Positions 1 to 60,387 are shown, counted from the first letter of the stretch. The stretch is 60,387 nt of DNA from Candidatus Moraniibacteriota bacterium (GCA_049290235.1 JBATNG010000004.1:1-60387), one strand, 5' to 3'. Notes: generated by a model not told the origin, from the sequence alone. Translations and numbers: made by a program.

Positions 1-886
1 GCGAGAGTATGGTCTCGAGGAACTCAGACAGAGCCTCGGTGTATAGACGTTGTTTCGGCAGTTTCGTATTGATGAGCACCGATGCGTGGGGCCGGCGAGC
101 TGGTCGTACATACCCAGCACTTGTCACCGGACTGACTTCAACCCCCAACCCTGCTCGCCGAAAGAGTTCTAAGGCTGCCTGGAACCAGGTCGCGCTGCCT
201 TCGTTTGACAAGTGATAGATGCCTGGTGCGGGAGCCGCTTCGATGAGTTCACGGGTCGCGAGCGCGAGGTCCGGCGCATAGGTGAAACAACTCGTCTCGT
301 CATCCACAACTTCCACTCGCGTTTCGGTCTTGCCCTTAGCGAGCATCACTTCGAAGAAACTCAGCTTGCCAGTAGACGAACGCGCTGGTTCACCGAAGAG
401 TTTGGAGAGACGGATGAGGTAGGCTATACCGCCCGCCGCGAGGACTGCCTTCTCCCCTTCATACTTCGAAGTACCATACCGCGAGATCGGATTCGGTATC
501 GCGTCCTCGGAGTATCCAGCTTCGGCTGTCCCATCAAAGACATAGTCCGTCGAATAGTGAACGAAGACTACTCCATGTTCCCTAGCCGAGCGGGCCAGGT
601 ATCCAGGGACATCGCGGTTTAGGATGAGCGCCTTCCGATACTCTTCGTCATCCGTCTCGCAGGCGTCGACTGCATTGTAAGCGGCCGCATTGATGATAAC
701 TGCAGGAGCCAATGCCGAAATCTTGGCGAGTGTCGCTTCGCTATCCGTCAGATCGATGTCATCGATATCCCATGCCACAACCACGTACCCAGCCATGCGA
801 AATTCCTGGGACAATGCCTGCCCCAGCATACCCTTGGCCCCCAGGATAAGGACCTTTTTCTTCTCTTGTGGCGATGTTGCTTCCAT
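1..886 (-). CDS. rfbD: dTDP-4-dehydrorhamnose reductase (RmlD); 3' end runs off the left window edge
   Basis: Absent from the ORF track because no stop lies in the window. A minus-strand ATG at 886..884 opens a frame to position 1: MEATSPQEKKKVLILGAKGMLGQAL...VFVHYSTDYVFDGT...RYGTSKYEGE. It has a Rossmann N-terminus plus the STDYVFDG and YxxxK motifs. Confidence 0.85.
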   Translation of the reverse strand, partial: MEATSPQEKKKVLILGAKGMLGQALSQEFRMAGYVVVAWDIDDIDLTDSEATLAKISALAPAVIINAAAYNAVDACETDDEEYRKALILNRDVPGYLARSAREHGVVFVHYSTDYVFDGTAEAGYSEDAIPNPISRYGTSKYEGEKAVLAAGGIAYLIRLSKLFGEPARSSTGKLSFFEVMLAKGKTETRVEVVDDETSCFTYAPDLALATRELIEAAPAPGIYHLSNEGSATWFQAALELFRRAGLGVEVSPVTSAGYVRPARRPHASVLINTKLPKQRLYTEALSEFLETILS

Positions 887-943
887 AGTCAGTCTAGTAT
901 AGCAAACCGCTTCCGTCCGAAGAAACCCCTCACGAGTCTCCCC

Positions 944-1615
944 TTACTGAGCCGCTTGTGATCCGAGTACATCCGAGAAATCTCGGCTCGAGCCCTCGAT
1001 CATATCGACGTACGCGATACCAAGCGGTTCGAGGAGGAGCGTCGGGATGCGGCGCGTCGGTTCGAGCTCGATCCCCTGCCGGAGCATGCCGTCATGAACA
1101 GGAAAGACAACCTTCGGCTTCAATTGTTTAGCATACTCAATCGCCTCTTCGAGTCGCATCCATGGACCAGCGACTGGCAATGCGAGCACTGTGATGTCTT
1201 TCTTTGGATCATGGAAGGAATCGCCCGGATAAAACAGCGCGTGGTCGATGAAGAATCCCGTATTCTGCACCTTCGGCAGATCATGATGGATGCAGGCATG
1301 CTCACTGCCACAACTTTCAACCCGGACGCCTTTGATATCCAACGTCTCGCCGTCAACGATCGGCGTGTAGGGTATTCCCGCTTCATCAAGCATCTTACCA
1401 ACACTCGTGTGCGATATCACCTGTGCCGCTGGGTTCTTTCCGAGGATCACTCGCAGGCTTTCGATATGGAGATGGTCCCGATGTTCGTGCGAGATGAGGA
1501 TAGCGTCGACATCCCCGACGAGCGGAGTGTCATTGTACCTCCCCGGATCGGTCAGTAGCCGGACGCCCTTCGTCTCGATCAAGAGACAGCAATGCCCGAA
1601 TTTCGTGATGTTCAT
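944..1615 (-). CDS. MBL-fold metallo-hydrolase
   Basis: 223-aa ORF with the HxHxDH motif (ISHEHRDH) and downstream His/Asp ligand positions. Confidence 0.8.
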   Translation of the reverse strand: MNITKFGHCCLLIETKGVRLLTDPGRYNDTPLVGDVDAILISHEHRDHLHIESLRVILGKNPAAQVISHTSVGKMLDEAGIPYTPIVDGETLDIKGVRVESCGSEHACIHHDLPKVQNTGFFIDHALFYPGDSFHDPKKDITVLALPVAGPWMRLEEAIEYAKQLKPKVVFPVHDGMLRQGIELEPTRRIPTLLLEPLGIAYVDMIEGSSRDFSDVLGSQAAQ

Positions 1616-1944
1616 AGCTCCTTGTTGTGTTTTTCCTTGATTTTTTCTATTTTTGCAGCGAGCGCCGGCATGACGTCGACACCCATCACCTTGGCCAAGA
1701 GGAATGTGACAATCAGCACATCAGCGAATTCCCCTTCGAGGTTGCCCGCTTTCCCGTCCGTGAGCTTGCCCTTCCGCTGATCGCCGACTGAAGCTAGCAC
1801 CGCATCGCACAATTCGCCGTATTCTTCTCCAAGCTTGATCGTCCGAGCGAAGACTCGCTCGCGCTCACTGTAATCCGCACCCTTCATCACTCGGAGTAAT
1901 TCGTCCTGTTCATCGATAAATTTTTGAAAATCTTCGAGGGTCAT
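1612..1944 (-). CDS. MazG-like nucleotide pyrophosphohydrolase
   Basis: 110 aa. It has an EExxE-type helical motif (LGEEYGELCDAV ... EGEFADVL). Its 4-nt overlap with the downstream ORF suggests an operon. Confidence 0.65.
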   Translation of the reverse strand: MTLEDFQKFIDEQDELLRVMKGADYSERERVFARTIKLGEEYGELCDAVLASVGDQRKGKLTDGKAGNLEGEFADVLIVTFLLAKVMGVDVMPALAAKIEKIKEKHNKEL

Positions 1945-2016
1945 AATTCAACAGCTATCTTTTTTCATACTGTTCGGAATAGTACTTCTGATACTCCCCG
2001 CTCTTTCGCTCTTCCA

Positions 2017-2958
2017 CTAGACTTCATTTGTCCGAAACCATTCCACCGTCTTGGCGAGTCCCTCTTCGAGGGTCACTTGCGGTTGCCAGCCGAGCTCGCG
2101 CTCGATCTTGCCGTAGTCGATGGCATAGCGCCGGTCATGACCCGGGCGATCTTTCACATACTCGATCAGACTCTCATCTTTGCCGAGGAGCGCGAGGAGC
2201 TGCTTCACGATCCAGATATTTTGCTCTTCGCCGTCACCGCCGATGCAGTACGTCTCGCCGATCTTTCCCTGACGGAGGATGAGATCGATGGCGCGACAGT
2301 GATCCTCGACATAGAGCCAGTCGCGCACCTGGGCGCCGTCGCCATAGACCGGCACGGATTTTCCTTCGAGGAGATTGGTAATCGCGAGCGGGATGAGTTT
2401 TTCGGGGAAATGGTAGGGGCCGTAGTTGTTGGAGCAGTTGGAAATCGTCACAGGCAGACCATAGGTATGAAAATACGCCCGTACCAAATGGTCTGAGGCT
2501 GCCTTGCTTGCGCTATAGGGACTCCTCGGATCGTATGGTGTAGATTCGTCAAAGGCGGGATCCGTCGGAGCAAGCGCGCCGAACACCTCATCGGTCGAGA
2601 CATGATGGAAGCGTTTCCCGTATTTCCGAGCGGCTTCAAGGAGCGTGAACGTACCCATCACATTGGTCCGGACGAAAGCCTCCGGACCGAGGATAGAGCG
2701 ATCGACATGACTCTCAGCGGCGAAGTGGACAATTGCATCGCACTCCGCCACGAGCGGATCGACAAGTGAAGCATCCGCGATATCACCTTGCACGAAACTG
2801 TGTCGCGGGTCATCAGTATACTTCGCGACGTTTTCCAGGTTGCCCGCATATGTGAGCAGGTCGAGATTGACGACACTGTCCTCAGGATAGGTATCAAGGA
2901 TATGGTGAATGAAGTTGGAGCCGATAAATCCCGCCCCGCCAGTAACGAGTAACTTCAT
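2017..2958 (-). CDS. rfbB: dTDP-glucose 4,6-dehydratase
   Basis: 313 aa: [16 protein letters not shown]..., YSASKAASD (YxxxK), HVSTDEVFG. Classic RmlB. Confidence 0.95.
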
Positions 2959-2961
2959 ATA

Positions 2962-3543
2962 CTAATTATTAAAGGTGAACTCTTGAGCGATCTCTGTGAG
3001 GAGCGGTTGTTGTTTGTCTTTCTCCGACACGATCGGATCAGCCACGCCCCACACGATCCCGATCGTTGGATCATTCCAGCGGACACCGCGGTCATGTGCC
3101 TTGGAGTACACGTTCGTGCACTTGTAGGAAAAGATCGTTTCATCCTCGAGCGCGACGAAGCCGTGCGCGAAACCAGCTGGGATCCAGAACTGACGATGAT
3201 TCTCGGCTGAAAGTTCCACCGCGACGTACCGGCCAAAGGTCGGCGAACCAGTCCGGATGTCGAGCGCCACATCCAAGACGCGGCCGCGGAGCACCGAAAC
3301 CAGTTTTCCCTGGGCAAAGGGCGGCGTCTGGTAGTGTAGCCCACGAATTACACCTTTTTTCGAAACCGACACGTTATCCTGAACAAACACACCCGGGATT
3401 CCTGCTTCCCGGTAGCGGTCACTATTATAGGATTCGAGGAAATAACCCCGATCGTCGCGAAAAATATCCGGTTCAACAACAAGTAATCCTTCAATATCGG
3501 CTTTCGTCACATTCATAAGAATAATCAGATCATTTGCCTTCAT
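2962..3543 (-). CDS. rfbC: dTDP-4-dehydrorhamnose 3,5-epimerase
   Basis: 193 aa: RGLHYQ..PFAQGKLV..V.G...DVALDIR; cupin-type RmlC signature. Confidence 0.93.
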   Translation of the reverse strand: MKANDLIILMNVTKADIEGLLVVEPDIFRDDRGYFLESYNSDRYREAGIPGVFVQDNVSVSKKGVIRGLHYQTPPFAQGKLVSVLRGRVLDVALDIRTGSPTFGRYVAVELSAENHRQFWIPAGFAHGFVALEDETIFSYKCTNVYSKAHDRGVRWNDPTIGIVWGVADPIVSEKDKQQPLLTEIAQEFTFNN

Positions 3544-3606
3544 CCTACCCTATCTCCAGGAAACGAAAAAGCGCTCAGATTTCCTCTCCGGGCGCCTTTC
3601 TATTTA

Positions 3607-3996
3607 CTACAGTTTGATGTCATTCATCACGTCCTCGAGCGACCGCGGGGCCGGTGTCGGCTGGACCACGTGCTCAAACGGTTCGTTCGGGCTGACTGGT
3701 GCCTCGACGGGTTCTTCGCGTTTCCGCTCATGCCGCTGACCGCCTTCCGGTTCATTAATCTTCAGATTGACCCGCGCACTGTTCCGAGCCCCGATGACAC
3801 GCAGCAGCGTCCGGAGGGCCTTGGCAGTCATCCCCTCGCGACCGATCACCATCCCCATATCGTCGGCGTGCACATCGAGTGTGATGAGTACTCCCATCTC
3901 ATCGACCTTTCGATCGACCTTCACACTGTCCGGATTATCGACCAGCATCTTCACCACGTATTCGATAAATTCCTTGTCCCGTGCTTCGTCTGTCAT
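3607..3996 (-). CDS. KH-domain RNA-binding protein (YlqC-like) with a Pro/Glu-rich C-terminal extension
   Basis: 129 aa with the VIGREGMTAKALRTLL (GxxG KH) motif. Confidence 0.75.
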   Translation of the reverse strand: MTDEARDKEFIEYVVKMLVDNPDSVKVDRKVDEMGVLITLDVHADDMGMVIGREGMTAKALRTLLRVIGARNSARVNLKINEPEGGQRHERKREEPVEAPVSPNEPFEHVVQPTPAPRSLEDVMNDIKL

Positions 3997-4071
3997 ACAC
4001 GTCCTAGAGTGAGTTAAGGTTATGCTCTTATCTTATGCCAAGCCAGGTGAAAATTCAATTCTTGTCCAGGG

Positions 4072-5391
4072 CTAACTCCATTCTTCGGGTGCGACGAACG
4101 GTGTCGATCGCCAGGCTGCTGATTGGCGGCAGAGCTTCTCTCGTCGTTCTCGCTCATCCCACTCACCCAAGAGCTGTGCCACGATGAGCTCCATCCGAAG
4201 GCCTTGTGAACCCTTCACCAGGATCAAATCACCAGGCCGGATGCATTCGCCGATCCTCTCCGCAGCCGCGACTGGGTCAGGAAAATGGAAGATGCTCTTC
4301 TCGGGGAAATTTGTCCCGCGCAAAGCATCTGCCAAGAAACGCATGTGTTGACCGACACCGATGAAGACAGTCGCGCCACTCGCTATAACCGCATCCCGAA
4401 GCGCCCGGTGTGCTTCATCCGAATCGGCCCCAATCTCCAGCATATCCCCCAACATGATGACTTTCCGCGGCGCGATGATTTCACGGACCGTCGCCAGCGC
4501 CGCCTCAGTGGAAACTTGAGAAGCGTTGTAGGTGTCGTCGATGATACGAATGTCACGACCCAATAGCACGTTCATCCGTCCCGGCAATGGTTTATATTCG
4601 GCCAACGCCGACGCGATATCGACGAGGTTCATCCGAAGCGCCATACCGACGGCCGCGGCAGCCAACACGGCTGACAAGTGATGCCGCGCGATGATATACG
4701 GGAGGCGAACCGGGATGCTCTTGCCGCCAGAATTGAGCTTGAAGGATATCCCCTCGATTCGGCTTCCTTCCTGGAGGAGTCGGATATTGTCCGCTACCAA
4801 AGTCGATGTCACCGCAAAGCCATAGGAGATGATCTTGCCATGGGTCCGCTCGTTCTGTTGCATCACCCGCTCATCATCCGCGTTGAGCACCGCGAAGCCC
4901 TCCTCGGGAAGTGCCGCGATCAGTTTCCCTTTCTCCTTCGCGATATGGGCTAGGCTCTCAAAATTCGCCAGATGGCTTTCCGCGATCCGGGTCAGCACCG
5001 CAATATCCGGCCGGACAATCCCGAGGAGATAATCCATGTCGCCCGGGTGATCGACCCCCATCTCGAGTACGAGCACTTCGGGATAGGTTTCGAGATGGAA
5101 GGTGATCGCCGCCGCGTGGATAGCTGCCCCGACCCACAGTACGAGCGATCGTCCCGGGCTTAGGACCCCGAGAATCGCGGCCGGGAGTCCAAATTCATTG
5201 TTATAGTTGCCAGGCGAGAAACGGACGGTGTAATTTTTTGAGAGCACCAGAGCGATCGCTTCCTTGGCCGAACTCTTGCCGACCGAACCAGTGATGCCGA
5301 CGACGATCGGTCGTCGCGATCGCAGTACGATGCGTGCCAGCATACTGAGCACCGCGGCGAATTTTTTCTTCAGGCGCATTCCGGGCGTCAT
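4072..5391 (-). CDS. murF: UDP-N-acetylmuramoyl-tripeptide--D-alanyl-D-alanine ligase
   Basis: 439 aa with a Mur ligase P-loop (GITGSVGKSS), the DDTYNAS motif, and a position in the dcw cluster. Confidence 0.9.
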   Translation of the reverse strand: MTPGMRLKKKFAAVLSMLARIVLRSRRPIVVGITGSVGKSSAKEAIALVLSKNYTVRFSPGNYNNEFGLPAAILGVLSPGRSLVLWVGAAIHAAAITFHLETYPEVLVLEMGVDHPGDMDYLLGIVRPDIAVLTRIAESHLANFESLAHIAKEKGKLIAALPEEGFAVLNADDERVMQQNERTHGKIISYGFAVTSTLVADNIRLLQEGSRIEGISFKLNSGGKSIPVRLPYIIARHHLSAVLAAAAVGMALRMNLVDIASALAEYKPLPGRMNVLLGRDIRIIDDTYNASQVSTEAALATVREIIAPRKVIMLGDMLEIGADSDEAHRALRDAVIASGATVFIGVGQHMRFLADALRGTNFPEKSIFHFPDPVAAAERIGECIRPGDLILVKGSQGLRMELIVAQLLGEWDERERREKLCRQSAAWRSTPFVAPEEWS

Positions 5392-5395
5392 AGGT

Positions 5396-7162
5396 TCATT
5401 TCTTTATCGGCTCAGACGTCGGTACTTTAGCATACGAGAGGAGAAACTGCATGATCGCACCGAACGTCGGGGCAGCACTCGACTCGGCCCACTGCACATC
5501 CTTCGGATTATCGAACTTCACCACGATGACGAAACGCGGATCATTGATCGGCGCATACCCGGCAAAGGAGCCGATGGTGATGTTCTCGTCATATCCCTTC
5601 GATCCAGACTTGGCGACTTGCGCCGTCCCGGTCTTGCCACCGACGAGATATCCGGGCACATCGGCCCGTTTGCCATGGCCGTTCACGACGACACTCCGGA
5701 GCATCACGCCCATTTGCCTCGCCGTCTCTCCCGAGAGCACACGTCGGACTTCCTCGGGCTCAATCGGCTGCGCCTGACCGTCGGCCGCGATGATCCGGTC
5801 GACAATCCGCGGTTTCATCAAGATGCCGTCATTGGCCAGCACACCGTAAGCCATCGCCAGCTGCAATGGCGTCACCGTGATCCCCTGACCGAACGACGCT
5901 GTCATGAACTGAATGGTCGATTTCACATTATCGAGGTTGCGGAGATTCCCCGCGTGTTCCGCCGGAAGACGGATACCCGTTTTCGTGCCGAAGCCGAAGT
6001 TTCGGAGACCCTCTCGGAACGCAGCCGGGCCGACCAGACGCTCGACATACATGACGCCCGTATTGATGGATTGCTCGAGAACCTTCGTCATCGTGCTCCG
6101 ACCATAGACCTTGCCTTCCGCATTCTGGATGCTATAGCCCGCCTCTTGGACTGCTCCGGTATCGACGAATTCCGTACTCGGACTGACTTTCCCGGCTTCG
6201 ATACCGATGGCCATAGTGATCGGTTTCAAGACTGACCCGGATTCGTACGGCAGACTGATGAGCGGGTTCATGAACCGGCTGATGTCTTCGGTCTTCCCGT
6301 ACTCATTCGGATCGAACTGCGGGACACTCGCCATCGCCAGGATTTTCCCCGTCTTCGGTTCGAGCACGATCGCTGCGGCTGTGTCGGCATTGTATTGCTC
6401 GCGCGCCTCAGACAGTATTTTTTCGACTTCGTACTGGATCACCCGGTCAATCGTCAAGACCAGGCTTTCGCCATCCACTGGCTCCACATGATCGCGATCC
6501 GTAAGCGATATCCATCGACCCGCCGCATCGCGTTCCTGCGACAAGTTGCCGTCTCGCCCGTGCAATTCGCTGTTCCATCCTGCCTCGACACCATAGATAC
6601 CGATCTCCCCCACATCGCTCGGTCCGACAAAACCGATCACTTGGGAAGCCAACTCGCCGGCTGGATAGTACCGGTAGATTTCGGGGAGAAAATTCACTCC
6701 CTTCAGATGGAGTTCACGCAGCTTCGCTTCTTCCTCCGGTGTGATCTTTTTCTTGATGACTTCAAAAGGGTCCGCCCGATCCGAAAGCCGATCACGCACC
6801 ATTGACTCTTCGACACCGAGCACCGCGGAGAGCGCCACTGCTGTCCCGGCGACATCCTCGACGAGCTTCGGGATGACATACGCGAGCTTGTATTCGCGAT
6901 TGACCGCGACCGGATACGACAAGTCTCTATCACGCAAGGCGATGCCACCCCGTTCCGCGCGGAGGGCCTGATCGACCAGATGCTGCCCCTCGGCCATGGT
7001 CACCCATTTCTCACGTCCGACGACCTGCAAGACATACAGCCGACCGATGATAATGAGACCGACCACAAACAAAGCGCCCCGAAAAAAATACAGCCGCCAA
7101 TGCGAAGCGAGGCGGGAGAGTTGAGCCGTGGGTGGACGAGAGGCCCGACGAGCGGTGCGCAT
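5396..7162 (-). CDS. ftsI: Penicillin-binding protein 2 / FtsI-type transpeptidase
   Basis: 588 aa with an N-terminal TM segment and the SxxK (SVLKP), SxN (SIN) and KTG (KTGTA) motifs; dcw context. Confidence 0.9.
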   Translation of the reverse strand: MRTARRASRPPTAQLSRLASHWRLYFFRGALFVVGLIIIGRLYVLQVVGREKWVTMAEGQHLVDQALRAERGGIALRDRDLSYPVAVNREYKLAYVIPKLVEDVAGTAVALSAVLGVEESMVRDRLSDRADPFEVIKKKITPEEEAKLRELHLKGVNFLPEIYRYYPAGELASQVIGFVGPSDVGEIGIYGVEAGWNSELHGRDGNLSQERDAAGRWISLTDRDHVEPVDGESLVLTIDRVIQYEVEKILSEAREQYNADTAAAIVLEPKTGKILAMASVPQFDPNEYGKTEDISRFMNPLISLPYESGSVLKPITMAIGIEAGKVSPSTEFVDTGAVQEAGYSIQNAEGKVYGRSTMTKVLEQSINTGVMYVERLVGPAAFREGLRNFGFGTKTGIRLPAEHAGNLRNLDNVKSTIQFMTASFGQGITVTPLQLAMAYGVLANDGILMKPRIVDRIIAADGQAQPIEPEEVRRVLSGETARQMGVMLRSVVVNGHGKRADVPGYLVGGKTGTAQVAKSGSKGYDENITIGSFAGYAPINDPRFVIVVKFDNPKDVQWAESSAAPTFGAIMQFLLSYAKVPTSEPIKK

Positions 7163-7172
7163 ACCTGAATCA

Positions 7173-7553
7173 TCAGCGGATTGCGACGGTATTGGAATGA
7201 GTCGTGATCACGGTCGTGGTTTCAGCCTTCTCCATCCGCAGATCGAGACTGCCCGCTTCAACTCGCGTCAGCGATATCGCTTCAGCTTCGCGGACACGGA
7301 GCTCAGCGTTGGCCTTTTTTAATTCTTTTAAATCTTTTTCCAGCGTCCGGATCGCATAGCCTTGGACGGCGCTCCGATTGACCGCATAAACATAGAGTCC
7401 CGCCGAGACGAGCGAAAACGACAATAGTACCACGATTGCGACATGTGCCGCACCAGCATGCACTGCGGAGCGTTTTACTCGTGTGGTAGAGGTATTCAGA
7501 CTGTTGCGTTCCGTGGTATGTCGCATATTTTTGTTTTTTATTTTTTCCGCCAT
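7173..7553 (-). CDS. ftsL: Cell-division protein FtsL-like (single TM + coiled coil)
   Basis: 126 aa, one TM helix followed by a coiled-coil segment. It sits between rsmH and ftsI. Confidence 0.6.
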   Translation of the reverse strand: MAEKIKNKNMRHTTERNSLNTSTTRVKRSAVHAGAAHVAIVVLLSFSLVSAGLYVYAVNRSAVQGYAIRTLEKDLKELKKANAELRVREAEAISLTRVEAGSLDLRMEKAETTTVITTHSNTVAIR

Positions 7554-7577
7554 GGGCGGACCAGCCTTGGGCTGGGA

Positions 7578-8507
7578 TTATTTCCGCTCGACGACCCGGA
7601 GTTTGGCGCTGCGGGCGCGAGGATTGATTCGGATCTCGGACGAGCTTGGGACGAGCGGTTTTTTCGTCACCCAGCGCAGTCGCGGATTCTCTGATCGGAT
7701 TTCTGCTTGAAACAGGTGCTTCACCAGTGTGTCTTCGCCCGAGTGGAAGGAGACAATCGCTGCCCGGCCGCCTGGTCGGAGCACAACCGGGAGTGCCGAG
7801 AGGAAGCGCTCGAGATGAGCGCGTTCACTGTTGACGGCCATTCGCAATGCCTGAAACACTTTCGTCGCTGGATGCGTTTTGCTTCGGCGCCGGGCCAAGA
7901 CGACATTCGCCCAGATGAGTTCCCGGAGCTCTGTCGTCGTCGCAAGCGGCGCTTTCCGACGGGCGATCCCGATGGCGGCTGCGATCCGCTCGGCTTCCGG
8001 TTCATCACCATAGGTCCGGAAGAGATCGGCCAATGCCTCTTCATCCCACTGATTGAGGATATGCCGCGCTTCGACCGTCTCGGCGGTGTTGAGTCGCATA
8101 TCGAGTGGACCGTCGAGCTGGAAACTGATGCCGCGCAGCGGATCGGCGAGCTGATCACTCGAGAGACCGAGGTCGGCCACGATAGCATCCGCTCGTTCCC
8201 ATCCGTTCTCCTGAAGGATTGCCACGATCGCCGCATACGATGTCCGGCTGAGGACGAGCCGACCCGTGTCGAGTTCTGCCTTCAAAACATCGTCTTGCTG
8301 CGCCCGCTCCCGGAAACGATCGATCGCGGTCTGGTCCCAGTCGATGGCGATGACCCGCCCCGCCGCACCGACGGCTTTGAGGAGCGCCCGGGTGTATCCC
8401 CCGCCGCCCAAAGTCGCATCCACCACTCTCATCCCCGGTCGGAGCGCGAGCACTTCCAGTACCGGCTCAAGCATGACGGGCGTATGCTCCGTATTTCCCT
8501 GTTCCAT
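7578..8507 (-). CDS. rsmH: 16S rRNA (cytosine1402-N4)-methyltransferase
   Basis: 309 aa: HTPVMLEPVLE...DATLGGGGYT...DLGLSSDQL; canonical RsmH/MraW. Confidence 0.95.
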   Translation of the reverse strand: MEQGNTEHTPVMLEPVLEVLALRPGMRVVDATLGGGGYTRALLKAVGAAGRVIAIDWDQTAIDRFRERAQQDDVLKAELDTGRLVLSRTSYAAIVAILQENGWERADAIVADLGLSSDQLADPLRGISFQLDGPLDMRLNTAETVEARHILNQWDEEALADLFRTYGDEPEAERIAAAIGIARRKAPLATTTELRELIWANVVLARRRSKTHPATKVFQALRMAVNSERAHLERFLSALPVVLRPGGRAAIVSFHSGEDTLVKHLFQAEIRSENPRLRWVTKKPLVPSSSEIRINPRARSAKLRVVERK

Positions 8508-8530
8508 ATTGTTGAGGTACGTATTCGTGA

Positions 8531-8965
8531 CTAGTAGACACCGAGCTTGCCCAGTTCGTTCGCAATCTTTTCGGTATTCTTTTCAGCTTGGTGTTTGTAT
8601 TTCTGCCACTCTCGCGTGTCCCAGATCTCGAGCCGATTGTAGAGACCGACAACCGTCACTTCCTTCTTCAGTCCTGCCTCAGTCTTGAGGTATTCGGGAA
8701 TGAGGACGCGACCCTGACTATCAAGCTCGCAATCAGTCGCACCAGCGAGCATGAGCCGGATGAAACTGCGCGTCCCGGTCTCGCCCACTGGGAGCGATCC
8801 AAGTTTACTCGCGAGTTCCTCCCACACCTTCATCGGATAGACGAAGAGCGAATGGTCGAGTCCGCGTGTCACGACGACCCGGGTCCCGAGCTCGCCTCGA
8901 AACTTTGAAGGGAGCGCCAGGCGCTTTTTGGGATCGATGGAGTGTTGGTACTCGCCGATGAACAT
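8531..8965 (-). CDS. mraZ: Transcriptional regulator MraZ
   Basis: 144 aa: MFIGEYQHSIDPKKRLALPSKFR ... a second DxxxR repeat (ELDSQGRVLIP). Confidence 0.95.
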   Translation of the reverse strand: MFIGEYQHSIDPKKRLALPSKFRGELGTRVVVTRGLDHSLFVYPMKVWEELASKLGSLPVGETGTRSFIRLMLAGATDCELDSQGRVLIPEYLKTEAGLKKEVTVVGLYNRLEIWDTREWQKYKHQAEKNTEKIANELGKLGVY

Positions 8966-9050
8966 AAGCGCAAAACCTTATCCGACAAACTCTTGTGCTG
9001 AGCTTGTCGAAGCGTGGCAAAAGCGAACAGCGGGAGTGCTTTTGTGAAAT

Positions 9051-9098
9051 TCACCACATTTCACCACTTCACTGTTCTTAATACCCATTTTACGCCAC
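9051..9098 (-). promoter_or_regulatory. Candidate MraZ operator boxes upstream of mraZ
   Basis: On the minus strand, GTGGTGAA occurs twice exactly 10 nt apart (plus-strand TTCACCAC at 9050-9057 and 9060-9067). A third GAAGTGGCG box lies at about 9094-9102. Confidence 0.45.
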
Positions 9099-9125
9099 TT
9101 CGTAAAAACCTGCAAATAGCCATAT

Positions 9126-9156
9126 AAAAAGCCAAAAACGCCGCTCGTACGGCGCT
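9126..9156 (-). terminator. Intrinsic terminator downstream of pepA
   Basis: Minus-strand AGCGCCG-uacgag-CGGCGUU hairpin followed by UUUUGGCUUUUU. Confidence 0.7.
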
Positions 9157-9345
9157 GCATATCCTATCTTTTCTTGATCAGTCCTTCTAAAAAGAAAGAG
9201 AGGCGCAACGTTGTGCAACCTCATCCTGCAGGTGCCGGTCCTTCCACAGGACCAAGATTGGGCGTCAAAGACAATGTTGGTGGTTGGGGGTGGAAGGAAT
9301 TAGCACTTCCAGTATACACCCGGCGGAGCAATCCACAAGTTTCTG

Positions 9346-10785
9346 TCAAGTGCCGCTCCCTGCCAAAAAACGGACCAGGAGTTGCACTCCAGCACCAACA
9401 GAACCCTTGGCAAGATGTTCACCTGAGATGGTCATCATCCGTGGCGCGATATCGATGTGTGCCCAGGGGTACGTGACGAATTGTTTGAGGAACATCGCTG
9501 CCGTGATCGCTCCGCCCCATTTCGTATTGCCGACATTGGCGATGTCCGCATAGGTGCCTTTGATATCGTCGAGGTATTCATCCCAAAGCGGCAAGGGCCA
9601 GACCGGATCCCCTACCGCGAGCCCGATATGGCGGAGTTTGGTCTCCAGGGCTTCGTCTTCGGTGAAGATGGCCGAGCTTCGTTCGCCGAGTGCGACCATC
9701 GCTGAGCCCGTCAGCGTCGCCACATCGATCACGAGCCGGGGGTGATACTTCGCTGCCCAGGTGAGGGTATCAGCGAGGATAATTCGTCCCTCTGCATCCG
9801 TGTCCTGCACTTCAACCGTCTTGCCTGACAGGGTGCGAATGATGTCGCCGGGTCGATAACTCTCACCGGAAATCATATTCTCCACCGCTGGGATGAGCGC
9901 GATGATATTTTGCTTCAGCTTGAGTCGGGCACAAGCAGCCAGGGTATGGATGACACTCGCCCCGCCCGACATATCCATGTTCATGCCAAGGATAGCGGTC
10001 GATGGTTTCAAGTTGATACCGCCGGCATCAAAGGTGACTCCCTTGCCGATGAGCACCGTCGGTAACGCCCCTCGCTTGTCCCCTCGATACTCGAGGATGA
10101 TGAAGCGCGGCTTCGAGACAGAACCCTTGCCGACCGCGATGACCCCTGCCATCCCTTGGCGCTCGATCTCCCGTTCGTTCCAGATCGTCACTCGAACTGG
10201 CAGCTTCCGAAATGTCTGACGCGCATGACGAGCCAGGAGCGCTGGCGTCATCTCGCTGGCCGGCATCGTCGCGATATGCCGCGCCTGATTTGTCTCTTCA
10301 CCGATGATCTTGCCACGGCGGAGTCCATTTCGGACACGTGAAGTATCAGCGTTCATGAGATACACCGTTTTCACATGCGGGAATCCCTTGTCCGGCTCGG
10401 TCTTGTAGTGTTCGAAGGCGTAATCGGCGAGGAGAAAATTGACAGCCAAGAGCTCCGCCAGTTCAACCTCCGGCACTTCCTTGACCAATGACCGGAGTGC
10501 TCGGAAATCAATTGCGAGTCCAGTCCATTTCTGCTCTTTGGCTACGATCACTACCCGGCGGAGCGCGAGGATGAATTGGCGCCGAGTCAGGGTTGCAGTC
10601 GGACCGACACCCAACTCGAGCGACGAACGACCCACCGCATCGGTCTGGGACGAGACGTGTTCTGATTGCTGTCGAAAAATGACGCGAGGAATTCTCTTCG
10701 GCGGGGTGCGGTCAGTCAGGATACGCATAAACTGGATGGTATTACTGCGAGAGGGAACGGATGTCAGCGAGAACGATTCCCACAT
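9346..10785 (-). CDS. pepA: Leucyl aminopeptidase (M17)
   Basis: 479-aa ORF with the VQDTDAEGRIILADTL (NTDAEGR-type) motif. The internal ATG at 10728 (MRILTDR...) avoids overlapping the bcp stop and may be the true start. Confidence 0.88.
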   Translation of the reverse strand: MWESFSLTSVPSRSNTIQFMRILTDRTPPKRIPRVIFRQQSEHVSSQTDAVGRSSLELGVGPTATLTRRQFILALRRVVIVAKEQKWTGLAIDFRALRSLVKEVPEVELAELLAVNFLLADYAFEHYKTEPDKGFPHVKTVYLMNADTSRVRNGLRRGKIIGEETNQARHIATMPASEMTPALLARHARQTFRKLPVRVTIWNEREIERQGMAGVIAVGKGSVSKPRFIILEYRGDKRGALPTVLIGKGVTFDAGGINLKPSTAILGMNMDMSGGASVIHTLAACARLKLKQNIIALIPAVENMISGESYRPGDIIRTLSGKTVEVQDTDAEGRIILADTLTWAAKYHPRLVIDVATLTGSAMVALGERSSAIFTEDEALETKLRHIGLAVGDPVWPLPLWDEYLDDIKGTYADIANVGNTKWGGAITAAMFLKQFVTYPWAHIDIAPRMMTISGEHLAKGSVGAGVQLLVRFLAGSGT

Positions 10786-11230
10786 GATCAGCCGGCTTCA
10801 CGGGGTCATAGACCTGGGCGATTTTTCCCTGAGGGTTGATCAGAAAAGAAACGCGATGCGTGCCCATATATTCGCGGCCCATAAATTTCTTCTTCCCCCA
10901 GACACCATAGCGTTCGACAACTTTTTTCTCCTCATCAGAGAGCAGCGTGAACGGGAGCGAGTATTTCTCGACTAACTTCGCATGTTTCTTCACCGGATCG
11001 ATAGAAACACCGAGGATCACGGCTCCGGCTCGCTTGAGCGCGGCGAAATTGTCCCGGAGACTACACGCCTCTGTCGTACAACCCGGGGTATCGTCTTTCG
11101 GATAGAAATACAGGACCACCCACTGCCCGAGGAATTCTTTTAGCGTCCTGGTCTCCCCGTTCTGGTCAGGCAGAGAGAGCGGCGGCGCTTTTTTCCCAAT
11201 CATTTTCCCAATCTGTGGCTTTCCCGGCAT
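10742..11230 (-). CDS. bcp: Thioredoxin-dependent peroxiredoxin (Bcp)
   Basis: 162 aa: YFYPKDDTPGCTTEAC. Confidence 0.9.
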   Translation of the reverse strand: MPGKPQIGKMIGKKAPPLSLPDQNGETRTLKEFLGQWVVLYFYPKDDTPGCTTEACSLRDNFAALKRAGAVILGVSIDPVKKHAKLVEKYSLPFTLLSDEEKKVVERYGVWGKKKFMGREYMGTHRVSFLINPQGKIAQVYDPVKPADHVGIVLADIRSLSQ

Positions 11231-11314
11231 AGGCTCCGATCCATCTCATTATGTCCTCCAGTGTAGCATAAGCCAGTGGACCCCTACGGACCAGGCAAGT
11301 CCATAGATTTTCTC

Positions 11315-11353
11315 AATAAAAGAAACCCGCCCCCCGCTTGTGCGGAAGACGGG
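11315..11353 (-). terminator. Intrinsic terminator after the 55-aa ORF
   Basis: Minus-strand CCCGUCUUCCGC-acaa-GCGGGGGGCGGG (12 bp including G-U pairs) followed by UUUCUUUUAUU. Confidence 0.75.
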
Positions 11354-11378
11354 AATTGTATTGTTCCGGCGTGGCGGA

Positions 11379-11546
11379 TTATTGCTTATTCTTCAGGGTT
11401 TCCGTCTCCTCCTTATAAGAACCTTCCGCATCATCGGCAACAGTCCCGTCTAATGGCGCCTCAAAATAATCACGTGAGGCCATCAGAATCCGATGCAAAT
11501 GAAGTCGTATACCGATTTCTTCAGCGCGTTGTTTGCTGCTTAACAT
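11379..11546 (-). CDS. Small hypothetical protein (55 aa), below the ORF-track length cutoff
   Basis: GGGAGAAG-ttg-ATG, then MLSSKQRAEEIGIRLHLHRILMASRDYFEAPLDGTVADDAEGSYKEETETLKNKQ, TAA, then a strong terminator about 25 nt downstream. Confidence 0.5.
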   Translation of the reverse strand: MLSSKQRAEEIGIRLHLHRILMASRDYFEAPLDGTVADDAEGSYKEETETLKNKQ

Positions 11547-11652
11547 CAACTTCTCCCTTTGAAAGAAACATGCCGAGCCATCTTTGATGAACGAGGCTGG
11601 TAGAGTTTATCAGAAAAAACGCACGGTGTCGAGCAGCTATCAGACCAAGCAT

Positions 11653-12864
11653 CTACAAATATTTCTGACCTCGGAATTTGTCAGGTAGATAGTCCTGCTT
11701 CGCCGCTTCGGGGTCAGTGAAATCGGGCGTGTATTTGTAACCTTTGCCGTAGTCGAGTGATTTCATGAGCTTCGTTGGTGCATTCCGCAGATGAAGCGGC
11801 ACCGGCTCATTGGGAAACTCAGCGATATCAGCCTTGACTTTCGCGTAGGCTGTGTAGAGGGCATTGGATTTCTTGGACTGCGCGAGATACACCACCGCCT
11901 GGGCGAGATTGACACTACACTCCGGCATCCCGATGAACTGGGCAGCTTGATACGCCGCGATCGCTTGGGGCAAGGCAAATGAGTTCCCCATACCGACGTC
12001 CTCGGAAGCGAACCGGACGAGCCGGCGCGCCACGTACAGTGGGTCTTCACCCGCCTCGAGCATGCGGCCGAGCCAGTACAGCGCCGCATCAGCATCCCCG
12101 CCTCGCATCGATTTATGCAGGGCCGAGATGATATTGTAGTGTTCCTCGCCACCCTTGTCATAGAGGAGATGTGAGCGTGAAGCGATTCTCTCGACTCCCT
12201 GGGTGGTAATCTGCTCGCCGAGACTCGCACAGGCTTCGAGGACATTGTAGGCCGCCCGAGCATCCCCACCTGAAATCCCCGCGATGAACTGGAGTGCCGC
12301 ATCAGTCGCCTGGATCTTCCGCTGCTTCAGAACCGCATCGTCCTGGAGTGCCGCTTGTAATAACGCCGCGAGATGTTCAGGGGTATGTTTTTCCAGCACC
12401 AGGACACGGGTCCTCGAAAGCAAAGCGGCATTCACTTCGAAACTCGGATTCTCAGTCGTCGCCCCGATGAGCGTGATCGTCCCGTCCTCGACATGCGGCA
12501 GGAGGGCATCTTGTTGCGATTTGTTCCACCGGTGGATCTCATCCACAAAGAGAATCGTCCGCGCGCCGAGTCGTCCGGTCGCCTTCGCTCCTTCGACGAT
12601 CCGTTGGATGTCCTTCTTCCCACTCTCGACGGCCGAGAGCGCGATGAAATGTGATTTCGTTTCGAGCGCGATCAACCGGGCCAGAGTCGTCTTGCCGCTC
12701 CCCGGTGGTCCCCAAAAAAGGAGTGACGGCACCTGATCCGCTTCGATCGCACGGCGCAAGAACGAACCCTCGCCGAGGATTTTCTCCTGGCCGATGAAGT
12801 CCGAAAGTCGCTTCGGACGCATCCGCTCGGCCAGAGGCGGGGGCGTCAGGTCATCGTGCTCCAT
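11653..12864 (-). CDS. rarA: Replication-associated recombination protein A (AAA+ ATPase)
   Basis: 403 aa: GPPGSGKTTLA, FVDEIHRWNK, and a MgsA C-terminal domain (ISALHKSMRGGDADAALYW). Confidence 0.93.
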   Translation of the reverse strand: MEHDDLTPPPLAERMRPKRLSDFIGQEKILGEGSFLRRAIEADQVPSLLFWGPPGSGKTTLARLIALETKSHFIALSAVESGKKDIQRIVEGAKATGRLGARTILFVDEIHRWNKSQQDALLPHVEDGTITLIGATTENPSFEVNAALLSRTRVLVLEKHTPEHLAALLQAALQDDAVLKQRKIQATDAALQFIAGISGGDARAAYNVLEACASLGEQITTQGVERIASRSHLLYDKGGEEHYNIISALHKSMRGGDADAALYWLGRMLEAGEDPLYVARRLVRFASEDVGMGNSFALPQAIAAYQAAQFIGMPECSVNLAQAVVYLAQSKKSNALYTAYAKVKADIAEFPNEPVPLHLRNAPTKLMKSLDYGKGYKYTPDFTDPEAAKQDYLPDKFRGQKYL

Positions 12865-12873
12865 ACGTGACGA

Positions 12874-13671
12874 CTAGAAATCAGTCTCCGAAAAGACAAG
12901 CGAGAGTCCGACGGGGCAATGGTCTGATCCTGGCACGTCTGACAGAATGATCGACTCTTTCATATTTTGCTCGAGACTGTTGTCCACAAAAAAGTAATCG
13001 ATGCGCCAGCCGACATTTCGATCACGCGCGCGAGTCTTCATGTCCCACCACGTGTAGGCGACTTCCTGCGGATGGAAATGTCGAAACGTATCGATGAAAC
13101 CGGCGGCCAAGAGTTTATCAATCCAGACACGCTCCGTCGCGAGGAAGCCCGAGGTCTTTGCATTCTCCTTGGGCCGGGCGAGATCGATTTCTTGGTGGGC
13201 GGTATTCACATCGCCACAGACGACGACCTTCTTCCCCTGTTTCCGGAGATGCGTGAGGTAGTGGAGAAATTCATCGTAAAACTGCATCTTGTACTGGAGC
13301 CGGAGATCACCCGATCCGCCATTAGGAAAGTAGACGTTCAAGAGCGTGAAATGGCGAAACTCCATCTCGATGACGCGACCCTCACGCGAGAGGAGATTGT
13401 CTCCAAAGAATGTCTTCACTTCGAACGGCCGCTTCTTCACATAGATCCCGACCCCGCTGTAGCCTTTCTTTTCGGTCGAACAATTGAAATAACTCGTATA
13501 ACCGTCCGGGTTGCGGAGATCCTCGGTGAGTTGGTCCGGATCGCTGATCTTGGTTTCTTGGACGGCGACGATGGGGAACTTCCCCTGCTGCATCCAGGCG
13601 ATGAAGTCCTTTTTCCCGGCCGAACGGAGCCCATTCACGTTCCAGGAGATGAGCGTGTAGTGTTCTTGCAT
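12874..13671 (-). CDS. xth: Exodeoxyribonuclease III
   Basis: 265 aa: SWNVNGLR..., VAVQETK, GDVNTAH, SDHCPV. Confidence 0.93.
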   Translation of the reverse strand: MQEHYTLISWNVNGLRSAGKKDFIAWMQQGKFPIVAVQETKISDPDQLTEDLRNPDGYTSYFNCSTEKKGYSGVGIYVKKRPFEVKTFFGDNLLSREGRVIEMEFRHFTLLNVYFPNGGSGDLRLQYKMQFYDEFLHYLTHLRKQGKKVVVCGDVNTAHQEIDLARPKENAKTSGFLATERVWIDKLLAAGFIDTFRHFHPQEVAYTWWDMKTRARDRNVGWRIDYFFVDNSLEQNMKESIILSDVPGSDHCPVGLSLVFSETDF

Positions 13672-13721
13672 AGTGTATCGTTTCCCCTATCCTAGCATTT
13701 CCCGAGAGGCTTCAAAAGCGG

Positions 13722-14960
13722 CTATCCTCCGGTCTGAGTCGAATGTGCCGGTGCCTTGCCGATGAGATACTCCCGTCCCGAAAGCCGAAGCACGAGATGA
13801 TCCAGCTCAGTGTAGCGCCGTTTCTTCTCGTGGATATCGACATCGTCCCCCAGCTTCAATGCCGCCGTCCCATGGCGTGGCGAGTACCAGGCGATATACG
13901 CCTTGGCATACTTCACCTGTCGAGCGATATCAAGTGTTTGCTCGAAATCCTCGCGTGTCTCACCGGGAAAGCCGACGATGATATCGGTCGTGAACTGAAC
14001 ATCGGGCACCTTGGCTCGGATCCGATCGACGAGTGCCAGGTACTCGTCGCGCGTGTACCACCGATTCATCGCCTTGATAATTTTGTCGCTCCCCGCCTGG
14101 ATCGGGAGGTGAAGCAGCCGGTCAATGTTCGGATGCCGCGCGATCGTGTCGATCAGTTCATCCGAGAAATCCCACGGATTGGCCGAGAGAAACATCACTT
14201 TCTCAACGCCGGGGATTTCCGCCACGGCCTCGAGGAGATGCGGGAACAAGGTCGGGATGCGATGCCGGCCGAGATGCTTCACCATCACGGGTTTCACGGT
14301 CTTTCCTCCAGGGAGCGCGTACTCCGAGCCAGCCTTGATGTTTTCCGCGAGGAAGTCGGCCCCATATGAATTCACATTCTGACCGAGGAGCATGACTTCC
14401 GTCTTACCGGTCTTCACGGCTTCGCGCACTTCATGCAGGATCTCACCAAACTCCCGGGAGCGCTCCTTGCCGCGGGAAAACGGCACGATACAGAACGCGC
14501 AGAAATTATTGCAGCCATTTGAGATGACCACTGAGGCCATCTTTCCGCTGCCGCGCTTCGGTGCGTGTTCGAAGCCGACATCTTCCATCGGGAGGAATTC
14601 TTCGTTTGGGAGACGCGCCTGCATCCGCCGCATGAGCTTGCCCGACGGTTCGCGCGCTGCCGCCCCAACCAGGCAACCCGTCACGACGATATGTAGGCGC
14701 TCGGGCCCGCGCTTTGCCTTTTCCCGAAGGTTCTGGACCAAGCCGTACACCTTTTCCTCGGCCCGGTCACGCACGATACAGGTGTTCACGATGAGCGTGT
14801 CCGCCTGTTCCAAGGTCTCAGCCGGCGCAAAACCGCGCGCCTCGTACAGGCTCGCGATCCGCTCCGAATCGGCCGTGTTCTGCTGGCAGCCGAAGGTTTG
14901 AATAAAGTATTTCTGGGGCATACGTCCCACGATTGTAACGGGAATAGCGGAAAGAATCAA
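13722..14960 (-). CDS. miaB: MiaB-family radical-SAM methylthiotransferase (no obvious TRAM domain)
   Basis: FIQTFGCQQN (UPF0004 domain) and CNNFCAFCIVP (CxxxCxxC). The likely true start is MPQKYF at 14921. Confidence 0.85.
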   Translation of the reverse strand: MILSAIPVTIVGRMPQKYFIQTFGCQQNTADSERIASLYEARGFAPAETLEQADTLIVNTCIVRDRAEEKVYGLVQNLREKAKRGPERLHIVVTGCLVGAAAREPSGKLMRRMQARLPNEEFLPMEDVGFEHAPKRGSGKMASVVISNGCNNFCAFCIVPFSRGKERSREFGEILHEVREAVKTGKTEVMLLGQNVNSYGADFLAENIKAGSEYALPGGKTVKPVMVKHLGRHRIPTLFPHLLEAVAEIPGVEKVMFLSANPWDFSDELIDTIARHPNIDRLLHLPIQAGSDKIIKAMNRWYTRDEYLALVDRIRAKVPDVQFTTDIIVGFPGETREDFEQTLDIARQVKYAKAYIAWYSPRHGTAALKLGDDVDIHEKKRRYTELDHLVLRLSGREYLIGKAPAHSTQTGG

Positions 14961-14982
14961 AAGGAACTTTAATTGATCGCCT

Positions 14983-15978
14983 TTATTGACTTACGAGTTC
15001 GGTCTGGCCGTTTGACCGGAGATGGATTGGGATGTCTTCGGTGGTGATCGTGTCAGTCGCGGTATCAAATGTCGCGCGGACGAGGAGGCCGGACTGGGTT
15101 TCGGGACGGAAATACTGGTCAAAGATGAAATTACCGAGCGAATAATAAATCGGTTTCCCCTGATAGTCTTCGCGTTCCTGGACCACATGCGGATGCGACC
15201 CGATGACGAGATCCGCGCCGACATCGACGAATTCATGAGCGAGCTGTTTTACAGCGGGCAGAGCCTCGACGTATTCCTCGCCCCAGTGAGCATAGATGAC
15301 GATGAAATCACTAAGCTCCTTGACTGCCGTGATATCTTCGAATGCTTTCGCGCGACTGTTTGAGACAAACTGATTGTAATTCACGAAAGCGATCCGTGTG
15401 CCACGGATATCGCGGATGACGTAGCGGGTATCACCGACGAGGGGTGAACCGAACTGGGCGACACCAGACTGCTCGAGGAGCGCTTTTGTTTGCTGGACAC
15501 CGTCTTCTTGGAAATTCAAGATATGGTTGTTCCCGATATTCACGAGAGTGATGTTTTCGCGTTTCAGGAGCGCAGCCGTCTCGGGCGGAAAGGTGAAGAC
15601 ATAGTTGTCGTGTGCCCCTTCGGCACTCGTCTCACTCACCGATTTCTGGTCCGTGATCGGCCCTTCCAGGTTAGCGACGACGAGATCAGCCGACTGGAGC
15701 GTGTCGGAGAGCGGCGCCAGGATGAAGTCCCCGCCCCGTCTCGCCGTGACCGTCCGAATCCACCGGTCGAATTGCATATCTCCGCCAAAGAGCACCGTCA
15801 CCGTATCACCTTCCTGTGTCTCTTGAGGAGTCGTCGATTGGTTAAGCGACCAGAAGACCGTCGGTGCTTCTGGATGCGGGTCGACCGCTCGAGTCAGGAG
15901 CCAAAAACACCCCGCCGCGCCCATGCACGCAGCGAGTAACTGGAAGAGACGAAAATGATGTTTCAGGGGTATGGTCAT
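14983..15978 (-). CDS. CapA-family (PGA_cap) metallophosphatase-like protein
   Basis: TM anchor plus GD..F/NLE/GNNH/HWG/GSHPH motifs. The start at 15978 (MTIPLKHH) forms an ATGA overlap with the rlmN stop. The track's longer ORF starts at 16011. Confidence 0.8.
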   Translation of the reverse strand: MTIPLKHHFRLFQLLAACMGAAGCFWLLTRAVDPHPEAPTVFWSLNQSTTPQETQEGDTVTVLFGGDMQFDRWIRTVTARRGGDFILAPLSDTLQSADLVVANLEGPITDQKSVSETSAEGAHDNYVFTFPPETAALLKRENITLVNIGNNHILNFQEDGVQQTKALLEQSGVAQFGSPLVGDTRYVIRDIRGTRIAFVNYNQFVSNSRAKAFEDITAVKELSDFIVIYAHWGEEYVEALPAVKQLAHEFVDVGADLVIGSHPHVVQEREDYQGKPIYYSLGNFIFDQYFRPETQSGLLVRATFDTATDTITTEDIPIHLRSNGQTELVSQ

Positions 15979-17060
15979 CCGTGTTTTTTCTCTACGACGA
16001 GCTGGCCACAAGCAGCGTCGATATCCGCCCCCATCGTCCTGCGGCGCGTCACATCGATCCGCGCGTCCAAGAGCCTCTTCTCAAAAGCGACAAGCGCGAC
16101 ACTCTCGCTCGTTGCATACCGACTCTTGGTGTCATTGTAGGGAATCAGATTAATCTTTACTTTTCCGACTTTGCGAGCAAAGGCTACGAGCTTATCGGCA
16201 TGGGCAGACGTGTCATTCACCCCCGCGAGCATTACGTATTCAAAGGTCAGATGCCGACGCCGGCTTTCAAACTTCAAGAAATATTCTATTGTCCACTCTG
16301 CCAGATCGTCAAGGAATTTCGGATAGGACGAAGGCATGATGGCCGTGCGTGTCGCCCCATCTGCACTGTGCAATGAGACCGCCAGACGCACCGGTGGCCA
16401 GGTCTCATCGGCGAGGAGTTGCCGAAGCATCGGAATGAGACCCACCGTCGAAACCGTCAGCCGCGTCGGTCCCATATCCGTGTGGGCGAGGAAGGCTTGG
16501 AGCGACGCCTTCACATTCGCATAATTCGCCAGTGGCTCCCCCATGCCCATATAGACGACATTTGAAATCCGCTGTTCGAGCTCGTGATGTGCATCGAGGA
16601 AATACATCCAATAGCGGTACTGATCGATGATTTCATCCGCCGAGAGATTGCGGGTGAAACCCATCGTCCCGGTCGCACAAAACGTACAGGCCATCGCACA
16701 GCCGACTTGGGAAGAGACACAGATGCTCCAAAACCCGCGCGCATTCTGCATGAGCACCGTCTCAATCCGCTTCCCATCCACCGTTTCGAGCACCGCCTTG
16801 AACGTATCGAGTTTGACGCTCTGCAACAAAGCGACGGGTGTCAGAGACAGCCACGTCGCATGTTCCTTGAGTTCTTTCCGGATGTCTTTGGACAGGACGG
16901 TCACATCCTCCCAGGATTTCCAATCCGGCCGAAACAAAGCCGCCTCCACTTGCCGGAGACGGAAAGCCGGTTGGCCTGCAAACAGATTGGTCAGCGTTGC
17001 GGAGCGTGTTTCCATAGTCGGGGGTCCAAGCACTGTACCCCGACCGCGTCCGAGCGTCAA
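15975..17060 (-). CDS. rlmN: 23S rRNA/tRNA (adenine-C2)-methyltransferase RlmN
   Basis: 361 aa: SSQVGCAMACTFCATG radical-SAM motif. Confidence 0.93.
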   Translation of the reverse strand: MTLGRGRGTVLGPPTMETRSATLTNLFAGQPAFRLRQVEAALFRPDWKSWEDVTVLSKDIRKELKEHATWLSLTPVALLQSVKLDTFKAVLETVDGKRIETVLMQNARGFWSICVSSQVGCAMACTFCATGTMGFTRNLSADEIIDQYRYWMYFLDAHHELEQRISNVVYMGMGEPLANYANVKASLQAFLAHTDMGPTRLTVSTVGLIPMLRQLLADETWPPVRLAVSLHSADGATRTAIMPSSYPKFLDDLAEWTIEYFLKFESRRRHLTFEYVMLAGVNDTSAHADKLVAFARKVGKVKINLIPYNDTKSRYATSESVALVAFEKRLLDARIDVTRRRTMGADIDAACGQLVVEKKHG

Positions 17061-17062
17061 GA

Positions 17063-17401
17063 CTACGGCTTCTTCTTTCTCATGCCCGCGAAGAGGTCCC
17101 GGCCCGTTTCAAGTGTCGCTTGATGCACCTCTTGGTCATGGTCCAGGCGTTCAAGCGCCTCAAGAAATTTTTTCTCCTGAAAGGCCGTTTCTTTGGCGGT
17201 CTGCTCGAGGTATGCCTTACGCTGTCCTTCGGTCCACCGATAGCGGTAGAGATCACGGTGCCACTGGTAGGCGACAAACCCCGTGATGACGATGAAACAC
17301 AAAGAAAAGAGCGTCTTGTAATGGCGGATCCAGAAATACAATCCTCGTTTACGGGCGGCTGCGAAAGATATTTTTTTGAATGAGAGCTTCATAGGGTACA
17401 T
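17063..17401 (-). CDS. Hypothetical single-TM protein at the end of the pilMNO block
   Basis: 112 aa with one TM helix (LFSLCFIVITGFVAYQW) and a charged helical tail. Confidence 0.5.
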   Translation of the reverse strand: MYPMKLSFKKISFAAARKRGLYFWIRHYKTLFSLCFIVITGFVAYQWHRDLYRYRWTEGQRKAYLEQTAKETAFQEKKFLEALERLDHDQEVHQATLETGRDLFAGMRKKKP

Positions 17402-18180
17402 CAGTCTTTCATATAGACAACCGTTTCAAAGACAGCATTCAACGTGTCCGGGTGCGGGCGAGTGGCGGGTTCAGTCAGCGGGACACCGAACGGATCGAGA
17501 GCGCCGGACTCTGGGGCGACTCGGTCGACTTCGTCAAGTTGGGCTTTGATATTCATTCCGATGATATCGAGTGCGTATGGCAGCGACTCGAGCCGCGAGA
17601 GGTAACGAACGATATCGCCATAGGCACCAGTCACGGTGATCGTCAGTTTCAAGTACTTCTTGAGCGGGAGTTCGGCCACGAGACCGGTTTCTTTACTGGT
17701 CGGACTCGCCTTTTTCGCCGACGGTTCAGCAGCATCCTCAGCTTTCCCCTCATCAGCCACAGCTGGCTTCGCCGTACCGGTTTTCTTCTCAGTCGCCGTG
17801 ATCTTGCTCTCCAGGAACGCATTATCACGGGATTCGATCTCGATCGCGACACCTTCCTCCCCCGCGAGGTGCTCCAGCCGCTCGATGAACTCGACCAGCC
17901 GATCCTTCGTCAGGATGATGCCGAGACTACCGACGTGTTCTGCGATGAGCGCGTGCTGAGCCTCGAGTTCGGGCAGCCGCTCCAACTGTTTCTCTCGATG
18001 CTCGCGCGTCACAGCATGCTTTTGGATATCGTCCATTTTCGTCTGGATAGTCGACAACAAGAGACGGATACCGAACCACCCAACCAACCCGATCGTCCCA
18101 AAGAGAACGAGCTGGATCACGGTCGGCTTTATTTTTTCCCACATCGGATTCGGCATAGCGTTTAGGATTGGATCAGGCAT
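17401..18180 (-). CDS. pilO: PilO-like pilus assembly protein
   Basis: 259 aa: TM helix, coiled coil, then an alpha/beta C-terminal domain interrupted by a Lys/Ala/Glu-rich insert. It sits directly after the PilN-like gene. Confidence 0.55.
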   Translation of the reverse strand: MPDPILNAMPNPMWEKIKPTVIQLVLFGTIGLVGWFGIRLLLSTIQTKMDDIQKHAVTREHREKQLERLPELEAQHALIAEHVGSLGIILTKDRLVEFIERLEHLAGEEGVAIEIESRDNAFLESKITATEKKTGTAKPAVADEGKAEDAAEPSAKKASPTSKETGLVAELPLKKYLKLTITVTGAYGDIVRYLSRLESLPYALDIIGMNIKAQLDEVDRVAPESGALDPFGVPLTEPATRPHPDTLNAVFETVVYMKD

Positions 18181-18749
18181 TCGCGACGGAACCTGAAGTC
18201 GATTTGAAAATCAATTTCCTTCTGCGAGAACAGGTTCGAGATCGGAACACGCACATCGCTGACGCATTCGTCTCCCTTCAAGGCCGCCTCGAACTGGAGG
18301 AACTGATCGCGCGTGCCCGCTTGGCCGGCGATCGAAACAGTGTAGTCCTTGGTCATCAGTTCGACTACCACGACGCCTTCCGGTGTGAGTGACTGAAGCG
18401 ATGAGAACAGTTTACTCCAATGGAGATGGGACCGCTGATACTGGGCGATGCTCTCGGTTTCGGCATTGACCCGCTTGAACTCATCCTGATAATTCACCAG
18501 CTGCTTCGCTTCCGCATTGTATTGCTCGAAGGCGGCGAGCGTGTCTTGCCCAACCTTCACTTGAAAATTGAGAATCGTGTAGATCCCACCGAGGATGATC
18601 ACATAGTACAGCTCGAGCAAGAGCACGAGTGTCGTTTGCCACACGAAAAACCGGTAGCGGAACTTTCGCACCAGGGCATCCTTTTTCGCTTCGGGGAGGA
18701 GATTAAGTAAGATCTTCATATTCATCCAGGCCGCGGAGCGCGAGGCCAA
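18162..18749 (-). CDS. pilN: PilN-like pilus assembly protein
   Basis: 195 aa with the LLNLLPE motif and one TM helix. It overlaps the pilM stop. The start may be the MNMK or MK ATG at 18725 or 18719. Confidence 0.65.
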   Translation of the reverse strand: MASRSAAWMNMKILLNLLPEAKKDALVRKFRYRFFVWQTTLVLLLELYYVIILGGIYTILNFQVKVGQDTLAAFEQYNAEAKQLVNYQDEFKRVNAETESIAQYQRSHLHWSKLFSSLQSLTPEGVVVVELMTKDYTVSIAGQAGTRDQFLQFEAALKGDECVSDVRVPISNLFSQKEIDFQIDFRFRRECLIQS

Positions 18750-19797
18750 TAGCGGTCGAATACTGTACCGAGCGCCCCCGATCGATGGGCGGCAGCGACC
18801 GGCCGAGCTTGATGTTTACCCATGGATTACCGAATTCTACCGACTGGTTCAGACGCTTGGTGAGAAATGGCAAGAGGCCTTTCATATTGGAGCCACCGCC
18901 GCAGAGCACGATACTGTCGATCGTGGTCGAATAACCGAGGTTTGTGAGGTAGAAATTCGTTGATCGTTCGATCTCGATGGCGAGGTTCTCGAGAATCGGC
19001 TGAGCGGCTTTGAAGAGTGGGCTCTTCATCGCGAGTGATCCGAGGCCATACTTTAACTTCATCGCTTCTGCCTCCTCGAAGGGAATACGCATCTCCTTCG
19101 AAATCGCATCCGTGATCATCTGAGACGAGAGTGGGACACTCGACGTAAAGCACGGCGTGTGGCCGATCGCCACGAGGAAACTGGTCCGCCGATCGCCGAT
19201 ATCGACAATCAGACGGGTCTTGCTCTCATCTTTATCGAGGAGAAGACTCCGCGCCTGAGCGATAGATTCCGTTTCGAGCCCGATGACTTCGAGTCCGACT
19301 TTTTCCAGGAGACTATGGATTTGGTCCACCGTGGACCGTGCCACAGCGATGACGAGGACACTCATCTTGTTCTGTTCTTTGAACAGCTTCCGGTCGAGTA
19401 CCTGATAGTCGTAGTATACCTGGTCCAGTGTCAGCGGGATATTGGCTTCGATCTCCCACTTGATCGCCTCTTTCACCTCTTCTGGCGCCATCGTCGGCAG
19501 CGCGACGACCCGGAGGAACGCTTTCGTCTCAGGCAACGAGCAGATGACTTTCCTTGTCTTCACGGGTTTCGGCTCGGTCGTATCCAACAACTGCTGAATC
19601 GCTTGCGCGACGACGTCCTCCTTGACGATATCGCCATCGACGATACTCCCGAGCGCGATCGGCACCGAACCGAAGCTCGAGACCACGTCTTCATCCCCCT
19701 CGCGTTCCAGCCAGATGGCTTTGACAGAGAGATCAGACAGGTCCAGACCAAACGGCTGGGGAAAGAGATCAAATACCTTCTTCCGAAAAAAACTCAT
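18703..19797 (-). CDS. pilM: Type IV pilus assembly ATPase-like protein PilM
   Basis: 364-aa actin/FtsA-like fold (GLDLSDLSVKAI..., IVDIGDRRTSF, LCGGGSNMKGL). Confidence 0.85.
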   Translation of the reverse strand: MSFFRKKVFDLFPQPFGLDLSDLSVKAIWLEREGDEDVVSSFGSVPIALGSIVDGDIVKEDVVAQAIQQLLDTTEPKPVKTRKVICSLPETKAFLRVVALPTMAPEEVKEAIKWEIEANIPLTLDQVYYDYQVLDRKLFKEQNKMSVLVIAVARSTVDQIHSLLEKVGLEVIGLETESIAQARSLLLDKDESKTRLIVDIGDRRTSFLVAIGHTPCFTSSVPLSSQMITDAISKEMRIPFEEAEAMKLKYGLGSLAMKSPLFKAAQPILENLAIEIERSTNFYLTNLGYSTTIDSIVLCGGGSNMKGLLPFLTKRLNQSVEFGNPWVNIKLGRSLPPIDRGRSVQYSTAIGLALRGLDEYEDLT

Positions 19798-19861
19798 ACC
19801 AGAATGTTTGTTTACAACCGTGTTGGTGTTTCGTCCTCTTCAATCATACCATGCGTTCCCC

Positions 19862-21298
19862 CTACAATTCCTCCCAAAGATCGAGTTCGTATTGTGTCCC
19901 GGTTGGAAAATACGGCGGCGGATAGTACAACAGGTTGTTATCATAGTACAGGTTGCGCGTCGTGTAGCCAGTACCGTCCGTCCAGGCAAAACCGTAGCGG
20001 AGATTGGTCGCGATCGCACCGTACACAGTGATGACAGATTTCGAGTCGGGCGAGTAGCCCTTATCGACGTAGTGCTCACGACCGACTCGACCCTGTTGCG
20101 CCAGTAGTGCTGCGTCGATCCGCAAATCATTCTCGCTCGCCCATCCGATTTCGATATTGTTCTGACCAACGATGCCAATGATGTCGCGCCCATCAGTATT
20201 CGTATACCGGACATCGTTCAAGATGTAGACCGAAGGTGCGGGTCCGCCCAAGAGATCCGCCGCCGCGATCGTCACCTTCCGGTCATTGATCGTCCCCTCC
20301 ACCCAGACATTGTCCTCGACAAATATCACTCCATCATCGGGTATCGAATGATTGCTGAGACAGAGCCCGGAACATGAGCTACACGTACCACCCCCGCTGT
20401 TCCGGGTATACCTCGTTATCGAATAACTCGTGTTATACGTGTTCACTTTACACGTATCGTATGTCCCGTTGGATTTCAAAATGATCCGCGTCCCGAGATT
20501 ATTCGCGCCCGTACCATTGTAATACGACCCTGTTCCCTGAGCCGCTGTCTTCATCAGACTGAGGTCGCCCAAGACACCGTTGAAATCGATCGTGGCTACC
20601 GGGAACTGTCGGCCTGCCTCGAAGACATCCGTTCGAGCCGGGACAGCAGCCGGGGGCAAGGGATCCGTCGGTGAATCATGGGTATGCACCCCGAACTCAT
20701 TGCCGCCGGTATGGTCCGGGTCATTGTAATCGATAACTGCACTCGTGATGACATTGTGGGCAACACCATCAAAGCGGATTCCGACATTCGAGTGAATTTT
20801 CCCAAATACTTCGGTGCCTGCCCCAAAACGCATGAAGTCATTCGCCAAGACAGCACTCTCACTCCAAGACGGCCGCCTGAGCCGGACTTGGAGGACGCGG
20901 ACCAGATCCGGATACCGATAAGTCCAGGCGGTGGACTTCACAATCGCAATAGTCGATCCTGTGGTCGGCGGCGTCACTTCCAGACGATACCGTCCAACCA
21001 CTCCGCCCGATGGATCCGCGTAATCATGTTCGTACGGGGTCCCCACTCCATAGGCGGTTCCGCTCGTCCAGAACGCCTGGATCTGCGAGGCCGTCTTCCC
21101 TTCGACATTGTGCGCCAGATACCAACGATAGAAATCGATCCCTGCTTCGGCAATTTGGATCGACTGCTCACGCGAGCGGATCTGGAGCGAGTACTTAATG
21201 TTGGAGGTGACGAATTGGATGATGGACACGAGAATGATCTGCACCACGGCCATAATGATGAGACCGTAGACGAGCGCACTCCCGCGCTGGCTTCTCAT
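19862..21298 (-). CDS. PilX-like minor pilin / large pilus-associated protein
   Basis: MRSQRGSALVYGLIIMAVVQIILVSII resembles a PilX N-terminal helix. The remaining ~450 aa are of unknown fold. The start was chosen at 21298 to avoid overlap; the track ORF starts at 21355. Confidence 0.6.
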   Translation of the reverse strand: MRSQRGSALVYGLIIMAVVQIILVSIIQFVTSNIKYSLQIRSREQSIQIAEAGIDFYRWYLAHNVEGKTASQIQAFWTSGTAYGVGTPYEHDYADPSGGVVGRYRLEVTPPTTGSTIAIVKSTAWTYRYPDLVRVLQVRLRRPSWSESAVLANDFMRFGAGTEVFGKIHSNVGIRFDGVAHNVITSAVIDYNDPDHTGGNEFGVHTHDSPTDPLPPAAVPARTDVFEAGRQFPVATIDFNGVLGDLSLMKTAAQGTGSYYNGTGANNLGTRIILKSNGTYDTCKVNTYNTSYSITRYTRNSGGGTCSSCSGLCLSNHSIPDDGVIFVEDNVWVEGTINDRKVTIAAADLLGGPAPSVYILNDVRYTNTDGRDIIGIVGQNNIEIGWASENDLRIDAALLAQQGRVGREHYVDKGYSPDSKSVITVYGAIATNLRYGFAWTDGTGYTTRNLYYDNNLLYYPPPYFPTGTQYELDLWEEL

Positions 21299-21305
21299 CG
21301 GTCGG

Positions 21306-21959
21306 CTAGTTGTCATAGGATTCCAAGTTACGGAGGTCCACGAAGGATTCCACATTGATATTATTCGGCGCCTTGATCGGATCGATATTCATCCGGAGGA
21401 GCACCCGGACGAGCCGCACATCCTCGATGGCAATCGGTGTCGCGATCGGATTGTTCACGGTATCACCCGGATAGTTCTCATTATAGTAGTAGAACACGGG
21501 CTGAGCCGCTTCATTGACGATGTAGTTCGCGATAATGCTCGTCGTGCCGTCCCCTGACGCATACGTCGGTGGTGTCGCCGCCGATGGCTCGCGCACGCCA
21601 CGCATCAGCTGATCATTGGCTGTATCGAGCCAATAGTGCACCCGTTCCGTCACCCCATCATTATCGATGTCGAGATACACCTGGATATCGAAATCATCGC
21701 CTGACTCGATGGGATAATCGCCATTATCGGCCTGACGAACTTTGCGAAGGTTGTTGATGATGTCGCTCGAGGCCCGGTTCACCTGGACCGCCGTCACCCC
21801 GGTCTCAAGGATGAACTTATTCGTCTTCCAGCTGCTCGAAAAGAGGAGTGTAAAGCCAATAGTACCGATACCCATAATGAAAATCGCCACGAGCATCTCG
21901 ACTAAAGTCATCCCTTTGAGGTGTTTTTGAAACAGCGACATACGTTGTTCGGTCATCAA
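21306..21959 (-). CDS. Prepilin-type N-terminal cleavage/methylation domain protein (pseudopilin)
   Basis: Leader ...KHLKG / MTLVEMLVAIFIMGIG, consistent with a class III signal peptide. Confidence 0.8.
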   Translation of the reverse strand: MMTEQRMSLFQKHLKGMTLVEMLVAIFIMGIGTIGFTLLFSSSWKTNKFILETGVTAVQVNRASSDIINNLRKVRQADNGDYPIESGDDFDIQVYLDIDNDGVTERVHYWLDTANDQLMRGVREPSAATPPTYASGDGTTSIIANYIVNEAAQPVFYYYNENYPGDTVNNPIATPIAIEDVRLVRVLLRMNIDPIKAPNNINVESFVDLRNLESYDN

Positions 21960-23338
21960 GATGGAGTCAGATCGACGGTTATCGGTTCGAGTCCGGCAGT
22001 GACCGTGACCGTCCCCGTTTCAGTATCGTACCCCGCAGCCGTAATCTCATAATCATAGGTCGCCGCGACCATACCCGGCGTCGCCGTCTCGGGGAAATAG
22101 GCTTTTCCATATTGACTCGTGGTGACCGTCTCATCATACGTGAGCGTCGTGTTGGTGAGCTGGACCGACGCACCGCTAACCTCCGTCGCATCAGTGGCAT
22201 TTGTCACGGTGAAGAGGACTCCATTCACGGCTTCGTCGGCGAGAATCATCGCCACTCCTTGAGTCGTTCCCGGCGCCAACGGGATAAGGTTCGGGGCCGA
22301 GGTCGACTCAGGCTCGAGACGAATGAACGTGTACCCGGTCTCTCCAGGATCAAGCGTCCAGGTATAACTGCCGTAGCTACGATTGGCGTAGTCATGTTCG
22401 CCATCCGTATCGGTCGAATCATCCATCCCAAAGTCTGATACCGCCACGCCCGTCCCCGACTGCGTCCCGATCTGGCGACCGCCATCGATTCGATAATCGA
22501 TATCTGGGATATCCGCATCGAACGGATCCTTCGTCCGAAGCTCAAGCGTCGAGGACTGATCCATCACGAAGGAAGCTTGATTCACGACTGCGTTCACGAC
22601 CGAAGCATGGACATCCACCGGGATAAAAGCCGTCGTCGGATACGGCGCATACGTGGCGCTCCCGAAATGACCCCCCTTCGAAAAGGTCACGTGGTACCCC
22701 TGAGAACTCGCCGGGGCGCCAATGAGGAAGAGATTGCCCGTCGCATCCGTCGTCGTCGTCACGTCTACCGATGGGCTGACCGAACTATTGCTGATATGCA
22801 CCGTCGCGCCCGACAGACCGTTGCCCTCTGAGTCGAGGATATTGATCGACAAGATGCCGCCACCCACGGACTGCTCGATGCCCGGCGGAGCAAAGGTCGA
22901 AAAGAGCGCCACCTTTTCCGCTTCGCTTTCGTCTCCCCAAGCGACTTCGATGCGCACCCGTTTGGAATCATTGGGAACGAGATCATTCGGGCTGCCACCC
23001 AGCGTGCCGTCATAGGCATCATCGACATATTGGATGAACGTATGCACCTCATAGTGCATATTGTTCACCTGAACTGTTTCGTCCTGTGCAATATCGCCAG
23101 CGGGGATGCCTGAGATTGTCCCGATATTGTCATAGTCCAGACTCCGGACGATCTCCATTTTCTGATTGGCGAGCGCGATGGCTCCCAGCCGGTTCTTCGA
23201 CTGCTGGATGAGCGCCGTGCCATAGGCGAAGGTCTGAAAGAACACGGTCGTGATCAATGCAAAAAGGAAAAGAAACACCAGCGCCTCAATGAGGGTGAAC
23301 CCCCTTCGGTGCCATCTCCGCTGACTCAGGTATTGCAT
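21956..23338 (-). CDS. Large pseudopilin with repeated Ig/carboxypeptidase-regulatory-like domains
   Basis: Leader MQYLSQRRWHRRG / FTLIEALVFLFLF, followed by ~430 aa rich in T/S/G beta-type repeats. Confidence 0.75.
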   Translation of the reverse strand: MQYLSQRRWHRRGFTLIEALVFLFLFALITTVFFQTFAYGTALIQQSKNRLGAIALANQKMEIVRSLDYDNIGTISGIPAGDIAQDETVQVNNMHYEVHTFIQYVDDAYDGTLGGSPNDLVPNDSKRVRIEVAWGDESEAEKVALFSTFAPPGIEQSVGGGILSINILDSEGNGLSGATVHISNSSVSPSVDVTTTTDATGNLFLIGAPASSQGYHVTFSKGGHFGSATYAPYPTTAFIPVDVHASVVNAVVNQASFVMDQSSTLELRTKDPFDADIPDIDYRIDGGRQIGTQSGTGVAVSDFGMDDSTDTDGEHDYANRSYGSYTWTLDPGETGYTFIRLEPESTSAPNLIPLAPGTTQGVAMILADEAVNGVLFTVTNATDATEVSGASVQLTNTTLTYDETVTTSQYGKAYFPETATPGMVAATYDYEITAAGYDTETGTVTVTAGLEPITVDLTPS

Positions 23339-23344
23339 AGGGTA

Positions 23345-24568
23345 CTACTGGATGTTTTCGAGGACGCTGTACATCGGCTGGAGCATCGCCACCGCCATGA
23401 AACCAACCATTCCACCGATGAGAAGCATCAGAATCGGTTCTATGATCGATGACATGTTCTTGGTGATCTGCGAGACCTCTTCCTCATAGAACTCTGCCAA
23501 CCGCTGCAGGACATTTTCCGTCTTACCGGTTTCTTCCCCGACTTGGATGATCTGCGGCACGAGAATCGGAAAGAGGGCCGGGTACCGTTCGATGATTTTG
23601 GAAAGCTCGGTTCCCTTCTGGACTTCCTCGATCGCCAGCACGAGCGCCTCCTTGTAGTGGACATTGCCCAACGTCCGCGACACGATAGTCAGCGCGCTGA
23701 TAACCGAGACACCGCTCTTCAGAAGCGAGCTGTAGATGCGGGCGAAACGAGCGCAGTTCACCTTGATGATGATATTGCCCACGATCGGCAACCGGATGAC
23801 GAGCCAATCGATGGCGTACCCGCCGGCGGCGGTCCGGGCGGCGGTCCGGAAACCGATGATCGAACCGACTACGATGAGGATGGCGATCAGCCAATGGGCA
23901 CGGAGCAGATCCGAGAGATGGATGATGAAGAGTGTCGTCACCGGCAGTTTCACATCCATATCGATGAACACCCCGGTAATCTTGGGCAAGATATAGGTTA
24001 GCATCAGAGTCGCGATGCCGATCATCGCGACGACGATGACCGCCGGATAAATCATCGCACCTCGGACCTTGGAGATGAGATCATTCTCCTTTTCGAGCTG
24101 CAGCGCGAGGATTTCGAGCACTTCTTCGAGGTTGCCCGAAACCTCTCCGACCGAGATCATGTTGACGAACAGTTCATTGAACACCGCCGGATACTTGGCC
24201 AGACCCTCGGAGAGCTGTTTCCCGGCCTGGACATCATCGTACACGCTGAGCAGGATTCCCTGAAAGCGTTTATTCCGCGTCTGGACCGAAAGGTTGTGAA
24301 TCGCCCGTGATACCGTCAGGCCCGACGAGACCATGACCGCGAGGTTGCGCGTGAAAACCATCTTCTCCTTGAGCGGCACCGTCCGAAATCGGTCGAAAAA
24401 TTTCACCTGCGGCCCCTCAGACGAGGCTTCGATGCATTTCATGGACGTGACGAGAAAGCCTTGCGTCCGAAGTTCCTGAGCCACTTGCTTCTCATCCTTC
24501 CCGGTGACCTCGCCACCCTTGGTCTCCCCAGAAGAGATGTTCTTGGCAGTATATAAATATTTCGGCAT
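23345..24568 (-). CDS. pilC: Type II secretion system F-family platform protein (PilC)
   Basis: 407 aa with two GspF repeats (..RNLAVMVSSGLTV.., ..ARIYSSLLKSGVSV..). Confidence 0.9.
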   Translation of the reverse strand: MPKYLYTAKNISSGETKGGEVTGKDEKQVAQELRTQGFLVTSMKCIEASSEGPQVKFFDRFRTVPLKEKMVFTRNLAVMVSSGLTVSRAIHNLSVQTRNKRFQGILLSVYDDVQAGKQLSEGLAKYPAVFNELFVNMISVGEVSGNLEEVLEILALQLEKENDLISKVRGAMIYPAVIVVAMIGIATLMLTYILPKITGVFIDMDVKLPVTTLFIIHLSDLLRAHWLIAILIVVGSIIGFRTAARTAAGGYAIDWLVIRLPIVGNIIIKVNCARFARIYSSLLKSGVSVISALTIVSRTLGNVHYKEALVLAIEEVQKGTELSKIIERYPALFPILVPQIIQVGEETGKTENVLQRLAEFYEEEVSQITKNMSSIIEPILMLLIGGMVGFMAVAMLQPMYSVLENIQ

Positions 24569-24684
24569 GGCCGTTTTCTTGTGTGTGTTTCTTTTCCTCT
24601 AGTATACCATCACGCCCGGGCATCAGCCACGATTCTTCGAAGGGTCAACCAAAGGGGTACACCAGAGAAACCGCGACAGGTACG

Positions 24685-25608
24685 TCAAACTGAAAGCCCG
24701 TGGATAGCGAGCCGTTCTTTGAAACGATCGAAGACCACTGGACCCTTCGGATGTGGGAGAAAGATAAGTGCCTCGTCCGTCGCGAGGATGAATGCTCCCG
24801 GGGTTTGAGATTTCGGATTGCGCGCGATTTTCCCTTTCTGCCAGCGTGATAACCGATCCTCCCAGCCCGTCCACACCAGAGCCGATTCCAGCCACTTTTG
24901 CATCCGGCTCGTGAACGGTGTCGGTTGGCACAGCCAGTGATTCGGGATGACCGTTGGCTGATAGGTCGGCTTCATCCGAACCATCCAACGATTCGCCAGC
25001 TCGAAGCGCCGCTCCGTCTCACGCCCCGAAAGCGTGTACATGAACCGGTACTCGCTCGCCGAAAAATAGTCCTGCATGGCAATCTCCAGACTACTGTCGG
25101 TCACGAAATGATTCAGACAAGCGCGGTTCTCGATATGCCGGCCATGGCGACGCTTCCCCATGAGTTGGAGAATGAGCGAGAGCGCCGTGCGACCACGCCA
25201 GATCGCCCCCTGTCGGAGCACGACGAACAGGTCCCAGTCACTCTCTCGATCGCCGTGCTTCATCGAGAGGCTGCCCGTCAAGGCGATGAGTCGGACGAAG
25301 GGCACCCAAGCGAGCGACCGGACCAGCCGAGCGGCCCGTTTGATCTTGGCTACCGAGTATTTTTCCCGTCGAATCCGTTCTCGCACCAAGACTTCTCGCC
25401 CAGGCAGCGTCACGAAGCCTTGGGATTGAGTGATCACCTGATCTTGGATGAGTCCGTCGAGCGCCACCGCCACCTGCCCCAACATCGGCACCTCCGCCAT
25501 CGGAACGTCCCGCGTCGTGATGAGATGCTTCCACACTTCGAACTCCGTCATCGGGTACTCCAATGCGTCATAGTAGACGATAGTCGCCAAAACCGCTTTC
25601 CGCAGCAT
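24685..25608 (-). CDS. Hypothetical protein with a Pol-beta-type nucleotidyltransferase-like motif
   Basis: 307 aa. GSLSM...SDWDLFVV resembles the GS...DxD nucleotidyltransferase signature. Confidence 0.45.
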   Translation of the reverse strand: MLRKAVLATIVYYDALEYPMTEFEVWKHLITTRDVPMAEVPMLGQVAVALDGLIQDQVITQSQGFVTLPGREVLVRERIRREKYSVAKIKRAARLVRSLAWVPFVRLIALTGSLSMKHGDRESDWDLFVVLRQGAIWRGRTALSLILQLMGKRRHGRHIENRACLNHFVTDSSLEIAMQDYFSASEYRFMYTLSGRETERRFELANRWMVRMKPTYQPTVIPNHWLCQPTPFTSRMQKWLESALVWTGWEDRLSRWQKGKIARNPKSQTPGAFILATDEALIFLPHPKGPVVFDRFKERLAIHGLSV

Positions 25609-25619
25609 AGTGGAACCGA

Positions 25620-28427
25620 TTACAAGTACTTGCCGGTGAAGCCTGCTTTGATTTTTTTCAGTTTTTCCGGGACGCCACAGAAAACCAGCGTGCCACCTCG
25701 GTCGCCGCCGTCTGGCCCCATATCGATGACCCAGTCCGAAGCACGGATGACATCGATATTGTGTTCGACGACCAGGACGGTATTCCCCTTGTCGACGAGC
25801 GCATTCAAAACCTCGAGCAACCTCCGAACGTCTTCAAAGTGGAGACCAATCGTCGGTTCGTCGAGGATATAGAGTGTCTTGCCGGTCGATTTCCGAGCCA
25901 ATTCCGTGGCGAGCTTGATCCGCTGGGCCTCACCGCCCGAGAGATTGGGCGCACTCTGACCCAGGACGAGGTAGCCGAGACCGACTTCTTCGAGCACGCG
26001 CAGCTTCTCTTCGATCATCGGCTGGTCGAGGAAGAAATGCCGCGCTTCGGTCACCGTCATTCGGAGCACATCCGAGATATTCAAGCCCCGGTATTGGATC
26101 GCGAGCGTTTTCGCATTGTACCGAGTGCCGCCGCAGACCTCGCAAGGGATGTAGACATCCGGCAACAGATACATCTCGATCTTCTTCAGTCCCCCGCCCT
26201 GGCAAACCTCGCACCGTCCGCCGCGCATATTGAAACTGAAATACGAAGCCGAGTAGCGTTCCTTTTCCGCCTCGCTCGTCGCCGCGAACACATCCCGGAT
26301 GAGACTGAAGATGCCTGTGTAGGTCGCTGCGTTCGAGCGCGGTGTCCGGCCGATAGGATCTTGGGTCACCGTGATGACCTTGTCGATATGTTCGATCCCC
26401 TTGAGCGCCTGGTGTGCACCCGGATCCGTCCGCGCCTGATAGAAGTGCCGAGACAATGCCCGCGAGAGGATATCGTGGACCAGAGTCGACTTCCCCGAAC
26501 CCGACACTCCCGACACGGTGATGAATTTCCCGAGCGGGATCTCGACTGTCACATCCTTCAGGTTGTGTTCGGTCGCGCCGACGATAATGATCGCCTTGCC
26601 CGAGCCATGGCGCGGGGCATCGCGTTGCATCACAGAGCGCTTGCCGGAGAGATACTGGCCCGTCAGCAGTTTCGACTTCATGAGTTTGTCGGGCGTCCCA
26701 GAAAAGATAATCTCACCACCCTCTTTGCCCGCGCCAGGACCGAGATCAATGATCCAGTCGGCTTTGCGCATGATCGAGACATCATGTTCGACGACAACCA
26801 GCGAATTGTTCGCACCTCGCAATTCTTCGAGCGCCCGGATGAGCCGATCGGTGTCGCGACTGTGGAGTCCGACGGACGGCTCATCCAGGACATAGATGAT
26901 ACCCGACAGACCGGACCGGATCTGAACAGAGAGACGGATCCGCTGTGCCTCGCCGCCCGAGAGCGTATCGGCGCTCCGCGACAACGACAGATAGCCGAGA
27001 CCGACCTTGTCGACAGCCGCGAGCCGCATCTCCATCTCATTGAACAACGGATCGATGAGCGATTTCACCTCGCCTGCTTTCAAGAGTTGTGAGCGGAGAT
27101 CGCGGAAGAACAACCGAAGGTCCTCGATCGACTGGCTGACGAAATCATTGATATTCTTTTCGGCGATGAAGACTGCGAGTGATTCGGTCCGCAGCCGCTT
27201 CCCGCCACAATCCGGACAGCGCCGCATGAACATGAAGGTCTCGATCTCGGCGCGGAGATGATCGGATTTCGTCTCACGGTATTTGCGCTCGAGCAATCCC
27301 AGCACGCCCGGGAAACCGAATTCGTCGGCGAGGTCGCGCGACACATCGCCACGGAGGATATAGGTCCGTTGTTTCGCCGTCAGTTTCTTCACTGGCACAT
27401 CGAGCGGAATCCTCTCGCGCTTCGCCATCTCGCGCAGGAGCGCCATCGGGCCATTGCCGTTACCGCGGTCGCTATTCATCTTGCTCCACGGACGGATCGC
27501 GCCTTCGGAGATAGACAGCGTGTCATTGGGGATGACGAGCGCGGGGTCGAATTCGAGCGTCACACCGAGGCCAGCGCAGGTCGGACAGGCGCCTTCGGGA
27601 CTATTGAATGAAAAATGGGCCGGTGAAAACTCTGGCAACTCGATCTGGCAGGATTCACAGCGGTAGCGTTCATGATAGGTGTGCCGATGTTTGCCATCGA
27701 CGAGGAGACGCATCACCCCATGGCCGGTCTGAAATGCTGTGTGGATCGAGTCGAGCATGCGCTCCTTGTCCGGCCGCACAGTATCAAGTGCCAGACGATC
27801 GATGACGACGAGGCACTCTGCCGGCGCCGTCAGATCGACCGTCTGGCGAAGCTCGGGTAGAGCAATCGCCGTGTCGTGGTGCCAGACCCGGACAAACCCC
27901 CAGTCATCGATGAGATCGAGTGCCTCCGCCCAGTTTTTCCCCGCCAGGAGCGGACTGTCCGCGGCGAAAACCAAGGGAGAACCGTTGGGCAAAGAGAGAA
28001 TTTCTTCGAGGATAGCGACGGCCGTCTTACGAGACAGCGTCTGATGGCATTTCGGGCAATGCGGCTGGCCGACCTTGGCAAACAAGAGGCGCAGATAGTC
28101 GTATACCTCCGTCATCGTGCCCACCGTCGAACGTGGACTGCGCGAGACGCTCTTCTGGTCGATCGAGATCGCAGGCGACAGATTGCGGATCGTGTCCACA
28201 TCCGGTTTGTCATAGCCCTCCATGAAGTTCCGCGCATACGCCGAGAGGCTCTCGACATAGCGCCGGTTCGCCTCGGCATAGAGCGTATCAAACGCGAGCG
28301 ATGACTTCCCCGACCCCGACAGCCCAGTCACGACGACCAGGGCATCTCGTGGGATATCGATGTCGATGTTCTTCAGATTGTTCACGCGAGCTCCACGAAT
28401 TTCAATGACACTCTTTTTTCCAGGCAT
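25620..28427 (-). CDS. uvrA: Excinuclease ABC subunit A
   Basis: Two ABC modules (GLSGSGKSS, GVSGSGKST, LSGGEAQR x2) and zinc fingers. The start is placed at MPGKKSVIEIRGAR (28427) because a TTTACC-N17-TATACT promoter lies inside the longer track ORF. Confidence 0.95.
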   Translation of the reverse strand: MPGKKSVIEIRGARVNNLKNIDIDIPRDALVVVTGLSGSGKSSLAFDTLYAEANRRYVESLSAYARNFMEGYDKPDVDTIRNLSPAISIDQKSVSRSPRSTVGTMTEVYDYLRLLFAKVGQPHCPKCHQTLSRKTAVAILEEILSLPNGSPLVFAADSPLLAGKNWAEALDLIDDWGFVRVWHHDTAIALPELRQTVDLTAPAECLVVIDRLALDTVRPDKERMLDSIHTAFQTGHGVMRLLVDGKHRHTYHERYRCESCQIELPEFSPAHFSFNSPEGACPTCAGLGVTLEFDPALVIPNDTLSISEGAIRPWSKMNSDRGNGNGPMALLREMAKRERIPLDVPVKKLTAKQRTYILRGDVSRDLADEFGFPGVLGLLERKYRETKSDHLRAEIETFMFMRRCPDCGGKRLRTESLAVFIAEKNINDFVSQSIEDLRLFFRDLRSQLLKAGEVKSLIDPLFNEMEMRLAAVDKVGLGYLSLSRSADTLSGGEAQRIRLSVQIRSGLSGIIYVLDEPSVGLHSRDTDRLIRALEELRGANNSLVVVEHDVSIMRKADWIIDLGPGAGKEGGEIIFSGTPDKLMKSKLLTGQYLSGKRSVMQRDAPRHGSGKAIIIVGATEHNLKDVTVEIPLGKFITVSGVSGSGKSTLVHDILSRALSRHFYQARTDPGAHQALKGIEHIDKVITVTQDPIGRTPRSNAATYTGIFSLIRDVFAATSEAEKERYSASYFSFNMRGGRCEVCQGGGLKKIEMYLLPDVYIPCEVCGGTRYNAKTLAIQYRGLNISDVLRMTVTEARHFFLDQPMIEEKLRVLEEVGLGYLVLGQSAPNLSGGEAQRIKLATELARKSTGKTLYILDEPTIGLHFEDVRRLLEVLNALVDKGNTVLVVEHNIDVIRASDWVIDMGPDGGDRGGTLVFCGVPEKLKKIKAGFTGKYL

Positions 28428-28458
28428 AGGTTGCGGTCCAGAAGACGAATTGTTTCCG

Positions 28459-28487
28459 AGTATAGCAGATTTTCGCGCGTGGGTAAA
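28459..28487 (-). promoter_or_regulatory. Candidate sigma70-type promoter of uvrA
   Basis: Minus strand: TTTACC (28487-28482), 17 nt, TATACT (28464-28459). Confidence 0.5.
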
Positions 28488-28593
28488 CCGCCGCACCTGC
28501 TAGAGTGAAAAGTATGGAATTGAGAGAGCGAGCCCGACCATCCAACGGCCAAGGTCGCCGATATTTCATGTATCCGCTCCCCATTGTCGGATT

Positions 28594-28637
28594 GAGAAAA
28601 AGAAAACCCCGCCGCTACCGTTCGGTAAAATGCGGGG
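28594..28637 (-). terminator. Intrinsic terminator of the 247-aa gene
   Basis: Minus strand: CCCCGC..UACCG-aa-CGGUA..GCGGGG compound hairpin followed by UUUUCUUUUU. Confidence 0.8.
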
Positions 28638-28660
28638 TCAAAGGACCAAGTATCAAGGGT

Positions 28661-29404
28661 CTAAGAGACCAAAGGTACAGAGTCCGAAGTGCTAACTTGC
28701 GAGACGGGGAACGCGAAGGCTCCATCATCGTGCCAGTAGTTGCCCGGGCGACCGAAGTAGGCATTCACCTGCTGCCCAACGTCGTCACGGCTCGATCCGA
28801 GGATGCTCGGGCGACCGTCGGAATCGATGATGGGTTCGTGGGGCACGGCGACGTAGTAGATGCCCCAGCGCTCCAGTTGCTCATCCGAAATCGCTTCCCG
28901 GATGAGGAGTGCCAGTTCACCGCGGAGGTCATTGGACTTCCCGTAATCACGCTCGCCTCGGGCCCGCAGGTTGGCCGTGGTACGCTCGACATCAGTGTCG
29001 AACTCCTTCTTGCCGAACAAAAGCGCCACCGTGTATTGCTTGCCGGGTTCCAGACGATGCTTCGCGTCGTAGTCCGGGCGAGTGAGCACATCGCGGGCCC
29101 ATTTGGTGGGCATGGAACCAGCGGCGTTGAGACGCACCAGCCACTCTTCTCCCGTCAGACCGAGACCGGTGACGGTGATGAGAAAGCGGCCGTGCTTGTC
29201 GGTCTTGTAAAGCGGGTCGAGGCCGAGGAGCTTGCGGAACTCTTCGCGAGACGGAATGGTCCCGACCACACAAGCTTCGGCGACATCCGCGATACGGCCT
29301 TCACCTAACAATCTTTCTTGAAACACTTCCGGTGTGACACCCTTTTGAACGAGGGTGTCGTAGAGCTTCGTGACTTGAGGGAATGAAATAGTAGAGGTGC
29401 ACAT
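28661..29404 (-). CDS. Hypothetical protein (247 aa), monocistronic, between uvrC and uvrA
   Basis: AGGAG lies 9 nt upstream of the ATG. The gene has its own promoter and terminator. No family was recognised in the translation. Confidence 0.7.
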   Translation of the reverse strand: MCTSTISFPQVTKLYDTLVQKGVTPEVFQERLLGEGRIADVAEACVVGTIPSREEFRKLLGLDPLYKTDKHGRFLITVTGLGLTGEEWLVRLNAAGSMPTKWARDVLTRPDYDAKHRLEPGKQYTVALLFGKKEFDTDVERTTANLRARGERDYGKSNDLRGELALLIREAISDEQLERWGIYYVAVPHEPIIDSDGRPSILGSSRDDVGQQVNAYFGRPGNYWHDDGAFAFPVSQVSTSDSVPLVS

Positions 29405-29575
29405 GTTGCAGTCTCCTAACTATATGCTAGTCCTTGCGGGTAGCGTGCCCTAAGCTCTCGAAAGATTCGAGTTTGCCAGAGCAAAGAAACCTCTCCTCAC
29501 TTGGAGGTTCGACCTCCAAACTAAAGGACTCTGTGCTTTGGCAAACGGTCTGTGATTATTAAGGTGCTAAACGGC
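29405..29575 (-). promoter_or_regulatory. Structured 5' leader (~165 nt) of the 247-aa gene
   Basis: A 14/16-bp helix (GUUUGCCAAAGCACAG / CUUUGCUCUGGCAAAC) encloses an 8-bp hairpin (UUGGAGGU-cga-ACCUCCAA). It is followed by the hairpin CUCGAA-ucu-UUCGAG. Confidence 0.5.
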
Positions 29576-29604
29576 AGTATACACCTTTTTAGGCGTTCTG
29601 TCCA
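29576..29604 (-). promoter_or_regulatory. Candidate sigma70-type promoter
   Basis: Minus strand: TGGACA (29604-29599), 17 nt, TATACT (29581-29576), about 30 nt after the uvrC stop. Confidence 0.6.
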
Positions 29605-29635
29605 GAGTCGAGTAAGGGCTTCCTCAAGGGTTCTC

Positions 29636-30907
29636 TTAGCCCTGGAGGAACTGCTCACGCCGCTTCTTGCGATGGAAGCCGATCGCAAAGCGGTGCGCTT
29701 CGGCATTGGCGAGGAGGATGTCGTGTTCGAAACGCTTCACGAGAGAGCGCGGCCCGATGATGCGGTCAGGCCGGTGCTTCGCATTCTTCACGACGCCGAC
29801 AACGGGGATAGTCAGCTTTTTTTTCTTCAATATCCGGGTCGCGACATCACTCTGGAGCAGCGCCCCGTCGACGACGATGAGCTCGGGCAAGGTCCACTCG
29901 CTGTGCGCCAGGCGGCGCGTCAGGATTTCTTCCAAGGCTGACAGGTCATCACCCCCATGAGCATTGCGGAGCTTGAACAACCGGTACTGGCTCTTCTTCG
30001 CGAGTGCGTGCTGCACGACCGTCATGACGCCGACCGTCGCCTCACCCTGGAGGTGCGCCGTATCATACGCCTCGATCCGCGCTGCGGATGTTTCCTCGCG
30101 GTCCGCCTTCATGAGCGCAACATCGCGGATATGGCCCAGATCAAAGAGAAGCTTTTTGATCTCCTGTGCTTCCTCAAAACGCAAGTCCTTGGCTGCGACT
30201 TTCATCTCGCGTTCCAGATTCTTCACGAGATCGGCTTTCTGTCCGCCAAAAAATAGTGCGATCCGTTTCACGGTCCTCCGATACTCGGCCCCCGTGATGG
30301 TACCGGCACAAACGCCCGGGCACAGGCCGATCTGCGCCTGGAAACACGGGCGCGCTTTTTTCCTTTGTTCATCAGTGAGTTCGGCATACGGCACACACTT
30401 GTCCCGATACGGGAAGATCTGCCGCACGATCCGAAGTGCCGTCCGAAGTGCTTCCCCGCGCGGGTAGGGCCCGAATTTCTCCTTGATCGGGAAGACGAAT
30501 TTCCCTGTCTCGATGTCGCGCTCGCGGACGAGCAGGATGCGCGGATAGTTTTCTTTCGTGATGACGACAAAGTTATAGCTCTTGTCGTCCTTCGCATCGG
30601 TATTGTACGGCGGTAAGTGCTGCTTGATGAGCTGTCCTTCCCGGATGAGCGCCTCGAGCACCGAATCGAGCTGGATCCAACCGATGGCCAGGACGCGCTC
30701 ACGCATGAGGACGAGCTTCGGCCCGCGCGTCTCCTCCAGGTCGGAGCCGAAATAGCTCTTCACCCGGTCTGACAAGATTGTGGCCTTGCCGATGTAGAGG
30801 ATTTCATCGTCCAGACCCAGAAAGAAATATATGCCCGGGGTTTCCGGCAAGGGATTCGCCTCGAGGAAGCGAGTCACACTGATTTTCTTCTGCCAGGGAT
30901 GAGACAT
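29636..30907 (-). CDS. uvrC: Excinuclease ABC subunit C, short form (no C-terminal HhH2 region)
   Basis: 423 aa with GIY-YIG (PGIYFFL...ILYIGKA), a UVR-like helix (LRFEEAQEIKKLL) and the endonuclease-domain end motif (AEAHRFAIGFHRKKR), followed directly by the stop. Confidence 0.85.
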   Translation of the reverse strand: MSHPWQKKISVTRFLEANPLPETPGIYFFLGLDDEILYIGKATILSDRVKSYFGSDLEETRGPKLVLMRERVLAIGWIQLDSVLEALIREGQLIKQHLPPYNTDAKDDKSYNFVVITKENYPRILLVRERDIETGKFVFPIKEKFGPYPRGEALRTALRIVRQIFPYRDKCVPYAELTDEQRKKARPCFQAQIGLCPGVCAGTITGAEYRRTVKRIALFFGGQKADLVKNLEREMKVAAKDLRFEEAQEIKKLLFDLGHIRDVALMKADREETSAARIEAYDTAHLQGEATVGVMTVVQHALAKKSQYRLFKLRNAHGGDDLSALEEILTRRLAHSEWTLPELIVVDGALLQSDVATRILKKKKLTIPVVGVVKNAKHRPDRIIGPRSLVKRFEHDILLANAEAHRFAIGFHRKKRREQFLQG

Positions 30908-30940
30908 AGTGAGTAGTCATGCTATCGCAACTCGACCTCG

Positions 30941-30969
30941 TTGACAATCCTGTACTAACGGTGTATCCT
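30941..30969 (+). promoter_or_regulatory. Candidate sigma70-type promoter
   Basis: TTGACA (30941-30946), 17 nt, TATCCT (30964-30969); divergent from uvrC. Confidence 0.65.
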
Positions 30970-31003
30970 ATCACGAAAGTAACTTACCAAAGGGAGTGGA
31001 GAA

Positions 31004-31252
31004 ATGGCAAGGAAGGCAATGGTGCATCCTACTCATTACTACACCATCCGCGATGCTATCATCGCCGAGATGGGCCCGAAATTCGACCAAACCACATTCA
31101 ATCAGCGCTTCCCCAAGGCAGCCAGGCCGCACAACGTGATCCCTTTTACAGATGGCTACCTTACCCATCGGCGTATAATCGGTGACCTCGTCAGAGACAA
31201 GATGAGGCGTGCCCGCGCAGCGGCACCCAAGGACCAGCTCACGCTCATCTGA
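31004..31252 (+). CDS. Hypothetical small protein (82 aa)
   Basis: GGGAGTGGAGAA precedes the ATG and a consensus-like promoter lies 35 nt upstream. No family was recognised. Confidence 0.6.
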   Translation: MARKAMVHPTHYYTIRDAIIAEMGPKFDQTTFNQRFPKAARPHNVIPFTDGYLTHRRIIGDLVRDKMRRARAAAPKDQLTLI

Positions 31253-31384
31253 TGATTCATCGTTTTTTTGGAGGGGCGCCCCCTCCAACCACGTACTACC
31301 CTGAGCAATTGGTACGTGGTCTTTTTCTATCTTCTGAATAACACACGCTCGCTTCACCTATTACTACCCGAGTTTACGACCATG

Positions 31385-31420
31385 AAAAAACCGGCTGGGA
31401 AGCTGTTGCTCCCCGGCCGG
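31385..31420 (-). terminator. Intrinsic terminator of the 123-aa gene
   Basis: Minus strand: 13-position stem (12 pairs) CCGGCCGGGGAGC-aaca-GCUUCCCAGCCGG followed by UUUUUU. Confidence 0.85.
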
Positions 31421-31446
31421 CTAATACTTTTCGACGTCTTCAAGAC

Positions 31447-31818
31447 TTACCCAAGTGCTGACGTGAGCCTTGACTTAGGTGGTGGTGTGGCCGCTTCGGC
31501 TCTCCGGTACTTTGCCGATCGGCGGGTTTTCCCCTGTTCGAGAAGGAATGACGCTGGGGATAGCCGCGCTCGAACACTCTTGCGCTCCCAATAGCCAAAC
31601 CGAATACGCGAATCCTGACGTGCGATGGACTGTGCGAGCTTCAGTACTTTGAACCCCGGCACCTCGCACACATCATGAACCCCCCCCTTCGTATCTTCCT
31701 GATTGCGCGACCAGGCCTCTTCACCGATACAGTATTCGGCCAAATATGCCGCCACCACCGCATTCGATTCCCCTGACTTAATTTCGAGGAAATACCTCAC
31801 CTTCAGCTTGTCAACCAT
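31447..31818 (-). CDS. Hypothetical protein (123 aa) with a basic C-terminal tail
   Basis: Start chosen at MVDKLKVRYF, which follows GGAGG-tttct-ATG. The track's longer ORF begins at 31884. Confidence 0.6.
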   Translation of the reverse strand: MVDKLKVRYFLEIKSGESNAVVAAYLAEYCIGEEAWSRNQEDTKGGVHDVCEVPGFKVLKLAQSIARQDSRIRFGYWERKSVRARLSPASFLLEQGKTRRSAKYRRAEAATPPPKSRLTSALG

Positions 31819-31898
31819 AGAAACCTCCGTGTAGTTGTGGAACGAACAGAAAAACTGTGCTGCTACGTTAGCACAAAACACCAAAAAATCAAGGGTGA

Positions 31899-31933
31899 CT
31901 AAAAACCGGTGCAGTTAGGCCTGCAACCGGTTT
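31899..31933 (-). terminator. Intrinsic terminator closing the orphan unit
   Basis: Minus strand: AAACCGGUUGCAG-gccuaa-CUGCACCGGUUU (one bulged U) followed by UUAG; five consecutive U in total. Confidence 0.8.
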
Positions 31934-32242
31934 CTCCAACACACATAGTACTCGACAGTCCTACAGACTCCTGGAGTTTATAACGCAGTTCTCTCTGCGA
32001 CACAGGTTTATCAGCTCTTTGCCTAAAAGAGTTTTTCAGACTGGGTGTTGCTTTCCTTAGTGTTGGTAAGGAAAAACATTCACCCCTGTAGCCAACACCA
32101 AACTTTATCAGATTCGCCTCCTTAAGTCCTTTTTGGGACAAGAGGGTTGGGTCACTCTAAGAAAGCTCTCGAGCGCAGGGGTTTCTCAAAAGTTGGGTCA
32201 TAGACCTTTCCTTAATTGATTAACCCCTTGTGAGGTACATAT
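31899..32242 (-). other. Orphan promoter-to-terminator unit: candidate structured RNA, long attenuating leader, or atypical small-protein mRNA
   Basis: It is bounded by a TTGACT-N17-TAAAAT promoter and a strong terminator and is visibly AT-richer than its flanks. It contains many hairpins and mutually exclusive pairings. The only long frame has no ATG/GTG near its AAGGAGG and uses codons rare elsewhere in the window. Confidence 0.45.
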
Positions 32243-32271
32243 ATTTTACCGAGGCTAATTTTACAAGTCAA
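32243..32271 (-). promoter_or_regulatory. Candidate sigma70-type promoter of the orphan unit
   Basis: Minus strand: TTGACT (32271-32266, overlapping the stop of the C39-like gene), 17 nt, TAAAAT (32248-32243). Confidence 0.65.
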
Positions 32272-33062
32272 CTCTTTGGAACAACAATCATCGCCTTGCG
32301 TTCTGTTTTGATGGGGAGGTGTTTGCCCGTCGGATACTCGCGGATCGCGGCGTAGAGTGTCGCTTCGGGATAGCGGTAGCCAGCGCCTTTGCGCGTGCCC
32401 GGATCATTGGTGATGAATTCCTGGGTCGCTGCATCGTATCCCGTGATGACGAGCATATGCTGCAGTGGTCCGGGCTGTGTGAAGTTGGGGTTCTTGAGTG
32501 CCTGGCCATTCGTCGGGATTATGATGAGTCCCTCGGCCGTCGCCCGTCTCAACTCATCGAGCGTGAAATCGTATGCGATTTTGTAGTCCGTGATATCGAA
32601 GTAGTCCCTGAGCAAAATCTCGGCCGTATCCGCTACATCCGTATCGACGCCCTGACCGATCACTTTCTCCTGAAAGCGAGCCATCGCAATGAGCGCCTGT
32701 TTGGCTGTGGCCGGCGTATATGTCTTTCCGGTTCGCCAGGCCGCGACCATCAGCGCCGAAGCTTCCTCACAGCCGTTTTGAAATTCACTTCTGGCCCGCT
32801 CCCCTGTCGGCGCCTGGGAAATAAATGGCACATCTGGCCAGGTCCTCGGCTTGGCGGCTACCGAGACTTCGGGAATAATTTCAGGGACGGGAACCGGTTC
32901 GGCCTCGATCACTTGCTCTTCCTCGACAACCGGCGCAGGAATCGCCTGATCGAATGTCATCCCCTCATCGGCTCGCTCGGTAAAATACTTCAAGGAATAG
33001 TAAACTCCCCAACCAATAGCGGCCGCCCCGAGAATAAAAATAATCGCCTTTCGGAAATTCAT
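32268..33062 (-). CDS. Membrane-anchored C39-like cysteine peptidase domain protein (Peptidase_C39_2-like)
   Basis: 264 aa with an N-terminal TM helix. VPFISQAP...NGCEEAS (Cys), HMLVITGYD (His) and NDPG (Asp/Asn) are arranged as in the C39-like family. Confidence 0.7.
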   Translation of the reverse strand: MNFRKAIIFILGAAAIGWGVYYSLKYFTERADEGMTFDQAIPAPVVEEEQVIEAEPVPVPEIIPEVSVAAKPRTWPDVPFISQAPTGERARSEFQNGCEEASALMVAAWRTGKTYTPATAKQALIAMARFQEKVIGQGVDTDVADTAEILLRDYFDITDYKIAYDFTLDELRRATAEGLIIIPTNGQALKNPNFTQPGPLQHMLVITGYDAATQEFITNDPGTRKGAGYRYPEATLYAAIREYPTGKHLPIKTERKAMIVVPKS

Positions 33063-33132
33063 GCCTCTATCGTAGCATTATAAAGAAAAGTCCCCGCCAC
33101 GCAGCGCGCAACAGGGGCCTGAATCGAGGAGC

Positions 33133-33510
33133 TCATAGTTTTCGGATAGGATTCCGGATTTCTCCCCAAAGACGAAAGCCATTCACCTCGGAATAAGACA
33201 CTCGGAAACCACACCGCCATCCGTTCTTCGTACCTATGAAACCGTAGACAAGTTCGATGTACGCGACAGCGTTGTATCGACGTGGCCCGCGCGGCGGCCC
33301 AACGGAAAAATGTATCGCTTCGAATTCGCGTGTGTCATCGGGATGATAGCATAGCCGGACAGCGTGCATGACCGATGTCTTCACGTGTTGTTGCCAGCCC
33401 CCCTTAGCCTCATCAACACCCTGATGCGGATCAATGAACGCGACGCCAATGATCGATCGTGGGACGGCCCAGGCGGTCCGTGAACGATATCGCCTCATTT
33501 CGACTCCCAT
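33133..33510 (-). CDS. Hypothetical protein (125 aa)
   Basis: Start chosen at MGVEMRRYRS, after AAAGGAGG-ttgtacagt-ATG. The track ORF begins at 33588. No family was recognised. Confidence 0.6.
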   Translation of the reverse strand: MGVEMRRYRSRTAWAVPRSIIGVAFIDPHQGVDEAKGGWQQHVKTSVMHAVRLCYHPDDTREFEAIHFSVGPPRGPRRYNAVAYIELVYGFIGTKNGWRCGFRVSYSEVNGFRLWGEIRNPIRKL

Positions 33511-33696
33511 ACTGTACAACCTCCTTTCGTTCAACCAAAGAAAAAACCGTTGAAGGATTTCTTTCCTGTCGTGACCTATACGGCCCACCGTAATACCATA
33601 ACGCTCGATAGTGAGGTCGTATCGTCGTGCTCCTCAAAATGAATTTGAAAAGAATAGTCCTCCGAACCTAGCACCAAATATTTCCCAGGACAAAAG

Positions 33697-34899
33697 CTAG
33701 CGGCGGCGGCCGAAGTGACGTGTACCGGTGCGGGATGAGGAACGTGGTGACGTTGCCACACGGCGGACACTCTTCACTGCCCGAGGCTCACCCTCTGGGA
33801 CTACTCCGCCCTTGATTGGGAGCGTGATACGCATGAGGCGTTCGATGTCGCGGACATTGCCCTTTTGATCGGGTGTCGCGAAGGAAATCGCCCGGCCCTC
33901 ACGACCCGCGCGAGCGGTGCGGCCGATGCGGTGGACATAGTCTTCCGCCTTTTCCGGCAGATCATAATTGATGACCACTTCGATACCCGAGACATCGATC
34001 CCGCGCGCGGCGATATCCGTCGCCACCATGACACGGTACCGACCCGCCTTGAAACCATCGAGGGCTTCGCGGCGCTGGCTGAGCGAACGGTTCGAGTGGA
34101 TTTCCACCGCCTGATGCCCCTTGTTACGGAGCGACAACGCGATGCGCTTGGCGATGAATTTGGTCCGAGTGAAGACGAGCACGCTGCCCGAATACTCGCC
34201 GAGGAGCTTCAAAAGGAGGTCGAGCTTTTCCATATGCGGGACGAAGAAGAGCTCCTGCGCGATCTTTTCCACGGCAGTACCCGGCGGGGCGACTTCGACC
34301 CGGACTGGAATCTGCAGATACGACGTAGCGAGCCGGACGACTTCGTTCGGCATGGTCGCTGAAAAGAGCATCGTCTGGCGTGCTTTCGGGACATGCTTCA
34401 CGACTTCGGCGATCTGCGGCGCGAATCCCATATCGAGCATGTGGTCGGCTTCGTCGAGGACGAGGATGCGGACGCGTTCGAGGGTCACGGTGCGCTGGCC
34501 GAGGTGATCGTTCAGACGGCCTGGAGTCGCGATGATGACATGTGGATTCGCTCGGATCTGACGCTTTTGCTTCTCCATCGAGTCACCACCGATGAGGACC
34601 GCCGTGCGGATGCCGAGCTTCCGTCCGATACGCTGAAAGGTCTCGTCGACTTGAAGGGCGAGTTCGCGCGTCGGGAGCATGATGAGGCCTTGGCGCGTCC
34701 GGTCTTCGAGGATACGTCCGATCATCGGGATACCGAAGGCGAGTGTCTTGCCTGTACCCGTCTGCGCGATACCCATCACATCCTTGCCAGTGATGGCGAT
34801 CGGGATGGAGCGTTCCTGGATAGGCGTCGGGGTGATGAACTTAAGCTCGTCGAGGACAGCGAGGAGTCCGGGGGCGATACCGAGGTGGTGGAAACTCAT
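33697..34899 (-). CDS. DEAD-box ATP-dependent RNA helicase
   Basis: 400 aa with the Q-motif, AQTGTGKT, VLDEADHMLD, SAT and HRIGRTARAG motifs. Confidence 0.95.
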   Translation of the reverse strand: MSFHHLGIAPGLLAVLDELKFITPTPIQERSIPIAITGKDVMGIAQTGTGKTLAFGIPMIGRILEDRTRQGLIMLPTRELALQVDETFQRIGRKLGIRTAVLIGGDSMEKQKRQIRANPHVIIATPGRLNDHLGQRTVTLERVRILVLDEADHMLDMGFAPQIAEVVKHVPKARQTMLFSATMPNEVVRLATSYLQIPVRVEVAPPGTAVEKIAQELFFVPHMEKLDLLLKLLGEYSGSVLVFTRTKFIAKRIALSLRNKGHQAVEIHSNRSLSQRREALDGFKAGRYRVMVATDIAARGIDVSGIEVVINYDLPEKAEDYVHRIGRTARAGREGRAISFATPDQKGNVRDIERLMRITLPIKGGVVPEGEPRAVKSVRRVATSPRSSSRTGTRHFGRRR

Positions 34900-34953
34900 G
34901 CGGATAGTGTTAGTTACGAAATCAAGTTATTCTGGCACATTCTGCTCATGGCG

Positions 34954-36720
34954 TCAACTCTTGTGCGTTTTTGAGTATTGCTCCCACTGCTTCGCAAAGC
35001 GTTCAGACGACTCGAGAAGCTCGGTGAAAGAGCCCTGAGCAACGATCACCCCGTGCTCGAACATGTAAATCCTATCAAACATCTGGAGCAGATGGAGACG
35101 ATGAATCGATGCGATCACAGTCTTGTCGCGATAGGTCTCGAAGATCTGTTCGTAGATCGCCAATTCATTCGTCGCATCCACGCTCGAAGTCGACTCATCC
35201 AAGAGCAGAATTGATTTCTCCTCGGAGGCCAAGAGCCCACGCGCGAGGGCCAAACGCTGCTTCTCCCCGCCGCTCAAATTAACGCCTTTCTCTACGATAG
35301 AGGAGTCCAGTCCCCGGGGCAACCGTCCGATGACTGAGGCGAAGCGGGCCCGCTCGGCATACTGCAGCACTTCCTCGTCGGAGTGGTCCACACCCATCGT
35401 GATATTGTCCCGGATTGTCGTCGCAAAGATCTCCGGATCCTGCGGAATGAGCGCAATGTCCTCGCTCATGCTGATGAATCCGTTCTTCAGTGGTCGGCCG
35501 TCGAGCTCTACCACGCCAGCGCTCGGCGTATGCAGTCCCCGAACGATCTTCAGAAACGTCGTCTTGCCACTGCCACTCTCGCCGATGACCGCGATCTTTT
35601 CACCCCGTCGCCACGTGAGTTCAATATCTGAAAGCTGCTGCTTCGCCCGCGTCGCCGCTGCATAGGCGAAGTTGAGATGGTGCACTCGACACACCTCCCA
35701 TTGATGCGGAGTCTTGGATTCCTGATCGATCTGCGTCGGAAATGACTCGGCGATTTCTTCGGCGTTCATGACCGCCGTCCGTTCGCGCACGATGTCATTG
35801 TAGAGGTAGGCAAAGGTGAAGAAGACGTCATTGATCCGATTCGTATAACTGAAGAGAGCGAAGAGGGTCCCGGCTAAAAGCACTTCTCCATGGCGAAAAG
35901 CGAGGAGCGTATACATCCCCAGCACGAGAAACTGCAAGAGGCCCGCGCTCATACTCGCCGAAAACCACTTCCATTCATTCAATCGGCTGTTGTGCATGAA
36001 GAGTGCGAGTGGCTTGTGAATCGCCTTCACCAGATCGTGTTCGATGAGGTGCTCGACCCGCAGGATGATGACGGTCGAGATATTGCTCAGCGCATCATAG
36101 ACCTTGGCGGCGATCCGGTTTTCGGCACGATTGAGCTCGCGATACTGTGGAACGAGCCGCTTATCAAAGGTGAGGATAATCCGAAGCGCGACGAAGACGA
36201 CCAAGGAGACCACCCAGATCGCACTGAGGTCGAAAAGCGCGAGTGCGATGAGAGAACCGGTGAAACGAACAATCGCCTCGACAACCTGGAAGCCATGCTC
36301 AGTGAACTGATACACCGCATTGCATCCCTTTTCAATCCGATCGATCGTATCGCCGGAATGATGATCGACATGCCACTCCATGGGGAGCGCCATCGTCCCT
36401 GACAAGAGATACTGCCGATAGTTCGCTCGGACAAGAAACGCATTCTTCCGCTCCATGACACGCGCCGGACCGTGGAAACACCATGTCACGAAATCAAGCA
36501 GCGGCAACGAGGCCATAAAAGCGATGAGCCAGACGATATTCTCCTGATTCACCCCGTTCTCCTGGATCAAGTTCAGGATATGCGCCATGATGATTGGCTG
36601 GAGCAGCATGACAGCGTTCGACATCACAAACAGCCCCACGTAGAAAACCACCTGGCGACGATTCTCGTTCGAGAGTTGCCAGATCTTCCGGACCAAATAA
36701 AAAATTGGGCTGTCCAGCAT
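34954..36720 (-). CDS. ABC transporter, fused permease/ATPase (MsbA-like exporter)
   Basis: 588 aa: six-TM domain plus GESGSGKTT, LSGGEKQRLALARGL and LLLDESTS. Confidence 0.9.
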   Translation of the reverse strand: MLDSPIFYLVRKIWQLSNENRRQVVFYVGLFVMSNAVMLLQPIIMAHILNLIQENGVNQENIVWLIAFMASLPLLDFVTWCFHGPARVMERKNAFLVRANYRQYLLSGTMALPMEWHVDHHSGDTIDRIEKGCNAVYQFTEHGFQVVEAIVRFTGSLIALALFDLSAIWVVSLVVFVALRIILTFDKRLVPQYRELNRAENRIAAKVYDALSNISTVIILRVEHLIEHDLVKAIHKPLALFMHNSRLNEWKWFSASMSAGLLQFLVLGMYTLLAFRHGEVLLAGTLFALFSYTNRINDVFFTFAYLYNDIVRERTAVMNAEEIAESFPTQIDQESKTPHQWEVCRVHHLNFAYAAATRAKQQLSDIELTWRRGEKIAVIGESGSGKTTFLKIVRGLHTPSAGVVELDGRPLKNGFISMSEDIALIPQDPEIFATTIRDNITMGVDHSDEEVLQYAERARFASVIGRLPRGLDSSIVEKGVNLSGGEKQRLALARGLLASEEKSILLLDESTSSVDATNELAIYEQIFETYRDKTVIASIHRLHLLQMFDRIYMFEHGVIVAQGSFTELLESSERFAKQWEQYSKTHKS

Positions 36721-36735
36721 AGTGACGCGAGCGTA

Positions 36736-37122
36736 TTACTCCCAGATGTGAAGCCAGCGACCGAGATACTCGACGACCACGTAGAGGAAGAAGATGTACC
36801 CGATGACACCCGCGATGAGTGTGACAAGGAGGCCGTTCACGATGCGGTTTCGCTCACGCTTGGCCTGATCGAGCGTACAAATGCCCTGTCGGCGCAAGTG
36901 AACGAGATAGGCGAGTCCGAGCGCGAGGAGTCCGGCCAGACGGAACAGCCACTTGTACTCGCCGTAGAAGGTGTCCGAAAGCGACGCGGCAAAGCCGACT
37001 GTCGAGAGACCGAGGAGCACCAAGATGACCGGTGAGAGACAACACAAGGACGCGATGATGACCGGCACAGCGGCGATTTTGAATGCTGCTCTGGTGTTCA
37101 TATTACGATTGAAGGAATACAC
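36736..37122 (-). CDS. MerT-like small membrane protein (Cys-Cys in the first TM helix)
   Basis: 128 aa. IIASLCCLSPVILVLLG resembles the MerT CC motif. There are three predicted TM helices. Confidence 0.4.
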   Translation of the reverse strand: MYSFNRNMNTRAAFKIAAVPVIIASLCCLSPVILVLLGLSTVGFAASLSDTFYGEYKWLFRLAGLLALGLAYLVHLRRQGICTLDQAKRERNRIVNGLLVTLIAGVIGYIFFLYVVVEYLGRWLHIWE

Positions 37123-37513
37123 CGATGCGGTAGGATCCGAGGGCGACGAGGCCGGAGAGTACCGTCCCCCAGACGAGATCCACCACGGTAACGGTTAACG
37201 GCCAATCGCGTACAGTCGCGAGGTTCGTCAGATCATACGTCGCATAAGTCATAAAACCGAATAGTGCGCCGTAGAGAAGGGCTCGCTGCCAACCACCAAA
37301 CTCGAGCGCCGGAACCACCGCAAAGAAAATCACTCCGCCAATAAAGATCAGATAGAAGAGGATGGCTGCGACCCAATTGAATTCAGGCCGAAGAAGAAAA
37401 CCGATCTGCGCACGATAAAAGTCCTTGGCAAAAAACCCCAGCCAGAACATATCGATGACAAAGAAGACCGGGACCGTGAGAAGGTAGAGTTTGACCCAAA
37501 GCAATGTACTCAT
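37103..37513 (-). CDS. DUF2177-family membrane protein
   Basis: 136 aa with four TM helices: FVIDMFWLGF...Y...ATYDLTNLATVRDWP. Confidence 0.6.
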   Translation of the reverse strand: MSTLLWVKLYLLTVPVFFVIDMFWLGFFAKDFYRAQIGFLLRPEFNWVAAILFYLIFIGGVIFFAVVPALEFGGWQRALLYGALFGFMTYATYDLTNLATVRDWPLTVTVVDLVWGTVLSGLVALGSYRIGVFLQS

Positions 37514-37542
37514 CCATTTATTATAACATCCCCTCGTGTGCG

Positions 37543-38700
37543 CTACCGGATCGCTCGGGCGACGGCGGGCACCACACGTTTTTCAAAGGTGTTTGGGATG
37601 ATGTTGCCAGCCGTCGGACGACGGACGAGCGCCGCGAGATTTCTGGCTGCCTTGACGAGCATCACATCCGTGATGCGCTTCACCCGATGATCGAGCGCAC
37701 CGCGAAAGATTCCCGGAAAACCGAGTGAGTTATTGATCTGATTGGCGAAATCCGAGCGTCCTGTCGCCACGACTCGAGCGCCGGCCGCGAGCGCAATGTC
37801 AGGCATGATCTCGGGGACCGGATTGGCAAGCGCGAAAATAATCGCATCTTCCGCCATCGTTTGAACATGTTGCTCCGTGAGGAGACCACCCTTGGAAACG
37901 CCAATAAAAACGTCCGCACCAGCAATCGCGACTGAGAGATCACCGTCAATCGCCTCCGGATTCGTCCGAGCACGGAGCGCCTGTTTGTGCTGGTCCAAAT
38001 CACTACGGTTGGGGCCGAGGATACCGCGACTATCAAGCATGACGATATTTTGTACGCCGTAGAGGAGCAGGAGTTCCGCGATCGCTTGACCCGCCGCCCC
38101 CGCGCCCGAGATGACGACCCAGACCGCTTCCTTTTTCTTCTTCACGACTTTCAGCGCATTGATGAAGCCGGTCAAGACCACCATCGCCGTCCCGTGCTGA
38201 TCATCGTGCATGACGGGAATATTCAATGCATCCTGGAGCCGCCGCTCGATCTCGAAGCACCGTGGCGCCGCGATGTCTTCCAGATTGATACCGCCGAAGC
38301 CGGGCGCGATCCGTTTGACCGTCTCGACGATTTCCTCCGTATCCTGCGTGGCGAGCACGATCGGAAAGGCGTCGACGCCGGCCAGCGATTTGAAGAGCAT
38401 CGACTTCCCCTCCATGACTGGGAGTGCCGCCTCCGGCCCGATATTGCCCAGGCCCAAGACGGCCGAACCATCCGACACGACCGCGACCATATTCCCCTTC
38501 ATCGTGTATTTCACCGCTTCCTCCGGATGCAGCGCGAGATGGCTCGACACGGCTCCGACGCCGGGCGTGTAGACGACCGCCAAATCCTCTTTATTCATCA
38601 CTGGTATCTTCGGTATGACTTCCACCTTGCCGCGCAGTTTTTTGTGAAGCGCGAGGGCGAGCTTGGCATAGTTCTTCTTCACCGTCTTTTTCATTGCCAT
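37543..38700 (-). CDS. NAD(P)-dependent malic enzyme (short type)
   Basis: 385 aa: VYTPGV, VVSDGSAVLGLGNIG, FGGINLEDI, ISGAGAAG. Confidence 0.92.
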   Translation of the reverse strand: MAMKKTVKKNYAKLALALHKKLRGKVEVIPKIPVMNKEDLAVVYTPGVGAVSSHLALHPEEAVKYTMKGNMVAVVSDGSAVLGLGNIGPEAALPVMEGKSMLFKSLAGVDAFPIVLATQDTEEIVETVKRIAPGFGGINLEDIAAPRCFEIERRLQDALNIPVMHDDQHGTAMVVLTGFINALKVVKKKKEAVWVVISGAGAAGQAIAELLLLYGVQNIVMLDSRGILGPNRSDLDQHKQALRARTNPEAIDGDLSVAIAGADVFIGVSKGGLLTEQHVQTMAEDAIIFALANPVPEIMPDIALAAGARVVATGRSDFANQINNSLGFPGIFRGALDHRVKRITDVMLVKAARNLAALVRRPTAGNIIPNTFEKRVVPAVARAIR

Positions 38701-38718
38701 AATTATGTAGAACTGAAA

Positions 38719-39954
38719 TTACGAGCGCCCCCGATCATGCATAGCTTGGATGACACGCTTGACCGCCACAATATAAGCCCCCATGCGCAGCGTCGAATTG
38801 TGCGTCTCACTTGCCTGCCACACTGCATCAAAGGAAGTGTCCATGATTCGGCGCAGCTTATCGAGAATATCTTGCTCCTCCCAACCATAGTTCAATGCAT
38901 TCTGGATCTGTTCGAAGTAACTCACTGTCACTCCGCCGGCGTTGGCAAGAATATCTGGGACCACAATCACGTTCCGATCCACCAGCACGGTTTCCGCCTC
39001 CGGTGTTACCGGTCCATTGGCCACCTCGATAATAACTTTGGCCTTTATATCCTGAACATTGCCGACATGAATCGCGTTCTCCAAAGCAGCCGGGACAAGA
39101 ATATCGGTCGGTACCGAGAGCACGGCATCGCTCGGAAGTTCCTCGCACCCAATGCACTTCATGAGGCTGCCAGTCGCCCGTTTATGCGAGAGAACTCCTT
39201 CGACATCGAGACCTTCACTCCGATAGATGGTCGCTTGGGAATCAGCCAACGCGACGATCGTGTAGCCAGCCTGAGAGAGAATACGCGCCAGATAGCTACC
39301 GCCGTTCCCAACCCCTTGGATGGCCACCGTCGCACCATCCCTGATATGTAGCTTTTTCCGTGCCGCTTCAATAACATAGAAAGCTCCTTGCGCCGTGGCG
39401 TATTCACGGACTCGGGATCCGCCGATAGACAGCGGCTTGCCAGTGATGACCCCCGGCCGATGGTGACCAACCACCGCCTCATATTCGTCGAGCATCCAGC
39501 CCATGATACGTGGATCAGTCTGAACATCAGGGGCTGGCACATCCGTGTCTGGTCCGATGAAATTCACAAACGCTCTCGCATATCCGCGCGACAATCGCTC
39601 CAACTCACCACTGGAAAGTTCTTTCGGATTCACCACGACACCGCCCTTTCCTCCGCCGAGTGGGATATCTACCACTGCGGTTTTCCACGTCATCCACATA
39701 GACAGAGCTTTCACCTCATCGAGCGTCACGCCGGGATGAAATCGGACTCCTCCTTTGTGCGGCCCACGGGCATCATTGTGCTGCGAACGAAACCCTGTGA
39801 ATACCCTCACAGTTCCGTCGTCCATCCTGACGGGAATGTTGACCGTCAGGACACGAACTGGCTCCCGAAGTTGAACGAAAATATTCTCTGGGATAGGGAT
39901 TATGGATCGAACTGCCTGCAGCTGCTGTTGTGCGCTCTCAAATGGATTGGCCAT
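38719..39954 (-). CDS. gdhA: Glutamate dehydrogenase (Glu/Leu/Phe/Val dehydrogenase family)
   Basis: 411 aa: PLGGGKGGV, and the Rossmann motif IQGVGNGGSY. Confidence 0.93.
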   Translation of the reverse strand: MANPFESAQQQLQAVRSIIPIPENIFVQLREPVRVLTVNIPVRMDDGTVRVFTGFRSQHNDARGPHKGGVRFHPGVTLDEVKALSMWMTWKTAVVDIPLGGGKGGVVVNPKELSSGELERLSRGYARAFVNFIGPDTDVPAPDVQTDPRIMGWMLDEYEAVVGHHRPGVITGKPLSIGGSRVREYATAQGAFYVIEAARKKLHIRDGATVAIQGVGNGGSYLARILSQAGYTIVALADSQATIYRSEGLDVEGVLSHKRATGSLMKCIGCEELPSDAVLSVPTDILVPAALENAIHVGNVQDIKAKVIIEVANGPVTPEAETVLVDRNVIVVPDILANAGGVTVSYFEQIQNALNYGWEEQDILDKLRRIMDTSFDAVWQASETHNSTLRMGAYIVAVKRVIQAMHDRGRS

Positions 39955-40016
39955 ACAAAAAAGTTACCGGATCACATACCGTTCCATCATACCCCCGTGG
40001 GGTATCAGAGTCAAAC

Positions 40017-41246
40017 TTAGTCTCCCGCACGGAGACGAAAGATGCGGTCATCGAGTGGTGAGGGTTGGCCGCGGCCGTCGCGGTTCGATGTGGTGAAATA
40101 GATATTGCCGTCGGGTCCCTCCACTACTGCGCGGATGCGGCCGAACGACACCTCGCGAAGTTTGCCGTAACTCGCGATCTGTTTTGGATTACTTTCATCG
40201 AGCCGAATCCGCATCAGCCCCTCACCTTTGAGCGCCCCGAAGAACAAGTCACCGCGCCACTCCGGGAAGACGCGACCAGAATAGATCATGAGCGAGCCGG
40301 GCGCTTCGGCCGGCGTGAAGACCAAGAGTGGTGAGATCATACCGGCGCGACTCTTCTCGTGTGAAACGAGAGGCCAGCCATAATTACCTCCCCGCTCGAT
40401 CACGTTCACCTCGTCCCCGCCCGCCGGACCATCAAAAACCGTCGGGCCATGCTCGGTCTCATACAGGATACCCGTGTCCAGCTGCCAGGCGAGGCCCTGC
40501 GGATTCCGATGACCGTATGACCAGATCGCACTTCCGACAAAAGGATTATCCGCCGGAATCGTTCCGTCAGAGTTGATGCGAAGGATCTTCCCTGCGAGCG
40601 ACTCCAAATCCTGAGCCAAGTTCCCATCTGTCGCGTCCCCCGTCGTGATGTAGAGCTTGCCGTCTGGTCCGAAAGCGATGCGGCATCCCGAGTGGTACTG
40701 TGCTGCCGGGATGCGATCGATGACCATGAAGGAGTCCGCGAGGGTGTCACCAGCGTCGACGAAACGCATCACCTTCAGCCAGAGTCGCTGACCATCGGCA
40801 TAGGCGATCGCCGCATAGAGGAAATGGTTTTGCGGATAGTTCGGATCGAGGGCCAATGACATCAGTCCATCCTCACCCTTTTCGACAACTTCGGAAAACA
40901 CATGGATCGGCTGCTTCTCGAGGACGCCGTTTTCGATAACTCGGATCTGCCCCGGCCGTTCGGTGACGAGCAAACGCGTCGGCGATGTGAAGACGATATC
41001 CCAGGGCGTATCGAGACCCGTCGCCACTGCTTCGATGGCTATCGGAGGATTCCGATCCGAAACACGCGCCTCGATATCGGGCGCATCGCGTACAATGGGC
41101 CTATCAGGTACGACCGGCGGCGGTGCGATAAACGTCACCTCTTGACCCGGCCGTAGGAACGGACTCAACCAACGAAACCAATATACCGCGACAAATAGGC
41201 CGACGGACAGAGAGAGGAAGAAAAGGTAGGTGAAGATGCGTTTCAT
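40017..41246 (-). CDS. PQQ-dependent sugar (glucose/sorbosone) dehydrogenase
   Basis: HSGCRIAFGPDGKLYITTGD, YGHRNPQGLAW, GGNYGWP. The start is placed at MKRIFTYLFF (41246) because the track's GTG start abuts a TGnTATACT extended -10. Confidence 0.88.
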   Translation of the reverse strand: MKRIFTYLFFLSLSVGLFVAVYWFRWLSPFLRPGQEVTFIAPPPVVPDRPIVRDAPDIEARVSDRNPPIAIEAVATGLDTPWDIVFTSPTRLLVTERPGQIRVIENGVLEKQPIHVFSEVVEKGEDGLMSLALDPNYPQNHFLYAAIAYADGQRLWLKVMRFVDAGDTLADSFMVIDRIPAAQYHSGCRIAFGPDGKLYITTGDATDGNLAQDLESLAGKILRINSDGTIPADNPFVGSAIWSYGHRNPQGLAWQLDTGILYETEHGPTVFDGPAGGDEVNVIERGGNYGWPLVSHEKSRAGMISPLLVFTPAEAPGSLMIYSGRVFPEWRGDLFFGALKGEGLMRIRLDESNPKQIASYGKLREVSFGRIRAVVEGPDGNIYFTTSNRDGRGQPSPLDDRIFRLRAGD

Positions 41247-41467
41247 AGGCTTCCGTATTTGTGTACCCACAGTATATCACCGCACTCCACGGCCGGCTGT
41301 TGACATCCCAGGAGAAGTGCTATACTGAGAGCGGAAAGCCTTCAGAACGGTCACACGAAAAATTGAAACCCACCTGGTCTTCAGGGAAATGATTTTTCCG
41401 ACACTATCATTTTTGGGATTCAGTCGTCCGACCTGCATTGAGGGCTTTTCGTCCAAAAAGAGAAGTC

Positions 41468-41490
41468 AAAGCGCCCGCGCGCTTTTTTTT
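41468..41490. terminator. Bidirectional hairpin terminator
   Basis: AAAGCGC-ccgc-GCGCUUU, followed by T8 on the plus strand and preceded by an A-run. On the minus strand it lies about 20 nt after the stop of the 41508..42068 gene. Confidence 0.7.
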
Positions 41491-41507
41491 GTGTGTATAC
41501 AACGCAT

Positions 41508-42068
41508 TTACAACGACCGACTGTCGTAAGCCCAGTGTAAGATCGCCTGTCGCTGCCTGGGCCGGCAGGTTCGGTCACCGCGTCGGCAATGCGCCGTGAG
41601 TTGCGCGGTATGCCGCGAGATCGCATGCCAGCGGCGAATCTGACGGACGTCCTCGCCCGGAATGCGACGTCCTTGATAGTATCGGCAATACCATTGGAAC
41701 CAACCGCGCGGATCATCTGGGAAAATCCAGCCCTTCGCCTGCCACGTGGACAATGGCTGAGAGGCGCGCACTCCGAAGTAATTTAATTCCGGATCGTACC
41801 GCTCTGGCGAAAGCTTGGCGTGACGAAACCAGTCGGCCGGAAATTCGTCTCGGCAATCGGTCATGTATTTTCCACCAAAGACACCGAGTGCAAGCATCTC
41901 GGCCGGGGTCAGGTCGGGTTTGAAATCAGGATGGAAGTTCGTACCGACCGGCTCACTGCAAGTGTAGCGGTACCCCTGCTGCATCCTATCGTTAACGATG
42001 ATCACTTGGTTTTCTTTGGGCATAGAGTGAATCATCACTACCCTAGCATCGCTCGCGCCCCTTTTCAA
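41508..42068 (-). CDS. Conserved hypothetical protein
   Basis: 186-aa ORF rich in W, R and Y. The start is probably internal (MIHSMPKEN or MPKEN) because a plus-strand promoter for the divergent gene lies in the first 40 nt. Confidence 0.6.
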   Translation of the reverse strand: MKRGASDARVVMIHSMPKENQVIIVNDRMQQGYRYTCSEPVGTNFHPDFKPDLTPAEMLALGVFGGKYMTDCRDEFPADWFRHAKLSPERYDPELNYFGVRASQPLSTWQAKGWIFPDDPRGWFQWYCRYYQGRRIPGEDVRQIRRWHAISRHTAQLTAHCRRGDRTCRPRQRQAILHWAYDSRSL

Positions 42069-42119
42069 TCAGTGGGAAACCCCGTAGGCTAGGGTGGTAC
42101 TCATAAGCACGGGACTCGT

Positions 42120-42671
42120 ATGGAAACAAAAAAGCTCACTCTACAGACCGCTTCCGACAAACGCCCTGCCCTCGAACGGATCGCCCTCGCTGCACCGCGC
42201 TATATCGGCTCACCGCTCTCGCTTGTCCTGCACTCGATTTTCTTCGTCGGGATCTTTGTCCTCCAGTGGACCGGCTACAGCTTCGAGGAAATCATGCTCA
42301 TCCTCACGACGGTCGTCTCGCTCGAGGCGATCTATCTCTCTATCTTCATCCAGATCACCGTCAACCACCAGGCGATGAAGCTCACCGAAGTCAGTGAGGA
42401 CGTCGATGAAATCAGTGAGGACGTGGAGGAGATCGGCGAAGATGTCGAAGGTATCTCCGAAGATGTGGAGGAGATCTCCAAGGGTCTCGATGATATCCAG
42501 GAAGATGTCAAGGAAATCAGCGAGGAAGTCGAGGACCTCGGTGAAGAAATCGAGAAGGATGACCAGGAATACTCAGCCGACCGGTCCCACGATATCCAGA
42601 AAATCACCCATATCCAAACGGCTCTCGAGGAACTCTTGCGGGAAGTGAAAGCGATGAAAGAGGATAGGTAG
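42120..42671 (+). CDS. DUF1003-family membrane protein with an acidic heptad-repeat tail
   Basis: 183 aa with two TM helices (LVLHSIFFVGIFVL, ILTTVVSLEAIYLSIFIQ), then eight SEDVEEI-type heptads. Confidence 0.7.
   Translation: METKKLTLQTASDKRPALERIALAAPRYIGSPLSLVLHSIFFVGIFVLQWTGYSFEEIMLILTTVVSLEAIYLSIFIQITVNHQAMKLTEVSEDVDEISEDVEEIGEDVEGISEDVEEISKGLDDIQEDVKEISEEVEDLGEEIEKDDQEYSADRSHDIQKITHIQTALEELLREVKAMKEDR
42393..42557 (+). repeat. Eight tandem 21-nt (heptad) coding repeats
   Basis: SEDVDEI SEDVEEI GEDVEGI SEDVEEI SKGLDDI QEDVKEI SEEVEDL GEEIEKD. Confidence 0.85.
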
Positions 42672-42695
42672 CCCCGGCAAGCAGATCAACTGATC

Positions 42696-43106
42696 TCAAC
42701 CCTGGAAATCCGGATCCCGGTCGAAACGCGCCCGCCAGGCAGCATAGCTGACCAGCGCATACGTGATGATCGTGACATCGAGCAAGGCAACGAGCTGTTC
42801 ATGCCGCATCGCCTGGCTCGTCGTCAACCACAACGTCAAGACATAGGCCAGGAGCGGGAGGACGATGTCTGAGATGACATTGATCCGCGACTCTCGAATC
42901 CTGACTCGCATCTCGAAAACTTCCCAGAGCACCGCAACGAGGAGCGTGATGAAAAAAAGCGGAACCGCCGGATACTCAAACACTCGGACCACCATGGCAA
43001 CGAGCGTACCGAGGAGGAAATGTGGCACTGACCAATAGTCAATCGACTGACGCAATTGCCAGAACAGTGCCGGATGAGGATGCAGACTTCTCTTTCGCTG
43101 AGACAT
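42696..43106 (-). CDS. Hypothetical membrane protein (about 4 TM helices)
   Basis: 136 aa, hydrophobic; no family recognised. Confidence 0.55.
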   Translation of the reverse strand: MSQRKRSLHPHPALFWQLRQSIDYWSVPHFLLGTLVAMVVRVFEYPAVPLFFITLLVAVLWEVFEMRVRIRESRINVISDIVLPLLAYVLTLWLTTSQAMRHEQLVALLDVTIITYALVSYAAWRARFDRDPDFQG

Positions 43107-43159
43107 GATGATTTGCCAGTAGAATATTCTCGTCCCCGCTCCACCGCGCTGAAATCTGG

Positions 43160-43558
43160 CTATCGATTCAGCCAGGTGATCGTGAACTGCAAGACCAACG
43201 CGAACGAAACCCAGAGGAAATACGGGATATTCACATACGCGACCCAGGGCATGATCGGACTGATCCGTGACAGAGCCCAGACGAGCGTCCCCCAGACGAG
43301 GAGGATATCCGCCGCAGCGAGCCAGTTATTCCGGAGACCGAATTGGATTGGTGAGAAAGCCAGATTGAACCCGAGATTCAAGAGGAATGGGATGAGCAGT
43401 CCGAGACCGATTCGGCCTTGCCAAAATCGGATGCAGACCGCCACGAAACTAACCGCAATGATGATGTAAAGGACCGTCCAAACCGGACCGAACAACCACT
43501 CGGGCGGCGCCCAAGTCGGCTTGATTAGATTGGCATACCACTCTCCTTCGGCTCCCAT
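43160..43558 (-). CDS. tspO: TspO/MBR tryptophan-rich sensory protein (short N-terminus)
   Basis: WYANLIKPTWAPPEWLFGPVWTVLY... The start at 43558 avoids a 130-nt overlap with the upstream gene. The track ORF starts at 43699. Confidence 0.8.
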   Translation of the reverse strand: MGAEGEWYANLIKPTWAPPEWLFGPVWTVLYIIIAVSFVAVCIRFWQGRIGLGLLIPFLLNLGFNLAFSPIQFGLRNNWLAAADILLVWGTLVWALSRISPIMPWVAYVNIPYFLWVSFALVLQFTITWLNR

Positions 43559-43569
43559 GTATGACGGAC

Positions 43570-44154
43570 TTATCGCTTCACCGCACAGACACCACCCGGA
43601 CAGGCCGGCGCGTACTGAGTCGGCTTGATGAAACCTTTCCGAACGAGCCAGGTATAGATGGTACAACCGACACAAAATCCGAGCGCTGTCTCCAGCCACA
43701 TGAAGACGAGGCAGAGACTACAAAGTATCATCGGGATCAGGCATGGTGATGTCCCGCTGAGTGTCGAGGAATTGCACGCCGCCACGAAATACAGCTGCTT
43801 CCCAATCAAAAAGAGTACCGCGCTCGACATGACGAGACCGATGCCCCAGGCGAAACGTTTCTGGACCGCGCCGACATACTCCGGCCGCTGATTCCGAACG
43901 AGGAGCGCCCCGAGCCGACCATAGAGGGACCACTCCGGTCCGAGACCAACCTTCAAGAGGAAATCCACCCAATAAGTGAGCACGACCCAGAAGGCCAGTG
44001 TGATATTCTTCTCGAAGTACACCGAAAGCAGGGCGAAAAAGCCGAGCGCAAACATGATACCCGCCGCCGCTCGGACTTCGCGTTCATTCACCACGCCATA
44101 GGGTGCTGGAACGCCATCGATCATCAATCCCGGAATGATCTTTCCGTAGGCCAT
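43570..44154 (-). CDS. DUF4395-family membrane protein
   Basis: 194 aa, multi-TM, with a Cys-rich C-terminus (CVGCTIY...CPGGVC). Confidence 0.6.
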   Translation of the reverse strand: MAYGKIIPGLMIDGVPAPYGVVNEREVRAAAGIMFALGFFALLSVYFEKNITLAFWVVLTYWVDFLLKVGLGPEWSLYGRLGALLVRNQRPEYVGAVQKRFAWGIGLVMSSAVLFLIGKQLYFVAACNSSTLSGTSPCLIPMILCSLCLVFMWLETALGFCVGCTIYTWLVRKGFIKPTQYAPACPGGVCAVKR

Positions 44155-44197
44155 CGTATTCTTCCACAGTGATTAGCCTTTTCATGCTAGCAGAAAA

Positions 44198-44875
44198 TCA
44201 GACGATTGTCCGCCAGAATTTCTCGGCGAGGTTCGCAAACCGGCCGATATGGCCCGCCGAGAGAAAAAGGATGCTGCCGAAGACCGCGAGATTGATGAGC
44301 GTATCATCTGAAAACAGCTTCAACGCACTCCCCAGTGCCTTATTGGGGATAAATGGCGTCCCATGGAAATTCACCGCCGCATACAGTTCGTCGAGGATGA
44401 GGTGGCCGATATATCCCGCGATCATCGCCACAGCCAAGACGAATGCCTCCATGTCTGCGAATGAGAAATGCACCGCGAGAAAGAACGTAACCAGCCCGGC
44501 CAAGAAAGCCGCCGGGAGCGAATGGGCCATCCCCCGATGCCGCGTGAAGCGTTTGAAGAAATATCCGACGACCAGATAGATGAAGGCAAAGGTACCCACC
44601 GTCCAGAGCAGTAACCGTTCCCAGACGAGGGGCGTCTCATGATACAGCGAGAGACCGACGAGCGCCGCCGCGACGAGCGAGAACGATCCGAACGTCACAT
44701 GAAAGGGCACACCCGAGTCACTGTCCATATCCGGCATGATCGAGCCGAGCACTGCCACGACGAAGACAATCGAGATGAAACCGAGTTCATCCGAAAAGGC
44801 GAGTGAAATCAGTCCCATCGCTCCCAAGATTCCGGAGGCGATACCGAGTGAGATATGAGCGCGGAAACTGGCCAT
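44198..44875 (-). CDS. YdjM-like membrane-bound metal-dependent hydrolase (DUF457)
   Basis: Starts at MASFRAHISLG; contains PDMDSDSG, HRGMAHS and HLILDE. The track ORF (to 45100) overlaps the GIY-YIG gene. Confidence 0.7.
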   Translation of the reverse strand: MASFRAHISLGIASGILGAMGLISLAFSDELGFISIVFVVAVLGSIMPDMDSDSGVPFHVTFGSFSLVAAALVGLSLYHETPLVWERLLLWTVGTFAFIYLVVGYFFKRFTRHRGMAHSLPAAFLAGLVTFFLAVHFSFADMEAFVLAVAMIAGYIGHLILDELYAAVNFHGTPFIPNKALGSALKLFSDDTLINLAVFGSILFLSAGHIGRFANLAEKFWRTIV

Positions 44876-44882
44876 AGACGTA

Positions 44883-45128
44883 TTAGGATTCGATGAGTGA
44901 AAGCTTTGCAGAACGTGAGAGCCGCTTGATCCGGGCTTCTTCGCGTGCGGCGTTCGAGCGAGTACGGAAATGTCGAGTATAGACGAGCGTGACTGGACAC
45001 CGACCCCGCGTGTACTTCGCCCCGAGCCGGGAAGTATTGTGCTCACGCACCCGCCGCACCAGGTCCGTCGTGATCCCTGTATAATATGTGTCGTCCGCAC
45101 AGCGGAGAATATACAGATGATACATCAT
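44883..45128 (-). CDS. GIY-YIG nuclease family protein (UPF0213/YhbQ-like)
   Basis: MMYHLYILRCADDTYYTGITTDLVRRVREHN... Confidence 0.85.
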   Translation of the reverse strand: MMYHLYILRCADDTYYTGITTDLVRRVREHNTSRLGAKYTRGRCPVTLVYTRHFRTRSNAAREEARIKRLSRSAKLSLIES

Positions 45129-45133
45129 ACGCT

Positions 45134-45706
45134 CTAGGACAATTGTTGGGCACCGAGCTGTCGCAGAGCGCGTCGCCGCTCCCGGAAATCCGGCATCGTC
45201 CGCGCGACGAGCGACCAAAACCGTGCCGAATGATCGAAGGCACCGAGATGGCAGAGCTCGTGGAGAATGACATAGTCTGCTAGCGCTGGCGGTAACAGCG
45301 CGATGCGATAATTGAATGACAGATTCCCCTGTTTCGAACAGCTGCCCCAGCGCGTCTTCTGGTTGCGGATGCTGATCTGATAATAATCGTAGCCATAGGC
45401 CTGATTGAAATGGACCAGGCGGGCCATGGCCAAGGTCCGGGCGGTTTCCTTATGCTGTGCAAATTCGCGCTTCCCCCCATGTGAGAATGGATGCGGAACA
45501 CGTTGCGAGAAACGCCGCACCTGCTCCCCGATCCACTCTGCGTGTTCCCGCAGGAATCGTTCGATGAAACGGCCGCTCACCCACGAAGGAGCCGAGACTG
45601 CCAGTACCCCGCCCGCCGAAACCGAGAGTCGCAGACGTTTGGCCCGCCGGTCCTGCCGAAGCGTGTAGTCATAAGTTGTCGTGCCGAGCGCGATAGTACG
45701 GTTCAT
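45134..45706 (-). CDS. M48-family metallopeptidase (YgjP/DUF45-like)
   Basis: 190 aa with HELCHL (HExxH) followed by FDHSARFW. Confidence 0.8.
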   Translation of the reverse strand: MNRTIALGTTTYDYTLRQDRRAKRLRLSVSAGGVLAVSAPSWVSGRFIERFLREHAEWIGEQVRRFSQRVPHPFSHGGKREFAQHKETARTLAMARLVHFNQAYGYDYYQISIRNQKTRWGSCSKQGNLSFNYRIALLPPALADYVILHELCHLGAFDHSARFWSLVARTMPDFRERRRALRQLGAQQLS

Positions 45707-45927
45707 TCCGTTTTGAAATCAAAAACTTTTCGTTTCCCGGTCGTACCCGATCGGAGCGCGAGTCGGCTTCGCGGCACGCCGAGATACCGAGCGAGGAGTC
45801 GCTCCACTGCCATATTCGCTTTGCCCTCGACCGGCGCAGCCTTCACCGACACGCTGAAGTGTGTCGCATCGATCGGCTCGACATGCTCGGCCCGGGCACG
45901 GGTTTTGACGGTGACGAAGAAGTGCAT
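45703..45927 (-). CDS. DUF167 (YggU-like) protein
   Basis: 74 aa: VKAAPVEGKANMAVERLLARYLGV. Confidence 0.75.
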   Translation of the reverse strand: MHFFVTVKTRARAEHVEPIDATHFSVSVKAAPVEGKANMAVERLLARYLGVPRSRLALRSGTTGKRKVFDFKTE

Positions 45928-46002
45928 AGGGACGAAAGTATTTTACCACTTGCCTGGGCAGTCGTGTATAATAGCGGTGTAACGCATTTAAAGACGTAAC
46001 CT

Positions 46003-46302
46003 ATGGGAAGTCCGATGGAACAATTGTCACTTAGCCTCGCCCCCAAAGAAGCTGCCGAGAGTAAGCCCGTGGATATGAAAACAGCCACTCACGAGGAAAT
46101 CCTCGCCGCACTTCCTGAGCTCTCTCGCCTGGAACTTGCGGCCGGCTATAAGCGCTTCGTCGGCAAAGATCCAACGTTTCGCGAATTGTCTGATGAAGAA
46201 CTCCGCACCGGCATCAAGGATCCAGCGGTCGAGTTTGAGCGACTCGCCCGTATCGACCAAGAAGAGGACCAGGAGGCCCGGCGGAATTACGGAAGGAATT
46301 GA
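46003..46302 (+). CDS. Hypothetical protein (99 aa)
   Basis: A perfect TATAAT lies about 35 nt upstream and a terminator lies about 20 nt downstream. No family was recognised. Confidence 0.55.
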   Translation: MGSPMEQLSLSLAPKEAAESKPVDMKTATHEEILAALPELSRLELAAGYKRFVGKDPTFRELSDEELRTGIKDPAVEFERLARIDQEEDQEARRNYGRN

Positions 46303-46322
46303 CGGGTGTCGAGGCAATCAAC

Positions 46323-46353
46323 AACCCGTCTCAGGAAGGCGGGTTTTCCTTTG
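46323..46353 (+). terminator. Intrinsic terminator
   Basis: AACCCG-ucucaggaagg-CGGGUU followed by UUCCUUU. An alternative upstream stem (GACGGGU/ACCCGUC) shares the same arm. Confidence 0.6.
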
Positions 46354-46423
46354 CTATAAAGTGAGCCATCTAGACCGCGAGATTCACAGAGATCTTCGTC
46401 ATCGGTGTGGGATGTGAGATTGA

Positions 46424-47107
46424 CTATCGATGTGTCTCAAACTGTACCGGGAGACGAAAATTGGCGGTATTCTCTGGGAGACCTGAGGGATTGTCTTGCT
46501 CGAGGATGAGTGTCCCGGTCGCTGTCATCGGAAGAGCGAAGCTGAGTGTCGTCTCAAACGGAACAAATTCCGTTGTCATCCAATCGCTCTCAGCCTGGGC
46601 CGCTCCTGATGCCAGTATCCGACCATCGGCGTCTACCAACCGAACTGGGAAGGACGCTTCGAAAAACCAAGTACCGCGCGCGACGCCACGTACTGTGAGT
46701 GGACTCACGACTGCTGCATCAGGCTGGGGCGCGGCTACCCGGACGTCATCGGACAAGTCAGCCGAAACACTGGTGCCTTCCGTATAGGTCTGACTGTTGG
46801 CCGAACAGCGCCTCGGCGAGCTCTCCATCACCGGATTGCCGCGCGCCGCACAACTTTCGAAGTCGGTCACGGATGGATTTGACTGCTGCGGACACGGAGC
46901 GAATTCACAATTTGGTCCAGAGCGCCCGACCGCTGATCCATCCGGACACAGTCGTGCCTCCATGGTGCACATCACTTCTTTTTCTGGCAATCGATATCCG
47001 GAGTGGACGAAATTGAGCCGGAGAAATACAGCGACCGCACCGAGAAGCGCCATGAAACCGAACGCAACCCCGAGACCGACGATGAAACGAAAGACGTGTT
47101 GTTGCAT
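46424..47107 (-). CDS. Gmad2 immunoglobulin-like domain protein (TM-anchored)
   Basis: 227 aa: ...SPLTVRGVARGTWFFEASFPVRLVDADGRILA...ESDWMTTEFVPFE. Confidence 0.75.
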   Translation of the reverse strand: MQQHVFRFIVGLGVAFGFMALLGAVAVFLRLNFVHSGYRLPEKEVMCTMEARLCPDGSAVGRSGPNCEFAPCPQQSNPSVTDFESCAARGNPVMESSPRRCSANSQTYTEGTSVSADLSDDVRVAAPQPDAAVVSPLTVRGVARGTWFFEASFPVRLVDADGRILASGAAQAESDWMTTEFVPFETTLSFALPMTATGTLILEQDNPSGLPENTANFRLPVQFETHR

Positions 47108-47118
47108 AGCTATGAACG

Positions 47119-48312
47119 TTAGAATCCAACCCCAGTACCAGTATTCATCGGTGAGACAACGGGCGCACCCGGGACGAGCAACTGGGCACTCACTGTATCG
47201 CAGCTGTGGCCCGCACCGTGCTCATACCAGGTACCATTCGCTCCATAGCCCTTTCGGGGAGCGGCCGGATCGGTCGTCAGTGCAAAGGTCGCACACAGTT
47301 CGAATTCGCCGACTCGGCCCGCACCCTGTGCCTTCGACGGAGTGACGATGCGGTATTCGTATGGCATACCATTTTCCGGGTCTGTCGTGTACGCATCGCA
47401 ATAGTTGTACTGGCTCGAACGTGTCAGCTCAGTGAGCGATGTCGGCAACGCACCGAGACTCGTGGCATATTGCTCGACACAACTTGCCAGGCCCGAGAGA
47501 TGTTCCGCGCGTGTCGCGTCGAAAGAGCGATTGCGTTCGGTCACAGGCGAACCACCCAGCCAGAAACCGATGATCACTCCGATGAGGACCACCCCTGTGA
47601 CTCCCCGCCCGATGAGTTGAAATGTCCGCCGTGGAATATCAGCATGATACTGGATTCGCCGCCGTTCGAGATAGTAGAAGCCGAAGATGGCCCCCGCGAT
47701 ACCGAATATCGTCAGAGCCTTCAGAAAGAAGCGCACCGTGATCTCGCCTTGCAGGAGCGTGTACACGGTCGCGATGAGATCGCCGACCACCGTCACCGCC
47801 GCAACGAGCAAGACGAGATACGTCAGCCACTTCGACAATTTCGATTCGGTCCGGCCCTCGTCCTCACGGAACTTGCGGAACCAAAGCCGCAGCGCGAAGT
47901 AATACAATGGGAAGCCGATGAGGAGCGCGGCGATCGAATAATGGATCGCGCTCGTCGCTGCCGAATAGCTGTACCAGATCGTCGTATCGAGCGCATCCGG
48001 GAACGACACATTGATGATCTGGAAATACAATGTGCCGAGAGCCGTCGCGACGATGCCGAGCAGGATAAACGAAAAGAAATTAATCACCACATCGACTGTG
48101 GACGCCTGCTTCGAGGTAGTCGGCCGATTGCCTTCGCTCGGAACGGGAGCGCCGAGCGCGATGACACCAAAGCGGAAAGCTGCCTCTGCCTCGTCTTCGG
48201 TCCAGCCGATCGTCACGAGTTCTGATTTTACTTCATCTTTCCCGACGCCCGAGCGGATGCGGTCGGCCACATACTGGGACAATTTTTCGGTCTCCATACA
48301 TTGAGTTAACAC
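47119..48312 (-). CDS. DUF5671-domain multi-pass membrane protein
   Basis: 397 aa with an N-terminal ...VKSELVTIGWTEDEAEAAF module and six TM helices. Confidence 0.65.
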   Translation of the reverse strand: MLTQCMETEKLSQYVADRIRSGVGKDEVKSELVTIGWTEDEAEAAFRFGVIALGAPVPSEGNRPTTSKQASTVDVVINFFSFILLGIVATALGTLYFQIINVSFPDALDTTIWYSYSAATSAIHYSIAALLIGFPLYYFALRLWFRKFREDEGRTESKLSKWLTYLVLLVAAVTVVGDLIATVYTLLQGEITVRFFLKALTIFGIAGAIFGFYYLERRRIQYHADIPRRTFQLIGRGVTGVVLIGVIIGFWLGGSPVTERNRSFDATRAEHLSGLASCVEQYATSLGALPTSLTELTRSSQYNYCDAYTTDPENGMPYEYRIVTPSKAQGAGRVGEFELCATFALTTDPAAPRKGYGANGTWYEHGAGHSCDTVSAQLLVPGAPVVSPMNTGTGVGF

Positions 48313-48362
48313 TTATACTCCGAGTATACCACCACACCATGCATCGATGTGGTAGCTGCCCG

Positions 48363-48680
48363 CTAGCGGAGGGTGTCGAGAAGCCAGGCCAGTACTCTGA
48401 GCGTAGCGATATTCTGGATGATGGTGAGTGGGACACCGAGGAGAAAATACCAGGTCTGCGTTTTGTGTCGGAATACGAACATCCCTACCAAAACTCCCAC
48501 ACTCCCGAAAGTGATGGCTATGAAAAAAAGCAATCCCTCTGGGATCCGTTCCGCCCCGCTCTGCCGCGATCGCTGCTTGTCCCAGCCCATGATGAGAAAC
48601 GCCGCCACATTTATCGCGAGGAAGACCGCTAGGAGGAGAGTATCCGGAGAAAGCATATGATTCTGTTGATATGTTAGCAT
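48363..48680 (-). CDS. DUF1294-family membrane protein
   Basis: 105 aa: MGWDKQRSRQSGAERIPEGLL...FRHKT. Confidence 0.8.
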   Translation of the reverse strand: MLTYQQNHMLSPDTLLLAVFLAINVAAFLIMGWDKQRSRQSGAERIPEGLLFFIAITFGSVGVLVGMFVFRHKTQTWYFLLGVPLTIIQNIATLRVLAWLLDTLR

Positions 48681-48713
48681 TCCCAGAACTCAGAGTCGGC
48701 ACGCTTCCATATT

Positions 48714-49262
48714 CTAATCCAAATCGAACTGACGTTCCCGCGAGTATCGACAACCGCAATACGTCTGACGATAGATACCGCGTTCGGCCACCATTTGTCT
48801 TGCTTTGGCTTCACGGCCCTGCTTCTTCCAATCCGCCACATGATACGCGACACCAGCAGTCTCTCCTGCCGCAACCCCGAGCGGTGTCACCATATCGGCA
48901 CGTTTCCGTCGGCCCATGGTGAGTGTCGTCCCGAACTGCTCTATCCCCCGTGCGTGTGCCTCCTCGGCGGTCCGCTGCAGCCGAAGTCCGATGCACGACT
49001 GACAACGCAATCCTCCCTCGGGTGCCGTTTCGCGCCCCCGGATGGCTGCGGCCCACACCGCTGGTTCATAGTCCCCGTCAATCATCGGCACCTGCCACTC
49101 CTCGCAGACTCGGACGACTTCACGTTTGCGCCGCTGATATTCCTCCTCGGGATCAATGTTGGGGTTGTAGAAAAAAACCGTGAGCGCATAGGCCGCGCGT
49201 AGTTCATCGATAACGGCGATGCCACACGGCGCACAGCAGCAACGCAGAAGAAAAGATGACAT
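48714..49262 (-). CDS. queH: Epoxyqueuosine reductase QueH
   Basis: Starts at MSSFLLRCCCAPCG; contains FFYNPNI, CQSC and YRQTYCGC. The track ORF extends to 49355. Confidence 0.88.
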   Translation of the reverse strand: MSSFLLRCCCAPCGIAVIDELRAAYALTVFFYNPNIDPEEEYQRRKREVVRVCEEWQVPMIDGDYEPAVWAAAIRGRETAPEGGLRCQSCIGLRLQRTAEEAHARGIEQFGTTLTMGRRKRADMVTPLGVAAGETAGVAYHVADWKKQGREAKARQMVAERGIYRQTYCGCRYSRERQFDLD

Positions 49263-49281
49263 GGTCCGTTTCGATACACTG

Positions 49282-50415
49282 TCAGGCGCGCGTACCGACC
49301 GCTTCGCTGACGGACGCATACCCGTCACGCTTGAGCAATGCGACGATACCGGCATTGATCGCCCCGATTTCCTGCGGTCCCATATAAATCATCCCTGTGA
49401 TCATTTGAACGAGCGAAGCACCATAGAGGATCTTCATATATGCGTCTTCGGCCGAAAAGACACCGCCCACACCAATCAGGATAAAACGATCATGATAGTG
49501 GCGATAGACATAGCGGAGGAGTGCATTCGACCGTGCCTGAGTCGGCTTGCCACTGAAGTTTCCCACACCGGCGCGCGCAATCTCTTCTGGATGAAAGGCG
49601 GGATTCAACCGGTCCTTGGCGAGATTGGACAGGATGAGTCCGGTGACGAAATCAAACGGCCGAGCCGCATCGAGTAGCAAACGCATCTCGTCCTCGCTTC
49701 GCTCGAGCGGCAGTTTGATGAACACCGGGCGGCGCAACCCGAGGGTCTGCAAGCGCGTCAATAGCTGTGTCAGTCCTGATGGCGAGGCTAGCTGCTCTTT
49801 CAAATTTTCCAAATTAAGGAGATTGGGGCAGCTGATATTCAATTCGTAATAATCAAAGAGCAAACAGCGTTCCGCGGCTTGGAAGCCAGAGACAACATCC
49901 TCGATCATCGCCTCGAAATCCGCGTAGACCTGATTCGTCGAACCGATACTCACCCCCCGGATTGCCCCGAGTGGCGGCGCCGTCTGGAGCCTTGCAAGCG
50001 TCGTTACAACACCGTCATTCTTGAAGCCTTTGTTCACGAGCAGCGAGCGTGATTTCGGCAAGCGCTGCATCATCGGTCGCGGATTGCCAGCATAGGATCC
50101 GTTCGTCAGTGTCCCGATCGAGTGGAAACCAAAGCCGAGACTCGGGAGTACATTGACCAAGTCCGCTCGATAGTCGAAACCCGCCGACAGTCCGATCGGG
50201 TTCCGGAACCGGAGCCCCACCACGGTCTGCTCGAGCATCGAATCATCATAGCGCCACATGGCCGCGAACAGCCAGCGCATGAGACGACAGCCACCGAGCA
50301 CCTTGCCAAATGACAAGAACAGCTCGTGGATATCATCGGGCGGATAATGAAACAATATCGGCTTCACCACATGTCGATACTTCCAGCCCGAAATGTTGGA
50401 GATGAGTTTATTCAT
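49282..50415 (-). CDS. pyrD: Dihydroorotate dehydrogenase (quinone-type)
   Basis: GLSAGFD, NKGFKNDG, SIGSTN, IGVGGV. The start at MNKLISN (50415) lies downstream of a TTGAAA-N16-TAAAAT promoter that sits inside the longer track ORF. Confidence 0.88.
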   Translation of the reverse strand: MNKLISNISGWKYRHVVKPILFHYPPDDIHELFLSFGKVLGGCRLMRWLFAAMWRYDDSMLEQTVVGLRFRNPIGLSAGFDYRADLVNVLPSLGFGFHSIGTLTNGSYAGNPRPMMQRLPKSRSLLVNKGFKNDGVVTTLARLQTAPPLGAIRGVSIGSTNQVYADFEAMIEDVVSGFQAAERCLLFDYYELNISCPNLLNLENLKEQLASPSGLTQLLTRLQTLGLRRPVFIKLPLERSEDEMRLLLDAARPFDFVTGLILSNLAKDRLNPAFHPEEIARAGVGNFSGKPTQARSNALLRYVYRHYHDRFILIGVGGVFSAEDAYMKILYGASLVQMITGMIYMGPQEIGAINAGIVALLKRDGYASVSEAVGTRA

Positions 50416-50426
50416 ATGCCTCTCGT

Positions 50427-50454
50427 ATTTTACCACTCCTGATGGCCGTTTCAA
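50427..50454 (-). promoter_or_regulatory. Candidate promoter of pyrD
   Basis: Minus strand: TTGAAA (50454-50449), 16 nt, TAAAAT (50432-50427). Confidence 0.5.
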
Positions 50455-50528
50455 TGCATACAAACGTCGGGAGAGCACAGAACCGCCGCTCTGAGCACGC
50501 GGCTGAGTCGTCATACTTTCCGCCACTG

Positions 50529-50557
50529 TTGACCGTCCCCCGGCGAAATACTATAAA
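50529..50557 (+). promoter_or_regulatory. Candidate promoter of cassette 1
   Basis: TTGACC, 17 nt, TATAAA. The same TTGACCGTyCCC box is repeated at 50978. Confidence 0.6.
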
Positions 50558-50593
50558 CCAAGCAGTTCCCGATAACCGTGAAGGAGGCAGGAT

Positions 50594-50905
50594 ATGTTAC
50601 TCGTACTGGAATACATCGAAGGGATACTGTCGGTGGAGAAAGGTTCCTCATGCTGGCGCGCCCGACCCAGACACGCTGATCAAACACCCCGGTACCCAGC
50701 TGATGAGAATGTCGTACGGCTTGCCTGGGAACATTTCGGTGGCAATTGCCGCATCCATCAGGTCTCAGGACAGGGTGCTTGGACAAATCAACTTGTCCTC
50801 ATCCTCCCGACCGGCACCCGACCGAGGCCACGCCAAGCCTTCATCCATGAGCTGGGGACTCGCACATCGCTCGCTCCGACATCGGACACGAGCCTCCCTG
50901 CCTGA
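50594..50905 (+). CDS. Hypothetical protein, tandem paralog 1 (103 aa)
   Basis: AAGGAGGCAG-gat-ATG. It shares M.LV...I.GI.S...G.S.W...P, FG, G.W.N and the (I/L)PTGT core with paralog 2. Confidence 0.6.
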   Translation: MLLVLEYIEGILSVEKGSSCWRARPRHADQTPRYPADENVVRLAWEHFGGNCRIHQVSGQGAWTNQLVLILPTGTRPRPRQAFIHELGTRTSLAPTSDTSLPA

Positions 50906-50927
50906 TCAACCTATCGGCTCCCCTTTT

Positions 50928-50966
50928 CCGCTCGTCGCCTTGTGTGCCGAGCGGATCCCTTTTTCT
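50928..50966 (+). terminator. Intrinsic terminator of cassette 1
   Basis: CCGCUCG-13 nt-CGAGCGG followed by AUCCCUUUUUCUCUC. Confidence 0.65.
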
Positions 50967-50977
50967 CTCGTATCTGA

Positions 50978-51006
50978 TTGACCGTTCCCAGCCCGCATGC
51001 TAAGAA
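50978..51006 (+). promoter_or_regulatory. Candidate promoter of cassette 2
   Basis: TTGACC, 17 nt, TAAGAA (a weaker -10). Confidence 0.45.
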
Positions 51007-51042
51007 AGAGGCAGTTCCCGTCAACCGTAGAGGAGGCAGCAC

Positions 51043-51345
51043 ATGCAGCTCGTAATGAAACAGATTCAGGGGATATTCTCCCGAACAACTGGGTGGTCCA
51101 AATGGGAGATTAAGCCGAAAGAGCCAATCAAGAATCAAAGAGTGATATTCCCATCCCACAAAGAAATCGTGGCGATCGCCGACATTGTCTTCGGGCCAGG
51201 CGCACGATGCTCAGTGCACAAGCACTCGGAGAAGGGACATTGGAAAAATACTATCATCCTGGATATCCCGACAGGGACGTCACAACAGGAGCGTCGGCTA
51301 TACGTCGAGAAACTCGGACCGCTCACCGCCGTCCGCCCCGAATGA
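51043..51345 (+). CDS. Hypothetical protein, tandem paralog 2 (100 aa)
   Basis: GAGGAGGCAG-cac-ATG: MQLVMKQIQGIFS...GHWKNTIILDIPTGT... Confidence 0.65.
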   Translation: MQLVMKQIQGIFSRTTGWSKWEIKPKEPIKNQRVIFPSHKEIVAIADIVFGPGARCSVHKHSEKGHWKNTIILDIPTGTSQQERRLYVEKLGPLTAVRPE

Positions 51346-51366
51346 TCAACGATCAGCTCCCCCTTT

Positions 51367-51405
51367 CCCGCTCGTCGCCTTGCGCGCCTAGCGGTCGTCT
51401 TTATC
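51367..51405 (+). terminator. Probable terminator of cassette 2 (weaker copy)
   Basis: CCGCU...AGCGG stem followed by UCGUCUUUAUC. The sequence is homologous to the cassette-1 terminator. Confidence 0.45.
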
Positions 51406-51435
51406 TGACAGAGAATGCTCTAGACGCATGAGCGA

Positions 51436-51912
51436 CTATTCGGTCGTCACTCCGTCGAACTCAGGGGCGTCAGCCTCAGCTTCGGCCTTCGTCGCACGGA
51501 CTACTGCTCCCCGGTGATGCGGCGGGGCATAGATGGTGTAGAGTCGGAGCGGGTCGGTATCGGATGTATTGATGACATTGTGTCGTGCGCCCATCGGGAT
51601 GATGACCGCGTCGCCGTCGCCGACCTCGTACTCCGTCTCATCCACGATAACCTTGCCCATCCCCTCCTCAAAGCGAAAGAACTGGTCCCCTTCCGTATGC
51701 GTCTCCAGGCCGATCTCTTCGCCCGGCAGGAGCGACATGAGGACGAGCTGGCAATCCTTCGCGGTATACAGTACCTGCCGGAAATTTGTATTCGCGAGCG
51801 TCAATTCTTCCAAGTTCCCCTTGAATCCATTTTTCATAGGTTCGATGCTATTGATTACGCCCTCAGTATACACCCGAGGGTAAACTGCCTGCCTCCAAAC
51901 GAAAACCGGCAC
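51436..51912 (-). CDS. Cupin-domain protein
   Basis: GLETHTEGDQFFRFEEG.G....E.E...GDAVIIPMGARHNVIN. The start may be the internal MKNGF (51837). Confidence 0.8.
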   Translation of the reverse strand: MPVFVWRQAVYPRVYTEGVINSIEPMKNGFKGNLEELTLANTNFRQVLYTAKDCQLVLMSLLPGEEIGLETHTEGDQFFRFEEGMGKVIVDETEYEVGDGDAVIIPMGARHNVINTSDTDPLRLYTIYAPPHHRGAVVRATKAEAEADAPEFDGVTTE

Positions 51913-51934
51913 CTTTCCCTGTACCGGATTGGAC

Positions 51935-51963
51935 TTGCATCATTTTTCGGCATGCTATATATT
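51935..51963 (+). promoter_or_regulatory. Candidate promoter of the TetR-fasciclin operon
   Basis: TTGCAT, 17 nt, TATATT. Confidence 0.55.
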
Positions 51964-51968
51964 TGTTA

Positions 51969-51984
51969 TAGAACATTCGTTCTA
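51969..51984. promoter_or_regulatory. Palindromic operator candidate (TAGAAC-ATTC-GTTCTA)
   Basis: Perfect 6-4-6 inverted repeat between the -10 and the ATG of the TetR gene; its last base is the A of the ATG. Confidence 0.55.
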
Positions 51985-52610
51985 TGAAAAGAAACACATC
52001 GAAGACAACTCGTTCCAAGATCATCCGGGCCGTGAGATCAATCATCGCGCGCGACGGTGCCGAAGGCGTCTCGATGCGCACGCTCGGACGGCGGATCGGT
52101 ATCACTCAGTCCGTCCTCTACTATTATTTCCCGGACAAGGACCAGCTGCTCCGTGCCATGTTCGATGAGACGAATATCCTCCTCGGCAAGAAGCGCCGAG
52201 CACTGCCAGCGCTCCGAAGTTTCCCCCGCCTGCTCGAGCAGCGCATCGGTTTCCAGTTCGATCAAGGCGAGGCAGTCACGGCCGTCCTGAAATACTATCT
52301 GCATGCCCGGCGCACTTTCCCCCACCGCAAGGAGGGTGGCTATGTGCCGGAGAAAGCGGCACTCCATATCGAGGAGGTACTAGCCATCGGTAAGAGAAAC
52401 GGTGTCCTCCTCCCCGTCATCGACATCGCCGAGAACGCTAAGGTGATCGCCCATGCCATCAACGGCTTCGTCATGGAGTACTATCCGCTGGCCCCCAAGG
52501 GCACCGAGCGCACGCACCTCATCCGCTCAATCGCTGGTCTCATCTATCCCGCGCTCACCGGTAAACGTTTCCCTGATCCAGCAAGAAAGAAAGGGGGTGA
52601 TCAGATATGA
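51984..52610 (+). CDS. TetR/AcrR-family transcriptional regulator
   Basis: 208 aa with an N-terminal HTH (..[32 protein letters not shown]). Confidence 0.9.
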
Positions 52611-53182
52611 AACCCCTCATTATCGCCCTCGTTGTCGTCGTCACCGGCGCTGCGATCTGGATACTCACCTCATCGTCCCAACCGAATTCGGAAGAGACTA
52701 TGAAGAAAACTGAGACCAAGCCCGCTCCAGAGACCGCCAAGACCGACTCGATGGAGAAGAAGGAGATGACTGAGAAGAAGACCGGTACCATCGTCGATGT
52801 CGCTGTCGCCAACGGCAGCTTCAAGACCCTCGTGGCAGCCGTCCAGGCAGCCGGACTCGCCGAGACCCTCTCGGGCACCGGCCCGTTCACCGTCTTTGCT
52901 CCGACCGACGCCGCCTTTGCCAAGCTTCCCGCTGGCACTGTCGAGTCCCTCCTTAAAGACAAGGAGAAGCTGAAGGCTATCCTCACCTATCATGTGGTGA
53001 GCGGCAAAGTGATGTCGACCGACGTGGTCAAGCTCACCTCTGCCAAGACCGTCAACGGCCAGAACGTTACCATCGATGCCAAGAACGGCGTCAAGGTCAA
53101 CAACGCGACTGTCGTCACGGCGGATGTCCCGGCGTCGAACGGCGTCATCCACGTCATCGACACAGTTCTCCTCCCGAAATAG
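52607..53182 (+). CDS. Fasciclin (FAS1) domain protein with an N-terminal TM/signal anchor
   Basis: [30 protein letters not shown]......L........L.YHVV.G and [13 protein letters not shown]. Its ATGA overlaps the TetR stop. Confidence 0.9.
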
Positions 53183-53684
53183 TATGTCGTCCGCAATATG
53201 AACCGGGGGTAGCGCTGCCCCTGGTTCTTATATTGCCGTCACACCAAGCAGCCGCATTTTTAGTAGACCCATGGGATGAGCTGCTTCGTCCGAGCCATAT
53301 AAGACGCGTAGCCGGGAAACGTTCGGCGAGCACGCGTTCCTCGCACCCGAGCTTCACACGAAGATCGATAGCGAGTGCGAGCCAGAGCGCGGCTGAAACT
53401 CCATCCGGCTGATCGAGGGCGAAGCCGAGCATCACCAGGAGAACGGCGGTGTACATCGGGTGTCGAACAAAGTCATACGGCCCGCTGGTGTAGAGCGTCT
53501 GATCATCACGCACCTCGAGCAACACATTGAACCGAAACCGCATCGTCACGACCGCGGTAACTCCGATGAAAATACCGACTCTGACGAACGCATTCGCAAA
53601 TGCACCACCCCAAATTCCCCCGTACCAGGCAAGCAGACCGATGAGCGCGAATTGTATCCCAACGAGAAGGGAGGAGTGGAACAT
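53154..53684 (-). CDS. ICMT/PEMT-family membrane methyltransferase, apparent frameshift near 53315
   Basis: [23 protein letters not shown] is the family core. The canonical C-terminus ([19 protein letters not shown], stop at 53260) is in another frame from about 53315 onward. Confidence 0.7.
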
Positions 53685-53808
53685 AGATCACCAGCGAGGG
53701 GTGCCAAAGCGCTTTTCCACGTACAGGATCTGCCAGCATTTCCGTCCCAAGATGAAGCCAAAGGCGACGAAAGCAAAAGACCTCGCCCCCGACACCGTGA
53801 AAGAGCCG

Positions 53809-53955
53809 CTAGTGTTGCCAGAGATAATTGTCCGCCATCTCGTCCGGGTCAGCCATGATGATCGCGAGGGTCGGGATTTCTACCGCTGCATGCACCAGCA
53901 GACTGACGAGGAATCCCAGAAACATGAACGCTGCGATGTAAAAATAGCGCTTCAT
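53809..53955 (-). CDS. Small single-TM protein (48 aa)
   Basis: MKRYFYIAAFMFLGFLVSLLVHAAVEIP... Only the C-terminal third of the 134-aa track ORF looks protein-like. Its ATG overlaps the stop of the upstream micro-ORF (ATGA). Confidence 0.5.
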   Translation of the reverse strand: MKRYFYIAAFMFLGFLVSLLVHAAVEIPTLAIIMADPDEMADNYLWQH

Positions 53956-54086
53956 TGTGATTTCTTTTCTCCGGTCTCGCGATAGCGACCCGGCCAGCAC
54001 ACCGGACAGGTCGGCTGCTGGGGCGACCGCTGAAACGCATGGCCTCGGCAGTAGGTCTTCGTCTTTTTCTCGCTCACCTTTTTCAT
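53952..54086 (-). CDS. Zinc-ribbon-like micro-protein (44 aa), not in the ORF track
   Basis: MKKVSEKKTKTYCRGHAFQRSPQQPTCPVCWPGRYRETGEKKSQ; CxxH...CxxC spacing; translationally coupled to the 48-aa TM ORF. Confidence 0.45.
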   Translation of the reverse strand: MKKVSEKKTKTYCRGHAFQRSPQQPTCPVCWPGRYRETGEKKSQ

Positions 54087-54106
54087 AGGACGTGCAAGCA
54101 TTATTT

Positions 54107-54270
54107 AGAGCCTCTCCCCATAGGAACATACCGACTGCGCGACAGGCTCTTCGGCGTAAACGCGCGAACCCCCTTGGCACCCTATCTCTCGATAGGGTTC
54201 CGCAGGGTTTCACTCCTTTTCACTCGAAGCTCACGTCGCTCGTGACGGAGACCCTATGGGGAGAGGCTCT
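54107..54270. repeat. 164-nt element bounded by perfect 18-bp inverted repeats
   Basis: AGAGCCTCTCCCCATAGG (54107-54124) and CCTATGGGGAGAGGCTCT (54253-54270). The interior holds a 7-bp hairpin CCCTATC-nnnn-GATAGGG (a GAGA loop on the minus strand) and further stems. Confidence 0.8.
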
Positions 54271-54890
54271 TAGTCCACGGCTGCGTCATCGAATTTCGGC
54301 CGGCGGGAATAGAAGAAGAGACTGACCGCCACGAGGGCGCCGAGCGTATCAGCGAGCATGTCTTTCTGCGCGTCCCAGATATCACCCTGACTCCCGAGGT
54401 ACGCCATCCCGGCTTCCGGCGCCGCGCCCGCCGCGTACCACCACTCGATGATCTCATAGCTCATCGCAATCGTCGCGATGAGAAAGACCGGGTAGGTGAA
54501 GAGGAGCAGACGATTCGCGACGAGCCGTTTGGCATAGAGCCACTCCGCCACCGCAAAAGCATAGAAGCCGACTGAGAAATGCGCGATCCGATCATAGTGA
54601 TTGCGTTCGAATCCGAAGAAATTCGTCACCCAATCAAAGGGAACCAGCGCGAACGTCCAGTGCCCACCGATGGTGTGCAGATAGATGAGGACGAACATGA
54701 GTGCGTAGGCCATCCGTGAAAATTGCACGCCGCTCCAGTACAGCCCGAGGATGACGCCAAGGATAATCCACACCGTCAGATTTTCGGCGAACCACGTCAT
54801 ACGATCCACCGGAGCGACCGCAAGGACGAGAAAGAGCACCGCATACACCGCGAACAGCCCTGTGAGAAACCGATCTTTAAAAATTTCCAT
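54270..54890 (-). CDS. DUF2238 (YjdF-like) membrane protein
   Basis: 206 aa, multi-TM: ...YLHTIGGHWTFALVPF...ERNHYDRIAHF... Confidence 0.7.
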   Translation of the reverse strand: MEIFKDRFLTGLFAVYAVLFLVLAVAPVDRMTWFAENLTVWIILGVILGLYWSGVQFSRMAYALMFVLIYLHTIGGHWTFALVPFDWVTNFFGFERNHYDRIAHFSVGFYAFAVAEWLYAKRLVANRLLLFTYPVFLIATIAMSYEIIEWWYAAGAAPEAGMAYLGSQGDIWDAQKDMLADTLGALVAVSLFFYSRRPKFDDAAVD

Positions 54891-55000
54891 ATCAGTATCT
54901 TACACTGCTCCATCTATCATCGCCAGACATAACCAAACCCTGACTGATACGCAGCTGCGGACTGCAGGATGAACCACGAAAGATCCCCTGATTCATCAGA

Positions 55001-55273
55001 TTACTTTTTCCGCCACCGATCCAATCTGGGAATGGGACGCGTGAGGACCCAGGCGAGGATTCCATTCATGCCACCCTTTTTCATCTCTTGGATACAAAAT
55101 TTTTGCATTTTCTCGGCGGTATCGACTTCTGGTGGACTCAAGAATTCCCCATTCTCGTAGCACATCGAGCAGTATGTGGCGCTCTTGGTACCGTCTTTCT
55201 CGCTTCCCCCGCCTTTCTCGTCCTTCTGCATGGGATACCCACAGCTTTGGCAATATTTGTTTCTACTTTCCAT
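55001..55273 (-). CDS. Zinc-ribbon domain protein
   Basis: 90 aa: YCQSCGYPM ... YCSMCY. Confidence 0.7.
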   Translation of the reverse strand: MESRNKYCQSCGYPMQKDEKGGGSEKDGTKSATYCSMCYENGEFLSPPEVDTAEKMQKFCIQEMKKGGMNGILAWVLTRPIPRLDRWRKK

Positions 55274-55290
55274 ACTTTTTGGAGTTAATG

Positions 55291-55587
55291 TTAATTATTT
55301 ACTTTGGGACTATGGAACCACTTCGCAGCATTTGGGCGACGATGCGGACAGCCCGGCCAGCAGCAGGGACGGCGTTTGCCGCGACGCAGATCTTCGGCGA
55401 GCCGCCGGAGGTGATCCGCCCGTGTCTCGGGTTTCTTCGGAATCGTCACATAGCAGATCCATTCGTTGCGCGCGAGCGGATTCAGACCATTCCAGAGCTC
55501 CCGCGTCGCTACATGAGACACGAGTATGGTCCGCAAGTCCTGCGGCACTCGGTGGAGCGTCCCGGTTTTGATGGTTGGCCGAGTCAT
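55291..55587 (-). CDS. YdeI/OmpD-associated family protein, paralog 1
   Basis: 98 aa: ..LARNEWICYVTIPKKPETRADHLRRL. Confidence 0.75.
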   Translation of the reverse strand: MTRPTIKTGTLHRVPQDLRTILVSHVATRELWNGLNPLARNEWICYVTIPKKPETRADHLRRLAEDLRRGKRRPCCWPGCPHRRPNAAKWFHSPKVNN

Positions 55588-55623
55588 ATGCTCCAGTATA
55601 CCCGATACAGCTGTCGAGCGAGG

Positions 55624-55992
55624 TCAGGCTTCAACTTCGACGGTGAACCCGCCCATTGCCATGCGCTTCATATCAAACGGCATCGACGCCATCTGTTTCT
55701 CATCGTACTTTTTGGTGAAGTACTCCATTACCTGTTTGTTGATCCGGTTTCGATCCTTCTTGGAGCGAAAGACAACGAACGAGAACCACACTTCCTCATC
55801 CGGCTTCGACTTCGCCAACTTCGGAAATGAAGAACAGCCTGGCTGCCCGGCTACATCGTCGGCGCGACACTCCCGATACTCGATAGCGCCGAACTTCATC
55901 CACGCCGCCGCCCCATCGCGCGCCATCTTCTTGTAGGCCGCCCGGTTCTTCTTCGGAATCGACAACACATACCCGTCTACATAAGCTGCCAT
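55624..55992 (-). CDS. DUF1428-family protein
   Basis: 122 aa: MAAYVDGYVLSIPKKNRAAYKKMA...FDMKRMAMGGF. Confidence 0.75.
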   Translation of the reverse strand: MAAYVDGYVLSIPKKNRAAYKKMARDGAAAWMKFGAIEYRECRADDVAGQPGCSSFPKLAKSKPDEEVWFSFVVFRSKKDRNRINKQVMEYFTKKYDEKQMASMPFDMKRMAMGGFTVEVEA

Positions 55993-56071
55993 ATTGGAAA
56001 ATGATAATTGTTACACCTCTATTCTACACCCGCTCGCTCTCCCCCTCCTCAGCTACGGAAAAGTATGCGCC

Positions 56072-56359
56072 CTATTCCAATATTCTCAAGAATTTGAGAA
56101 TAGATTTCCCAAGCGGTGTGAGGGCGTGGCGGACAGCGTTCCCATCATTGCGTTTCATGACGATACCCGCCAAAGCCAAGCGCCGGACGTGCTCGGAGAT
56201 AGTCTTGAAGTTGACCTCGAGTGCTTCGGCTATCTCGCTGACCGAGAGTTCCGGTGACTTCTCCAAGAGGAAGGAGACTTCGAGTCGACGATGGTTGGCC
56301 ACCCCCTTCATATGGCGTTCGAGTTGGCGATAGTTTTTCATAGCCCCCGATCCTAGCAT
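56072..56359 (-). CDS. ArsR/SmtB-family transcriptional regulator 1
   Basis: 95 aa: ..GVANHRRLEV...SVSEIAEALEVNFKTISEHVRRL. The stop codon lies inside palindrome A. Confidence 0.88.
   Translation of the reverse strand: MLGSGAMKNYRQLERHMKGVANHRRLEVSFLLEKSPELSVSEIAEALEVNFKTISEHVRRLALAGIVMKRNDGNAVRHALTPLGKSILKFLRILE
56081..56102. promoter_or_regulatory. Palindrome A (TATTCTCAA-GAAT-TTGAGAATA)
   Basis: Perfect 9-4-9 inverted repeat overlapping the arsR-1 3' end. On the minus strand, TTGAGA-N16-CATACT is a possible promoter for the DUF1428 gene. Confidence 0.6.
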
Positions 56360-56379
56360 GGGACGTAGATATGCTCAGG

Positions 56380-56399
56380 TTCTCAAGAATTTGAGAATA
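56380..56399. promoter_or_regulatory. Palindrome B (same core as A), upstream of arsR-1
   Basis: The 23-nt string TTCTCAAGAATTTGAGAATAGAT occurs identically at 56083-56105 and 56380-56402, bracketing the ArsR gene. Confidence 0.65.
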
Positions 56400-56440
56400 G
56401 ATACGAGGGGGGAGCTATGGTTCGGCCGGGATCGAGGTTA

Positions 56441-56737
56441 TCAACCCTTCTTCGGACGCGGGGCGAACCACTTCGCAGCACCAGGCCGGCGATGCGGGCA
56501 GCCCGGCCAGCAGCAGGGACGGCGTTTGCCGCCCTGTAAATCTTCCCCGAGCCGCCGGAGGTGATCCGCCCGTGTCTCGAACTTCTTCGGAATCGTCACA
56601 TAGCAGATCCATTCGTTCCGGGCGAGTGGCGTCAGCTCGTCCCAGAGCGCCGCGACATCACGGTGCGCAGCGAGGAACGCCCGCAGATCCTGTGGCATCC
56701 GATGCAGTGGTCCGGTTTTGTCTTTTGATTCTGACAT
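56441..56737 (-). CDS. YdeI/OmpD-associated family protein, paralog 2
   Basis: Starts at MSESKDKTGPLHRMP (56737), giving 98 aa, the same length as paralog 1. A 150-nt block is nearly identical at the DNA level. Confidence 0.75.
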   Translation of the reverse strand: MSESKDKTGPLHRMPQDLRAFLAAHRDVAALWDELTPLARNEWICYVTIPKKFETRADHLRRLGEDLQGGKRRPCCWPGCPHRRPGAAKWFAPRPKKG

Positions 56738-56880
56738 AGGGTTAACACTCGGAATTATCCCTTCATAACGTTTCACGCCGAGCGTGATGAGCGCCTGCAC
56801 ATACATCGCGGGAAATCCACCTCACTTTCCACCGCGCCATGCGCCGCCTTGATGTGTCCCAAAGTAAACACAAAATCCGC

Positions 56881-57369
56881 TTATGCCTGTTTGAGGAGCG
56901 CCTCGAGCTGACTCAGCCCCATCGCGTATCCGGCTTCCATCCCCATCGCGAGGACCGTCTCGAGTTCGGCCCGGGTCGCATACGTCACCGTCGAGACGAG
57001 CTTGGTACCAGTCCCTTCGGCAACGAGTTCCGTCTTCCAGCGCGAGACGGGCATGTCGGTTTTCTTCACGCCCTCTTCATCACAGAAATAGTCATCGCCG
57101 ACCGTACTCTGACCTACCACAATTCCGTCGTATGTCTGGATGCAGTAGTGCCGCTCGCCGTCTGGCCCGAGCATATAGTAGAACCAGCGTCCGCCCTCGC
57201 GGAAATCCATCTCGACCGTCACCGCTTTCCAGGGCTTCGGCGCCCACCACTGTTCGAGCCATTCGCTCTTCGTATGGGCGTCCCACACACTTGCGACCGG
57301 CGCGTCGAACACACGCTCCACGACGAGCGTCGCGTGCTCCATATCCTTGGTAAACTTGGCTTCCGACAT
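56881..57369 (-). CDS. SRPBCC-superfamily protein (Aha1/activator-of-Hsp90-ATPase-like)
   Basis: 162 aa: ..VVERVFDAPVASVWDAHTKSEWLEQWWAPKPW.. This is the typical ArsR-adjacent family. Confidence 0.8.
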   Translation of the reverse strand: MSEAKFTKDMEHATLVVERVFDAPVASVWDAHTKSEWLEQWWAPKPWKAVTVEMDFREGGRWFYYMLGPDGERHYCIQTYDGIVVGQSTVGDDYFCDEEGVKKTDMPVSRWKTELVAEGTGTKLVSTVTYATRAELETVLAMGMEAGYAMGLSQLEALLKQA

Positions 57370-57429
57370 AATGGATTGATGTGATGTATTAGCCCCTCTA
57401 TTCTACACCCGCCCAATCAGTGCCCCGAA

Positions 57430-57461
57430 ATATTCCAACATTCTCAAGAATGTTGGAATAT
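57430..57461. promoter_or_regulatory. Palindrome C (perfect 15-2-15: ATATTCCAACATTCT-CA-AGAATGTTGGAATAT)
   Basis: Overlaps the arsR-2 stop codon and lies upstream of the SRPBCC gene. Confidence 0.7.
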
Positions 57462-57734
57462 CTTGAGACAAGAGAGCATCTTTTTCCCATAAGGTGAAAG
57501 GCTGTGCGCGACCGTTCGGCCCTGGTAGGTTTTATTCAAAAGTCCGGCCTGGACGAGGCGACGAGTATGTTCGGAAATGGTCTTCAAGTTGCATTCGAGG
57601 CGTCGGCTCATATCGTCAAGCGTAATCCCCTCGGAACGGCTTACGAGTTGAAGAATGCTGATTCGGCGATGGTTCGCCACGCCCTTGAAATACCGCTCCA
57701 ACTGCTTGTACGTCTTACTCCCCGCTCTGGCCAT
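57444..57734 (-). CDS. ArsR/SmtB-family transcriptional regulator 2
   Basis: 96 aa: ..GVANHRRISILQL...TLDDMSRRLECNLKTISEHTRRL. Confidence 0.88.
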   Translation of the reverse strand: MARAGSKTYKQLERYFKGVANHRRISILQLVSRSEGITLDDMSRRLECNLKTISEHTRRLVQAGLLNKTYQGRTVAHSLSPYGKKMLSCLKIFQHS

Positions 57735-57771
57735 ACATCATGTGGTTATTGCTTGGTCCACCAGCCTAGCA

Positions 57772-57814
57772 CAACATTCTCACATTCTCAAGAATGTCGG
57801 AGTATTTCGTTTGT
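57772..57814 (-). promoter_or_regulatory. Core element D plus candidate arsR-2 promoter
   Basis: AACATTCTCACATTCTCAAGAATGTCGGAGTAT (57782-57814). On the minus strand: TTGAGA (57800-57795), 17 nt, TAGGCT (57777-57772). Confidence 0.55.
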
Positions 57815-57835
57815 TTTGTATTGAAGGGACTGACT

Positions 57836-58483
57836 TCATGACGGTTCCTGGCTGATCGACACCAATCGATATCGAGTGAGTGTCTCGCTGTACAGCTTGG
57901 CAATACAATCCATAACCGTTGCATCTCGTGAAAGTCTCGCAGCAAGCTGTCTTTGGAGTTTGACTCCCGACTCGGGCATGCCGATACGCACCCAGACATC
58001 AAATTCATCATCGAGCGTCAGCTGCTCTCTCTCATAGAGTTCGATAAATAATCCGTAGAAGAATGAGAGTTGTTCTTCCGTCTCACCATTCGGTCCCTCA
58101 TAACAAGTCATCATCTGGTTGTACTTCCTGGCATCAAAATGCTTGGCATCATCCCTGTCTTGGAGGCACTTGATAGCGGTGCGGAAAATCCATTTTTCTT
58201 CGTTCGATTCGGCGCGCGCAAGATCCTCGGGGAAGTAATGCGAGATAGCCTCTGCTTGTGCCACGTCACAGGACAGGTGCATGGCCCAGCCCTTGCGAAA
58301 ATCATCGAGGTGCATAACTCCATTGACGAAGGGCGCTGGGTCATGCGTCGCCTCTCGATTGATACCGCTGTAATAGCGCGAATCAGGGTACATCGAACCC
58401 GACAGATATTTCTCGAGATCACGTACGCCAAGCACATCCTTCATCTCAAGTGCAAAGCGCATATGTGTCGCTGCCAAGGCCAT
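57836..58483 (-). CDS. Hypothetical protein, possibly a zinc-dependent phospholipase C-like fold
   Basis: 215 aa with His/Asp-rich motifs (ATHMRFA, YPDSRY, GWAMHLSCDVA). The assignment is weak. Confidence 0.35.
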   Translation of the reverse strand: MALAATHMRFALEMKDVLGVRDLEKYLSGSMYPDSRYYSGINREATHDPAPFVNGVMHLDDFRKGWAMHLSCDVAQAEAISHYFPEDLARAESNEEKWIFRTAIKCLQDRDDAKHFDARKYNQMMTCYEGPNGETEEQLSFFYGLFIELYEREQLTLDDEFDVWVRIGMPESGVKLQRQLAARLSRDATVMDCIAKLYSETLTRYRLVSISQEPS

Positions 58484-58613
58484 AGATACCGTATGTAATT
58501 ATGAATGCTCGTCAGAAACTCCCACACTTCCCGCTGTGCCAAGATCTTCCCCCACCCAGCGCACATTTGTGTTCGCCATGCCCCTATTCTACACCCACCC
58601 AAACACCAACTGA

Positions 58614-58700
58614 AACATTCTCACATTCTCAAGAATGTTGGAATATAGTTGGTCTAAAAAAGCGAGGAGAGGCTCATGGGTACTCCCTTTACTATACACC
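58614..58700. repeat. Intergenic repeat E (33-nt core plus ~55-nt extension)
   Basis: Nearly identical to 59781-59865. It lies immediately 3' of the TPR gene. Confidence 0.85.
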
Positions 58701-58745
58701 CCGCCCGATCCGCCAGCCCCCCATCAATATCGAGAGGGAGTCGAG

Positions 58746-59711
58746 TCATTTCTCAGGTTTACGTTTCGAGTCCTCGCGCGATGGCGGAATCCTTTTCAAT
58801 TCCTGCAAACGCTCCCGAAAGCGCTCGTCGCCCGGGAACTCCCTGATCCACGCCCGAGTCCGCGCCAGCGCCTCATCGATCCGGCCGCACCGTTCGAGCA
58901 TCGAGCTGAGGATGAGCGCCGTATCCGGCTGCCGACCCCGTTCAAACGCCTGCTCTGTCCATCCAATTCCCCGCTCCGTCTGACCCAGGAAGAAATAGCC
59001 GTGGCCGATCTTGTCAGAGACCGCCCAATTTTCAGGGTCCAGTGCGAGCGAGATCGAGTAGTCGCGGATTGCCTGCTCGTATTCACCGAGCGCCGCATAC
59101 GCATTGCCTCGGAATACCCACCACGCGGAGATGCTCGCGTCGAGCGCGATCGCCTGGTCAAGGGAAGCGATCGCCTCAAGGTGACGACCAAGACCCGAGA
59201 GATGCAGACTCTCGCGGGCCAGGAGAACGTCATCCTCCACTATCTTGGCGAGCCACTCCCTGACGAGCGCGAGACCGGCGCGGTGTTTCCCACTCTCTTG
59301 CAAGGCCTGCATCTTGGCATCAAGGGTACCGTCGAAATACGCGGCATGACGCCGGAGAACGCCGTGAAGGTACAGACGCTCACCCCGAGTGAATCCTTCG
59401 ACCTTCTGTATAAAGCGCCTAATTTTTTCCTTGTCAGGTGTATGGGACAAGTTAAATACCTTCAGTACCGACTTTTCATCTTTTAGCTGCACACAGAGCT
59501 TAAGACACTTCACAGTTGGCTCTATCCCCTTGTTCAATTCATCGATAGCCACCTGAAGGATATCCGAGAATTTCTCCTTTATCTCGGGCAGGTTTTTCTC
59601 ATCCATTTTTCCCGCCTCTACCCTGAGTCGCTTCAACGCAGCACTCGCCCGTACGAGAGGGTCAGTTTCTGTTTTTTTCCGGTAACCCATCTTGGCAATC
59701 TTTTTCGGCAT
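58746..59711 (-). CDS. Tetratricopeptide-repeat protein
   Basis: 321 aa. The C-terminal two-thirds consists of TPR units (..AYAALGEYEQAIRDYSISLALDPEN..). Confidence 0.8.
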   Translation of the reverse strand: MPKKIAKMGYRKKTETDPLVRASAALKRLRVEAGKMDEKNLPEIKEKFSDILQVAIDELNKGIEPTVKCLKLCVQLKDEKSVLKVFNLSHTPDKEKIRRFIQKVEGFTRGERLYLHGVLRRHAAYFDGTLDAKMQALQESGKHRAGLALVREWLAKIVEDDVLLARESLHLSGLGRHLEAIASLDQAIALDASISAWWVFRGNAYAALGEYEQAIRDYSISLALDPENWAVSDKIGHGYFFLGQTERGIGWTEQAFERGRQPDTALILSSMLERCGRIDEALARTRAWIREFPGDERFRERLQELKRIPPSREDSKRKPEK

Positions 59712-59780
59712 AGCTATCTTTGATGCTTGGATGATTTTTGCTTGTTATTGAGATAAAGTCGCTTCATGTTCATAGTATTC

Positions 59781-59865
59781 AACATTCTCACATTCTCAAG
59801 AATGTTGGAATATCGTTGGTCGGAAAAGCGAGGAGAGGCTCATGGTTATTCCCTTTACTACACCC
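59781..59865. repeat. Intergenic repeat F (copy of E)
   Basis: The same 33-nt core plus GTTGGTC..AAAAGCGAGGAGAGGCTCATGG..TCCCTTTACTA..CACCC. On the minus strand, TTGAGA-N16-TACTAT is a possible promoter for the TPR gene. Confidence 0.85.
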
Positions 59866-59919
59866 GATCGATGAGTACCCAGTCGATATCAAGATACAGT
59901 TTTTTCATCTATACAATGA

Positions 59920-60387
59920 TTACGCTACGCGTTGTCGTTCACGTTTTTCTTGAGCGTAGAGGTATGGTTGGAAACCAATAAACATTTGTCCGATCTCACG
60001 CGGGGTACCGAGGTCAGAAAGAGCATCAGCAATTGAATTGTCGTACTTGAGACGGAGCAGCGGCGTGAGCTTGTCCTGCCCTAGTTCCTCAATACCGACC
60101 TGAACATAATGCGAAAGCACAAAATCGAGAAATGCTTTCTGACGATCATTAAATTCTGCCTGTATTGCAGACCGTGCATTTGAAGAGCGCTCCTCACGAC
60201 TCACTGGTGGTTTTGCGTAAGCGATATATGCAAGCACATCGAAGAGATCACTCTTTTCAGCATCGATTATTTTCTGCATCTCGGCCAGCTGCTCCTTTCC
60301 AAATCCCTCTTCCGCCAATGCTGCTAATAGTTTTTCTCTAGTATCCGGCACACTCCAGATGGTTCGAAGTTCTTCTTCATCGCGGAA
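59920..60387 (-). CDS. hsdR: Type I restriction enzyme R subunit, C-terminal (EcoEI_R_C-like) end; 5' part lies beyond the right window edge
   Basis: The frame is open to the window edge: FRDEEELRTIWSVPDTREKLLAAL...SDLFDVLAYIAY...FLDFVLSHYVQVGIEEL...LLRLKY. Confidence 0.75.
   Translation of the reverse strand, partial: FRDEEELRTIWSVPDTREKLLAALAEEGFGKEQLAEMQKIIDAEKSDLFDVLAYIAYAKPPVSREERSSNARSAIQAEFNDRQKAFLDFVLSHYVQVGIEELGQDKLTPLLRLKYDNSIADALSDLGTPREIGQMFIGFQPYLYAQEKRERQRVA

Follow-up and report, generated by a model that had tools for sequence, protein, structure and literature searches.

The window analysed here is a 60,387-nt stretch of a Candidatus Moraniibacteriota genome (GCA_049290235.1 JBATNG010000004.1:1-60387), with a chromosomal gene context that includes UvrC, a DEAD-box helicase, an ABC transporter and malic enzyme. 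Near its middle, two genes are encoded on the minus strand, one for a C39-like peptidase (Peptidase_C39_2; 32268..33062) and the other for a 123-aa protein (31447..31818). The two genes are separated by a 373-nt segment on the same strand (31899..32271, GC 0.44), the limits of which were set by alignments, blastn of the flanks and a deletion test, and by a short element resembling a promoter (31851..31892). Read in the direction of the genes, the 373-nt segment begins with a sigma-70-like promoter (32243..32271), continues through a ribosome-binding site with a 14-codon ORF (32157..32213), a predicted helix over a second ribosome-binding site (32117..32146) and a cluster of mutually complementary motifs (32044..32099), and ends with an intrinsic terminator (31901..31933).

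To place this segment among related genomes, a genome scan was carried out with the peptidase as the query, yielding 33 loci, all from MAGs of the Patescibacteria type; the closest of these were labelled Candidatus Moranbacteria or Moraniibacteriota, and still closer relatives (L034 onward) were drawn from protein clusters. The host is a Candidatus Moranbacteria (Patescibacteria) genome. The segment was missing from about 15 related loci, including loci with flanks 93–98% identical to those of the window, and was not found at the equivalent site in L001–L008 and L034. The peptidases of L034 and L035 share 95% amino acid identity with that of the window. In blastn of the flanks, L034 aligned with the window at 93.6% nucleotide identity over 4797 nt, up to position 32287, and L036–L038 aligned at 93–97.7% from 31895 onward (the same range was obtained for L036–L039). 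Throughout L034–L039, similarity to the window ended at 32287 on the left and restarted at 31895 on the right, and the two flanking genes lay about 70 nt apart. The motif TTGTGCTAnnnTAGCAGCAC was located 13–35 nt past the end of the peptidase gene in 14 of the 15 relatives bearing it and at 140 nt in the remaining one, L004, which carries a different extra segment of 110 nt at the same site; the corresponding distance in the window is about 390 nt. Removal of 32271..31899 in silico gave a 266-aa peptidase ending ...MIVVPKSHP*, with its TGA stop inside a conserved TTGATT as in every relative, and Pro is the C-terminal residue of the peptidase in most of them. That the deletion restores the gene end of the relatives, and that similarity breaks at the segment, indicate that the interval from the -35 box to the terminator is an insertion of 373 bp, recent in date, within the final codons of the peptidase gene. 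The only repeat at the junctions is the trinucleotide AGT, present once at 32273-32271 and again at 31900-31898, and the limits of the insert are thus ambiguous by 3 nt. A first-pass annotation made from the sequence alone had outlined an orphan promoter-to-terminator unit with exactly these coordinates, which coincide to the base with the insertion that the relatives lack; the unit is a true, lineage-specific orphan, for which no family was found and which occurred in one species group only.

The insert changes the end of the peptidase from ...PKSHP* to ...PKS*, supplying a new TGA stop (32268..32270) that cuts the protein to 264 aa (...VVPKS*). The association between insert and peptidase is positional only. 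On the other side of the insert, the native element (31851..31892, minus strand) consists of TTGATT, a 16-nt spacer ending in TGC, TAACGT and then AGCAGCAC, and it is conserved in the relatives: in seven of them, (CC)TTGAyTTTT...GTTTTGTGCTAnnnTAGCAGCAC...TTTTT, corresponding to 31892-31851 of the window, lies within 10–35 nt after the peptidase stop. The element is conserved in L034 even though the downstream gene there is a different one, and the ancestral peptidase stop TGA (31891-31889) is embedded in its TTGATT. We infer that it serves as an extended -10 promoter of the downstream gene. On inspection of the alignment, the alternative of a hairpin at this position is not maintained across the relatives. 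The insert places its terminator between the peptidase gene and this conserved promoter-like element of the next gene. A target-site duplication of the form TTGAyTT was rejected: L007 shows that the right-hand CACCCTTGA represents the ancestral end of the gene, and the left-hand TTGACTT therefore belongs to the insert.

Both edges of the insert coincide with consensus matches for transcription signals. At the 5' edge, the first-pass annotation had noticed the promoter TTGACT-17-TAAAAT at 32271-32243, which matches the consensus at 10 of 12 positions; sites with at least 10 of 12 matches occur only 10 times on both strands of the 60-kb window (120 kb of sequence). As also pointed out there, the promoter begins on the stop codon of the peptidase gene, its TGA (32270-32268) being that stop. 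Transcription would be expected to start near 32236. At the 3' edge, the 12-bp hairpin and U-run read earlier as a terminator were present on the minus strand, with the stem AAACCGGUUGCAG / CUGCACCGGUUU at 31933-31903 containing 12 bp and one bulged U, closed by a 6-nt loop and followed by five U, and with a predicted energy of -20.7 kcal/mol. These matches lie exactly at the two edges, and in layout the insert resembles an autonomous promoter-to-terminator unit. The interval had further been described as richer in AT than its neighbours, and its GC content of 0.44 indeed compares with 0.54–0.59 in the flanks. However, native short intergenic spacers in the window have a GC content of 0.38–0.50, so the composition of the insert is non-coding-like and not necessarily foreign; a GC content equal to that of native spacers lends no support to a foreign origin.

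Copies of the insert were found in L040, L041, L042 and L045; the strains that carry it are few, nearly identical to one another and members of a single Moranbacteria species. L040 is the same strain as the window: it encodes the exact 264-aa peptidase (...PKS), its insert is identical, and a single mismatch was present in 4.7 kb. A second 264-aa peptidase allele is encoded by L041, L042 and L045, and a third, QQR78938.1, which ends ...VVPGS, comes from a 1.2-Mb complete genome that also encodes QQR78939.1 (locus tag IPJ68_01555). The copies of the insert comprise two distinct sequences differing at one base, a T-to-C change at 32102 present in L041 and L042. The insert differs from the L041/L042 copy by 1 mismatch in 378 nt (0.26%), compared with 2.5–7% in the flanks (2.55% for the peptidase gene and 6.9% for the helicase gene). 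Purifying selection specific to the insert was rejected as an explanation, because a binned comparison revealed a near-identical tract shared with L041 that runs from 32300 to 31480 and spans the whole 123-aa gene as well; outside this tract the comparison is a patchwork with 2–40% divergence. The low divergence of the insert is therefore not a signal of selection, and the pattern points to a recently shared recombination tract. The closest relative of the left flank is L034 and those of the right flank are L036–L038, and the insertion site thus coincides with a switch in relatedness.

No other copy of the insert came to light in the 60 kb of this genome, in the 33 loci of the genome scan or in the metagenome, viral, phage and plasmid collections, and its mobility is accordingly read from the pattern of presence and absence only. 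A blastn search of the insert against phages and plasmids returned chance matches only. The gapped motif GGTGTTGG..ACCAACACT..CAACACC gave 13 matches among metagenome contigs; for viral contigs the motif was relaxed slightly and gave 7. None of these matches was similar beyond the motif. With neither terminal inverted repeats nor a second copy, and with mosaic flanks, homologous recombination in the flanks, rather than transposition, is the simplest account of how the insert may have spread.

Next, we examined the coding potential of the insert. A ribosome-binding site, AAGGAAAGG (32213-32205), precedes a 14-codon ORF encoding MTQLLRNPCARELS (ATG 32201, TAG 32159-32157), which was absent from the first-pass annotation and is in frame with a longer ORF, with one TAG between them; this TAG is kept in all four copies of the insert. 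Further downstream is a perfect AAGGAGG (32123-32117), behind which the earlier reading had found no usable start codon. This was correct for the region behind the motif, which offers only CTG (32111, at a distance of 5 nt) or ATA (32108, at 8 nt), but a TTG at 32141, upstream of AAGGAGG and with no ribosome-binding site of its own, opens an ORF of 80 codons (31899..32141) within a stop-free run of 85 codons, which has no support as a gene. The long frame is thus nowhere opened by a canonical start with a ribosome-binding site, the candidates being CTG or ATA, a lone TTG, and an ATG cut off by TAG. An AAGGAGG that no start codon follows is common in the window, this being the case for about half of such sites. 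The codon log-likelihood of the ORF was -0.42 per codon, compared with +0.35 for host genes and -0.29 to -0.35 for off-frames, and the base composition of the long frame was flat across the three codon positions, with no 3-periodicity. Recoding of TAG was rejected, because TAG is an ordinary stop here and ends 9 of the 28 long ORFs in the window.

Database searches agreed with the initial impression that no convincing ORF is present, insofar as no homologue, codon signal or fold match was obtained. The 100-aa read-through sequence had no homologue among 5.8 billion protein clusters, the 80-aa ORF had no phmmer match among 1.84 billion representatives, and back-translated patterns gave no confirmed match in metagenome and viral contigs. 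No family for the ORFs of the insert was contained in Pfam, NCBIfam, PHROGs or PADLOC, and the 80-codon ORF was called by the gene callers on no contig. A sequence search of the PDB gave 3lhl (agmatinase N-terminus) as the best match with E=0.41, which was taken as a chance match because Pfam scans gave no match to the arginase family. AlphaFold2 predictions for the ORF were weak, with a best pLDDT of 62 and a range of 32–62 over five models, and Foldseek comparison of the model with the PDB returned nothing with E<2.

The complementary motifs and the folding of the unit were then analysed. On the minus strand, GUGUUGG occurs at 32099-32092 and 31944-31936. The first copy belongs to the cluster at 32044..32099, which is composed of GGUGUUGG (32099-32092), a hairpin UUCCUUA-CCAACAC-UAAGGAA (32073-32053) with CCAACAC (32066-32060) as its loop, and CAACACC (32050-32044); the second copy, GUGUGUUGG at 31944-31936, is the fourth such motif and lies beyond the cluster. 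Near the 5' end, AGGGGUU (32228-32222) is complementary to AACCCCU (32183-32177) and to AACCCUCUUGU (32148-32138). Compared with 1000 dinucleotide shuffles, the insert contained 10 complementary 7-mer pairs where 4.0 were expected (p about 0.025), and 3 7-mers with at least two partners where 0.12 were expected (p about 0.002). Segments with several complementary partners are genuinely in excess, and the earlier idea of competing helices finds statistical support in this enrichment of complementary 7-mers. The alternative pairings themselves fared less well: the motifs are present at the positions given for them, but the predicted ensemble does not favour the proposed pairs, with UUGGAG (31939-31934) pairing with CUCCAG (31976-31971) at a probability of about 0.9, and not with CCAACAC; nor do the competing helices serve to control termination in this ensemble. 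In the minimum-free-energy structure, a helix is predicted between CCCUCUU (32146-32140) and AAGGAGG (32123-32117). The fold of the whole unit had a z-score of -3.9 to -4.2, about half of which is due to the terminator; with the terminator removed, z was -2.2 for the sense strand and -2.5 for the antisense strand, and 8% of 301-nt background windows of the contig reach the sense-strand value as well. Apart from the terminator, the predicted folding is thus only mildly unusual and not strand-specific.

Rfam had no match in the whole window at the gathering threshold, and the Rfam check of the interval that had been suggested with the first annotation matched no family even at E≤10, since cmscan of 31400-32700 at that cutoff returned only a chance snoRNA match inside the peptidase gene. 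ARAGORN predicted no tRNA or tmRNA, and Tandem Repeats Finder (score of at least 30) detected no tandem periodicity in the insert. A TIGR or CRISPR-like array was rejected because of this lack of periodicity, and the neighbouring genes encode no Nop or Cas domain. A group I intron was also rejected, as no rotation of the junctions gives an exon-final U together with an intron-final G, and Rfam gave no match.

Taken as a whole, these observations are best accommodated by an accessory autonomous transcription unit, the product of which would be a non-coding transcript of about 335 nt made from its own promoter, a reading that we hold tentatively and at somewhat below an even chance. The insert would behave as an autonomous accessory unit with its own promoter, its own terminator and a composition unlike that of the neighbouring genes; strains would pass it to one another when their flanking genes undergo homologous recombination, and its product would most likely be a non-coding RNA. 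A serious rival, though in our judgement a less likely one, is that the insert is a decayed small-gene cassette, in which the promoter, a 35-nt 5' UTR, AAGGAAAGG and ATG 32201 once preceded about 100 codons, with a TAG at codon 15 having knocked the gene out and leaving a remnant functionless apart from terminating peptidase transcripts. In keeping with this, the ribosome-binding site and ATG 32201 are well spaced, the frame is open from 32201 to 31899 but for the one TAG (a normal stop in this genome, found in all four copies), its own stop falls inside the U-run of the terminator, and the stop-free run of 85 codons is marginally improbable by chance on the sense strand (p=0.03). However, the latter value becomes p=0.13 when both strands are counted, neither the 100-aa sequence nor its 80-aa part has a homologue in the databases searched, and a recent nonsense mutation should have spared the coding signature, whereas the frame has neither codon bias nor 3-periodicity. 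It is distinctly less probable that the insert encodes an orphan small protein, either the 14-aa MTQLLRNPCARELS or a Cys-containing one of 69–80 aa, whose start codon would be TTG 32141 or else the CTG or ATA that follows AAGGAGG. The spacing of 5 nt between AAGGAGG and CTG equals that between GGAGG and ATG in the neighbouring 123-aa gene, the best AlphaFold2 model contains some secondary structure, and the predicted anti-SD sequestering AAGGAGG begins 11 nt past the stop of the short ORF; on this reading, translating the short ORF would unwind the CCCUCUU:AAGGAGG helix and would be coupled to translation of the second frame. Against these points stand the lack of a canonical start behind AAGGAGG, a situation shared by about half of such sites in the window, the lack of homologues, family, fold match (the match to 3lhl being at chance level) and codon signal, and the non-synonymous nature (F to L in the long frame) of the sole substitution among the copies.

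The first-pass annotation had also called the unit riboswitch-like and had offered, as one of its readings, a long attenuating leader of the 123-aa gene. A cis-acting leader or attenuator, riboswitch-like or dependent on a leader peptide, that controls read-through into this gene would agree with the order of promoter, short ORF, competing helices and terminator ahead of a gene on the same strand, and with the excess of multi-partner complementary 7-mers, but we regard it as highly improbable. The 123-aa gene occurs free of the insert in L036–L039, L043, L044 and L047, directly behind the conserved promoter-like element and in loci 93–98% identical to the window, and in the window the same element, TTGAyT-16-TGn-TAnnnT, lies intact on the downstream side of the terminator; the leader reading fails because the gene keeps this conserved promoter-like element of its own. 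In the ensemble of the nascent transcript, moreover, the 5' arm of the terminator has no stable upstream partner, its pairing being diffuse (p≤0.5), and hence no antiterminator is seen there; the leader peptide has no run of regulatory codons, Rfam gave no match, and the insert is not conserved beyond one species group. As judged from these comparisons, the unit appears to be neither a riboswitch nor a leader of the downstream gene. Just as little credence is given to insertion at AGT of a non-autonomous transposable element, be it a MITE, an intron or a derivative of IS200/IS605. In its favour, the junctions are clean and show the 3-nt direct repeat AGT, a hairpin lies near one end, and the site is variable, as illustrated by the different 110-nt segment of L004. 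However, a 3-nt repeat is expected by chance in 1 of 64 cases, no terminal inverted repeats were detected in a repeat search with a 6-nt seed and inspection of all four junction rotations, blastn showed a single copy in the 60-kb window and none in the 33 loci of the genome scan, and Rfam gave no intron or ribozyme match.

The non-coding transcription unit remains our preferred reading, and a more specific form of it, in which the insert is a self-contained gene for a non-coding RNA, passed on by horizontal exchange (an 'RNA moron' in a CPR chromosome), with the repeated GUGUUGG/CCAACAC segments acting as a genuine conformational switch or as target- or protein-binding sites, is considered improbable. 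If that form were true, some strains of an ultra-small episymbiont would have gained a new regulatory RNA. If the unit is transcribed, it would provide a clean example of a streamlined Patescibacteria genome gaining a transcription unit. The insert opens no new class of riboswitch or RNA regulator, and its value lies mainly in being a well-delimited candidate for checks in metatranscriptomes. With respect to the flanking genes, the C-terminus of the peptidase tolerates replacement, and a stop codon embedded in the -35 box of the next gene is a conserved arrangement.

Several known systems bear a partial resemblance to the insert. With riboswitches and T-box leaders it shares a place ahead of a gene in the same orientation, a putative terminator at the end and a number of complementary segments that compete with one another; unlike them, it has no Rfam match, no conserved aptamer and no antiterminator overlapping the terminator, and the gene downstream has its own promoter-like element and occurs in relatives without the unit. 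Translational attenuators of the ermC leader-peptide type combine a short ORF, equipped with a ribosome-binding site, with a helix further downstream in which another ribosome-binding site is sequestered. The short ORF of the insert likewise precedes a predicted helix over a second ribosome-binding site, but here the second site has no canonical start, the unit contains no resistance or other gene, and a strong terminator ends it. In TIGR arrays, 5–15 units, each about 36 nt long and built on two alternating repeats of 8–12 nt, follow one another in tandem beside a Tas gene encoding a Nop domain (PMC12045711). Like those of CPR bacteria and their phages, the insert is probably non-coding, belongs to Patescibacteria and has short repeated motifs and a putative rho-independent terminator, but it differs from them in having no tandem periodicity and no neighbour with a Nop domain (PMC12045711).

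A closer resemblance in layout is to sRNA genes predicted as promoter–terminator pairs, the logic used in sRNAscanner (PMC2916834), in that a terminator on the same strand follows the promoter within a few hundred nucleotides, and, as in predicted orphan sRNA genes (PMC2916834), no ORF is supported and stable hairpins are predicted. In contrast to typical predicted sRNA genes, the insert, with a putative transcript of 335 nt, is close to the upper limit of their size range, contains two motifs resembling ribosome-binding sites and a 14-codon ORF, and is conserved in few strains only. Moron elements were first described in the phages HK97 and HK022 and are defined in PMC3594210. Phage morons each bring a recognisable protein gene and belong to phage or prophage genomes (PMC3594210), whereas the insert is chromosomal, with housekeeping genes as its neighbours, has no supported ORF or PHROG match, and has the GC content of native spacers. 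Like phage morons (PMC3594210), however, it is extra DNA between genes that are adjacent in close relatives, has a candidate sigma-70-type promoter and a candidate factor-independent terminator (here, consensus matches), differs in GC content from the flanking genes, and may spread by horizontal exchange. If transcribed, the insert would constitute a whole module placed between the end of one gene and the promoter of the next and moving with its flanks among co-occurring strains, as phage morons do.

Downstream of the gene for the C39-like peptidase (32268-33062, minus strand), we examined a conserved element at 31851-31892 on the minus strand, lying between the 373-nt insert (31899-32271) and the 123-aa gene (31447-31818). 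The same element was found just after the peptidase stop in the related loci L001-L008 and L034-L039. In the close relatives, its layout comprises TTGAyT, a 16-nt spacer with TGC at its end, TAnnnT, and then AGCAGCAC plus a T-run; the TTGAyT motif contains the TGA stop codon of the peptidase gene. The element reads as an extended -10 promoter. The alternative, a 5-bp hairpin (GUGCU/AGCAC), is not preserved in L001, L006 or L008.

Within the insert, the CAACAC/GUGUUG 7-mer occurs four times in 165 nt, twice in each orientation (32044-32099 and 31936-31944), and these four copies account for a significant excess (p ~0.002) of 7-mers with more than one complementary partner. The copies could represent paired RNA segments, half-sites for protein binding or what is left of a repeat. 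Rfam searches of the entire 60 kb (1-60387) revealed no family reaching the gathering score, and ARAGORN found no tRNA or tmRNA in the same interval. Two minus-strand windows of 301 nt, at ~57200-57500 (z -4.5) and ~53000-53300 (z -3.9), folded far better than their shuffles and outdid the body of the insert by this measure. An Rfam E-value scan of both returned a single match, a MIR477-like hairpin at 57409-57480, at chance level.

The region from 26000 to 38000 was compared with L034 and L036-L038, close relatives that lack the insert. To the left of the insert, L034 was nearest to our sequence (93.6%, vs 81% for L036), and to the right, L036-L038 were nearest (93-97.7%); relatedness across this region is mosaic. 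The downstream gene in L034 is a different one, of 117 aa. Comparison with L041, a contig carrying the insert with one substitution, revealed 15-43% divergence at two small-gene regions and 0-7% in the adjacent genes. The first region, at 33100-33500 upstream of the peptidase, encodes a gene of ~125-150 aa, and the second, at 31000-31300 between the 123-aa gene and uvrC, contains ORFs of ~82 and ~128 aa; none of the small genes in either region had a match in Pfam, PHROG or PADLOC. Elsewhere in the window, a 128-aa protein adjoining an ABC transporter (36736-37122, minus strand) gave a below-threshold match to the mercuric transport protein MerT (30.2 bits vs a cut-off of 32.9).

In L004 (6786-6926), from another Moranbacteria-like MAG, an unrelated extra segment of ~110 nt separates the conserved element from the peptidase stop, at the same site as the insert; because a different segment occupies the same spot, the spot is a recurrent variable site. 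In L046, a single JGI contig (1-1639), the upstream neighbor of the 123-aa gene is not the peptidase; it is an oppositely oriented gene of 390 aa. This different neighbor further supports the junction as a rearrangement hot spot.
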